In this document: piece after piece, positions 1 to 64,000 of the stretch | Position numbering within the stretch: position 1 is the stretch's first letter | How the letters are laid out: every line of letters begins with the position of its first letter | Source of the DNA: Ginglymostoma cirratum | Taxonomy: Eukaryota | Direction: 5' to 3' | DNA: 64,000 bases | Assembly (NCBI GenBank): GCA_024137785.1 | Contig: JAHRHZ010000150.1 | Coordinates: 755,627-819,626 of the forward strand | Notes under the pieces: generated by a model | Told to the model about the DNA's origin: nothing | The model's input: the letters and a program-made list of their open reading frames with translations, nothing else | The model's database searches: none | Translations under genes and position numbers: made by a program

Positions 1-183
1 TACCTACATGTACAGGTACCTCCAGCACATCGCAACAGGCCTACGGCTCATAGTGACCTTTGCCATCGGCTCTGATCCCACGACCGAGGAATGGTTCAAA
101 GGCGGGTTGAAGTCACTAGACCCTTTCAGAAATTGTGCAACCTGAAAATACTGAGCTTGCAGTCAACTGATGCTACTCGTGAT
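1..183 (+). pseudogene. TRBV: TCR beta V pseudogene (3' part; 5' end outside window)
   Basis: Reads TYMYRYLQHIATGLRLIVTFAIGSDPTTEEWFKG. Conserved Trp is replaced by Arg, there is a later frameshift, and the YYC motif is deleted. Followed by heptamer CACATTG (184-190), 23-nt spacer and nonamer TCAAAAGTC (214-222). Confidence 0.85.
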
Positions 184-729
184 CACATTGATTCAAACAG
201 GCTCAAAACGGGGTCAAAAGTCTAAAAGCCCCCTATTCCACGAGCTGAGCTATTGGGAAAGTGCCTCTGGAGGATTTCAGCTAGGCGCTCATTGATGAAG
301 ACTTCCCTGCCAACCATACATTGCGTCCATGCCAGTCAAAAACAAACACCTAAATATTCTGAGCCCTTTTCCAAGACCATTGTATGCCCTAGCAGGTCTG
401 TTCACTCTTTCTTAATAACAACCTTTCTTTTGTTCCTCTTGTAATAAAGGATAATCTTGCATTCACGTTCTTAACTTTTTCCCGAAACTACACTAGGGCA
501 ATCAATCTAATTATTCCAATCAAACATGGATTTGGTGGCTGCTCCTCTTGACATCTTTGTAATTGCTGTGAGATTTCCGTATGGCATGGCCAAATAGCTT
601 CTGCATTCATTAACATGGCTATGTAGCCACGTTAGCCTGGAAGGACTTATGCGTTTGTTAAAACACGTTTGTGAGTAACCAGATTAAGCAAACCAATTTA
701 AATCCTCATGAATGGATATCACATCCCTT

Positions 730-870
730 CCCACCAACCTCCGCATCCAACGTATCATTCTCCATCCCTTCCGCCGAATACAATCTGACCCCACAACCAA
801 ACAGATATCTCCCTCTTCACGCTATCTGCCTTTCATAGGAACTGCATTCACCGTGACTCCCTGATTACCT
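730..870 (+). mobile_element. Penelope-like retroelement ORF fragment
   Basis: Translates roughly HPTNLRIQRIILH..R.IQSDPTTKQI.P...LSAF.R...RDSL, resembling the linker between RT and GIY-YIG in vertebrate Penelope elements (recognised by eye). Confidence 0.5.
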
Positions 871-1654
871 CATCTGTTTAATCTCACTAACTCTCTCCGC
901 AAAGGGTGGCAATTATTTTGCTGAGCAAATGTATTACAAAATGCCTTTTTAAGCTTAATAATGTTCTTGCTATAGCTCTGTGAAGCTGTATGGTAGCTTT
1001 GAGTAAATGAGTGAATCAACAGAGAAAATAAAACTTCATCAATGCTCTTTGAGAATCACCTTGAATCAGAGTCAGCTGCAGACAATTGAAAGACTTATTT
1101 CTGCTATTACACCCCAGGGTCTTGTTGGAGACCTGGTAGTGTTCTTATCTCTGAGCCAGGCGACCGACATTGGCCTACCTTCACCAGATTTTAATTACAT
1201 CTATAATCAGGTTCATTAGAAGGAATCTAGAATAAATGAGGAGGGATCTTGTGATGCACCTCTGAGCCAGGAACCTTGAGTTCAAAAACTACATGCTCCA
1301 GAGGTGTGTAATAACATCTTTGAACACAGCAAAAGATCGAATATCTCAATTTTTCATCCCGTCAAACTATATCTGTTTGAAAATGTTTCTTCTCAGGCTT
1401 AGGGAGGACTCAGTGGTATTGCAACAAATACCCTATGAGGGCAGCCAGTTTTTGTTGCAAAACTGTCCTAAACAGTTCCAGACTGTCTTTGCAGAGGTAA
1501 AAGAAACGGACCACTCATTGAAATTCGACATCTCTCAGATCGTCCATGCAGTTCTAAACACAGAGGCGTTGTCCACTTGTGCAGGAAACTATTCACATTC
1601 ATTTTGAGGCAAGAAAGGATTTTGAGAACTGAACGGATCACTCTTAGGAACATT

Positions 1655-1960
1655 CTTTTTTATTTATTTCAGAAATGCACTTTAATTGTAGAAAATCTCT
1701 ACGTACGTACGTGGTCACTACAGCCGTTGGATACCCTGGTATCTTTGCATATGGAGAATCAAGTAAACGTTGGAGTTTTTCTTTACCCACAGTTGCAACA
1801 ATCCCAGAGGTATTTCTTACTTATGCAAAATACTATTTACATATATTTCAGCCACCAAGAGGATCCAATAACTGAACAGATGCCCACTGTATTTTGACGG
1901 AAAGACTTTAGACAGTGGTCAAAAGTTTTCTAAGGTAGCCACAACTCTCCGATGAGAAGA
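1655..1960 (-). mobile_element. Tx1/L1-like LINE 3' end relic
   Basis: Same family as copies at 2200-2780, 27047-27500, 43075-43440 and 50700-51255 (T-rich tail end; shared AGCATATG/GAGGCACC/AACTGAACAG blocks). Confidence 0.5.
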
Positions 1961-2199
1961 ATAACTTTTATATTGTGAAAATAAAGTTATAACAATATGT
2001 GCATGCAAAAGTTCCGGAAAGAGTTATTTACCGTTTCTACAGAGAGTAACAATGCCGAAAGACACATTGGAATTTGACCCCGCTCAGGTCATCCTTGCAG
2101 TTGTGAATACAGAAGCATTTTCCGCCCCTGCAGGAAACTATTTACATTCATTTGGAGCCAACGGGGTGATTTGAGACCTGAACGAACTTCGGTAGGAAC

Positions 2200-2780
2200 A
2201 GTTTTTTTAGATTTGAAAACGGTGCATTAAGCATAAAAAAGACTATCTATATTACACATACATGTACGCCCATGCATGGTCACAAACGCAATTCAGTCCT
2301 GTACAGTAGCATATGAAGAAAACAAGAAAACATTGGAGTTTGACTATATCCAACAAACAAACCAAAGACACGTCTTGAACCAAACTATATTTTCATGCAT
2401 TTGAGGCACCAGCAGGGTCCGATAGTAGAACAGACCCCAATTTAAATTCAGTCAGTGGTGTTTTCCAACACCACCTCTGCGGCAGATGCCCCAAGCAGTT
2501 CTCAGGAAGGGTCACCGGACCCGAACGTTAACTCTGTTTTCTCCTCCACAGATGCTGCCAGACCTGTTGAGCTTTTCCAGCAACTGTGTTTTTTTTCCTG
2601 ATTTACAGCATCCGCAGTTCTTTTGGTTTTTTATTTACGTTGTCCTGGGCCTTCGAATGTGCCAGTCTACGACACTCGGTCGAGGTCAATTCCTTGCTGT
2701 AGAAGAGCAACAAGTTTCGGGCAGACCAAAGAGCGTCTTTCACCAACTTGATCGTCCTCCAGGTGCAACATTCTTCCCAG
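2200..2780 (-). mobile_element. Tx1/L1-like LINE 3' end relic interrupted by a short hammerhead-type repeat (2498-2636)
   Basis: Homologous to the 27047-27500 copy, whose minus-strand ORF ends NSVKDILW...ECCRLAHSKV...GAAAAKAQWEKTTA. Confidence 0.55.
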
Positions 2781-3063
2781 TTCGACTTTCTTCTGTGTAT
2801 CCATCCTGAAATACAAAATGGCGCAGGACTGCGACCTCTAACCGATTCTTCTACACTTTAACAAGAAATGACTTGCCTCTCACCATCCCCCACATAAAAA
2901 ATAACAGACACGCGAACCGTTCCAATCTATATGAACCCGCAGTGGGTGGCTTATAGCGTTAACATTGCTGATGACATTGTGGGTCAGTTACCAGCGTATT
3001 CACGGACAGACATGTGCTCTTACTTAGAGAGAAACGGAGGAAGCCTATTGGAAGCTCTAGTGA

Positions 3064-3071
3064 TGATGTCA
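3064..3071 (+). promoter_or_regulatory. TRBV promoter CRE-like motif TGATGTCA
   Basis: 93 nt upstream of the leader ATG. The same motif lies about 90 nt upstream of the other leaders. Matches the core of the known V-beta decamer AGTGA(T/C)(G/A)TCA. Confidence 0.75.
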
Positions 3072-3156
3072 TATCCACAGCAATGTATTAAATCCTGTGC
3101 CAGGGCGAGAGGGTTTGCAGTCTTTGAGGGCTGTACCAATTTGGGCGGGAGGGATA

Positions 3157-4095
3157 ATGTTCGGTGCTCTTTATCTGCATCTTCTGTTACTGCTGCTCTC
3201 AGGTAAACCTCCATCCCTTGATGAACTATTTGAACAAGTTTTAATTTGATTTTGGTACCGTAGTGTAACTTCGGTCAGTGAAACCACGTGCAAGTTTCGT
3301 TCTTCTGTACTGTCGAGAAGGAAAAAAAAGGCCTTGCTGCGGAATAGTCCGTGCGTCCATAGGGAGATAGATAAATGCCAAATTGGCATGATGTGCAGAT
3401 TTGTGATAAGGCAAAGCGCATTGGAACTGGAAATTTCTTGAAAAATGCTCAGAGAAAGGAAACAATTGGGCAAACGCCTTTTTTTTTGCAGCAGCATCAT
3501 TCTCTGCTTCCACAAATGTCTTCTTTTTGTTTCTGACCTGCATTTGAATAGCCCCTGTTCGTCGCACATCAACTGGAAGTGGTAATGCCGAAGGTCCAAA
3601 TAACCGAAAGCAAAACCCGTTTCCTTGAGTGGCTGAGGCCACTCTCTCTCTGTCCATTATGGGGAAATGATACGTCCTTGTGAGGCATAGAGGGTTAGTA
3701 AGTGTGTGAAATGTGGGAAACCAGAGAATATAAACAGATCCCCTCAAGCAATTGACATTTCAACGCAAAACTGTTTCTGTTTCTCTCCATCTTCTTCCCT
3801 TAGGGAGTTGTAAATCTACCAGTGGCCGGAGCGTTTGTCTCTACAAAAGGAGAACACGGCAGTCATGCACTGTTACCAAAATGACACTCGCGATACTAAT
3901 ATGTACTGGTACCGGCAGCTCAGAGGAGCAGGCCTGCAGCTCATGGCAACCTCGTTTGGTACCTCAGAGCCCACGTTCGAAGACGATTTCAAGGCCAGGT
4001 TCGAAGGCACCAGGCGCAATCTTGAGTCGTGCACCGTGAAAATCCTGAAGCTGCAAGCGTCTGATACTGCAGTTTATTTCTGCGCTGCTCGTGAT
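3157..4095 (+). pseudogene. TRBV: TCR beta V gene, frameshifted (leader 3157-3202; V exon 3804-4095)
   Basis: Leader MFGALYLHLLLLLLS/GT; acceptor AG at 3802-3803. A 10-nt deletion relative to the paralog at 9387 shifts the frame after GSCK. The rest reads HCYQNDTRDTNMYWYRQ...DTAVYFCAARD. Confidence 0.88.
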
Positions 4096-4134
4096 CACAG
4101 CGATGCAAACAAGTGCAGGGTTGTTGCAAAAACT
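4096..4134 (+). promoter_or_regulatory. 23-spacer recombination signal sequence (V-RSS)
   Basis: CACAGCG - 23 nt - GCAAAAACT. Confidence 0.9.
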
Positions 4135-4374
4135 CACGAGTGGTTAGTTTGATAGCAGACGGATTGGAAATCTCGAGTGGACAACCTTCAAACTACACCC
4201 GAGCCTTAACGACAATTGCACCCTTTCCTACAACCTCACAAACGGCTAAAACCATTCTAATTTTAATGAGGGCTTCCTTATCGAATTAAAGACCAAGGAC
4301 CCTGTTCAGTATTCGCCGAACAGGGCGGTTAGACTCATGTAGGATAATGATTTTTCGAGGATAAAGGATTCAAT

Positions 4375-5805
4375 TGTGTTCCAACAGACTTATTTGTTGA
4401 CACAAGCTTTCGGAGTCTCACTCCTTCAGGTGTCAGTGAGATAGGTGGCATCGGACACAGAATCTAAAAGCGAAAGACCAAAGGGTCACAGAAATGATGC
4501 AGTGTTGAACAAACCGAAGATGGCCATTAAATCTTTAATCAATTAGAAAGGATTAATGTGCAAATTCCCGAATTTCTGAAAGTCACTGTCCTGAGATAAC
4601 TAAAGGTTTCATCAATTCCCTCCGTATAAAAAAGGTGATATCCCCGGTCAGGCGCTCAATTTTAAATGTGAGGCCTTTTTTAGAGTCTGCCTGTGTATCA
4701 ATTTGAAATCAGACTGGTTTTATTTCCAAAGTAAGTATTTATAAAACACCACATTGACAGTCCATAAATTGTGTGTTTTTTAGGCAAAATAGAACATATC
4801 TGTAATTATAAATCTTTAAATGCAAATTTATCCCATAGATTTATTTGTGTGCGTGTTTGCACGTGTATGCCTGTGTGTGAGAAGGAGAGAAAGGGTGGGT
4901 GTGCGTGTCTGTGTGTGTGTGCACGCATATGTGAAGAAGAGAGTGCGTATGTGTATGTAAGGGTGGGAAAGAGAGTGTATGTATTTGTGTGAGGGTGAGA
5001 GAAAAAGTGTGCACGTGTGAGAGAGTGTGTCTATATGTGTGTGCTTGCTTGAGAGAGAGGGAGAGAGTGTGTGTGAGCGTGAAAGTATGTGTGTGTGAGA
5101 GAGTGTATGTATGAGAGAGTGCCTGTGTGAGTATGTGAGTATGTGTGTGTGTATGCGTGCGTGTGTGAGATTGCATAGTCTCGAGGGCTCACCTGTAGTG
5201 CGATATGAACCCATGATCCCGGTTGAGGCTGTCCTCCTGGGTACCAGACTTGGCCATCAGCTTCTGCTCAGTGATTCTGCATTGTTGTGTATCTCCAAGT
5301 CCACCTTGGAGGACGTTGGCCCGAAGATCTAAAGGCAAATGTCCTTGAAAGCTGAACTGTTCCCCCACTTAAAGGGAACGTCCCTGTCTGGTCATTGTTG
5401 CATGGTGTCCATTCATCCATTGTCGTAGCGTCTGCATGGTATCACAAATAAGCCATGCCTGGGGGCATCCTTGCCTACAGCGTACGAGATAGACAACGTT
5501 GGCCAAGTCACGTGAGTACCTGTCATGCACGTGGTGGGCGGTCCTCCCACGTGAGGTGATAGTATCCATGTCAGATATCTGACATGTCTTGCAGAGCTTG
5601 CCATGACAGGGTTGTATGGCATTGTGTCGATATTGTACTGAAGGCTGCGTAGTTTGCTGCGAACAATACCCTGTTTAGTGTTCGGCAGTAGTTTGAAGGA
5701 GAAAGCGGAGGTATAGGCAAGATCTTGGCTAGGTGCACATTGTCACCGGTGATGTTTTGAAGACTGTGAAGAACATGGCGTAGTTTCTCCACGCCCGGAA
5801 GTACT
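4375..5805 (-). mobile_element. Penelope-like retroelement relic with GIY-YIG endonuclease remnant
   Basis: Minus-strand ORF 5369-5569 contains ANVVYLVRCRQGCPQAWLICDTMQTLRQWMNGH (GIY-YIG-like: NVVYxIxC..YIGET..LR.RM..H). ORF 5571-5855 resembles the preceding linker. Confidence 0.75.
4845..5170. repeat. Degenerate (TG)n/(AG)n microsatellite tract
   Basis: Runs of gtgtgt/gagaga; explains the His/Thr-rich spurious ORFs here. Confidence 0.9.
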
Positions 5806-5879
5806 GATCTCAAAGAAATGGAACAAGGTAGATCACCTGATATAGACATAAACAACAGGAAAAGAAATGTGGCAGAAAC

Positions 5880-7350
5880 GGCCCTGTCTATACTGCAAAT
5901 TCCGCGTTTCTAACATCTGGGATCTGGTGCCAATATAAGGACAGCTGTCTCACAGACTAGTCACGCAATAGCCTGACATACTGCGCCCCCCCCCCGAAAT
6001 AACTGCAGATCCTGTAAATCAGGAACAAAAAAAATTGCTGGAAAAGCTCAGCAGGCCTGGCAGCATCTGTGAAGGAAGAAAGACAGAGTTAACGTTTCGG
6101 GTCCGGTGACCCTTCTTCAGAACAGCCTGACATATTCATTCTCATGCAATCATACATGATAGTGTCCCAGACACCAGCCTCACCATCCCTGGATACGTCC
6201 TGTCACACCAGCAGAACACACCCAGCGGAGGTCATGGCACAATGGTATACAGTCGGCAGGGAGTTGCCCTGGGTGTTACGAAACTAGCTCTGGGCCCCAT
6301 GAAGTCTCATGGCTTCTGGTTTAACAAGGACAAAGAGCACTTCTGCTGATTATCATGTACTGTCCTCCCTCAGCTAATGAATCAGTACTCCTCCATGTTG
6401 AATAATACTTGGAGGAAGTACTGAGGATGGCAAGGGCACACTGTACACTGGTTGAAGGATTTCAATGTCATCCCACAACAGCAACTCAGCAGCAGTACCA
6501 CTGCTCGAGCAGGTGGCGTTCTAAAGGACATAGCTGCTAAATTGGGTCTGCATCAGGTGGTGAAGGAACCAATAAGAGGTTAAAATACTTGAACTCATCT
6601 TTACCAATCTCCGGCTTCAGAGGCATCTATCTGTGACAGCATCTGTTAGAGTGAACACCGCACAACCGTTGAGGAAACGAACTCCTGCCTTCACATTGGG
6701 AATAACCTTCATCGTGTTATGTGCCATGGTCACCGTCTCAAAGGGGGCAGACGTTGAACAGATTTAGCAACTCAAGGCTGGGTATCCATGAGGCGCTGTG
6801 GGCCATGAGCAGCAGAAGAATTCTATTGCAGCACAATTTAGAACTTTTTTGCACGGCATATTTCCCACTCAGACATTACCATCATGCCAGGGGACAAACA
6901 CTGATTCAGTGGACAGTGCAGGAGGGCATGCCAGGAACAGCACTAGACATACCTTAAAAATGAGGTGTCAACCTGATGAACTACCAAACAGGACTACTTG
7001 CATGTCAAACAGCATCAGCAGCAAGTGATAAACAGAGCCAAGAGATCCCACAACCGACAGATCAGATTAAAGTTTGAAGTTCTGCCATGTCCAATCGTGA
7101 TTGGTGGTGGACGATTAAACATCTCAATGGAGGAGGAGGTTCCAAAACTATCCACATCTTCAATGACGGAAGAACATAACACATCAGTGCAAAAGGTAAG
7201 GCTGAAGCATATCACAGCGATTGTCAGACAGAAGTGTTGCGTGGATAATCCATCTCAGCTTCCTTCAGTGGTCCCCAGCATTCCAGATACGAATCGTCAG
7301 CCAATTTGATTCATTCCACGTGACAGCAAGAAAGGCTTGGAGGCACTGGA
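5880..7350 (+). mobile_element. CR1/L2-clade LINE fragment (AP-endonuclease region), decayed
   Basis: Broken frames contain DFNV (~6458) and LELIFTN (~6590) endonuclease-like motifs. The 3' part is homologous to the start of the RT-bearing copy at 16740. Confidence 0.7.
6091..6122 (-). ncRNA. Minimal hammerhead-ribozyme motif in short repeat
   Basis: Reverse complement CTGAAGA-A-GGGTC-ACCG-GACCC-GAAACGTT (CUGANGA core, stem II, GAAA). The host repeat is flanked by near-duplicate AAYAGCCTGACATA. Confidence 0.6.
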
Positions 7351-8567
7351 TCAATTGCTTGCTTGTTAAGTATAATCCTAATTTTTTTTTTTCGAAATTA
7401 GCAGTCGTCTTGCTAAGGCCTTACGCAGCTGCATGGTAGCTCTCGGTGAATGAGTGAAACAACAGAGAGAACAAAACTTCGTCAATATTCTTTGATAAAC
7501 ATCTCGAATCAGAGTCAGCTGGGGACAACGTTGGCACTTTTTTACCTGTAATCATACACTGAGTCTTGTTGTGCATTTTGAATGTCCCTATCTTTGAGCC
7601 AGGAGCTACAGTTTAACTCGCACGCTCTCAAAGGTGTGCACTAACATCTCCGAGGAGGTGGATACCTGGAATGAATGAGGAGTGCACTTCTGAGGCAGCG
7701 GTAGGTTCCCTACCTCTGATCCAGGAGAAGTAAGTTATGTATACACCTGCTCCACAGCTGTGTAATAGCATTTCGCAATGAGGGCATTGAAAAATATATC
7801 CCTCTATTTTTACCGTATTAGAATACTGTGCCCAGTTGAGATTCTGTCCTCTAATAAATGAGGAGGATCCTATGATTTTGCGAAAAACCACGATCCTACG
7901 AGAGGACTAGTTTTTATCTTACAGAAATACATCTCATGCATAAAAAAAAATCATCAAACAGTTCTACACAATTTTTGGGGAGTTAAAAAAATGAAAAACG
8001 GCACGCCGTAATTTGACATCTCTCAAATGGTTCTTGCAGTTTCGAAAAGAGAAGCACTTTCTACCCGTGCAGGAAACCAGTTACATTACTTCTGACGCAA
8101 CACGGTTTTTCGAGAAATTAACGGACCTTGTTAAGTACCGTCTTTCCAGTTTTACTTTCTTCTTTCTGTCCATTCTGAGATACAAAATGGAACAATGACG
8201 TGACGTCTAACATATTCTGCAGTACTTTGACGTTCAACGACGTGTTTCCCTCTCCCTCCTCAAAATAAGCACACGCGTGAATCTTTCCGATTTCTAGGAA
8301 TCTGCAAGGGGTCTGCAATATCATTGTACTTGTTTGAGGACCTTGTGGGTCAGTTACGGTCCATTCAAAGACAGGAGATCTGCTTTTCCTTGGATTGGAA
8401 TGGAGGGGGGTGTGGGGAGCCGTGTAGGGGTCAAGTGTCTACTGGAATCTCTTGCGATGATGTCACATCCACAGTTGTGCAATAATTCCGGTCCCAGGAC
8501 GAGAAGCTATGCAGTTTGTGAGAGCTGCACCAAAGTTTTGGCAAAAATCTGGAGCTTGGGTTGTGGA

Positions 8568-8755
8568 TGAGGTTGTTGACTTGCTCGTCGAGCTGGTTTG
8601 TTTTTGTTCAGACGTCTAGACAACAGGCTTGATGCCATCATCGGTGGAGCCCCCGATAAAGCTTCATCGGAAGTCTGCACTGATGATGTCACCTAGCATG
8701 GTGACGAAATCTCTGAACAAAAACAGCCAGCTCGGCGAGCAAGTCAACAACCTCA
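8568..8755. mobile_element. Palindromic (MITE-like) insertion in V promoter carrying a hammerhead-like core
   Basis: About 44-bp inverted arms at 8568-8612 and 8712-8755. Internal CTGATGA-T-GTCACC-TAGCAT-GGTGAC-GAAA at 8680-8709. Flanking repeat AGAGCTGYACCAA at 8521 and 8755. Confidence 0.8.
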
Positions 8756-8780
8756 GAGCTGTACCAAGTTCGGAGGGATA

Positions 8781-9688
8781 ATGTTCGGAGCTCTTTATCT
8801 GTATTTCCTGTTACTGCTGCTCCCAGGTAACCTTTCATTCTTGCTGAACTATTTGAGCCAGTTCTTATCCGTGTCGCAGAAGAACTTCGGTCAGCCAGAT
8901 CATTTGTAATTTTCTTCCTTGTTTTACTCTCTTTAAAAATTTTTCTAGTTGTTTCGTAAGATCAGAGAAGCAAGTACGATAGTGCCTCATGAAAGGAACG
9001 TAGATAAATGTCCCAATTGTTATGATGTTCAGGATGTGTGGTAATGCAGAGTGGATTTGACCTGGAAATTAGTTGAAAGATGCTCAGAGTGCGGAAATAA
9101 ATTTTGAAGTTTGAAGTCCTCTACTTTTTGCAAATATGTTCCGTTCTTTTCTGACCTACATTTTATTTAGGCTCTGCTCTTGGCTCATTGACTGAAAGTG
9201 GCAATTCCGAGCGTCCAAATAGCTCTCTGTCTCTCTGCCCCTGTCGTGGGGAAATGATATGTCTTTGTGAGGCGGGCGGATTTCAAACTGTGGAATGTGG
9301 GAAATCGGACAATACACCCGGTTCTGCTCAAACAACCGAATTTCATCACAAACCGTGTCTTTTTCTGTCCAACTTCTTTCCCTTAGGGAGTTGTGAAAAC
9401 GCCCTTGTCTCGCAAAGGCCAGAACGTTTGTCTCTACAAAAGGGGAACACGGCGGAGATGCACTGCTACCAAAACGACACTAACGAGAGCTACATGTACT
9501 GGTACCGCCAGCTCAACGCAGCAGGCCTGCAGCTTATGGCAACCTCGATTGGTACCTCAGATCCCAAATTTGAAGACGATTTCAAGGACAGGTTCAAAGG
9601 CACCAGGCACAGCCTTAAGTCGTGCAGCCTGAAAATTCTGAAAGTGCAGGCGTCTGATAATGCAGTTTATTTCTGTGCTGCTGGCGAT
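8781..9688 (+). CDS. TRBV: TCR beta V gene segment, apparently functional (leader 8781-8826; V exon 9387-9688)
   Basis: MFGALYLYFLLLLLP/GT...AG/GSCENALVSQRPERLSLQKGNTAEMHCYQNDTNESYMYWYRQ...FEDDFKDRFKG...DNAVYFCAAGD. Open after splicing; first Cys, Trp and YFC are intact. Confidence 0.95.
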
Positions 9689-9727
9689 CACAGCGATACA
9701 AACAAGTGTGAGGCTCTTACAAAAACC
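9689..9727 (+). promoter_or_regulatory. 23-spacer RSS
   Basis: CACAGCG - 23 nt - ACAAAAACC (consensus nonamer). Confidence 0.95.
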
Positions 9728-10412
9728 TCACGAACGGTTAGAGGGTTAGCAGATAGTTTGGAAAGAGCGAGTGGGAGACGGTCAAAATACATTGGCTCGT
9801 TACTGCTGATTGCACCCATTTACAATCTCTCAAATGGGTAAAAACACTCTGTAACTTTTTAGACACGTTTCATTATCAAATGAAAGGACCAGGGCCTCCG
9901 TTCAGTCGTCACTGAACAGACGGGACCGTCTCATAAATTGTAGGGGACAGAGATTTTCATCAGGAAAGAACTGTTATTTTTCTCATCTGCTTCCGGTTCT
10001 ATTGAATGACGTATCTTGAGCGAATTAAGAAAGAGGCCATTCAGATCACCGAGTCTGCACCGACCCTCCGAAGAGAGTCCTGCCCTTTACCCAGACCGCT
10101 ACACTAGCCCCAGAAACCCTCACTTACCATGGCTAAACCACTTACAACTCTTTGGATATTGCGGGAAATTTAGCAAGGCCAAACCAATATAATGCATACA
10201 GCGAAGAATGCAGTAGCAGGAATAATAGAAACGCCTTCTGGATGATCTGGACATGGTGCGATTCAATGAATGCGCCCTTCCGCCAGTTAATATCTGAAAA
10301 ATTTGTACCTACCCATGGCCAGAAGATGTGGGTGTTTTGGAGAGGCTACAGAAAATATTTTGCAGGATGTCGTCTGGAATGGGATATTTTAATTATGAAA
10401 AAAAATGCTTAG

Positions 10413-10612
10413 GTAGTCTGAGATAACAAAGTGTGGAGCTGGAGGAACGCAACAGGCCAGGCGGCATCAGACGAAGAGGAATGCTGACGTTTCGGGTCGG
10501 GACCCTTCCAAACCACCAGCTTTCCTGTTCGACTGGTGCTTCCTGGCCTGCTGTGTTCCCCCAGCTCCAAACTTTGTTATCTCTGACGCAAGCATCTGCA
10601 GTTCTTGCTATC
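10413..10612. mobile_element. Short palindromic Penelope-derived repeat
   Basis: AGATAACAAAGTGTGGAGCTGG... / ...CCAGCTCCAAACTTTGTTATCT inverted arms with a partial hammerhead stem (CGTTTCGGGTCGGGACCCTT). Same family as 22270, 30463 and 41029. Confidence 0.7.
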
Positions 10613-11520
10613 TACGGAAAGACTGAGCTTGTTTTCATTGGTACGCAGGAGTTTGAGGGATGACTAGATCGGCGCAGGCTTGGAGGGCCGAAGGGCCTGT
10701 TCCTGTACTGTAATTTTCTTTGCTCTTTGTTCTTTGTCCTAGACAGAATGTTATATGTTTGTGAATGACATGGATAGAGTGGAAAGTATGAAGCTGTTTT
10801 TTTTCCAGGGTGAAGGAATCAATCACTAGGAGACACACGTTCAATGTGTTGGGGTGGGGCTAAAAAGAAGTGTGACATAATTTTTTTTACATAAAGGGTG
10901 GCAAGTGCCTGGAACGTGCAGTCAGAGGAGGTAGTGGAAGGAAATACAATTGTAGTATTCATGAATCACCTAGATGAATTCATCAGTAGGAATGGAATAG
11001 AGGGATATGGATCCTGTAAGTGACGACAGTTTTAGTATGGACAGGTAGAATTTATTGGCACAGGCTCGGAAGGCACAAGGTTCTTGTGCTGTATTGTTCT
11101 TTATTCCTTTTTCTTCAGATGCGTCTTTTATTTTCTTTTTTTGATAATGTATTTCTTCTGCCAGCCTGCTCCCTTTTTATCACCTGATGATGCTAATGCT
11201 TGGCATGGAACTAGTACATGGCCCTGCTCAATTTAGACACCATTGGTCTTGCTAGATTAGCAGATGATGCAACTGCGGGAGAGTTTGTGGCACAGAATAT
11301 GAGAAACTGACAGAGATTCAGCCACTTTCACTAATGAGTAATGAGGCCAAGTGTACTCCATTGGCTTGGGAATGGTTACATTCCTTGGTAACTGTGTCTT
11401 CAACCATGACTGCTCTGTTTGTTGACAAAGTATTCATCATGTGTGCTATCAGATAATGTCTCCCTATCCTCATTATAGCAGTACTTGCTTGATTAGACTG
11501 CTTCTCCGTCTTCCTTTCTA

Positions 11521-11796
11521 CTGACTTCAGGACAGTTCTTGCTTCGCAGTGCTTTGAACAACTGAAGAGATGGAGGTGTGTATTAACTGTAGGGCACTAA
11601 TAACAATCATGCACTGGTATTCCTAGAGTGGTGACAAAGAGTAGCAGCTCACATTGAAATCTGTTGCCACCTCTGAAACCTGTTTTCAGGAGGATTTCAA
11701 GGATAGGTTTAAGCCAGTAAGAAGATCGGGAGCCTGAAGAAATGATAGAATGCAGAGAGGTCTGAGATGGTGGTTCATTACTGAACTGCTGGTGAT
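11521..11796 (+). pseudogene. TRBV: Highly decayed TCR V relic (divergent family)
   Basis: Remnants MHWYS and FQEDFKDRFK, and HY* at the YYC position. Followed by CACAATG (11797-11803) - 23 nt - TTAAAGCCT. Confidence 0.7.
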
Positions 11797-11949
11797 CACA
11801 ATGATCAAAACAGATTCAGATCAGTGTTAAAGCCTTCTGCACCGTCACACTGTGAGATGAAAACATGGCAAAACTCATATATGCAGCCTTCAAAATTAAC
11901 AGACTGTTCACCAATGGAGCTTGTCTCAGTTTCCAGCGACCCAACAACA

Positions 11950-12290
11950 ATGTGTGGATGCATGCCCTCGCAATATTTTTTGTTAGGTTATTCACCAAGT
12001 ATTTAGCCGACGTTCTAGGTTTCGAATTTGCCACGGCAGATGGTGAAAGTTAAATTCAGTAATATAAAAAGACGTATCGCGAATTAGGAATCCCTTGATG
12101 ACCGTGAAATTGTTGTCAATTGTCATAACAAAAACTCATCTGGTTCACTAATATCCTTCAGAGAAGGAAATCTGCAATTCTTACCTGGCCTGGCTTACAT
12201 ATGATTCCAGACTCACAACAATGTAATTGTTTCTCAATGGCCCTCTGAAATGGTTTAGCAAGCTATTCAGTTATACCAATCATTGCAAAG
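11950..12290 (+). mobile_element. Deu-domain SINE (SacSINE1-like)
   Basis: CATCTGGTTCACTAATATCCTTCAGAGAAGGAAATCTGC...CTTACCTGGCCTGGCTTACAT core; related copies at 14140-14480 and 63230-63480. Confidence 0.6.
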
Positions 12291-12597
12291 TCCCAAAGAA
12301 ATGGGACGAGTCGAGTCACGTGGCATCAACAGAAACACCGCAAAAATTAATCGCAGGAACAACTGTGTTGGCCCTCCAAGGCCCGCCTTTCTAACATCTG
12401 GAGCCCTGTGCCAAAATTACCAGAGCTGTCTCATAGACTAGGCAATAGCCTGACATAGTCTACTTATGGCTTCATATTTGACAGCGTTCCAAGCGCCACA
12501 ATCACCATCACTGAACGTGTTCTATTCCACCAGCAGGGCAGACATAGCAGAGTTGGCAGCATAATGGTATACACTCGGGAGGGAGTTGCCCTGAACT

Positions 12598-12652
12598 GGA
12601 GCTGGAGGCATCTGATAATGCGATTTGTTTCTACACTGCCCTGATCACGGCG
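12598..12652 (+). pseudogene. TRBV: 3' fragment of a TCR V with heptamer, truncated by a CR1-like fragment
   Basis: LEASDNAICFYTA followed by CACGGCG (12646-12652) and ATACAAACAAGT. The 3' flank (12690-12960) is paralogous to the flanks of the V genes ending at 4095 and 9688. Confidence 0.7.
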
Positions 12653-13719
12653 ATACAAACAAGTACCGGGCTGAAACCTAGCAGAAACACAGCGAGCGGT
12701 TAGACTGTAAACAGATCGATTAGAAAGCTCGGGTGGACAACGTTCATAAATACACCCGCTCCTTAATGATGATTAGGCCTTTTCCTAAAACCTCCAAAAG
12801 GGCTAAAAACATCTTCTAACCTTATAGGCGCGCAACATATCCAATCCAAGATCAAAAGATCCTGTTCTGTACTCATTGAGCGCAGGGGACAGTCTCAAAA
12901 AGAAGTGGACTACAGAAGGTTCTGTTAGGGCCAAAGTTTTATTTTTCTAAACTGCTTCCTGTTTAATTTTATGACTTATCCCGTCTGAAACACAACGGAT
13001 CTGATCAGGTTCACACATATCTTTTGGCAGCGAAGAATCATAAAACACATACAGTGCAGAAAGAGGCCATTCAGCCCACCACGTCTGTACTACCCTCCGA
13101 AGACAGTACCGCCCCAGACCCAGACCCCCACACTCTCAGCGTAACCCCACATTTACCATGGCTAACCATGGACACTACCAGTTTAGCGTGTCCAAGTCAC
13201 CTGTACTGCACACAGTGCAGAATACAAGAACAGGAACAATTGAGAAGGGTTATGATTGATGTCGACATATCACAATTCTCCGAATGCCCACTTTTACCAG
13301 TCATAATCAGAATATTCTGCATATACCCACACGTGTTTCTTGCTTTTTAAAAATTATATATTGACCTAGTTAGCTCCCTCTTTATCAATGGTACCAGCTT
13401 TGGCATAGAACTGGGCACATCACCCAGCTCATTAACGAGACCAATCAGTCTCGGTCGACTCACGGGTGGTGCATCTTTGGAGGAGTGGGTGGCATGGAGG
13501 GCTAGAAACTGACTGAGATTCAGCCTGTTTCACCAACAGTATTTCATTGACATGTGACCAGTTCCACTCACCTGCAAATGTGTGTTCAACCATGGCTGCA
13601 CTCCTTGATGACAAAGCAAGCTGAGTCTGTTTAGTATTCATCTCGTGTGCTGATAGAAAATGTCTCTATATCATCATAATAGCAGTACTCGTTTGACCAA
13701 CGCGTTTCTCAGTCTTTCT

Positions 13720-13983
13720 CTGGACTGGTTTCAGTCCTTTCCAGTGCTTTGGAAAATGGAAGAGATGGACATATATATTAACTGAAGGCACTAATAATTT
13801 AAGCATAAACTGGTCTTGCTAGTGTGGTGGCAAAGAGTAGCAGCATCCAGTGAACTCCTCTTCCGCCTCTGGTACCTTTCTTTAACAGGATTTCAAGGAG
13901 GTGTTTAAACCAAGAATAAGATCTGGAGACCGTAGAAAAGACTGAACGTGGAGATGGCAGTTCATTACTAAACTGATGGTGAT
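13720..13983 (+). pseudogene. TRBV: Second decayed V relic, paralog of 11521 relic
   Basis: 13390-14130 aligns by eye with 11200-11950. GATTTCAAGGAGGTGTTTAAA and GTTCATTACTAA remnants; heptamer destroyed. Confidence 0.6.
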
Positions 13984-14139
13984 ACCTTGATCAAAACCGG
14001 CTCAGAACAGTGTAAAACCTTCTGCACTGTCACTCTGTAAGAGGAAAACATGGTAAACCTCGAATATGCAAGCCTTCAAATTGAACAGCCTGTTCATTGA
14101 TGTAGCTTGTCTCAGTTGGCAACAACGTAACAGAGGGAG

Positions 14140-14480
14140 ACAACGCTCATGTGGTATTATCGCTGAACTATTAACCAGAATCACCAGCAATATTCCAGCG
14201 ACCTGGGTTCAAATCCAAATGCTTGAATTTGAATTCAATAAAAATCTGGAATTGTGCATCTAATGATGACCAAGAAACTGTTGTTGTATGTAGAAAAAAA
14301 AAGCCATCTGATTCAATTTTATCCTTCAGGGAAGGAAATGTGCAATTGTTCCTTGGCCTGGCCTACATGTGACTCCAGACCCCCAGCAATGACAGTGACA
14401 ATTAACTGCTCTCTGGATAAACAGGAGTCGGAAATAAGTGCTGGTCAACACAGATGCATACTTACTGTGACAGAATGAAA
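14140..14480 (+). mobile_element. Deu-domain SINE (SacSINE1-like)
   Basis: tRNA-like head GTGGTATTATCGCTG...GGGTTCAAATCC and Deu core CATCTGATTCAA...CAGGGAAGGAAATGTGC...GGCCTACATGTGACTCCAGACC. Confidence 0.65.
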
Positions 14481-16739
14481 AAAAAATGCTGAGAGGATAG
14501 AAGGATCTTCGAATGACTCATCACTGCCAGAGTGGCCAATCAAAATTTAACGTCCACTTCTGTACTTTCTAAACAATGAGAACAATCTTGACTGGATCCC
14601 GCGGGGTCAAAAATTCAATTCAGCCTCTGTAACATTAAACTTCTTTATGTTTCAACTCAGTCTTTCTGTTTCGCCAAAGGGAAACAAATATTTTGTGTTC
14701 ATATACCTCTCCAAACATCTCCTCACAATTACTATTGAATCAGCTCCTTTTGACCTGGCAGGAGATATAAACTAGATCCTCATTCCTTGTGCAGTTGGAA
14801 AGAAATGTTTCTTCACCTTCCACCTTTTCCTGCTAAGATTTGCCTTTAATTTGAGTTTACTAACAATTATATCAATGGGAACAATTCCTCCTCATGAACA
14901 CTATCAAAACCAAATGTCAGTTTTGATCAGATTAGGCCTCCTTTTGGCTTTCTGTTGGGAATGGAGCAATTCCACTTTTCCTATATTGTTCATCCTTTTG
15001 TCGACTAAGGGGATAGCTTAATCCTTCGCTTTCCCCCGAGTGTTGATCCTGAAGAACCCTGAGTGGAGAAATAGAGAGAAAGTTGCACATTGTTCTGCCT
15101 CTCCAGATATCTACCCACAAGCCCCAGTGATGTCAAACGTTCCCATTTTGAGGAGTGTCACCATTTTCTGTAATCGATAGCACACTGCCTAACAATCTTG
15201 CCTCCACAAAGGGAATTGAATATCCTGATTATTGTCTTCAACAAAAAAGTGGGAGTCCTATTGCATTTTGTTCTTGAGTCATTTCCACACACGGCTAGTC
15301 TGAATTTTGAATGGATTGCTCAGATTCGGACATCATGCTTTATTGTGTTTGCTTTTGCAACGGAAATGGAATTAAATGTAAACCTTGTTGAAATAGTGTG
15401 CAGTGACACAATGGGTCTGGTCGCAGCCCCTAAGGGGAAATAATGAACTGAAAGTCGGAAGTAGCTGAAGAAAATCAGCAAGTCCAAAAACAGAAACATA
15501 GTTAACATTTCGAGTCCAATGAAGAGCCCTGAAAAGATTCACGCCATTCTCAAAGCATTTAGTGTGATTGAATGGGTCAACCTCTTAAATCCCTTTCGGT
15601 GTGTGAGCCAACAGGTTTGAAAACTCAAGAGCATCAATTTGACTGGCTGATTGTTGAAATTTGTCCGATTTTACAAGCAATGCCCTGACCAGAGAACAGG
15701 TTAGTATAGCTTCCAAACATTGACTGGGGAACAATTCTAAATGCAAGACCCCAAGATATGTAGGGTCCTTGAGGAACCGGATAGGGTAAATGCTGAGAGG
15801 ATGATACCCCATGAGACAGTTTAAAACTAGACTGCATATTCTTAGAGTACAGATACACCAATTTAAGACTGAGTTGAGGAGGAATTTAATCTCTCAGATG
15901 GTTGAGAAACTTTGGAACAGTGGCCACAGAGAGCTGAGTCCTTGTGTATATTTAAGGCTGAGATAGACACATTCTTGATTGGTAGGGAATTAAGGATAAT
16001 AGGGAAAGGACAACGATTTGGATTTGACAAATGTCACACAAGTCGTGATCGTACTGAGTGGTAGAGGAAGATCGAGTGGCTGAATGGCCCACTTTCGTTT
16101 CTTGTGATCTTTTTGTTTACTTAGAGGAGAAAATCCTGGGTTGTATGGAGATGATTATGTGGAGGATCCGTTAGGCCTAGAGTACTCTTGTGAGTACTCA
16201 TCTTCCTCCTATTTTCTCAATGGACAGCTGATGTATCCTCTAAAAATACATTTCCAACTTTTTGTTCTTATCTCAAAACTGCTGCTAATTCTTGTCCGGT
16301 GTCTTGTCAGAAATTACATCGCAATTTTTTGTGAACAGTTGAACATAATTATCCTTTCCATATCTGTTCAGTCAACTTCGGATAACATTCTTGTACAAGT
16401 GGGGCTTGAAATTAGATATTCTGACTCCGAGGCAGGTACACTACCAATCTGCTGCAATCGCCACCCATTCAAGGTGAAATATTTTCAATGATAAAAAAAC
16501 AACAAACAAAATGCTGCCAGGCTATGTTGGAACCGTAGCTCATATGTGCCATCAGTATTACTGCCAAGGGAGACGGAGTCCCCGTAATTCTCCAATTCAA
16601 ACACCATCAACATATTGAGCAGAACTATCAGAACTCCAAAGAACCTTCAGATTCTCATTAGGCCAGTGCTGCTGTGGTGTTTAATGTCACCTGTCTCTCC
16701 ACAAAACATTGATTTGCGCAACATTATCGTAATTTGAAA

Positions 16740-18430
16740 TGTACCAGCAAGTATTCTCAATGTCACTGATGGGAGAGCCTAGCACATCAGTGCAAAAGAG
16801 AAGGCTGAAGCTTTCACAGCAGTCTTCAGCCAGAACTGCCATCTCAGCCTGCTGCCATGGTCCCCAGCATTACAGATACTAATCTTGAGCCAATTTGCTT
16901 CACTCCAAGAGATATCAAGAAACTATGGGAGACAATGGATACTCCAAAGGCTACAGGCCCTGACAACATTCTGGCAATAGTATTGAAGACTTGTGCTCCG
17001 TAACGTGCTGCTCCCCTTGCCAAGCTGCTCCCATACAGTTACAACACTGGCATCTGCCCGGCAATGTGGAAAATTTCCCAGATATGCCCTGTATATAGAA
17101 AGCAGAACAAATACAAATCTGACAACTACCGCCCCATTGATCTACTCTTAATCATCAGTAAAGTGATGGAAGGTGTCATCAATAGTACTATCAAATTGAA
17201 CCTGTTCATCAATAACCTGTTTAATGATGCTAAGTTTGGGTTCCGCCAGGGCCAGTCATCTCCTGACTGCATGACAGTCTTGGTTTAAACAAGTATAAAA
17301 GATGTGAATTCCTGAGGTGAAGTGAGAGTGACAGCCCTTGACATTTAGGTTGCATTTGGTGCAGTGCAACATCAAGGCGCCCAAGCAAAACTGGAATCCA
17401 TGAGTATTGGGAACAAATTCTCCTGTGGTTGGAGTCCTACCTGACACAAAGACGGATCGTTGTGGTTGTTGGAGGTAGGTCATCCCAGGTCCAGGACGTC
17501 CCTGCGGGAGGTCTGCATGGTAGTGTCCTAGGCCCAGCCATCTGCAGCTGCATTACTAACGACCTTCTGTCCATCATACGATCAGAAATGGAAATGTTTG
17601 CCGAAGATTGCACAATGTTTAACATCATTCACGCCTCTTTAGATACGGATGTAGTCCATACTCAAATGCAACAGGATATGGACAATATCCAGGCTTGGAC
17701 TGATAAGTGGGGAGTAACATTCGCTCCATGCAAATGACCATCACCAATATGAGATAATATAATCACCGTTCCTTGACATTGAATTATGTTGCCCTGTTTG
17801 AATTCCCAACTATCAAAATCCTGCAAGGTTGTCATTGACATCAACTTAGCTTTACTCACCACATAACAATAGTGGCTGCCAGAGCAGTTCGGAGGCTAGT
17901 AATACTGTAGCGAGTAACTCACCGCTTGACTCACTAAAGCCTGTTAATCATCTACAAAGCACAAGTCAGGAGTTTGATGGAATACTCCTCATTTGCCTGG
18001 ATGAGTACAACCCCAAAAACACTCAAGAAGCGTCACACTATCCGGGACAATGAAGCCTGCTTGATTGACACTGCATCCACAAGCATCCACTTCCTCAACC
18101 ACCAACGCTCAGTAGCAACAATCTGTACCATGTAAAAGATGAACTACAGAACTTCAGCAAATACCTTTCGATAATGCCTTCTAAACACATGACCACTTCA
18201 ATGTAGAAGGACAAGGACAGCATGTACATGGAACAGCATCACATTCAAGTTCTATTCCAAGCTACTCATCATCTTGGGTTTGAAATATATTGTCGCTCCT
18301 TCCATGCCGCTGGGAGAAAATTCTGGAATATCCTCCCCCAAGGGCATTGTGGGCCAATCCAATTGGACTATAGTGGTTCACGAATGCAGTTCGCCACCAA
18401 CATCTCAAAGGCATCTCGGGACCAATAATA
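16740..18430 (+). mobile_element. CR1/L2-clade LINE, reverse-transcriptase region, decayed
   Basis: ORFs WKISQICPVYRK...NYRPIDLL.IISKVMEG...FGFR.G.S and ESYL.QRRIVVVV.G...HGSVLGP...MFAEDC (FADD-like), with stops and frameshifts. Confidence 0.9.
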
Positions 18431-20259
18431 CGCGCTGGTCATAATTGAATACATTTTTAAAGAGTATCGAAAACAGGTTGCTCATTGTAAGACTGTCCAC
18501 CATGTTGATTACTCTCACATTGACCCACACAAGACACGCATCAGCATAGGTTGGATGAAGAATTTTGAATCAGAAGCAAAGAATATAGCAGCATGTGTAT
18601 GCTATTCGGTCCTTTGAAACTACTCTGTCATTCAATCTGTTCATGTCTGATCATCAAACTCAGCAGCCTGTCCTCCCTCTCTCCACGTACCTTTTGATTG
18701 CCTTAGCTGTAAGTGAGAAAGCGAAATGCTTTTTGAAATCATTCAATATTTTGGTCTCACCTGCTGTCAATGGAAGAGAATTTAACATGTTCATCACTCT
18801 TTGGTTGAAAACTTTTCTCCCTGTCTCAATCATAAATGGACTAGACCGTGACCGCTGGTTCTGGACTCCCTTGTCATCAATGCATTGATGCTCCCGACAA
18901 CTTTGGAGGTTTTCAAAGGGAATTGTGCCCCCTTTTTCCAGTTCGTCTTTCATGTATCACCTTTGATTTGAGCCTTCTCGTTGCCAACATTACGACTGAT
19001 ATAACGATGATTTCCCCATTACCTCAACTAAAGCCTGGAATAATTTTGATCATAATCTATTGAGTGTACTTAAGACAGAGATAGATAGGTTCTTGATTAA
19101 TAATGGGTTCAAAGTTTATAGGGAGAAGGCAGGAAAATGGGGTTGAGAAGCATATCAGCCATAATGGATGGAAGAACATATTCCATGGGCTGAATGGCTT
19201 AATTATGCTATTAAATCTTATGGCCTTATGGTCGATGAGATACCCTCGGAGACTATGAAGTGGGACTATACTCTCTTCTACATCTGTGAGTAATAGAGAC
19301 AGCCTCTGGTTTCACTTTTTTTTCGATGGCTTTCTGAACGGTGACGTATTATTCTCTCCAGAAATCACAGATATATTGTCCATTCAACTGTTAATGAACA
19401 TCCCAAATCCTGTGTCAGAATTGCACATATAAGACTATACTGTGTTTTTTTTTGTATTGTCCACATCCGGAATTGCTGTCACATACACCAGAATAGTCCT
19501 TCCACCATTAAGCCACGGTGACACATTGCACCATTAAACTGCCCGTGTTTCCAATTGTTCAATTCATGCACATTAAAGGCAATGCAATAAAACCAAGATG
19601 AAAGGCTCTTATCATGCCGTGGTAGATTCGCTACCTCTTATCCAGAAGGCCCGATTTCATTCCCTACCGACTCCAGATAGAGTGTAATGCTATCTTTGAA
19701 CAGGTAGATTGGGGGAGGAGCAATTAAGGGTAAGGGAGAGAGAGGTAGAAGGCGGAATCAAAATGGAGTTGAATAGGGGAGATAAGACACTGTCCATCCC
19801 CTGTGTTGCCCACCCTTCTCTAAACGATTTGACAGTATTGGTGGAATAAAATAAACTAAAAAACAGTGGATGCTGGATCAGGCCTGACAGCACCTGTAGA
19901 CAGAAAGCAGAAATAAGTTTTGGGTCTAGTGACGCTTCTTTAGAAGTGATAGTAGCTAGAAGAAGATTGGTATATATGCTGGAGATGCATTGGGAGACTT
20001 TGATTTGGTTCTGATCTTTACATACACAGCATATATTGCTGAGGGTGAATGTCTAATTTTGGTATTCGGATGTGGATCAAATAGCTAGGATGGTGTCGAG
20101 ATTGTTGACTCCTTTTGAAGCTATCTTCAGTTAGGCAGGTCGAAACTGTTCCATACCCTTGATTGTACCTCGCAGCTGGTATGCAGACTTCGGGGAGTCA
20201 GGAGGCAAGTTACTCACTGCAGGATTTCTCGCCATTGACCTGCTGTTGTCGTCACCGGA

Positions 20260-21730
20260 CTTATGTGGCTGTTCCAGTACTGCTCTACGGACCTTCAGAA
20301 TGATCAGAATTCTATTTATCCATAATGAACACGTCACAGCTCAACATATCGCCTTGTCTGACATTGCAATGAATCTATGGCATCAGTAGTGGTTCAACGA
20401 AGATTGCAGGAGAGCATGTTTGGACAAGCATAATGCTTGTTGAAAATGAAGTGTTAACTCGTTAAAACTACAACAAAAGACTACTCATTTACCTAACAGC
20501 ACAGAATGGGCAGAAATAATCAGTCTCAAAACTAAGAGATCGCATCAAAGCTCAGCAATGGTCCTAACACGTCAATTTGTGGAAGGTGGTGTACATGCAA
20601 ATAACAAATAAAATAAACAATCTCGTCCTCAGTGGTGGAAATGCATGGTACCTCATTACAAAAGAGAAGCATTTAGAAGCTTCTACAGACAGAAGTACCG
20701 AATGAACACTCCATCTCTGTCTCCTCTGATGTTTTATATATCTCCGACATCCATCTGCAGTCAATTGAATTCACTCCATATGATATCAGGACACAGCTGG
20801 ATGCAATGTTAATGTGCAGGATGTGGGTGTTGGCGTTATTCTGGTAATATTCTGGCGTTCCAGCATTGGCTGCAAGGCAAGATACTTCACACAGCCACAA
20901 CCCTGGCACCCAGATTGCAATCTGGAACATTGCCCAGTTACTTCTTGTCCACAAATTGCAGGAATATTCCACTCCGACACTTTGTCACGCCATCCGTCTA
21001 CTCTCAGGATTTCCCAAATTGAGAGAAAGTGTAATTGACATGGATAAGGTGTAGGCAAGTCTAAAACTAGAGAGCATAGGTTTAAGTTGAGAACTTAATT
21101 ACAGTAAGAGGGGCCTGGGCGCAGCTTTTACATGCAGAGAGTGTGTGTGATTGGAACAAGCTGCCAGAGGAGGTTGTGGAGGTGGGTACAATTACAGCAT
21201 TTAAAAGGCATCATGATAGGTATATGAATAGGAAGCCTTTAGAGGGAAATGGGCCAAATGTTGGCGAATGGGACGAGATCAATTTAGGAAATCCGGTCGG
21301 TGTGGATGTGAAAAGTCTGTTTCTGTGCTGTTTAATTCAATGACTCCATGACATTGTTAACAAACGGCACTTTCAGAGAATAACCAGTTTACAAACACTC
21401 TGTTGAAATCTATCAGCACACTCAACGCCTAACCTCATTACAGTCCATTTACATACATGGACTAAAAATCTGAACATGAGAGAATAAGTAATGAATGAAA
21501 ACACTTGGCATCAAGGTCGTCGTCGATCTATTGTGACATTGAAGGGCACTACTAAAGGTGAAATTACGTGATGCCGGGGGAGCAGTTAATGCAGGTTTGC
21601 TTATTTCTGAGGTTGGAGGGAAATGATTTAAGGTCAGATATATCAGCTCATCTGGGCTTCCTTAGAGTCGTGTCCTCGGCCCAACTATCTTCGTTGGCTT
21701 CATCAACGACCTTTCCTTCAAAACATTAAC
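20260..21730 (+). mobile_element. Nested decayed CR1-type LINE fragments (duplicated at 32230-33890)
   Basis: WNIAQLLLVHK RT-proximal motif, a CR1 3'-tail block (21050-21350) and a QSRVLGPTIF-like motif near 21665. Confidence 0.65.
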
Positions 21731-22269
21731 AGTAAAAGACAAGGTCTTCAAGATATTATCAGGAAAACACAGGGTCGGTAATTGGTAGACCATTTGCACT
21801 GGTTGGAGGTTCTAAAGCCTAGGGCATCGTCTGTGAATTAGGGTTTGGCCATCACGAGATATGTTAGGAAGCAGTTCGACAATCAAAATGGCAGATGCCT
21901 GGATGTCTATTCTACAAACGGCAGTTACTATGATCATTTATTAACAATCACTTATTAATTTTACATATGATATTGGTAAAGGTTTGTTAAGCAAAAATGT
22001 TAAGGGATAATGGTCAAAGGCAGATATGTGGAGTTAGGCCACAGATCAGCCGTCATCTCATTGCATGGTGCATCAGGCTCGAGGGCCTTTTCCTACATTT
22101 CTATATCCTAAGACCATTACTTTCTCAAGGTCTTTTTGGGATGGGCAATAATTGCTGGCCAAACCACATCCTAGGAATAAATGCAACAGAAGTGTGCCAA
22201 ATGCCTGGAACACTTGTATTAAACACTGCATTCAGCTTCTGTGACCTGTGCAGGACTGTCTTTGAATCA

Positions 22270-22400
22270 GAGATAAAAGGTACTGCAGATGCTGGAGAAT
22301 CCTTTTTTTTTTCTGATGAAGGGCCTAGGCCCGAAACGTCAAGTTTTCCTGCTCCTCTGATGCTGCTTGACCTGCTGTGTTCATCCAGCCCCAAGCTTGT
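22270..22400 (+). mobile_element. Short Penelope-derived insertion with intact hammerhead core and 13-bp TSD
   Basis: CTGATGA-A-GGGC-CTAG-GCCC-GAAACGTC at 22313-22340. TGTCTTTGAATCA is duplicated at 22257 and 22401. Confidence 0.8.
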
Positions 22401-24547
22401 TGTCTTTGAATCATTCGTATTTCCACAAGGCAGGTACGTAGCTTCATGAAATTATACAATAAATTGCAAAGAACCCATAAAAGCTACGAGTGCAAACCAG
22501 GCCGATTAGAGAGAGCCTGGTGCGTCGCTTTGAGCTGTGCTATTGGCGGTGCTGGTAACAATTTCCGCATTCAATCACCAAGTGAGAGATGGCGGCAGTA
22601 ACAAAGCAGCTAGTAAAACAGGAACTGATCTACGATGATTTGAGACGGTAATGGGTTGCAGAATCATTCAGTGGACTGCCTATGTGTGTCTACTGTTACT
22701 GATGCTTCCGGGTTACTGTCCAGCAGTATGACTTCTGGTTGTTAAAGGAACAACAATATCTTTTCGAAGATTATCAGTTGTTCTTTGGCAGTTCTGTAGT
22801 TCTCTATGTTCAATTAAGGTGGAAGTTGCGGAAACAGTGCCTCAAGTGGGAATACATACAGTAGAGCTGAAAAGCGACCCTTGTCGTGCAGTGGTAGTGA
22901 CCCTACCTCTGAGCCAGCTGACCCGTTGTTATGCCCTCTTGTCATTGATCCCTCCACCAAGTGTACACATTTCTTACTGTCTACCCTGTTTACTCCCCTC
23001 ATAATTTCATGCATTTCAGTTGTAACTCCCTCAACTTGTCTGTTCTCTGTAAAATAACCCCAATCTGTCCAATCGCTCTTCATAATTAAAACCTTCCTTT
23101 TAATCCTCCTGCATTAACAGATAGCCTTCCATTCACTTTCTTATCTTATTCGTGAAGCAGCACTTAGCCAATTGAGTTGATTCTTTCAATCAAACATCAA
23201 TTTTCTGGCTGCTGCTCCTGCAAACTTTGTAATTTTTTTGAGATTCTCTGCGTTATATGGGCAAAATGGCCCCTGCATTCATACAGAATGGCATCTTAGC
23301 CGTACTGAACTAGAATAATACCCGTGTGTTTCAAAATTAGTTTCTAAGACAGACTAGATAAAGAAAACTACTTTTTATTAACGAAATTTCACGTCTGATT
23401 ATCAGATCGTGTTAATCTCACCAGGTCTTTCCGCTCAAAGGCGGCAAATGATTGATGAAAAAATAATGAAATTCCGAAATGCCTTCCTAAGATTAGAAAT
23501 CTTCTTGATACAGTCCTGAGAAGCTGCATGGAAATTCCCAGTAACTGAGAAAATCAACAGAGAAAACAAAACTTCATTAATATTCGTTGATAATCATTTT
23601 GAATCAGAGACTGCTGTCAACAACAGAATTTCTTTTTTCTAATCACACACGGTATTTTTTGGAGCCGTGGTAGTATGTCTGGCTAGGAGAAACGGGTTCA
23701 ATTCCCAAATTCTTCCGAAGTCTGTGGTAGCATCGCTGAGCAGGTTGATCAGAAGCTACCTGGAATGAATGAGGAGGGCTCTTGTGATACAGTTGTATTT
23801 TCCCTACCTCTGAACCAAGAGACCTGAGTTCAAATACACCTGTTCCAGGGCTGTATAATAACATCTCTGAACATGTTCATTGCAAAATACCTAAACCTGC
23901 ATGTTCAGACCACCAAAATACTTTATTTGATTGAAAATCTGTCTTCCCTGGCACAGGGAGGACTGTATTTGTTGTATTGCAAAAACAGCTGTCTTGTTAG
24001 AGGATTAGTCTTTATAGTGAAAAACTATATCTTATTCATAAAACGTATGCACATACAAAAGGGCTAAAAATTGTTCTCCACAGTTTTTGCTGGGAGAAAA
24101 CAGAAATGCCAAACGATGCATTGCAATTTGACATCTTTCAGATCATTCCTGCAGTTGTGAAAACACAGGCACTCCCCCCACCGCCTCCACAGTCCCATCC
24201 GCGTATCAAAATATTTACATACATTTTGAATCAACAGAGCGGTTTGAGAATTTAATGGACCCTGTTCGGAACAGCTTGCTCGGTTTGACTTTCTTTTCTG
24301 TATTCATCTTGAAATGCAAAATGGACTAATGCTGCAATATCTGACCGATTTTTCAGTCCTTTGACATGAGCAGACTTGACCTCCACCTGAAAAGTAAACA
24401 GACATAAGTAAATCGATCCAATCTGTATGAACCTGCAAGAGGTGGGCAATTTCATTAAACTTGCAAGGCGACCTGGTGGTATTCATAGACAAGACATCTG
24501 GTTTTCATTAGATGGGAACAGAGGAAGTCTATTGGATGCTCTCGTGA

Positions 24548-24555
24548 TGATGTCA
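24548..24555 (+). promoter_or_regulatory. TRBV promoter CRE-like motif
   Basis: TGATGTCA 89 nt upstream of the leader ATG, followed by an ATTAAAT box at 24571. Confidence 0.75.
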
Positions 24556-24636
24556 CATCTAAAGCGAAGCATTAAATCCGGTGCCAGGGCGGCAGGGTTT
24601 GCGTTGTGTGAGAGTTGAACCAAGTTGTGAGGAATA

Positions 24637-25533
24637 ATGTTCGGTGCTCTTTCTCTGCATCTCCTGTTACTGCTGTTCCCAGGTATCTTTCCAGCCTTTC
24701 TGAACTATTTGAGACGATCTCAATTGCTTTTGGTGACATAGTCGAACTTTGGTCAGTCAGATCATTGACAAGTTTCGACTTTGTTTATACCCTTAAAATA
24801 AAGCTATCTCGTAGCAGAATGAAATTGGCAATGCCCAGCTTCCAAAGAAAATCGGGCTCAATGCCCACATCAGTGAGCAGTTAGGGTCTCTCTCTCTCTC
24901 TCTGACTCCATAATGGAGAAATGCGTTGTCTTTTTGAACCGGGCAGATTTCGAAAGGTGTGGAATGTAGGAAACCACACAATGCACCTGGGTCTCCGCAA
25001 GCAATCGGCATTGCAGTCAATCGTGGCGATGCGGCGTGTGCCCCAGTTTTGCTCCAGAGTGACTGGGTGCCCAGAGGTCTGCTGCTTTATCTGAGAATGT
25101 CAACGAGTCGAGCGTCTGTGGGTAGGTGGGATGGGTGTGATGGGAGTTCCTGGTGTCATCGGTGGAGATTGCTTCTCCGTAGTGAATTGTGGCTCAAACC
25201 TGACCGTGTCTGTTCTCCCTTTTCTCCTCAGCTGGCTGCAGGAGTACTCTCGTCTCCCAGTGGGACAACCACTTGTCTGTTGGAGAAGGGAAGACGGCGG
25301 AGGTGCACTGTTACCAAAACGACACTAGCAATAGCTACATGTATTGGTACCGCCAGGTTGGAGGAGCAGGTCTTCAGCTCCTTACCACCTCCATTTTCGG
25401 CTCTGGTAGCACGCCAGAAGACAGTTTCAAGGAGCGGACTGAAGTCATTCGACGCAGTCAAAAGTTGTGCAGCCTAAAAATACTGAACTTGGTGCCGAAT
25501 GATACTGCAATTTACTACTGCGCTGCTAATGAT
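24637..25533 (+). CDS. TRBV: TCR beta V gene segment, apparently functional (leader 24637-24682; V exon 25232-25533)
   Basis: MFGALSLHLLLLLFP/GT...AG/AGCRSTLVSQWDNHLSVGEGKTAEVHCYQNDTSNSYMYWYRQ...DTAIYYCAAND; open after splicing. Confidence 0.92.
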
Positions 25534-25572
25534 CACAGCGATTCTAACAGGCTCAGAACTGGTTTGAAAACT
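25534..25572 (+). promoter_or_regulatory. 23-spacer RSS (weak nonamer)
   Basis: CACAGCG - 23 nt - TTGAAAACT. Confidence 0.8.
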
Positions 25573-27046
25573 TACCAACCTGTTATTCCATGAGTTACGC
25601 AATGGGGAAACCTCTGCTGGCAGATTTCAACAGATTGGTCATTCATGTAAACTTCCCTCCCGTACGACCTAACACCCTGAGTGAACAAAATTATTTCCCA
25701 GTGCGTCCGAAGCAATAAATAAAATGATTGAGGTCTATGGGATAGAAAAATGTTCCTCAGTCCATTGCGTCTGAGCTGGTTAAAAACAATCACCTAAGTA
25801 TTCAGAGTCCATTCTCCAGCACATTTTCCAAACCATTGTATGCCATGGCATCTCAAGTGCACATCTAATTATTTCGTCAATGTAATGGTGGTTTCTGCCT
25901 CTACCACACGTACAGTCTGTGAGTTTCTGACTACCTCCCCGATCTGTGTGAAAATTATTTTCTTCACTTCTCCTCCGAACCTCCTGTGCCTTAACTTAAA
26001 GCTACTTCCCTAGACATTGACTCCTCCATCAAGAGAAAATATTCCTTCTTGTCTGTCCTGTCTATGCCCCTCATAATTTTATCCATCTCGATCATGTCCA
26101 TTCTCAATCTCCACTGCTGTGAGGAAAACGATCTCAGCATGTCCATGCTTTCTTCATACCATCCTTCTTTTTATTCCTCCTGTAATAAATGATAACTAGC
26201 CATTCATTTTCTTACCTTCTTCCTGAAACAGCACTTGGGCAATTTAGGTGATTTTTGCAATCGAGCATCGAGTTGCAGGTTACTGATCCTGATAACTTTT
26301 TAATTGTTTTGAAATTGTTCATGCGACTGTCAAAATAGCTCCTGCATTCATACAGAATAGCAACTTAGACATGTTAGCACGGGAGAACATATAAGCTTCT
26401 AAGTAAAACCAGATGAAACAAATTAACTTTTATGAACTAAACCGCTTGTATATCGTGTATCTTTAATTTCACTATTCCATTCTCCCCAAAGGGCGACAAT
26501 TGCTTGCTGACAAAGTATGTTCCGAAATGTCTTCTCCGGATTTCAATCGCCTTGTTCCAGCTCTGGGGAGCTGCATGGCAGCACTCAGTAACTGAGTCAA
26601 TCAAGAGATTAAAAAAAACCTTTGTCAATGCTCTTTGATTATCACGTTAAATTAGAGTCGGCTGTGTACGATGGTAACACTTTGTTTTTCTCCGTAGTCA
26701 CACCCTGATCTCTTGTGGAGAAGAAGTAGTCTCCCTACCTCTGAGCCAGGAAGCCCGAGTTGAATACATATCTGCTCCAGAGATAATAATAACATTTCTG
26801 AACGGGTACATTGAAAATTATACAATATCTAATTTTTCACCCCATCAAATTCCAATATCCAGTTGAAATTTTGGCATAGGGAGGACCCTGTGGTATTGCA
26901 AAAAACAACTGTCCAAAAGTATCTCTCAGATTGCCCTTGCAGTTGTGAAAATTGACGCGTTTTCAGCCCGTGCAGGAAGCTATTTGCATTTATTCTGAGG
27001 CAACTGGGGTGGTTTGAGAACTGAACGGACGCTGGGAGGAGAAGTC

Positions 27047-27500
27047 TTTTTTTAAATTTCAAAAATATATGTTATTCATTAATAAATTCTTCCCATATAT
27101 ATAAACATGGCTTAGTTCTGTACGGTAGCATATGAAGAAAACTAAAAAAAAGACATTGGATTTTGACTCGATCTAACAAACAAACGAAAGGCAAGCCTTA
27201 CTTGAACCAGACTATATTTACATACATTTGAGGCACCAGGACAGTTCAATAACTGAACAGACCCCCATTTAACTTCAGCAGGAAGATTTCAGGCAGTTGT
27301 CTTTTCCCACTGCGCCTTGGCGGCAGCTGCGCCAGGCATGAGTATGTCCCCCAGCATATCGTTCTTGACCTTGGAATGTGCCAATCTGCAACATTCTTTC
27401 GAGGTCAACTCCTTGTTCTGGAAGACCAACAAGTTCTGGGAAAACCAGAGAATGTCTTTCACCGAGTTGTTGGTTGTCCAGACCCAGTACTCTGCCCAGT
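27047..27500 (-). mobile_element. Tx1/L1-like LINE 3' end
   Basis: Minus-strand ORF ends NSVKDILWFSQNLLVFQNKELTSKECCRLAHSKVKNDMLGDILMPGAAAAKAQWEKTTA*, followed by 3' UTR and an A-rich tail. Confidence 0.65.
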
Positions 27501-27844
27501 TAAACTTTCTTCCCTGTGTCTGTCCTGAGATACAAAATGGAGCAGTGATGTGACATCTAATCGATTGTTCCGTCCTTTGACAGGAAGTGAATTGCTTTCC
27601 TCCCACCCCCCAAGAAAACAGACTCATGCAAATCATTCCAATCTCTATGAACCTCCAGTGGGTGGCTTATATCTTCCGGTTACCGGCGTAGTCAAAGACA
27701 GACACTGCCTTTCCTTATATAGAAACAGAGGAGGTCTTCTGGAAGCTCTGGCAATGATGTCACATTCACAGACGAACACTGAATCCTACGGCAGAGCGAG
27801 AGGATTTGCATTTTTGTGAGAGTTGTCCCACGTTGGGAGGGAAA

Positions 27845-28809
27845 ATGTTTGGTGCACTTTCTCTACATCTCCTGTTATTGCTGCTCCCAGGTAACTTTCC
27901 AGCCTAGGTGAAATATTTGAGACAGTCTTAATTCGCTTTTGGTGCTGTAGTGGATTTTCGGTCAGCCAGATCATTTGTAGGTTTTGTTCTTGTCTACTGT
28001 CAAAAAACAAGAGCTGTCTTGCTGCAGAAAGTTCTGTATGGCCAGAGAAGCAGCTACAATTGTACTTCATGTCGGGGAGATACATAAACGTCGAAGGTGG
28101 TATTATTTGCGGGTGATAGTGCGGAATACATTGGAACTGGAAATTGCTTGAACGATGTTCAGAGAGGTAAATTAACTGGGCCAATGCACCTTTTGAAGCT
28201 GCATTATTCCCTGCTTCTGTAAATATCTTCCTTTTGTTTCTGATCTGCATTTCATGAGCCGCTATTCGTTGTCCATCAATTGGAATTGGCAGTGCTGAAC
28301 ATCCAAATAACCGGGCACAATGCCCACACCAGTGATCAACAGCGTTCACTGTATCTCTGTAAAATGGGGAAATGATGTGTCTTTGTGAGGCGGGCGTATT
28401 TAGAAGAGCCTGTTATGATAGAAACCAGAGGACATATCTGGGTTTCGGCAAACAATTCATAATTCATCCTCAAACGAATTCCTTTTCTCTCCATCTTCTT
28501 CCTTTAGTGACTTGTAGAAGTGCCCTCATATCCCAATGGCCGGAGCGTTTGTCTCTACAAAAGGGAAAGATGGTGGAGATGCACTGTTACCAAAACGACA
28601 CTAGCTATACCTACATGTACTGGTACCGGCAGCTCAGTGGAGCAGCCCTGCAGCTTGTAGCAACTTCGACTGGTACCGCAGAGCCCACGTTCGAAGATGA
28701 TTTCAAGGCAAGATTCAAAGGCACCAGGAGCAATACTAATTCGTGCAGCCTGAAAATCCCGAAGCTCGAGGCAGCTGATACTGCGGTTTATTTCTGCGCT
28801 GCCAGTGAT
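27845..28809 (+). CDS. TRBV: TCR beta V gene segment, apparently functional (leader 27845-27890; V exon 28508-28809)
   Basis: MFGALSLHLLLLLLP/GT...AG/VTCRSALISQWPERLSLQKGKMVEMHCYQNDTSYTYMYWYRQ...DTAVYFCAASD. CRE-like TGATGTCA at 27755-27762. Confidence 0.95.
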
Positions 28810-28848
28810 CACAGTGATACAAACAATTGCAGGGTGGTTGAAAAAACC
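28810..28848 (+). promoter_or_regulatory. 23-spacer RSS
   Basis: CACAGTG (consensus) - 23 nt - GAAAAAACC. Confidence 0.95.
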
Positions 28849-30462
28849 TAGTGAACGGTTGGACTGTCAGCATATAGATTGGAAATTGGTTTTGACTTTT
28901 CTCTCAGGCCTTCTGTTAACTTAGTCTAGGGAATGATGCAGCTCAACATTTCCTACATTGCTCCTTCTGTTTTTGACTAAGATGATAGCTTCACTTTTCA
29001 CATCCCTCCCAAGTATTGATCCTGACGTAATGATAGGAAGAAAGTTGCATATTCTTCTGCCTCTCCACATATCTCCCCACGAGCCCCACGTCAACACTTC
29101 CCGTAATGATGAGAGCCTCGATTTTCTGTCATCTATAGCACCTTGCGAGGCCATTGTGCATCCAAAAAGAGAACTGAATCCTCCTTTTTGTATTTGATAA
29201 GGAAGAGCGAAGCTTATTGCATTTTTATTCTGCTATTGCGTCATTTCCAAACAGAACTAGTTTGAATGTTGAAAGTACCACTTATATTCTGGCATCATGC
29301 TTTATTGTGCTTGCTTTTGCATGGGAGATGGAATTAATGATAAAATAGTGTGCAGGACCACCATGCACAAATAGCCACTTCTAAGGCCAAAAAAATGAAC
29401 TGAAACTAACTCGGAAATAGCTGAAGAAACTCAATAGCAGCAACTGTGGAGAGAGAAGCAGTGTTAATATTTCGAGTCAAGTGACTATCTTAAGAAGAAG
29501 AGTTCTGAAGAAGATTCAGACTGGACTCGAAACATTTACTCTGTTTGACAGGGTCAACCTCTTAAAGCCCTGTCAGGGTGTGATCCAACAGAGAAAAACG
29601 TTCAATGTTGTGGCCTCAACCACTTTCTGTGACAGAGAATTCCACAGTTGCACCACTCTCTGTGTGAAGACATTTCTCCCCATCTCAGTCCAAAATGGCC
29701 TACCTCGTAGTGGTACATGGGTCACATACACTCTTCCTGTTTTTGCCCTGTCCAATCATGCCTTAATTTTATAAGTTTCTAAAAGATTCCAAAGCCACAC
29801 CCCTTCTTCTAACCTAATTATCATGCTAACCGATCCAGACACATTTATGTCTGTCTTTGATATGCAGGCCGCATACATAATATACACCCAGTGTCTGAGA
29901 ACTGAAGGCATCAGAGCCCTCCAAAGGGCTGTTCTCCAGCAATCACGTTCTATAACCCTTTTTCCTGCATCTACCATGACTGTTGTGCTGAGGTTAACTT
30001 TTATTCTTGTTTCGTCTTTGTCCACCTTGGTCTGTTTGGTTGGAGGAAACTCACTCATGTCGGAGGGATTATGCAAACTCCACATACACAGTCACCTGCA
30101 GCTGGGATCGAACTCAGGTCTCTGGTTCTGGAAGGTAGTAATGCTAACTATTGAGCTGTCATGCTGAGCGTGCGTCACTGAGTGCATTCGGGACAGAAAC
30201 TGATAGATTCCCCGATCTGTCAGAAGATAAAAGTTTACAGGGGTAAGAGAGGAGAATGTGGTTGAGAAACGTATGAGCCATGAAAGAAGTGGAATAGACT
30301 TTATGAGCTGAATGGTGTAATTCTGCTCCTCTCTCTTTTCGCCTTCTGGCCGAGGAGATAGCATCTGATATTATTAAAGAGGGCTTTGCTCTATCCTTCA
30401 TTTGTGTACAATGGTTCCAGCCTCTGATTTCACTTCATTCTCAATGGCTTTCTAAACAGAGA

Positions 30463-31234
30463 TAAAAGGTACTGCAGATGCTGGAGAATCTGAGATAACA
30501 AGATGTGGAGCTGGATGAACACAGCAGGCCAAGCAGCATCATAGGAGCAGGAAAGCTTGACGTTTAGGGCCTAGGCCCTTCATTAGAAAATGGTTAAAAT
30601 TGTATCAGAGATAAAAAGTACTGCAGATGCTGGAGAATCTGAGATAACAAGGTGTGGAGCTGGATGAACACAGCAGGCCAAGCAGCATCATAGGAGCAGG
30701 AAAGCTTGACGTTTCGGGCTTAGGCCCTTCATCAGAAATGGGGGAGGGGAACAGGGTTCTGAAATAAATAGNNNNNNNNNNNNNNNNNNNNNNNNNNNNN
30801 NNNNNNNNNNNNNNNNNNNNNNNNNNNNNNNNNNNNNNNNNNNNNNNNNNNNNNNNNNNNNNNNNNNNNNNNNNNNNNNNNNNNNNNNNNNNNNNNNNNN
30901 NNNNNNNNNNNNNNNNNNNNNNNNNNNNNNNNNNNNNNNNNNNNNNNNNNNNNNNNNNNNNNNNNNNNNNNNNNNNNNNNNNNNNNNNNNNNNNNNNNNN
31001 NNNNNNNNNNNNNNNNNNNNNNNNNNNNNNNNNNNNNNNNNNNNNNNNNNNNNNNNNNNNNNNNNNNNNNNNNNNNNNNNNNNNNNNNNNNNNNNNNNNN
31101 NNNNNNNNNNNNNNNNNNNNNNNNNNNNNNNNNNNNNNNNNNNNNNNNNNNNNNNNNNNNNNNNNNNNNNNGTTCTGATGAAGGGCCTAGGCCCGAAACG
31201 TCAAGCTTTCCTGCTCCTATGATGCTGCTTGGCC
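30463..31234. mobile_element. Tandem/inverted Penelope-derived hammerhead repeat spanning the assembly gap, 17-bp TSD
   Basis: Two tandem units with minus-strand cores (~30560 degenerate, ~30710 intact) and a plus-strand core at 31175-31202. GGCTTTCTAAACAGAGA occurs at 30446 and 31235. Confidence 0.75.
30772..31171. other. Assembly gap (400 N)
   Basis: Run of N. Confidence 0.99.
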
Positions 31235-32395
31235 GGCTTTCTAAACAGAGACGTGTTGCACTTTCCAGCGTATTTTCTCCACAACCAACGATATTTTAAC
31301 CAGTTGACTATTAATGAATGCGCATTACCCTGAGAAAGTGATTGCAAAAAATGTCCTTAAACAGAATTACTGTCAAACATGACTGAAAGGCTTTGCCGCT
31401 ATCAAACCCCCGTGAAAAATTTCATCCATTTACCACCACTATCAAATATGTAGTGTTTCCAGTTGTTCAATTAAAGCACATCAACGACATTGCACTAAAG
31501 CCAAGGTGAAGACCTCTTGTGGTTCCATGGAAGTGGCCCTACGTCTGGTCCAGAAGCCCCGAGGTCATATCATACCTAGTCTCGAGTACTATCTCTAACC
31601 AGGTAGATTAGCGGAGGGCGGGGGCGTAGGGAGGTGTGCCAGATATATGAAGGAGAGGAAAAGGGCTAAATTAAAATTGTAAGGAGGACATAAGACACCT
31701 TCCACCCCATGTTCTATCCACTTTCCTCTCAAAGCATCAACAGTATTGGTGAAAAAAAAATCTGTGAATGCGGAAATCTGAAACAAAAATAGAAATTGCT
31801 GGAGGAACTCAGCAATTGTAAAAGCATCTGTAGAGAAAAACAACACAGTTAAAATTCGGGTCCAGTGACGCTTCTTCAAAAGTGATAGTAACTAGAAAAT
31901 GGTTAGCATTTGTGCTCAATTTGGGTTCTGGGGATAATTTGATTTTGGTTTGATTTGGTTCTGATGTTTTACAGATACAGTACATTGTTAAAGGTGAATG
32001 TTCAATTTCGGGATTTGGAAGTGAATCGAATAGTCAGGATGGTATTGATATTGTTGACCCTTTTGAAGCTGTTCTCACTCAGGCAGGTCAAAACTGTTCC
32101 AAACTCTTGATTGCACCTCACAGACCGTATGCAGACTTTGGGAAGTAAGGAGGCAAGTTACTCACTGCAGGATTTCCAGCTATTGTCCTGCTTTTGTCAT
32201 CACTGTACTTATGTGGTTGGTCCAAAACTGCACTTTAGGCCTTCAGAATCATTAGAATTTTACTCAACCATGATCTATACTTCACGGCCCAGCATGTCAC
32301 CTTGTCTAACATTGCAATCAAGCCATGGGATCAGTACTTGTTCAAAGAAGATTGCAGGAGAGCAAGTCAGGACCAACACGGTACCTACCGAAAAT

Positions 32396-32516
32396 CAGAG
32401 ATAGTAAGAACTGCCGATGCTGGGGTCAGAGATAAGTGTCCCTACCCGAAACGTCAACTTTCCTACTCCTCTGATGCTGCCTGCCCCCGCTGAGTTTCTC
32501 TAGCTCCGCACTGTGT
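32396..32516. mobile_element. Short Penelope-derived insertion, 14-bp TSD
   Basis: TACCTACCGAAAAT at 32382 and 32517; contains a CCCGAAACGTC half-core. Confidence 0.7.
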
Positions 32517-34440
32517 TACCTACCGAAAATGAGGTGGTAACCAGTTAAAATCACAACAAAGGGCCACTCATGTATAAAACAGCCTCGAATGGACAGAACT
32601 TATCGCTCCCACAACCAAGAGATCACATCAAAGCTCAGCAATTCTCCTACACGTCGTTTTGTGGATAGTGGTGTATGATTAAATAACAATTGGAATAAAC
32701 AATCTCATCTGCAATAGTGGAGGTATACAGTACCTCATTGTATAAGAGAAGCATTTGGAAGCACCGACAGCCACTGGCGATTGGACAATCCATCTCTGTC
32801 GTCTCTGAGGTTTTGTACATCGCAGACGTCTTTCTGCAGTCAATTCAATTCACACCATGTGACATCAGGAAATGGATGGATGCTATGATATTGTGCAGGC
32901 TGTGGGCCTTGGCACTTTACAGCTTCTGGGGATGAGAATTAACGTTCCAGCATTGATGATAGAGCAAGCTCTTTCTCACAGCCACAATCCCGGCACCCAG
33001 ACTACAACCTGGAAGATTGCCCAATTATGTCAGGTCCAGGAATTGCAGGAGTGTTCCATTCCATTCGGGCTATTTATCATCCCATCCATCCACTCTCAGG
33101 CTTCCCCAAATGGAATGAGGGTGTAATTGACATAGATAGGGTGAATAACCAAGGGATTCTTTTTTTCTCCCCAGCTTCGGGGAGTCTAAAACTAGAGCGC
33201 ATAGTTTTAAGGTGGCAGGGAAAATATTTAAAAGCGACCTGGGTGAAGTTTTGACATGCAGAAGGTGGTGCGTACATGAAGCAAACTGCTAAAGGAAATG
33301 GTGGAGGTGGGTTTAATTACAAATTTAAGAGGCATCATGGTAGGTTCATGAATAGGAAGGGTTTAGAGGGAAATGGGCCAAATGCTGGAAAATGGGACGA
33401 GATCAATTTAGAATATTTATTTGGTAATGAGATGTTGGACTGAAGGGTCTGCTTCGGTGCTGCATAACTCAACGAATCTACGAGAGTACTACCAAATGAC
33501 ACTTTCAAACAATAGCCTGTTAATGAACACTCAGTTAACATTTGTAAAGCACACTCAACGCCTGACCTCATTGCAGCCTTGTTCCAAACTTGGACTAAAC
33601 ATCTAAGCACATGAGAGTAAAAACAAATCTGAACACAAGAGTGTAAAAAATGAGCAGCAGCCCTTGGCATCAAGATTACAGTCGACCTATTGTGGCATCG
33701 AACGACTCTGACAGAAGTGGAATTATGTAATATAGATATACAAGTCACTGCAGGTTTGATTCATTCTGAATTCGGAGGAAGATGTTTAAAGATCGGATAT
33801 CTCAGCTCGGCAGAAGTGCCTCAGGCTAGTGCCCTAGGCCCAACCACCTTCATCTGCTTCATCGGTGATCTTTCCTCCAAGCGTTCACAGTAAAAGAGAG
33901 AGCTTTCAAGACATTAAGATGAACAGACTGGGTCAACATTTGGTAAATTCTCCAGCAAGTTCTGCTTTTGGTTGGAGGCAGAATGGGAAGTGGGGAAGAG
34001 GAGTCAACTTGGAATTCTCATCCTGAGACATGACCAAGGCAAGATTGATCCCGTTGCCTCTCTGTGAACCCATACTTATCATAGATCCTAGTAATGGTCA
34101 TTTGTCCACTTCCTACTTTGCAAACCTAAAAAATGTGTTTTAAACCCGTCAATGCAGTGAATGGACTGCAAACACATTTGACCCTCCTGGAGGGTGTTAC
34201 GGGGTGATTGAGGATGGCATCAATCTCATTGCAGCGGTTAACTGGTCAAGACTTTACAAAGAAAAAGAACATCGAGAGAACAGCAACTGAAGTTGAGTTC
34301 AGGGATCTGGTTATTTTCGAAGGCTGGGCGACTGAGTTTGCGAGATTTGGCGCAAGGTGTTTTGTTTCTCTCAATCTATATTGTGTCGGTTGCTATTTCG
34401 TCTCAACCGTTTCCTCTGTCTTTCTATCTTTTTCTCAAAG

Positions 34441-34737
34441 CGAATTGTAGAAGCATCCTCATCTCCCAATAGCTGGAGCGGGTGCCTGTACAAAACAGGA
34501 AGATGGTGGAAATGCGGTTACAAATTCACGGACGAGAGCTACAAGTACTGGTACCGCCACTTCAAATGAGACAGTGTGCAGCTCATAGTAGATTCTGTTA
34601 CCAGCTCTAATCCCACATCTGAAGATGGATTCAAGGAGAGGTTTGAAGTCACCAGGACCAGACGGAAATGGTGCAGCCAGGAAATACTGAGCTTGGAGTC
34701 AACTGAAACGGCAGTTTATTACTGAGGTGCTAATGAT
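34441..34737 (+). pseudogene. TRBV: TCR beta V pseudogene
   Basis: AG/ANCRSILISQ* has an early stop. Remnants ESYKYWYRH and EDGFKERFEV. VYY* shows the Cys mutated to TGA. Heptamer deleted; no leader found upstream. Confidence 0.88.
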
Positions 34738-36928
34738 CTCGGGCTCAGAGCTGGGTCAAAAATTTACCAGCCTGTCATACCATAAGCTGAGTGACTAGGA
34801 AAACGCTGCTGGCAGGTTTCGACAAGTTGGTCATTGGAATAGACTTTTATGCCATCCAACGCAACCTGATGAGTGGACAACATAATTTCCCAGCTTCTTA
34901 CATGCATAGAATCACGGAGATCTATAGGACAGATGAAGGCCTTTCAGTCCATCGAGTCGGCGCTTTTCGGAAACATCAACCTATAATATCCCAAACCGTT
35001 GTTTGTCTTGTCATCTCAAGTACACATACACTTCCTCAATGTGATAATTGTTTCTGCCAGTAGCACTCTTACACAAACTTGATTACAGATTCCCACCACT
35101 CTCTGGTTGAAATACATCTTCATTACAACCCCCGAAAACTACTGACTCTTACCTTAATTAAATACCCACTCCTCACACACCATTGATTGAGAACATGACA
35201 TTGGTACTTGAAACTTCCTTTCAGCTTCCCGTACTTGTCCAGCTCTCCTGCGCACTGCATGCATCCTATGCTTGGCGTATAATTCGTGTGCAGAAGTAAT
35301 GGCATTTCTCAAACGCCCAACTGACCCCTCGCCGTTTGTCAAAGAAGTGGAAGGCAGGCGGATTTGTGAGGATTTGAGTAAAAAAAAAGTTTTCACCCAA
35401 AGGGTGAAAGAGATCAAAACTTCATTGTCTGGCAGGTACTTGAGAAGGGAAACTTTTCCGTAAATCTATGCATCCTTGTCATTAAACCATCCACCAAGTG
35501 TAAAAGTCTCTTCCATTTACCCTGTCTACGTTCCTCATACTTTCATACATCTCACTTGCGTCCCCCCTCAGCTTCTCTGCTCCGAGGAAAATAACTCTGG
35601 TCTTTCTAATCTCCCTACATAATAAGATCCTTCTTTTTATTCATCCTGTAATGAAGAAAAACCTCCCATTCACTTTCTTATCTTCTTCCTAAAGTTACAC
35701 TTGGACATTTGAGGTGATTCTTCCAAATGAACTTCGAGTTGATGGCTACTGCTCCTGAAAACTTCGCAAATGTTTTGAAATTGTCCGCGTAGCAAGGCCA
35801 AAATAGATGCTGCATTCATACAGAATGGCATCTTAGACACGTTAGCCTGGAAGAACCTGTGCTTTTGTCAAAAATAGTTTTGAAATAATGCAAGATTGAG
35901 CAAACTAAATCTCATTAATGAAATCTTGAGTCTGATTATGCTATCCCTTTGATCTCACTCCTTCATACCCCCCAACGGGTCAACTGCTTGCTGGTTAAGT
36001 ATATTCCTAAATGTCTTCTCAACTCAAGATGAACAGTTTTCTTATTTGTTCCCTGAAAAGCTGCGTGATATCTCTTAGTGTCTGTGTGAATGAACAGGAA
36101 AAACAAAAGCTCATCAATATTAAATGTTAATTGCTTTGAATCAGAGTCAGCTGCGGACAATGGAAACATAATTTTTTTTCTCCGGCATCGCACGCCAGTC
36201 TCTTCCGCAGCAGCAGCAATATTCCAACATTTGAGCGAGGAGAGCTGTGTTCATGTCCCACATTACTCAGAGGTGTGTAACTGTATCTCTGAACAAGTGC
36301 ATTGAAAATTATCTAATATCTCGTTTTTCAGCCCAATCAAAATACTGTATCGAGTTGAAAATCTGCCTTCTAAGTAATAGGGAGGACTCTGTGGTTTTGC
36401 AACAACAACTGTTGAATGAAAGAGAAATTTTCTTTTTGTATTGCAAAATATTTCTTATTCATAAAAGTTACCTGCATACAAAACGTTCTGAAATACTTCC
36501 ATACATTTTTTGTAGAGAGAAAACGTGCCAGACAAAACATTGCAATTTGACATCTCTCAGTTCGCCCCTGCAGTTCTGAAAACAGAGGTATTTCCGCCCG
36601 TGCAGGAAACTGTTTACATTCACTTTGAGGCAACAGGATGGATTTGAGAACTGAATGACACTGTTCGGAATAGACAGCCGGTTTGAAATTCTTCTCTGTC
36701 TCCAGTCTGAGACATAAAATGGAGCAATGCTAATCCTTCTAAGCAATTATTCAGTACTTTTACATGATGTAATTTGTTCTCCCTCACATAAAACCAGACA
36801 CAAGTCAATCGTTCCAATCTAATAAACCTGCACGGTACATCGATGGCGTTAAACTTGCATGACGCCCTGTTTCCTTGGAAGCAATTGCCTCTCAGTAGTG
36901 ATTGTAATCAGTTGAAATTTGATCCTGT

Positions 36929-37495
36929 GATAACAAGCATGGGGCTGGATGAACACAGCAGGTCAAGCAGCATCATAGGAGCAGGAAAACTTGACGTTTT
37001 GGGCTTAAACCCTTCATCAGAAATGGGGGAGGGGAAGAGGGTTCTGAAATAAATAGGGAGAGAGGGGGAGGCGGATAGAGGATGGATAGAGGAGAGGATA
37101 GGTGGAGAGGAGGCAGACAAGTCGAAGAGGCGGGGATGGAGCCAGTAAAGGTGAGTGTAGCATCATCCCGCCCCCTTGACCTGTCCATCCTCCCTGGACT
37201 GACCTATCTCCTCCCTACCCCCCTACCTACACTCACCTTTACTGGCTCCATCCCCGCCTCTTCGACTTGTCTGCCTCCTCTCCACCTATCCTCTCCTCTA
37301 TCCATCCTCTATCCGCCTCCCCCTCTCTCCCTATTTATTTCAGAACCCTCTTCTCCTCCCCCATTTCTGATGAAGGGTTTAAGCCCGAAACGACAAGTTT
37401 TCCTGCTCCCATGATGCTGCTTGACCTGCTGTGTTCATCCAGCCCCATGCTTGTTATCTCGGATTCTCCAGCATCTGCAGTACCTTTTATCTCTG
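36929..37495. mobile_element. Large palindromic Penelope-derived insertion (232-bp arms) with hammerhead cores
   Basis: 36929-37160 is the near-perfect reverse complement of 37227-37458. CTGATGAAGGGTTTAAGCCCGAAAC at 37367. TSD-like GAAATTTG(A/T)TCCTGT at 36914 and 37498. Confidence 0.85.
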
Positions 37496-37534
37496 AAGAA
37501 ATTTGTTCCTGTACTTTCTCCCGTTTCTCCTCAG

Positions 37535-37806
37535 CTGGCTGCAGGGGCACAGTCGTCTCCCAGTGGGAGAACCACTTGTCTGCTGGAGTTGGGAAGACAG
37601 CGGAGGTGCACTGCTCTGATACCGCCAAGCACTGAGGAGCAGGGCTGCAGCTCATAGTAACCTTCATTTTTGGCTCCAAACCCTGGCCTGAAGAGGGTTT
37701 CAAGGACAAGTTTGAAGTCACTAGGCCTAGCCAGAAGTTGTGCAGCCTGAAAATACAGAGCTTGGTGCCGACTCATACTGCAGTCTGTTAATGTGCTGCT
37801 AGAGAT
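37535..37806 (+). pseudogene. TRBV: TCR beta V pseudogene
   Basis: AGCRGTVVSQWENHLSAGVGKTAEVHC, then deletion of CDR1/Trp and stops (VC*CAARD). Heptamer mutated to CATAGCG; leader region deleted. Confidence 0.88.
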
Positions 37807-39866
37807 CATAGCGATTCGAACAGGCTCAGAACTTGGTCATAAACCTACTCGCTTGTTATATCATTAGCCAAGAGATTGGGAAAGAGCTGCTGGCAGGTTT
37901 CAACAAGCTCGTCATTGATGTAGACTTCCCTGCCGTCCAACACAACCTCCCGAGCGGAAAAAAATAATTTCCTCGTCTTCCAGGAGCGATAGATAGAGTC
38001 ACAGAACTCTACAGTACAAAAGAAGACTCTTCAGCATATAGTATCCACGCCGGTCAAAAACAACCATCTAAATAGTCTGAGCCCATTTTCCAGCACTTTT
38101 TCCCTTACCAGTGTATGGCCTGGCAGTTGAAGTGCAGATCTAAATAGTTCTTCAAAGTGATGGGGCTTTCTGTTCTACCAAAATTACAGGAAGTAATTAG
38201 CTACTCCACCCTCGGTAAGATAGAGCTTTTCTTCTCATCTCTACTAAACCTTATGCCCTTTCCCTTAAAGTTTTGGCTGAAGTGGTTGATCACTCTATCC
38301 AGCGGAAATGTCATTTCCCGTCTACTATGTCTATCCTCCTCATAAACTTGTACATCTGAATCCAGCCCATTCTCAATTTCCTGACCTCTGAGTAAAACGA
38401 ACTTTGTGCCAAGTTCTTTTCTTCATACCATCCTTCCCTTTATTCCACCTGTATTAACGGTTAGCCTCCCAATCATTTTCTTATCTTCTTCCTGAAACAG
38501 CACTTGGGCAATTGAGGTGCAAATCTTCCATTCGAGCATTGATTTGCTGGGTGCTGCCTCTGGAAACTTTGTAACTCTTTTTGAAACTGTCTGTGTAGCA
38601 TAGCCAAAGTAGCTCCTGCAGTTATACAGAATGACATCTTAGTCACGTTAGCGTAGAAGAATTGTATTTGTCAAAAAAAGTTTCAAAGTAACAGCAGATT
38701 GAGCAAACTAAATCTTATTAATGAATACTCGAGGCTGTGGCGCTATCTCTTGCTTGCTAATCGCATATATTTCGACCTGTCTTGTCAAGATGGTTAATTT
38801 TCTCATTTCAACCCTGAGAAGCTGCATGGCAACTCTTAGTGTCTGTGTGAATGAACAGAGAAAACAAAAATTCATCAATGTTAAATGTTAATTGTCTTGA
38901 ATCAGAGGTAGCTGTGGACAATGCAATGACATTTTTCTCTGTCATTACATTCCGGACTCTTGTGGAACAACAGCAGTATCCCAACTTCTGAGCAAGGAGA
39001 ACAGCATTAAACTCCCATATTACTCAGAGGTGTGCCATAGAATCTTTGAGCAGGCTGTTTATATGGAATGAATGAGGAAGGCTCTTGTGAGGTCGTTATA
39101 CACTTGCTCTACAGCTCTTTAATACCACCTCTGAAGAGGTGCATTGAAACATATCTAATATCTCCATTTTCACCCTATCAAAACACTGTATCCAGCTGAA
39201 AATCTACCTTATCAGTCATAGGGAGGAACCTGTGATATTGCAAAAACAAACTTTCACATAAATGGAAAAGATTTTATGTTGCAAAAGTGTATGTTATTCA
39301 TAAACGTTATGTGCATACAAAACGCTCTCAAAGAGTTCTATGCAATTTTTGAAGAGAGAAAAACTAACAAACAGCACATTGGATTTTGACATCTCTCAGA
39401 TCGTCCCTGCAGTTCTGAGACATTTAGGCCCTTGCAGGAAATTGTTTATGTTCATTTTGAGGCAACAGGGTGAGATTGAGAACTGAAAGACCCGTACAGA
39501 ACAGTCAGTCCACTTTGACTTTCTTTTCCGTGTCCTTTCTGAAATGCAAAATAGAACAATGATGCGATTTCTAAATAATTACTCTGTTCTTTTACATGAG
39601 ATGATGTGCATTCTGCTAAATAAGACCAGACATGTGAATCAATATGAACCTGCAGGGTTTGGCAATAGCGTCGCACTTGCTTGACGACCTTGTGGTTCAG
39701 TTACTGGCGTTTTCACAGGCAGGACAGCTAAATTTCCTCAAGTGGGAACGCGGCAGCTCTATTGGACTCTCTCGCGATGAGGTCACGTCTACAGCTGAGC
39801 ATTAAATCCGGCGACAGGGCGAGAGGTTTTGCAGTGTGTGAGAGCTGTACCTCGTCGGTAGCAAAA

Positions 39867-40754
39867 ATGTTCGGTGCTCTTTCTCTGCATTTCCTGTTAC
39901 TGCTGCTCCCAGGTAACCTTCCAGCCTTGGTGAATTGTTTGAGCTAGTCATAATCTGCTTTTGGTGCCGGAGACGAATTTCTGTCAGCCAGATAATTTGC
40001 AAGTTTCTTTCTTGTTTACTCTCTTGAAAAAAACAAAGAAAGGGAATTGTCTCACAGTGGAATGAAAAGAGGAAATACCTTGTGTCCAAATAACCAGTCA
40101 CAATGCCCGCAACAGTGAGCGCATGAGGTCATTACCTCTCTCCCTATAATAGGGACATGTCATGTCTTAGGAATGCGGATGGATTTTGAGCGACATGGAA
40201 TGTAGGAAACCGGGGATACACCTGCGTCCCCGCAAACAATCGGCGTTGCAGCCAAACGTGGCGATGAAGAGCTTTCCCGAGTTTTGCTACTCCGTAAGTA
40301 AGTGTGCAGAGAACTGCAGTTCTGTCTGTGGGTGTCAAAGAGTCGAGAGGCTCTGTCAGTGCAGGTCCTGGTTCCCTTCGTAGAAATTGACTCATCTTAG
40401 TGATAGTAAACGTTTGAAATTTGACCCTATCTGTTCTCCCGTTTCTCCTCAGCTGGCTGCAGGAGCGCGCTCGTTTCCCAATGGGAGAACCGCTTGTCTG
40501 TTGGTGAAGGGAAGATGGCAGAGATGCAATGTTACCAAAACGACACTAGTGAAAACTGGATGTACTGGTACAGCCAGAGCAGAGGAGCAGGGCTGCAGCT
40601 CATAGCAACCTCCATGTTCGGATCTGAACCCACGCTTGAAGAAGGTTTCAAGGGGAGGTTTGAAGTCACTCGATCCAGTCAGAAGTCGTGCAGCCTGAAA
40701 ATACAGAGCTTGGTGCCGACTGATACTGCAGTCTACTACTGCGCTGCTAGTAAT
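39867..40754 (+). CDS. TRBV: TCR beta V gene segment, apparently functional (leader 39867-39912; V exon 40453-40754)
   Basis: MFGALSLHFLLLLLP/GT...AG/AGCRSALVSQWENRLSVGEGKMAEMQCYQNDTSENWMYWYSQ...DTAVYYCAASN. Promoter variant TGAGGTCA at 39778-39785. Confidence 0.94.
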
Positions 40755-40793
40755 CACAATGATTTGGTCAGGCTCAGAACTTGGTCAAAAACC
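40755..40793 (+). promoter_or_regulatory. 23-spacer RSS
   Basis: CACAATG - 23 nt - TCAAAAACC. Confidence 0.92.
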
Positions 40794-41028
40794 CAACAGC
40801 CTGTTATAACATGAACCGGGAGATTAGGAAAGAGCTGCTGGCAGGTTTCAACAAGCTCGTCATCGACATAGACTTCCGTGCCTTCCAACAAAACCTCCCA
40901 AACGGACAAAATAATTTCCCAGTCTCTCAGGAGCGATAGATAGAATCACGGAACTCTACAGTACAGTATAAGACTCTTCAGTACATGGTGCCCACGCCGG
41001 TTAAAAACAGCCATCTAAATATTCTGAG

Positions 41029-41253
41029 ATAGAAGGAACTGCCGATGCTGGAGGATCTGAGATAACAAGGTGTAGAGCTGGATGAAAACAACAGGCCAAG
41101 CAGCGTCAGAGGAGCAGGAAAGCTGACCTTTCGGCTCCGGACACTTCTTCAAAACGAAAAATTTCTGAAGAAGGATCCAGACCCGAAAGGTCAGCTTTCC
41201 TGCTCCTCTGATGCTGCTTGGCCTATTGTGTTCATCCAGCTCTACACCTTGTT
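41029..41253. mobile_element. Palindromic Penelope-derived insertion, 16-bp TSD
   Basis: ATCTAAATATTCTGAG at 41013 and 41254. Inverted arms. CTGAAGAAGGATCCAGACCCGAAAG core at ~41165. Empty paralogous site at ~38066. Confidence 0.8.
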
Positions 41254-43828
41254 ATCTAAATATTCTGAGGTCATTTTCCAGCATTTCCCTCATACCGTTG
41301 TATGCCCTGGCATCTCAAGTGCAGATCTGAATACTTTTTCAATGTGATGGGGCTTTCTGTTCTACCACTATCACAAGTAGCGACTTCCTTACTCACTCCA
41401 CCACCTGTGTGAAAAAGCTTTTCTTCTCATCTCCAATAAAACTCCTGACCAACCCCTTAAAGTTTGTCCCCAGTTATTTATCCCTCCATCCAGGGGAATT
41501 TTCTTTTCCTGTCTATGCTCTCTATCCCCTCAAAAGCTTACGCATCTGAATCCTAGATAACAAGGTGTAGAGCCGGATATACACAGCAGGCCAAGCAGCA
41601 TCAGAGGAGCAGGAAGGCTGATGTTTCGGGCCGAGAAACGTCTTTTGATAAACACACATGTTCTTCAAGGATAATTTGTCCAAGGTGCCATTCTGTATAA
41701 CTGCAGGACCTGTTTTGGTCATGCTGCACGGAAAATCTCAAAAAAATTATGAAGTTATCAAGAGGAACAGGCAACAAATCGAAACTTTATTGAAAGAATC
41801 ACCTCAATTGCCCAAGTGCTGCTTTATGAGGAAGATAAAAAAGTGAATGAGAGGCTCACCTTAACTATAGGAGGAATAAAAACAAAAATGTTATGAAGAA
41901 AGGACAGATAGACTGAGATCATTTTCTTCAGAGCAGTGGAAATTGAGAATGGACAGGATTCAGATGCAGTGATAGTAGGAACTGCAGATGCTGGCGAACC
42001 TGAGATGACAATTTTTTCTGAAGAAGTTTCTAGGCCCAACACGTCAGCCTTCTTGCTCCTCTGATGCTGCTTGGCCTGTTGTGTTCATTCAGTCCTACAC
42101 CTTGTTATCTCAGATTCTCCAGCATCTGCTGTTCCTAATATCTCTCAAAGTCAGAGCAGATGGATTAAATTGAATTTTATTAAATAAATCTCACGTCTGA
42201 TTATCCTAGTTGTTTATTGACAGCTCCTGTCTCTCCCAAAGTGCAGCAAGCGTTGCTGATGGAAAATATTCTGACGTGTCTCCTCAAGATTAACAATTGC
42301 TGCAGTCCTGAGAAGCTGCATGGTAGCTCTTATTTACTGAGAGTCAACAAGACTTCTTCAATGCTCTTTGATCATCTTCTTGAATGAGAGTCAGCTGCAT
42401 GCAATGGAAACACGTTTTTTTCTGCAATCATACACCTGACTGAGACAGGACACCCGGATTTAACTCCTACATGATAGAGAGGTTGTTACAATATCTATCA
42501 ATAGGTTGATAGGAAGACATCTAGGATGAATGCGGGGTGCTGTCGTGAAGAGCAATGTTAGTGTAACTACCTCTGAGCCAGGAGACCATCATTGAACTCC
42601 CAACTCTCCAGAAGTCTGTAATAGCATTTCCATTCAGGTTGATTAGAAATTAATTGGGGCAAATGAGGAAGCTTCTTGTGATGCTTTGGTAGGATTCGTA
42701 CCTTCAAGCCAGGAGGCCTGAGTGCAATACAGAGCTGCTCCAGCTCTGTTTAGAAACATCTGTGAACAAGTTCATTGCAAAATATCTAAAATCTCTCTCT
42801 TCACCCCATTAGAATATTGTATCTGTTCGGCATTGCAACAACAAATATCGTCTTTGAGGAACTTTTCTTATTGGAAACCAATAAGTTATTCATGAAAACT
42901 TGACTTACAAAAGGTCTTATAACAATTTTGCAGAGAGAAGAAAAACAGACTGGACATTAGAATTTGACATCTCTCAGACCAGGGGAATTTTCTACTGTGT
43001 AGGAAACTGTTTGCATTCATTTTGAGGCAAGGGGGCGGTTCATAACTGAACGTGCCACTCTCAGGAACAGTCTTTTATTTACTTCAAAACTATACTTTAC
43101 TCATTAAAAAAAAACTTTCTATACTTACATAGTTACTAGACCCAGTCGATACTGTACAGTATTTACATATGCAGAAAAAACCAAACATTGCAATTTAACT
43201 TTCCCCACAGTTGCAATAGCCCCAGAGGTATTCCTTCCTTACGCAAGCTACTATTAATATACCTTTGAGGCACCGGGCGAGTCCGATAACTGTAGGAATC
43301 CCCATTGTTCTTTGGTAGAAAGAACTTAGACAGTAGGGTTTCCCCACTGTGCCTTGATGGCAGCTGCCTGGGGTTTTAAAGCATCCGACAACACGTATTC
43401 CTGAACCTTTCAATGTGCCTGCCTGCTACTCTTGGTCAAGCACTGGTAGGAACAGACTGCCTAATGTGTTTTTTCTCCTCTGCCTCCATCCTGAGATGCA
43501 AAGTGGAACGATGAAGCGACTTCCAAACAAGTCTGCAATCCTTTGACATGGGATGACTTGTTTTCCCTTCAAAAAAAATGTACAAATGGTTCCAATCTGT
43601 ATCAAGAACTTGCAGGGTGTTGATAATATCTGTTAAACCTGTGCGACCACTTTGTGGGTCATTTGTCAGTGTGTTCATAGACAAGACATCAGTTGTTTCT
43701 TAGATGGGAATGAGGGCGGTCTGTTGGAAGTTCTCACGATGATGTCCCATCTACAACTATCATTAAATCCGGCTACAGGGCAATAGGATGTGCAGTATCT
43801 GAGAGTTGTACCAAAAATGGAAGGAATA

Positions 43829-44620
43829 ATGTTTGGTGCTCTTTCCTTGCATCTCCTGTAACTGCTGCTCCCACGTAACCTTCCAGCCTTGGTGAAGTAT
43901 TTGAGCACGTCTTAATCCTCTTTTGGTGCTGCAGACAAACTTCAATCTGTCAGATCATTAACAAGCTTCGTTCTTGTTTACTCTGTTAAAAAAAGAGAAC
44001 TGTGTTTTTGTAGAATGAAAGTGGCAATGACCAAATTTCAAATAACCAGGCGTAACGCTCACAACAGTGAACGGCTGAGGTCACCTTCTCTCTATGTTTC
44101 TGTCCATAATGGGTCAACATCATGTATTGCCAAGGCAGGTGGATTTCAAAGTGTGGGGAATGTTGGAAAAAAGGCAGCACACCTGGTTTTCCTCAGGCAA
44201 TTGCCATTGTAGCCAAAAGTGTCGAGGTGGAGTGTACTCCAGTTTTTCTCTGCCATGACTTGGTGACCAGAGAACTGCAGCTCTGTCTGAGAATATCAAC
44301 GAGTCGAGCTCGTGTGAGTGGGGCTCCTGGTATCATTAATAGAAATTGTGTCATTAATAGAAATAGTCGTTGTAAATATTGAAATTTGACCCTGTCTGTT
44401 CTTCCATTCCTCCTCAGCTGGCTGGAATGGGAGAACAGCCTGTTTTTCGGAAAAGAGAAGACAACGAAGATGCACTGTTACCAAAATGCTCTAGTGATAG
44501 CTAGATGCCTGGAACCACCGCTTCACAGCAGCTGGCCTGCAGCTCAGAGCAACCCATATTGTTGCCCCTGCACGCACAGTCGAAAAGGATTCCAAGGGAA
44601 GTTTGAAGTTACCAGGCACA
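43829..44620 (+). pseudogene. TRBV: TCR beta V pseudogene (leader 43829-43874; truncated V exon from 44418)
   Basis: Leader MFGALSLHLL* contains a stop. The V exon has deletions, retains KMHCYQN and GFQGKFEVTR, then truncates with no RSS. Confidence 0.82.
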
Positions 44621-45809
44621 CACCGATTATATTAATGGAGGTGAGATGGGGCTGAAGAGTGGTGGCTTTGGTTTTAGTCGTGACTTTGCAGTGAAGGAGA
44701 CTCGTGTCTGACCATTAGGCCCATGGCCCATGGCCCATGGCAGAACACTTAATAAAAAGGACTGTAAATTTGGACAATTTCTTAATTTCTTCATTTTTCT
44801 GCCTTTATATTCAACGTTTCAGTTTATTCTTTCAGTGCTTTAGGATGGCGCTGGAGCATGGTGACGTTATGCAACACTTATCATTGTATTTTTTCACAAG
44901 ATACATGTGCCAATAATTAAATCAAATCAAAAGGAGGAAATCCCTGCTGATCTCGGGGATGCTGCCATCACCACCCTCTTCAGGAAAAGAGGCAAAGTGG
45001 ACTGTGGGTATGACCGATCAGTCTTCCAACTCTGGGAAGAAAATCCAAATCCTAACAACACACCTTCTCCCAATCCCAAAGAAAACCCTTCCTGATATCC
45101 AATGTGGTTTCCTATAAAGTCATGGAATTGCGCACATGAGCTTCCCTGTTTGGTAACTCCAAGAGAAATGTCAGGAGCAACACCAACCATTCTACTTTAA
45201 CCTGACAAAGACCTTTGACTGAGTCAGTTGGGAAGTGAAATGGAAGATCCTGTTCAAAGTCCGGCTGTCCAGTAAAATTTGTCAACATCTCCCTTACAGT
45301 AGTGGGCTGAGTACGCAACCTGACGGGTTACCAGTGTTGAGGATTGTTGTGGAGGCAGTACTATTGTCTGTTTTCACTTATTGCGGTCTAAGGGTCGGGA
45401 AGTTGAGGATCCAGTTGCAAATGGTGGAACAGAGACCTCGGTCTTATAGTTTTTAGATTAGTTTGTTTGGGATTACAGTGTTGTAAGCGGAGGTGCAGTT
45501 GAGAAATGGTTCCCTGGTGTATGATCCCTATTATCTAGATGTTCCAGGGATGAGTGTAGGGCTAGGTTAATGGCATCTGCCATGGAATTGTTTCATCAAT
45601 AGGCAAGTTGAAAGGGATTGAGGCAGGCTGGGAGTCTAGAGTTGATGTGAGCCGTGATTAACCTCATGAAGCATTTCATAATTATGGAGACCAGAGCCAT
45701 TGTGATAGCTGTTGAAGCGAATTGCATGTGTTCTCTTTGGCACCAGGATGATGATTCAGACAAACCATATTTCACCAAAGCCCATTTTGATCACAGAATT
45801 TGGTTACTT

Positions 45810-46300
45810 TCATATGTGCTCTTACCAAAGTGTCAAATACAATATTTTCTTTTGTGGATACCCGAATGACTTCTAAATTGCATGGCCGGATATTAACTGC
45901 ATTGAAACATCTATAAATCTTTCTCCTGAAATCTCGCAAAAAAAGAGTGTGGTCCATGCAAGTAACAGTTTCTTTTCAGCTGTTACTCATGCAAATTTCA
46001 AACTGACATAAAGGCAACACAAGACTCAATGCCTCTTTCTGTACCATTGAATAATTCTCGTGACAGACACTCGGTTTCTCCAATTTAAAAAAAACACTGA
46101 CAGATCATTTGATTCCCGTTTCATTTTCTTGTAATTAAATAGCATTATTAAAAACGAAAGTGGTGTTTTTGGCATAAACATTTTGAATTTCTGCTTATAA
46201 TTTGCAACTGCTAAGATAAGTGTCATTGCCAGCAAGTCTTTCAAATTGTCCAAACAATGATGACGTTATTCTCTCTATTGAAGTGTTCTTACTTTCTGTA
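45810..46300 (-). mobile_element. Gypsy-type LTR retrotransposon pol (RNase H) relic
   Basis: Minus strand reads NYSMVQKEALSLV..LCQFEI...VTCMDH....KENIVFDTL, matching the Gypsy RNase H pattern YS..EKE.LA...TDH...GKEN..AD.LSR. Confidence 0.6.
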
Positions 46301-48289
46301 ACATTGCCAAAAGTGAGGAAACATTTCTTGACAAAACTAATTAAGGCTGATATACATCAGAATTTAGTTTTTTTTAAAAAAGCACTACTTCAGGCTTTAT
46401 GCATGAACATAGTTCAAATTCAACAAATTCATTTCTTTATAAGTTCATATCCATAATGGTTCTTTGCAGCTGATATGTAATTTACACAAGTGGTGTAAAA
46501 GTGAAGAGGTGATACTTTGATCTTATGGGGCATTAGTGAGAGTACTGTGGTTACTGTATTTACAGAAGGAGGTTAATGTGTTGGAAACAGTCCAGCAAAA
46601 TTTACTCGACTAATATCTGTTATGAGTGAATTGTCATATGAGGAAAGTCTAGGCAGAATCAAACATTTCAGTTGGCAGTTTACCCGTTCATGGAGTTCCA
46701 ACTCACTTGCTGGCCAATGTAGACAAATATGTCACCTTCAGCGATGAAAATTAATAGATATATGAATATACGAATGTACAATGAAGGAACAAGAGCATTC
46801 CACTCAGCCAATTGACCCTGCCCCACTATTCAATAAGATCATGTTGACCTGATTTTCACTTCAACTTTACATTCCTGCGTGACCCAAATAATCTTTTACC
46901 CCCTTGGTAATTCAAGAATCTCTCTTTCTGCATTAAAAAATAAAATTCTGCATCCAATACCTTTTGAGGAAGGGAATTTCAAAGTCATTCAACATTCTGA
47001 TGGGGAAAATATTTCCTCATCTCTATTATGATTGCGGGATCCATGATTTTTAACTAGAATCTCTGGAGCTATGATCTAGGCCTTCAGAGTTAGAAGAGTC
47101 AGAGCTGATATAATTGAAACAAATAATACCTTTAAAGGAATGTGCCAGGTGTATGTGGAAAAGATGCTTCCTTTTGTGGGACAATCCAAAACTGAGGGAT
47201 CATAGTTTACAAGAACGATATTCCTGACCTTTCTGACTCCTTATATCGATTCAACAAATCCAGAGGCATTGACACCTGAAGGTTTATTCAAAAAAGGGTT
47301 GCTTTAATTAAAGTCTGACTCAACTCCCTGTCTTTTGTCTGTCACACAAGAGATGAATAACTGGGTAAACGTTTGAGTATTCATTTCGGGTAACACATCA
47401 AAGTTGCATGATTTGATAAATCACTGGAATCTGCATGCTGTGTACTTTTTAGTCTGTTACCTCAATAACTGGCATTGAAATACATCACTAAGGTTAGACC
47501 TATTTCAAATTACACAACTTAAATTGAGTAGAAGGAATTGACCATGTCTTTTAGACTTTTTATTTCTGAGCAACAAATAAAAATGTACCACTCCTCGAAA
47601 GTAAACAGCTATTGCCAATCATTGACTGATCCCCTATTGCTCAAAATAGACATACATGTATATAGCAATAATTGGTATTCATTATATTGCGTGGTACAAC
47701 ACCAGAGTGTGCATAGACCAGTAACCTCCTGAAAGTCACAATGATTTCTTTCTCTCTGTCTAAATGATATCTCACTGGAGTTATGATCAGGGCTATAAAA
47801 GACAACACAACAATATTTATTGATTCCAATTCAATATTCTCTTTAAGTGTTAAATTGGTTTAGTTTGATCACTGCTAGATCACCTCGGCCAACTTCAGTA
47901 ACTCAGTGAGGCTTATGTTTTTCCCTGAGACAATTGAATATGCACTTAATGAGTAATCACTACAACAATGTCTGAAACAAGGCATCCAATTTATACACAG
48001 AAATCTATGACAAAACGGAATTTAAAATTAAGCATAATAACCTCTTTGATGAAGTTGCTTGAGTGATAACATTTGCAGAATATTAGGATAAATCTGTTGT
48101 ACCATTTTCAAATAGTGATTGTGGAATTCTTTAATCCACATGAGTGAACATTCCCTTACTTCCCACTCAGATTGCACAGCTTCCTCGGTAGTGTCAATGA
48201 GACCCTGCCATGCTTCCTCAACACTCAAGCTCAGACAGGGTAGCCCTCTCTGTGTACTGTCCCTTTGAAATCCTATTCTCCTCATTGTG

Positions 48290-48640
48290 CTGAACCTGCA
48301 CAGGGTAAATCACCCATATTACTGACACTGCACAGAGCAGCAGTCTCAAAGTGCTGATGGTACACAGAGCAGCACTTCCACAGAGCTGATGCTGCATACA
48401 GTTGCCCCCCCCCCGCAGTACTATTACTGTACAGCATAGCATTCCCACAGCACTGACACTCCAACACTGCTGCACTCAATCAGTATCAACCTTCCAATTA
48501 TGCTGCAATCCCAAAGTGCTGACACTCCAACAGTGCATATCTCCCACAGACTGAACTTCTGAAAGTGTTGCACTGCCTCAGTATGGACTCTATGGCAGTG
48601 CAGCTCTACCTCAGTACTGACCATCCAAAGGCTATCAAAC
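48290..48640. repeat. Degenerate short-period tandem repeat (CAGTGCTG/CACAG-rich)
   Basis: Recurrent GCTGACACT/CACAG/CAGTA units. Confidence 0.55.
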
Positions 48641-50399
48641 GAGAAGACAAAACATGCGTTCAAGACTTTCTCATTGGACATTTCAGAACACATTAACTTT
48701 TGTCTTATATTGATCTCCTCTAATTAAGAATCACACGATATCAGATGGACCCAACCACACTATTCCACAATTTCAAGTGTCTTCTTTCACATTACGGTTA
48801 ATGCTCACTCTGCTAACGAATAGAGCTTCAGATTGTAAAATCACCTCTGAAAGTCATCGCATTCTGCTCTGAGACCTTTTAAGATGACAACAATTAGGAA
48901 CAGAGGAGGCATTTCGGCCCCTCGAACCTCATCTGCAATTCACTTGGATCGTGGTTCATCCATTATTTCTCATTTTTTCTTTCCCGTCCTTTTCCCACAA
49001 CACATGATTCCCCAACTGATCAAGAATCTATCTGCCTCAGCCTTAAACATACACAACGACTCTGCACCCCACATTTCCCTCTGGCAAGGAGTTTCAAAGA
49101 CTCACTAGCCTCTGAGAGAAGCAATTCCTCTTCATCTCAATTTTAAATTGGTGCTCCTTCTTCTGTGACTATGCCTCTGTTGTTAGACTCTCCAATGAGG
49201 GAAAAGGTCCTCTCAGCATTTACCCTGTCAAGCCGCTTAAGAGTCCTATATGTTTTAATGAGAATACCTCTCATCATTCTAAACTCCAGTGAATAGATTC
49301 CCAATCTGTTTAAACTTTGCTTATAAGACAATCCCCCCAAACCAGGGATCATTCTTCTCAGAACTTCCTCCAATGCAATAATATCTTTCCTGAAATATAG
49401 GGACTAAAGCTTCTCAGTAGATTCGGGTACAATTACAAAGTTTAAATGAAATTTGGATAAGTGCATGAATAGGAAATGTTTGGAGGGTGCAGGAAGGTTG
49501 GGCTAGTTTAGTTTGGAATTATGTTTGGCATAGATTGGTTAGACTGAAGGGTCTGTTTCCAAAACTGTATGCCTCCATATCTCTATGTGGTCTCACCAGA
49601 ACCCGTGCAGTTGCACTAAGACTTCCTCAGTCATGCTCCAAATCCCTTGAAATACTTTCATTTGTACCTTCCTCAGTGTCATCTACTGCTTTAAAATGGA
49701 TATACAAACAATGATCTAGGTTCGATGTGGGGGTTAAACCCAATTTCTAGACTGGGCTATAATTGTACTTTTGTAATGGATCTTCTAACAACATTTAGCG
49801 CTGCTATTTAACCGTTAGGAACCACGCTGAATCTATATTTTGAACCTTGAATTTAAATGGGAAAAGAGTAAGACATTTACGTCCTTGGCTCTGCAATCGT
49901 CTTTCTTTGCAAATACCTTGGCACTTCCGTGTCATTCCTCACTCTGCCTTTATTAGTTTTGTTTTTAGTCGAAGTTTACGTTAGATCTTCCAAAGCTACA
50001 GACTTTTAGTGCAGGTGTGTAAGAATGCAAACGGCTTCCAAAGGAGATCGGTTCAAACAGTGAGATGAAACCCGCGTCAACCAAGTATCGAAGCAACATT
50101 TGCACCCTTGACTTTGCAAACGTAGGATTTTTCTGAATGATAGTTTGGGAGGTCACAAGTGCATAAAATGCTCTCCGTACCGAGTGTGTTGCGTTTGAAG
50201 AGGTTGTTGATACTGTTTTCCTTATAAGACAGAGCAAACACGACATGAGAGAGGAAGGAGGTCAGATCGGGTTCAACAGCAGGAAGATCAGTGAAAACCA
50301 TCAATAGAGACAGGAGACAGAAACAAAGTAATCCAAAATATCAAACGAATAAACAACCAACTATTCACGCACCAAATTCTCAGAATGGCCTTCCTTCTG

Positions 50400-50585
50400 T
50401 TTCTGTGCAAACTGCTGGAGGAGGGGAAGAATGGTATCGTCATCTTCCTGTCTAAGTATAACTGTTGGAAAAGGGGGTGAATGGCCTCATTCTGTTCCTA
50501 TGTAACAGACTGGATAAGGGGATGAATAACCTCCTCCTGTTCCTGTTTCAACAGGCTCCCGAGGAATGGAATGACCCCCTCTGCA
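50400..50585 (+). repeat. Tandem array of CR1-tail-like units (GAATGGCCTC..CTGTTCCT)
   Basis: About 4 degenerate units of roughly 43 nt. Confidence 0.55.
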
Positions 50586-50699
50586 GTTTCTTTATTGCTG
50601 GCGCCTGTGCTTGACTGACCACATCATGACTCAGAATTACTCCACCATCATTAGGTAAAATGGCATCTTCGAATGACTCCACCTCCTAAGACAAAACTG

Positions 50700-51255
50700 A
50701 TATTTTATTTTTTAAAAATATATTAATTTTGTAAAAGTATCTTTACATGCTTACATAGACATTTCATCTCTCTACAGTAGCATATGGAGAAACAAACAAA
50801 TATTGGATTTAGACACTATTCAACAAACAAACCAAAGGCATCTCTAAACTCTATCCAACAAACAAACCAAAGGTATCTCTAACCTGTATAATATATTTAC
50901 ATATATTTGAGGTACAAGAAGGATCTGATAACTGAAAGGAGTCCCATTTAACATTGGTAGAAAGACCCCAGACTGTGGTCTTTGCCCACTGAGCCTTGGC
51001 AGCAGCTGAATCAATCTTTGGTGTATTCTGCAGCATGTAGTCCTGGACCTTGGAATCGGGTAGTCTTTAAGACTCAGTTGAGGGCAACTCCTTGCTCTGG
51101 AGGACCAACAAGCTTGGAGCAACCAAACAGTGTCTTTCACTGAGTTCATGGTCCTCCAAAGGCAGTCAGCGTTTGTCTCGGTATGCATCCCAGGGAACAG
51201 ACCCTGGAGTACAGAGTTCAATGTTAAGGAGCTACTCAGGATGAATTTCAACAAG
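50700..51255 (-). mobile_element. Tx1/L1-like LINE 3' end immediately upstream of D
   Basis: Minus-strand ORFs LFPGMHTETNADCLWRTMNSVKDTVW and SAAAKAQWAKTTV; same family as the 27047 copy. Confidence 0.7.
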
Positions 51256-51351
51256 AACCACAAAACTACATTCTAACACCTGGATCTCAAAGGATAGCAG
51301 CAGCTAAAAGACTTTGAACCCAGCGAAGAGGCAGAGCCACGTACCTTACCA

Positions 51352-51379
51352 TTTTTTTGTTCGAGTGTGTATCACCGTG
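51352..51379 (+). promoter_or_regulatory. 5' D 12-spacer RSS
   Basis: TTTTTTTGT - TCGAGTGTGTAT (12 nt) - CACCGTG. Confidence 0.9.
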
Positions 51380-51392
51380 GGGACAGGGAGCT
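51380..51392 (+). CDS. TRBD: TCR beta D segment GGGACAGGGAGCT
   Basis: Flanked by 12- and 23-RSS. First 9 nt are identical to mammalian TRBD1 (GGGACAGGGGGC). Open in all three frames (GTGS / GQGA / DRE). Confidence 0.95.
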
Positions 51393-51431
51393 CACAATGA
51401 TACAATCCAATGCAGGTCTTATACTAAAACC
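51393..51431 (+). promoter_or_regulatory. 3' D 23-spacer RSS
   Basis: CACAATG - 23 nt - ACTAAAACC. Confidence 0.92.
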
Positions 51432-51866
51432 CCTCACATTATCAGGCGAAGAACATTAGTAATGGAACCGAATTTTTCAACATTTGCACCTGGATTATTG
51501 TGGGAAACAAGACATTAACGTCTACAAACGATATTGAAACTTCCACTGGCTTTGGGTTTTGGAAATGGGAATGGGTTTTGGTTGTAACACCTTGAACAAT
51601 TGATCATTCCTCACTTAGATTGAACAGTGATCTCTCGGATGGATATAAGCCAACGATCAACATTCCAAAATGTGAGATGATTATGATCCGAATTGCTATC
51701 CCGGAGGAAATTCAACTGTTCGTGTCCCCCTCGGTGAGAACCACTCTGGAAAGTGCTTACTCTCTGAAAAAGGGCACCCTTTGACCTGCCCTCCACGTTA
51801 TTTTAAGATGCATTGGCTTTGACTCTTTGGCAAAAGGGGGTTGATGTGAATTGATCTGATGGTGTG

Positions 51867-51914
51867 CTGGAAGAGAAGTTCATTTTGGGCTGGGCTCCAA
51901 ACTGACAGTATTAG
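51867..51914 (+). CDS. TRBJ: TCR beta J segment 1 (GREVHFGLGSKLTVL)
   Basis: FGxG motif; donor GTAAGG at 51915; RSS GGTTGATGT-12-TGGTGTG (51839-51866). Confidence 0.9.
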
Positions 51915-52455
51915 GTAAGGAAATTGGCAATATAAACCCTGCGTTTTTTGTTATGCTTTGAACTGTCTTGATGCTTTTCTGGGCTTTCTCATGATCTATT
52001 CTGCGGGGTTGGTCTGTTATAAATTGTCTGAGCAGCGACGAGAAACCAGACTGGTTTCTCAGTTTGCGCATCACTCTATTCGCTTTCTGTCTTAATCACA
52101 GCTCAAAGGAAACTCGGGCGCTTGATCTGATTTGCAAGAGAATGATTTTCATTCATGAAGATAAGTCGCCCAGTGTCAGATTAATGTAGTTAGTGATAGA
52201 GTAAACGCTTTGTTAAGTACAAGAGCAGGAAAGATCTAACCTCGTAAAGTTGCATGCATCTGGGCAGAATTTGTAGACTTGTTAATGTGATCCGTGGATG
52301 TGAAAGTGAATTTGATAGATTACAGGACTGATTGGCCACCTCACGCCCCATAGTCGTAGCAATTTTTCTGGTCCTTAGGATAGGTGGAAGCTGAATAGAA
52401 TAAATAAAGAGCACTGGTTGTGACGGGGATTTTGAAACAGGGTGGTACTGCTGTG

Positions 52456-52502
52456 TTACAATGAAGCATACTTCGGAACTGGGACAAAGCTGGTCGTTAT
52501 GG
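52456..52502 (+). CDS. TRBJ: TCR beta J segment 2 (YNEAYFGTGTKLVVM)
   Basis: FGxG; donor GTACGT; RSS GATTTTGAA-12-TGCTGTG (52428-52455). Confidence 0.9.
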
Positions 52503-54272
52503 GTACGTGAACGAATTAATAATACTGTAAGAGTTATTATAAATTGTGGATCCATGTGGGGAAGGTTGTTGGTGAGGGAATTGACAGAGTAAAAAGTGCT
52601 GAAGCTGAGGGAAATGATTTAGATCTTGTTGCACCTGTTATACCGTAGGAGAAGAGAATGAGTTGGAACGTGATGGACATTCTATAAAATTAACAGAACA
52701 TACAATACTGAAGGCGCAAATAGAATCTCAGATATTGACATGTGAGAATAGCAGACTTGACGCGAATGTAGACCGAAAGCTATGTCCGTTCAATTGTATT
52801 TTATGCATGTCTAACCTACAGCTTGTAGAAGTTTTAGAGGCACCAGCTAAGTTTTTCTTAAGCATTAACAACGTTGATGCCAAACCAAGAGGTTAGAATC
52901 ACCAAAAGAGATGAAACATTCATAAAACATCACAGGAACAGGCTTTATGGCCCACCATGCCTGTGATGACCGCGTTACCTTTCTAAACTAATCCCATTTA
53001 GCTGCATATGGTCCGTAACCCTCCCCTTCACTGCCTGTTCATGTGTCTGTCGAAATGTTTCTTAAATGTTGCTATCATTTCTGCGTCTGCCACCTCCCTG
53101 GGCAGCTTATTCCAGGCACCTACAACCCTCTGTGAGAAAAAAAATCTTTCCCCCTCTCACCTTAAATCTGTGTTCCCTAGTATTTGACGTAGCACACTGG
53201 AAAAATGACTATCCAACCTATCCGTGCCTCTTATTGTATATTCCTCTATCAGTTCGTCCCTCTCGTGCAAACAATCCAAGTTTGTCCAACCTTTCCTTAT
53301 AGCTATTCCAGGTAACATCCTTTGCAAAACGTCCACATCAATCCTGTAGTGCGGTGACCACAACTGCACACAATATTCCAAAGACGGCCAATTTCAATTT
53401 TGTGCGCCGGCAACCTGACTTGCGAACTTTTACGCCCAATGTCCAATTGATGAAGGTAAGCACGTTGTATGCCTTCTTTGCTACTTTATCCGTAATAACT
53501 GTCTCCTCTTCAGGGAGCCATGAACTTGGACCTCAGGTTCCCTCTGTATATTAAATGCTGTTAACCCTCAAGGTGACAGAAGGCTGCGTGCGTGACCCTG
53601 TATCAATGAAGTAGGTGTTTGGATGAGATAGACATCTGGAATATGCTTGTATTTGTTGAGAACACCATACCTAGAGGCCCTATGTATACGGACGCAGAAA
53701 GGATTGAAATCCTCTATTCAGGAGAACCATCTGTGCTCACAGAGTGACAGAGTGACAGAACTGTGTAACATTACACACGAGATTATATTGATGAGAAAGC
53801 ATGGCTAAATTAAAGGATGAATATAGCTAAAAATATGAAGAAGAAAGCGGTTTTGTGAAATTACTGGGAAAGAGACTGAGTGTGAAAAGTGAATGGCAGA
53901 CCAGAGAAGATGAAGTGAAAGGCTTCTTTTTCTTATGTCGACCTATCTGTCCAAGTTTATGTCTGAATTTTGAATGAGCTGGGGTGATTCTGATGAATTT
54001 ACAAGGCGGATTTACAAGGCAAATTTACTATTTTATCCAACTCTTGAAATACCATGAACACGTTCAGAAAATAGTCAAGGTGACTAGTGGAATGTTGGTG
54101 TTTATATCTAGACTACTTGAATAAAAAGACACAGAAGTCGTGCTACAGTCACTGAATGGCCTCCACTCCTTTTCCCACTTTGCTCTGTCCCGCGGTTCCA
54201 GGGGCTCCCTTGTCATTAAGGGCAGCACTCACAAAAAGCTTAAAGGTTTTGAGACAGGGGTCTAGCTTTGTG

Positions 54273-54322
54273 TTCTGCTAGCATTTACTACTTCGGGGCT
54301 GGCACGAAGTTGACTGTTTTGG
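54273..54322 (+). CDS. TRBJ: TCR beta J segment 3 (SASIYYFGAGTKLTVL)
   Basis: FGxG; donor GTAAGT; RSS GGTTTTGAG-12-CTTTGTG (54245-54272). Confidence 0.93.
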
Positions 54323-54542
54323 GTAAGTTTGTTGATGTATAACTGTACAAATGTCCATAGTTTGGTCTATCAACTGTGACCGGCTGTCTATCCCTACGTC
54401 TGTTTGTCTAGCAATAGGTAATATTCATTTGCCTGTACATCTGTGAATCTATTTAACTATCCGTGTGCCTCCTTATGCAATGTGGGTAATGTATTTGGTA
54501 AAGAGTAAAGGCTACCTATTTTAGGGAATGGTCAACATTCAG

Positions 54543-54840
54543 TGGGGCAGCATGGTTACTCAATGGTTAGCACTGTTGCCTCACAACTCCAGGGAACTGG
54601 CTTCGATTCCACCCTTGGAAACCTGTCTGTGTAGAGTTTGCACATTGTCCCTAGGTCTATGTGAGTTTCCTAGCACAGTCCAAATACTACGCAGATTTGG
54701 TGGATTGTCTATGCTAAACTGTTCATAATGTGCAGGAATGTCCAGGATAGGTGGCAGCTGGTTAGGATGCTCTTCGGAAGGTCAGTGTAGACTCGATCGG
54801 CCAAATGGCCCTCTTCCACACTGTAGGAATTCCATGATTC
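54543..54840 (+). mobile_element. tRNA-derived shark SINE (HE1-like)
   Basis: Pol III A/B-box head GGCAGCATGGTTACTCAATGGTTAGCAC...GCTTCGATTCC, body CTGTCTGTGTAGAGTTTGCAC and CR1-like tail. Related copies at 58010-58330 (+) and 55430-55730 (-). Confidence 0.7.
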
Positions 54841-55213
54841 CTGATTTTGAACAAGTTAGTATTTATTCCATGAGATATGTGTCACAGGGTTAAATCTATG
54901 TCTACAGTTATTTCATAATTAAAGCTACTCTAGTTGTTTCCAGGACTGTAACTGTAGTTGGGGTGGGGGTGCAGATGTGTAGAATACCATTTACATTGGA
55001 CAGACGGTATGTTGGAAATGGTGTTAGTTTAAATTTTGGCCCTGCTGCTCTGTGTAACCGTTTTAAATTGGCTCGTGGCCGGCTTGAGTGATTCAAACAC
55101 CCGAGTCAGATTTTAATGAGACTGGACGGTTCCTATTGGCAAGACATTGAGTATGAACGGCAGGGATACTATGAGATCCCCGTAAAGTTTCTACATAAGT
55201 ATTCCATACTGTG

Positions 55214-55263
55214 TTCTAGGAGCAAATATTATTTTTCCAATGGTGCCACGTTGGTTGTGACTG
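55214..55263 (+). CDS. TRBJ: TCR beta J segment 4, non-canonical motif (SRSKYYFSNGATLVVT)
   Basis: RSS AGTTTCTAC-12-TACTGTG (55186-55213); donor GTGAAT; FSNG instead of FGxG. Confidence 0.82.
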
Positions 55264-55870
55264 GTGAATTCGGGGATGTTCAACTAATTCTGAGCGTGTG
55301 TTTTCAAAATCATTGGGAAGAGAATGGGCTGGGCTGGAGTCACTTTAAATGTCTGGATCTAATGGAAATTCTTGGCTGCGCAGTACATTTGATATATGAA
55401 TGAGAGAAGACGCGTGGTAGAATCAAGGGTCATGGAAGCCCTACAATGTGGAAGCAGGGCATTATGCCCATCGAGTCCGTACTGGCCTCCAAAGAGCATC
55501 CCATCCAGAACAGTCCCATAACCCAGTATCTCCCCGGGTTAATTCACCTAGCTTGCACAGCCTGGACACTATGAGATTGTTTAGCATAGACCATCCATCT
55601 ATCTGCACGCGTTAGACTGGGAGAGGAAACCTACGCACACACGGGAAGAATGTGCAGATGAGGTGGAATCTATCTCGAGTGTCTGACGCTTTGAAGCAGC
55701 AATGCGAATCACTGCACTAACCATTCCACCCATCAAATGAATTGTGTGCAAAGAAAACTCGCCGAGAGACCGGGAAAGTCTCACAATTTGTTCACTGTTG
55801 ACACCCAAATATGAACTGCCCGTTAGAGACCATAATCCTTTTGTTTTACTTAGTGAATTGAGAAATTGCA

Positions 55871-55923
55871 CTCTGGGAGCTCCAAGTATTGTTTTGGTGA
55901 AGGGATAGAGTTGACTGTGCTGT
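55871..55923 (+). pseudogene. TRBJ: TCR beta J segment 5, probably non-functional (SGSSKYCFGEGIELTVL)
   Basis: FGxG is intact, but the heptamer position reads AATTGCA (no GTG) and the donor GTGCAT is weak. Confidence 0.7.
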
Positions 55924-57018
55924 GTGCATTGGAAGTAAAGGAAAGACAATCACCTCTGCTCATCATGATTGTCAGTCTGAACATGAAAAATGTAATTATT
56001 AAACTTAAAAATTATTTCCAGACTAAACAATCCCAAACCCTTTCTGAACTGAAAGTATTATGACTCGATTTCAATGAATAACAATCTCAAATTGTCCTGG
56101 AGAAGATGGTGGTGAGCTGTTTTTAGGCTCTATTACTGTTGGTGCAGTGTCAGTTGAACCCTTGTGTTACTGGTGGGAGAGTTCTTGAAATTTGATACAT
56201 GTCCTTTTGTATCTTGGTATTTATTCACATTCATATAAGTTATAACATGAGTAGTCTACAGCACAGATACGGGCCCTTCGGCTCAACTCATCTATCTCGA
56301 ACAGGTTTCTTAAACTTGACAAATCCTATTTGCCTGTATTTGGCCCACATCCCTCTATATCTCTTCTACCGTTGTACCTTTCGAAATGTCTTTTAACTGT
56401 TGTAACTGTATCTGCATCTATTACTTCCTCTGGCAGCTCTTCCATACACAGACCACCCTCTGTATAGAAATGTTGCCCCTCAGGACTCTTTTAAATCTTT
56501 CCTCCCTCATGTTAAACCTATGCTACCCAGTTTTGGACACCCCTAACCTGGTTAAAAACCTTAACTATTCACATATCTATGCCTTTTGTGATTTTATAAA
56601 CCTCTATAATGTCATCTTACACTTTGTTATCATTCCCTTCATGGAACCCCAAACTTACCAAACCACAACATCATGATTAAATGATTGTTTATTGTTGGTG
56701 AGAATTATCCTAAGCACCTCTTTCTACTTCCTATTCACTTCACCCCACGAAAGTTCTCCTATTCTTTTCTCCCTGGTGTCGTTATCCAGTTTCTTCTTAA
56801 ATATGTAAACGCTATTAGCCTCAACAGATTATTTGTGGTAATGAGATAGTTGCATCAGCCACTCTTGGGGGAAAATTACTGCTAAACCGCGTAAGATGAA
56901 TTTCTAATTGAACATTTACTTTTTTTAAAATCAGTTGATTTTATATCCCACTTTATAATGGCTAATTTGTTCTGTTCATCTTAGACCTATAGTTGTAATG
57001 CAGCTCTGTAATACTGTA

Positions 57019-57069
57019 AACAGGATATAATCAGTATGCCTTTGGTAAAGCAAAACGTTGTTCATTTAC
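57019..57069 (+). pseudogene. TRBJ: TCR beta J segment 6, pseudogene
   Basis: TGYNQYAFGKA then a frameshift (2 nt shorter than its paralog at 58978). Heptamer TACTGTA; nonamer AGTTGTAAT at 12-nt spacing. Confidence 0.85.
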
Positions 57070-57726
57070 GTGAGTACAGAGCAGACGTTTGAGTTCATTT
57101 CATCAACGAAGACGTTTTGAAATTGTTGGGTGAGCTTACACATGTCAGACGCTGTAGTCACCTCAGGGGTTCACACATATATGTAGTGTTAACAGGTCGT
57201 GTACCAATTCAGTTCAGAGAGCTACTAAGTTTGCTTTTAACACCCTGTTTGTCCTCTTTCAGTACTTGTCCTTGTCATCTCTATCAGCTCTGCAAACACC
57301 CTTCATCTTCTGCACTTCATCAATTTTGTACTCATAAGAGTTGTGTTTAACGGAAGACGTCCATGTCCTCAAACACTTAACCACTATACACTTTAGTTTC
57401 TTTTTAAACTGAGGTTCTGTACTTCAATTGACTGCTTTTTCTCTTCATTGGCTTGAAGGTACTTATTAAATCCCAATTATTTAACCAGATTCCTGATCCG
57501 ATTGTACACTCATGTGGCTCAGCATGATTTCTGCTTCTTGACCTTTGAAATACCTTTAGAAAATTTGCCCTTAATTAAATTCAAGTTGCTGTATAAACAC
57601 AATGCACTGTAGAGCACAGTATTGCTGTTTTAAACCATAGCCTAAGAGTACGTAAGCTAACTGCTCAGATCCCGCATCTTTAGTTTTAACTCAACGGTAG
57701 TTTTAGCATGACACGCTAAAACTGTG

Positions 57727-57779
57727 ATCAAATAACTATGATTATACGTTTGGGGCTGGAACCAAATTAGCGGTCGCAG
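57727..57779 (+). CDS. TRBJ: TCR beta J segment 7 (SNNYDYTFGAGTKLAVA)
   Basis: RSS AGTTTTAGC-12-AACTGTG (57699-57726); donor GTAGGT. Confidence 0.92.
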
Positions 57780-58977
57780 GTAGGTAAACAATTCAAAATA
57801 TTCTATAAAATTTTAGATCTAATTACTCCAATGAGACGGAGGCTTGATAGCTTGAGCCATTGTTCAGAATTTCCCTAAATGATTTTCATGCTTTTCTCCC
57901 CCCTTGACAACCTATTCAATCATGACCATTGGTCCTCGTTTGGATTGGCTGCCCTCCTATATCCACTCTTTCTTAATCGTAATGATTAACTTGCACACAA
58001 TTTACTCACGACACGAACGACCTGGATTCGATTCCACCCACGGGCAACTGTCTGTATGGAGTTTCCATGCTCTCCCCGGTCTGACTGGCTTTCTTCTAAG
58101 TGTTCCTGCTTCGTCCCACAGCCCAACGATGCGCGGGTTAGGTGGATTGGCCATGCAAAGTTACCCCGTGGTATCTGGGAGCTGGAAGGCTGGGGTGAAT
58201 CGCCATGGGAAATTCAGGGTTACAGGGCTGGTGTAGGTGAGTGTTGATGGGATGGTCTTCAGAGGGTCGCTTTGGAGTCAATGGACCAAATAAACGAATG
58301 CTTCCACATTGTACCGATTCGATGTAATTTTATGCTGTATCTACATCTATTCCTTCCTTCGGCAGAATGTTTCATATACAGATGATCCTCTGTGTGATAA
58401 ATTTGCTCCTCAAGACCCTTTTAAATCTCTCCCCGCTCATGTTAAGCCAATGTCCTCTAGTTTTGGACTTCCTGTCCTGGTGAAAAGTCCTTGGATATCC
58501 ATATTAAGTATGCCCCTTGTCATTGTATAAACCTGTAAAATGTTGCCCCTGAGTTGCTATCATTCTTTTCCTGGTACTCCTTATACATATCGGGAAAAGA
58601 AATTTGTCAAACTCCAATATCATGGTTAAATCATTGTTTATTGCTGGTGAGCATTACCTCAAGGACAACTTGCCACTTCCTATTCACCTCAAAACATGAA
58701 CACTTTCTTCCTTTTTTTTTCTCCCTAATGTCTTTATCAAGCTTCTCCTTAAAAGTATCAACACTATTAGCCTCAACCCACCGCTTGTGGTAACGAGATA
58801 TGTGCATAACCCCTCTTGGGGGATGATTACAGATGAACTGCTAAAGATGAATTTTCAATCGAATGTTTGAATTGAAAAAAATAAATTGAGCAGGTAATTG
58901 TGCACCAGGCTTTTCAATAGTTAATTTGGTCTCTTCATCTAACACCTGTAGTTGTAATGCAGCCCTGTAACATTGTG

Positions 58978-59030
58978 AACAAGTTATAGTAAGTTTGAAT
59001 TTGGTAAGGGAACAACATTGTTCATTTTAG
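58978..59030 (+). CDS. TRBJ: TCR beta J segment 8 (TSYSKFEFGKGTTLFIL)
   Basis: RSS AGTTGTAAT-12-CATTGTG (58950-58977); donor GTGAGT. Confidence 0.9.
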
Positions 59031-59655
59031 GTGAGTACAGAGCTGACATTTGAGTTCATTTCTTTAATGAGGACACTTTGAATTTGTTGGTGGAGCTTAC
59101 ACATTTCAGATACTGTAATCACTTCAGGGGCATATACAGTGTTACCATGTTTGTCACTAATGCACTCTTAGTCTTTCTGTACCTATCCCGTTATTTCCAA
59201 CAGCTCTGCAAACACCCTACATCTTCTGTGGTCCATCGGTCCTGTACTCATAAAATGTAAGTGTTTCACTAATGACAGCCATGCCCTCAAACACTTAACC
59301 GCTAAACACGTCAATTCTTAGTTCAGCTGTTCAGTTTGCCACTTGCCTCTTCATTATCTTGAAAATGCTTCATAAATGTCAATTATTTAAGCAGATTTTT
59401 GATCATGCGTCCTAATGTGCACTCATGCGGCTGAATATGTCATCTCCCACTTGACCTCTGAAACATCTTTGGAAACTTTATTATTAATTATATTCAAGTT
59501 GCTATAAAATTGGAAGACACTGTAGAACACATGATCCATAATTTAATACAGAATATAAAAGTATGTAACCTTTATGTTCAGACATTTCTCTCTGAAGGTC
59601 CCGCATCTCCACTTTTAACTTATTGGTAGTTTTAATCTTATTCTGTACCAATGTG

Positions 59656-59708
59656 ATCAAATATGTACGATTGTACATTTGGCATTTGAACCACATTAAT
59701 GGTCACAG
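59656..59708 (+). pseudogene. TRBJ: TCR beta J segment 9, pseudogene (SNMYDCTFGI*TTLMVT)
   Basis: In-frame TGA at the second Gly of FGxG. RSS AGTTTTAAT-12-CAATGTG is intact; donor GTGGGT. Confidence 0.87.
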
Positions 59709-60679
59709 GTGGGTGAACAATTCGAAATGTCGTTTTTAAAATTACTTGCTCCAGTTGGACGTGAGTTGGCGTAGAAAACATTTTGAATCATTGTCCAGCG
59801 TTGCCCGAAAAGAGTTTCATTTTCTTTCCCAGTGTTGACAATTTCGCGCCCTATTCAATCATTACATTAATTCCTACTTGGATTGTCTAACCTGCTATAT
59901 CCACTCAATTTTAATTCTAATGACCACATTGCTCACAATTAATGTCTTGCTTTGTACTTGTTGTGAGTTTCTGCCTGTTCCTGTCCCAAACTTAGAGAGG
60001 AGAACACAGACATCTTTTTCTTAAACTTTTCACTTTCTAAGTTAAGAATATTTCTGAACATGGACATTTAGTGGCTTGCACTGTCTATTCGCATTCCTTA
60101 CCTGTAAGTATTACAAAAATGAGTTTTTAGTTGCTATTAGTGTGAGCTGGGAATAATGCAGTTGGGGAAGTAAGGAAGTCTGGAACTTCAACGTGCGATA
60201 AGACCCAAGCGTCCTCAATCAAATTAACATTAATGGCTAGGAGCCGCATTCAACCAAGATCATGTAGGGAGAGAGACACGAAAATAGATAAAGATGTATA
60301 AAAGAAAACTATAAATTCTGCTTCAGAGCTGTGCCATTAGTTTATTTTTGTTAATGCATGGCCCAGTGACATTGATTTACATTAGAATGACCACACCATC
60401 GAAATTGGATTTATATTGTTGGTTGCAAGATTTGGAGTTTGAGATCGGTGCTGATAGTTCAGAAACACTTGCTCACAGGATGTGGCTGTCTTTGGCTGAG
60501 AAATAGTTTAATGTCCATCCTTAATTGCCCAGAGGGCAGTTAAGAGTCAACCACATTACTGTGGGCCTGGAGTCATACATGAGGTGGACTGAGTAAGGAT
60601 GACTGATCGTCTCCCTGAAATGAACCAGATGGGTTTTTATGAGAACTGTTAATGGATTTATGATCACAAATGCTATTTC

Positions 60680-61670
60680 TATGCAGGAAGTTATGTTGGG
60701 ATCTCAATTATTCACAATATTCATTAACAACTTGGATAATGGGATAAAAATTGAAACCTCCAAATTTTCTGCTAACACAAAATTAGGGTAGCATTGCACA
60801 AAATGCCAACAACAACATACATTTACAACAATATATTGATAGGTTAGGTGAATCGGCAAATCTATGGCAAGTGAATTTCAATATAAGCAAGCATGAGTTT
60901 ACCTATTTCAGAAAAAATAAACAAGATAAATCAGGGTTTTATTTAGGAGGCATAAAGTTAAATACAGTGGATTTGCAACGAGATTTGGCGATTCAGATGC
61001 TAAGTTTTTAAAAATGTCATGAGTCGGTGCAGAAAATCGTTAATAAGACTAATGGATGATTGGCCTCATATCTAAAGGGCTGGGCTATAGGAATGCAGAT
61101 GTTTTGTGCAGTTATACAAAACCCTAGAGTACTGTGAATAGATCAGGATACCACACCATAGAAAAGACATTTTGGCCCTGGAAGGAGTTCAACACAGGTT
61201 TACAAGGATGATACTTGCATTTCATGGCTTAAGTTATGAAAACAGACGAGATAAATAAACCTTTATTCTCTAGAATTTGGAAGGTTAAGGAGTAATCTAT
61301 TTGAGGTGTACAGGATATTAACAGGGAAAGAAAAAATAGATAAAGATAAACTATTTCCACTGGTTGAAGTTTCTGGATCCATTGGGCATTGTGTAAGAAT
61401 TAGGGTAGATCATTCGACAGAGATGTTAGGAAGCACTTCTACACACAAGAAGTAGATCTGAACTCATTTCCTCAAATCACGGTCTATACTAATTCAATTC
61501 TTGATTTTAAATCTATGATGGAAAATAAAAAGCTTTTGTAAAGCGCCAGTGTCAAGGCCTATGACCCAAGGAAGTTATACAGAGTTAGGTAACAGATCAG
61601 CCGTGATCACATTGAATGATGGAATAGACTCAGGGGCTGAATGGCTAACTCCTGTTCCCATGTTCCTATG
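60680..61670 (+). mobile_element. CR1 LINE 3' portion (RT C-terminal region and tail), decayed
   Basis: QEVMLGSQLFTIFINNLD...SKFSANTKLG (QGSVLGP.LF.IFINDLD..SKFADDTKLG-like), ending in a GAATGGCTAACTCCTGTTCCCATGTTCCTATG tail. Confidence 0.8.
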
Positions 61671-64000
61671 CTCAGATTCTATTTCCATACTTTTTGTTAA
61701 TTATGCGTTCATTAATTAATTGTATTTGAATTGCACCATCTTCTTATATTATGAGGCCAAACTCTTGATTCTTTAGATGAACAGTCCAGTGACATTACCA
61801 GGATGTGAATATTTCCTCTCAACTCTTGTTGGGTTCCAATTTTTAATGGCCTTGTGTTGCAGTCTTCAGCTGCCGGTTACCATATAATGCTTCATTTTCA
61901 ATGAGAATACCGTCAAGTTAACACTAGTTTGCAAAGTAGTTGGAAAATGTAAGCTTAATTGTGCTCAGTGTTCCCCGTGTGGTGTTAAGAAGGTAATTCT
62001 AGATAAGAAATATGAACATTGCCAGGAATACGTTAAGAGCAATGGTTGTGTAGGCCAGGACTTTCCACTGTGCTCCAAATGTGTCTCAACGAATTTGTCA
62101 TTACTTATTTGCTTTTAAGTAGAACATCAGGTCTGGGAGCAGGAGTAGACAGTTCAGTCCTTCAAGTCTGCTCTACCATTCGATACCATTATGTCTGATC
62201 TCGTCTCGGCCTCAACTGAACTTCCTTGCCCACTCTCCATGACCTTTCATCCCATTACTGATTTAAAATCTGCCTATCCCCTCGTTAAAGTTACTCAATG
62301 CCCTGGCATTCACTGCACTTTGGACAATGGAATTCCACAGATTCACAACCCTTTAACAGAAATCATTCTTGCTTATCCCTGTTTTAATTCTGCTAAGCTC
62401 TTATACGAAAATGATTATCTTTCATTCCAGATTGCCTCACATGAATAAACATCCCATTGTCAATCCCACTTAGCATCTTATATACCTCAATTAGATCTCC
62501 TCTCATTCTTCTAAACTCTAGTGACTGTAGGCATAAGCTGGCAAGTCTCCTATTAAAATAAGCCTTTAATCTCTGAAATTATGTAGAGAACATTCTCTAA
62601 ATGACCTACACTTTAATTAGACACAGTTAAATATAAGTAAAGAATGGGTGAGGAATGAATAAAAAAATCATTATACTATTCACCCTTCACTAGTTTCTAG
62701 GTTATGTTGGGTCTTAAAGGATGTCAGGGATAATTGCTGTCTTACTTTAGCTGTCTTACAATCTGCGATGCCCAAAAGCACATCACGGCTTTACAGCCAA
62801 TGAAGTTCTTTTGAAATGCAGACAGTGTTGTAACATTGAAAAAACAAATTGAGGATTGTCATCTCCGCGACACCCTAGCAAAGAAAAGCAAAATAATAAG
62901 GAAGACAATCGTGCATGGTTTTTGTGGAGATGCGTAGGGGAATAAATGTTGGCTTGTACACATGGTAGAATTCATTTTCACTTCTGACAAGCCATGCTAT
63001 AATTCTTAAAAGATATGATGCACTGATGCAGTAACACATACATACAAGGATATATATATACCCAAATCTAAAAAGGTAGCTTGATAAATTTAGAAGTCTG
63101 TTAAAAGGCAGACACACATTTTGGCATTTTAAATAAAGCCACAGATTAGAGTGCTAGTTAGCTACTGGTATTTTCACTGTGCTACTCATGCAGAAGTAGA
63201 GGATAGTCCTTCTGGACATTAGTATGAATCCCACCACAGCAGATATTTATATTTAAATTCTATTTTAAAACAACTAGAATTTTTAACTGATCTAGTGAAA
63301 ATCATGTAAATATGTCAATTGTCACCAAAACCCATCCGGTTTGCTAATCCCCTTTAGCGAAGGAAATCTGCTACCTTTATCTAGTCGTGTAGTTCAAAAT
63401 CATTGATTCTGTGTTGGCAAATCAGCAGAATCGTTTACAATGGCAGGAGAGAATGTCGCCAATAGGTCGCACATTTAAAGTGAATTACAAAATAATCCGA
63501 GTGAAGACATGGAAACACAATCTAAACTGTGAGTTCTGGTGACACAGAATAGACTCTGTCACGTAATGGAAGCAGATTAAAATGTATAGATAACCACGCA
63601 AATTGAGAAAAAGTTGAAATGTGCAACTTGAAGTGCTACAGAAGAAGTGGTTTAATTGAACAACACAACAGAAGAGTCATCATTAACATAATGGGCCAAA
63701 TATCTACCATCTCTCTTGTATCATTCCATGAATATCCTATTTTCATTTTACATCACATTCTACATAAAAGATTAGGCTGGGATGAGTCATCGAGCAATGG
63801 ACTTCTTTTTGGCAGAGACGGTAGAGATTCAGCCTATAGAATCTATACTTGGTTTCTGTAAAGATTTTCAGTTATGCTTATTTACCGTAACTATCCCGTA
63901 GCCCTGCAATTTTGTTTAGTCAAGTGTTCATTCAATTTCCTTCTAAAATCATTGATTAACTCTACTTCCTCAATTCTTGTATGCAGCCAAGTTCCAAGTC

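Follow-up and report, generated by a model that had tools for sequence, protein, structure and literature searches.

How does a T-cell receptor V gene stay in use once a retroelement has landed just ahead of its start codon, and from which promoter is it then read? The question is raised by the TRBV gene with its ATG at 8781 in the 64-kb stretch of DNA analysed here (the window), for which a sequence-only reading had suggested that a ribozyme core within an insertion was exapted as a replacement promoter element. Transposons can supply promoters and binding sites to host genes. For Penelope in particular, the capacity to supply promoters and binding sites is stated in the Discussion section of PMC2377424. 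A literature search whose coverage left out most subscription journals, and which is thus weak evidence, returned no account of this locus and no TRBV promoter carrying a Penelope or hammerhead insertion.

The TRBV locus and its native promoters

The window holds 10 V-like segments on the + strand, five of them with open exons, followed 3′ by a D segment (51380-51392) flanked by a 12-RSS and a 23-RSS and, downstream of the V cluster, by five J segments, while a constant-region-like exon lies outside the window in the adjoining stretch (L042:5818-6315). The D segment between its 12- and 23-RSS, the five J segments, the constant-region-like exon and the presence of TCR beta V chains among the PDB search matches identify the locus as TRB. 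Counting the window together with one further stretch (L041), 11 V-like segments were seen, 5 open and 6 broken; these V segments belong to a single family and share one type of leader, and all seven genome-wide leader matches lie at this locus, none of them a paralog of V 8781 carrying the same insertion. A run of 400 N (30772-31171) falls within the V cluster. In the introns of two V genes, ~250 nt past the ATG and probably at homologous places, we also observed TGAGGTCA (at 40124 and 44076).

The gene at 8781 had been described as functional, which our data bear out: it has an intact GT/AG intron and 116 codons without a stop, and every feature of a functional TRBV was found, namely leader, GT-AG intron, open V exon, 23-RSS, spliced mRNA and D, J and C segments downstream. 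Four runs were compared with positions 8000-9900: X1 and X2 (organism A, two studies), a raw-read RNA run (X20) and a DNA run (organism B), with the RNA origin of X1 and X2 taken from the GT..AG joint, which is absent in the DNA run; none of the runs listed as holding the sequence was recorded as RNA. Exact spliced leader-to-V contigs were present in two of the three non-DNA runs at a word depth of 102 and 96, with most intron and upstream contigs at 8-13 and a sibling's spliced contig at 124 and 156, word depth being a poor measure of expression. The depth of the leader-V contigs ended at the V end, as expected after rearrangement. Almost no V reads were found in X20 (~24 in 100 of run read). 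The contigs in X1 and X2 show V 8781 to be in use, spliced and apparently rearranged.

The motif TGA(T/G)GTCA, said to start 89-93 nt before the ATG in four other V genes, was measured at 93, 89, 90 and 89 nt (ATGs 3157, 24637, 27845 and 39867), and a sixth leader (43829, with a stop in the leader) carries a one-base variant at 89 nt. Before ATG 8781 the motif starts twice, at 8458 (323 nt) and at 8684 (97 nt), the two copies being 226 nt apart. By itself the 8-mer is common and near background, with 13 matches over the two strands of the window vs 8.0 ± 2.9 in shuffles; what carries meaning is its constant position ahead of V leaders. According to parts of PMC2685407, a TGAxxTCA CRE lies 80-120 bp before mammalian TRBV genes, and many mammalian TRBV promoters have no CRE.

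Four blocks are shared by the six native promoters: a GGAA-like block, the motif, an AT-rich box at +22 and an initiator-like block at +54/55, "box" and "initiator" being names for conserved blocks read from the sequence rather than mapped functions. GGAA occurs at most 25 nt upstream of the motif in 5/6 of these promoters, and the initiator-like block of the five siblings lies 34-38 nt before the ATG. In V 8781 all four blocks are found 5′ of the insert (Table 1), with the highest mean identity to its siblings and a leave-one-out score of 54.1 vs 45.4-57.4 in the siblings, although this is a weak test for the absence of decay, as a pseudogene promoter also scores 48.2. The sequence-only reading that the insertion displaces a V promoter therefore stands in one part and falls in another: the native motif was moved away from the ATG, but the whole native cassette, its own predicted start included, remains 5′ of the insert. 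Judged by its blocks, the native promoter of V 8781 is not broken, and the insert falls in the predicted 5′UTR.

Table 1 Features before and within the TRBV gene with its ATG at 8781 (positions in the window)
Feature	Position	Strand	Basis
Native GGAA block, 14 nt before native motif	8444..8447	+	Promoter block comparison
Native CRE-like TRBV motif, intact	8458..8465	+	Top core score of 6 promoters, 26.4
Native AT-rich box, motif+22	8480..8489	+	Aligned in 6/6 native promoters; score 8.4 vs 8.4-15.8
Native initiator-like block; predicted start ~8513 (motif+55)	8508..8515	+	Block at motif+54/55 in 5 siblings
Target-site duplication, left copy, 11-13 bp, 1 mismatch	8521..8533	+	Sequence comparison
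Palindromic Penelope-like pLTR stub: ~33-nt tail, left (antisense) arm, centre, right (sense) arm	8532..8755	.	Self-match, family alignment; ends from contig ends
8 substitutions (6 transversions) in left hammerhead, the last breaking the antisense motif copy at 8633-8640	8616..8635	+	Family comparison, assembly only
GGAA in insert, 15 nt before second motif	8669..8672	+	This copy and 2/30 others
Sense minimal hammerhead: core, bulged base, 6-bp helix II; helix III palindrome broken at 8710-8711	8680..8713	+	Sequence, family comparison, features from parts of PMC4209133
Second CRE-like motif	8684..8691	+	Overlaps hammerhead core, bulge, helix II and the element's probable start codon (8686)
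Candidate new start region, motif+57 to +62	8741..8746	+	Inferred; exact X2 contig begins at 8746
Target-site duplication, right copy	8755..8767	+	Sequence comparison
TRBV leader exon	8781..8826	+	Sequence; spliced joint in runs X1, X2
TRBV exon, V-set domain	9387..9688	+	Domain match; exact contigs in X1, X2
23-spacer recombination signal	9689..9727	+	15/16 consensus letters

A Penelope-like stub and its hammerhead

The proposed ~235-bp insertion, said to push the native motif out to 323 nt, was confirmed by a target duplication whose two copies lie 234 bp apart; with the insert removed, the motif spacing becomes 89. The insertion point is ~25 nt before the ATG, downstream of the native promoter, and the inverted arms span 8568-8755 by self-match. 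The insert belongs to a dispersed family (2790 first-look candidates, best 40 scored, with copies added by a second query), and the family alignment comprises 31 distinct full palindromic copies, taken from the top search matches after removal of duplicates. Aligned copies share a one-sided ~33-nt tail and two inverted arms with a hammerhead in each, and target duplications of a similar kind were seen by eye, uncounted, in several other copies. Half copies directly follow ORF remnants, with arm sequence after the matched ORF in 13/13 loci. Among four parent ORF pieces, RVT_1 was matched in two (E 4e-07, above the cut-off, and 1.5e-04, below it) and Pfam GIY-YIG in one (E 0.064, below the cut-off); for the ORF piece from L040, Pfam and PDB searches gave nothing useful and no GIY-YIG match, and a VVY...YIG motif is visible in it. 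Taking together the inverted pLTR arms, the tail, the target duplication, the minimal hammerhead and the parent RT ORFs, the insert is the end of a Penelope-like element, an architecture for which parts of PMC3846280 and PMC11167929 describe inverted pLTRs, an optional tail and a short target duplication.

Longer inverted versions of ~1.3-1.5 kb occur at L039:995-2264 and L080:1955-3467, which makes the stub the short end of a size series. The parent C-terminal ORF piece gave 61,428 first-look candidates genome-wide (best 150 scored), as for a very large Penelope-like family.

The hammerhead-like core that had been noticed around the motif at 8684, 97 nt from the ATG, proved to be a Penelope-type minimal hammerhead. 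The CUGANGA core, the bulge, G10.1-C11.1 and GAAA are all present at 8680-8709 and helix II folds, an assignment that rests on features described in parts of PMC4209133, where minimal hammerhead pairs are placed on opposite strands 100-700 bp apart; Rfam at gathering thresholds gave 0 matches in the window. Two changes at 8710-8711 relative to the family majority have removed the palindromic positions 15.2-16.2, marking a decayed member, and self-cleavage by this copy appears unlikely from its sequence. By analogy with an anole element (parts of PMC11167929), the ATG at 8686 is probably the element's start codon. One base present in 30/30 other copies is missing here at 8725; were it there, the element's probable start codon (8686) and the V leader ATG would share a reading frame.

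The motif is kept in the right arm of 10/30 other copies, in the left arm of 19/30 and in either arm of 22/30. Being a standard part of the family hammerhead, the copy at 8684 is explained by the element alone, and selection is not required to account for it. Within the insert the motif scored 12.6 (natives 17.7-26.4) and GGAA 7.1, and there was no match in the insert to the box or the initiator, with scores of 1.0 and −5.7 bits vs 8.4-15.8 and 6.8-12.5 in the native promoters. This copy ranked 2nd of 30 in likeness to the native promoter blocks, and its initiator score was equalled or exceeded in 27/29 copies. Of 81 possible insertion points between motif and ATG, 9 would give 89-97 nt and 41 would give 80-120 nt in the present orientation, compared with 0/81 and 11/81 in the flipped one; a spacing of 97 nt is thus not rare by chance and is weak evidence when taken alone.

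The substitutions peculiar to this copy are unevenly placed. Eight fall within 20 nt of the left hammerhead (permutation 0.006 within the copy), a density reached in some 20-nt window by 3/30 other copies, with a transversion share of 6/8 vs 0.22 in the family; the sequence of this cluster has a single match in the genome, and a change peculiar to this copy has created an upstream ATG at 8632. A local template switch was rejected as the source, since neither the sequence within ~300 nt nor the family majority supplied a donor (P 0.52-0.79), and selection, a single complex event or a fault in the assembly may lie behind the cluster. In the right arm, 2/77 sites depart from the family majority, a count as low in 1/27 other copies (mean 6.8, Poisson 0.034), and the left-minus-right difference is 10 here vs −6 to +6 in the others, the segments having been chosen after seeing the data and the compared copies being top search matches.

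The site in a related organism gives the insertion a likely minimum age. The DNA run of organism B, ~5% diverged (30/674 intron letters), holds both insert junctions (8424-8559 and 8726-8832), each with 27-29 element letters, which is under the 31-letter bridging bar and above what an empty site gives. The insertion likely predates the split of A and B. Divergence between A and B at the right junction was lower, though not significantly so (2/107 vs 30/674, P 0.30).

Leader structure and contig edges

Transcription from the native start would give a leader of 268 nt with a predicted fold of −142.1 kcal/mol (z −12, 44-bp stem) and five upstream ATGs, whereas the leaders of siblings are predicted to fold at −4.5 and −6.4 kcal/mol. 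A cap-distal hairpin of −61 kcal/mol inhibits translation, as stated with reference to earlier work in part of bioRxiv 2021.12.29.474417, and the native-start mRNA of V 8781 is predicted to translate poorly. A translatable mRNA nevertheless probably exists, since the ORF has stayed open while 6/11 V-like segments seen are broken, and it would most simply come from a start within the right arm. A new start is still likely needed, owing to a native-start mRNA that would be hard to translate and not to displacement of the promoter.

The edges of the contigs cannot prove transcription starts, and they point both ways. The X2 leader contig starts at 8746 (ATG−35) and so includes element sequence; in the DNA run the break caused by the repeat comes 20 nt earlier, at 8726, and the X2 contig of a sibling has 36 letters before place 8780, reaching ~ATG−37, at most 3 nt from its own predicted initiator. 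However, position 8746 is also ~10 nt inside the 3′ strand of the hairpin, where reverse transcriptase halting on a long mRNA begun at the native start would leave an identical edge. In X1, an upstream contig ends at 8541, its last 31-mer starting 2 nt before the predicted native start, a hint of native use. No piece across 8616-8677 was found among the pieces listed for the four runs, which has no bearing on whether an mRNA crosses the insert because the DNA run also has none and thousands of pieces are unlisted. The contig edge at ATG−35 and the conserved right arm are weak hints in favour of a new start. A separate contig of X1 joins both arms (8622-8729) with letters resembling A-to-G changes relative to the family sequence, possibly from RNA editing of another copy's hairpin.

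Competing explanations and known systems

We favour, at somewhat less than an even chance, the reading that the right arm of the retroelement provides a working start through the hammerhead motif, which is the most likely single mechanism and is closely trailed by use of the native promoter. A palindromic Penelope-like stub would have landed before the TRBV ATG with the native promoter left intact upstream, and its right arm would likely give the translated mRNA a new start via a GGAA and CRE-like pair that mimics the native pair. CREB/ATF-type factors would bind 8684-8691, and productive transcripts would begin near 8741-8746, past the hammerhead, with a sibling-like leader of 35-40 nt. The match between ribozyme core and promoter motif would be a chance pre-adaptation brought by the element family and not assembled on site, and the native promoter may still fire and help to open the locus. 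Speaking for a new start are the use of the gene, its intact ORF, the poor translation predicted for the native leader, the 8746 edge, the conserved right arm, the GGAA with the second-best promoter likeness among 30 copies, the junctions in organism B and a spacing of 97 nt within the mammalian 80-120 bp. Against it stand the undecayed native cassette, the lack of box and initiator in the insert, the X1 break at 8541, a motif common in the family at a cheaply obtained spacing, a reverse-transcriptase stop as another source of the 8746 edge, and the many mammalian TRBV promoters without a CRE. The fuller version, in which the hammerhead catalytic core was co-opted, as DNA, as a TRBV CRE and later tuned (ribozyme disabled, GGAA gained, mirror arm degraded) so that the gene survived the leader hairpin, is more tentative still, at roughly one chance in three.

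A complete, undecayed native cassette facing an insert without box or initiator may instead reflect another history, in which the native promoter drives from ~8513, the stub is a tolerated 5′UTR passenger with an incidental motif, and enough protein arises through unwinding, editing, shunting or reinitiation at the stop overlapping the ATG. We hold this to be a serious but tentative contender, as probable as the tuned co-option. The X1 contig break adjoining the native initiator fits it, as do the ease with which motif and spacing arise by chance and the fold of this copy, which at −119.2 kcal/mol is weaker than in 29 other complete copies (−122.6 to −170.6; one N-containing copy reaches −110.5). 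Yet the 44-bp outer stem has hardly been altered. The reading frames of four upstream ATGs close at a stop that overlaps the V ATG, as reinitiation would want, but that stop-start overlap is the native context in 3 siblings too, the change creating the ATG at 8632 adds a further obstacle, and the conserved right arm is left unexplained.

A start inside the right arm that has no need of 8684-8691, with the native motif acting from ~280 nt or a locus enhancer acting on a weak pyrimidine-purine initiator, would also fit the poor translation expected of the native leader, the contig edge at 8746 and the undamaged native motif. Penelope pLTRs and the tail region have promoter-like properties of their own according to parts of PMC2377424, but the stub keeps only ~20 nt upstream of the hammerhead, the Drosophila Penelope start lies upstream of the hammerhead in the relevant parts of PMC4209133 and PMC2377424, and the candidate start sits at +57 to +62 from the 8684 motif, near the native +55; we consider such a start improbable. 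Far less probable is a long native-start transcript whose insert is removed by splicing or cleaved by the hammerhead. The sense core and helix II are intact, as cutting would demand, but the helix III palindrome is broken, single minimal hammerheads failed to cleave in vitro in the experiments covered by parts of PMC4209133, and cleavage would remove the cap; nor does splicing fit, with element letters from 8746 in the high-depth X2 contig and no insert-skipping joint among the 15 of 26 joints listed.

If the preferred start in the right arm via the hammerhead motif is real, this locus would cleanly illustrate how a single sequence can change roles, from catalysing as RNA to serving in DNA as a promoter element, and would show how an abundant retroelement can save or alter the use of V genes where antigen receptors are encoded. 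Under co-option, every stub of this very abundant family would be a ready-made GGA-plus-CRE promoter seed. If the preferred start is false, there is still a −142 kcal/mol leader to account for, through which the receptor chain would have to be translated. With two motif copies 226 nt apart before the same gene and uninterrupted siblings as controls, the matter is cheap to test.

As in known cases of transposon-supplied promoters, a mobile-element fragment here offers a promoter motif to a host gene; unlike them, the motif would be a ribozyme catalytic core, and the native promoter is intact upstream. The inverted arms, the one-sided 33-nt tail, the short target duplication and parent ORFs that match RT and, weakly and below the cut-off, GIY-YIG recall the endonuclease-bearing Penelope-like elements in the described parts of PMC3846280 and PMC11167929, whereas the present insert is a 224-bp stub without an ORF in the leader region of an antigen-receptor V gene. 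With the metazoan minimal hammerheads of Penelope-like elements, as portrayed in parts of PMC4209133, it shares the core, the bulge before helix II, the G10.1-C11.1 pair and the absence of loop 3, but helix III of the sense arm is mutated and the antisense arm degraded. Finally, the 89-93 nt of the native motifs and the 97 nt in the insert resemble the 80-120 bp of the TGAxxTCA element in mammalian TRBV promoters with their CRE or decamer (parts of PMC2685407 and PMC2119020), with the difference that the second copy here, a putative factor site, comes from a retroelement ribozyme.
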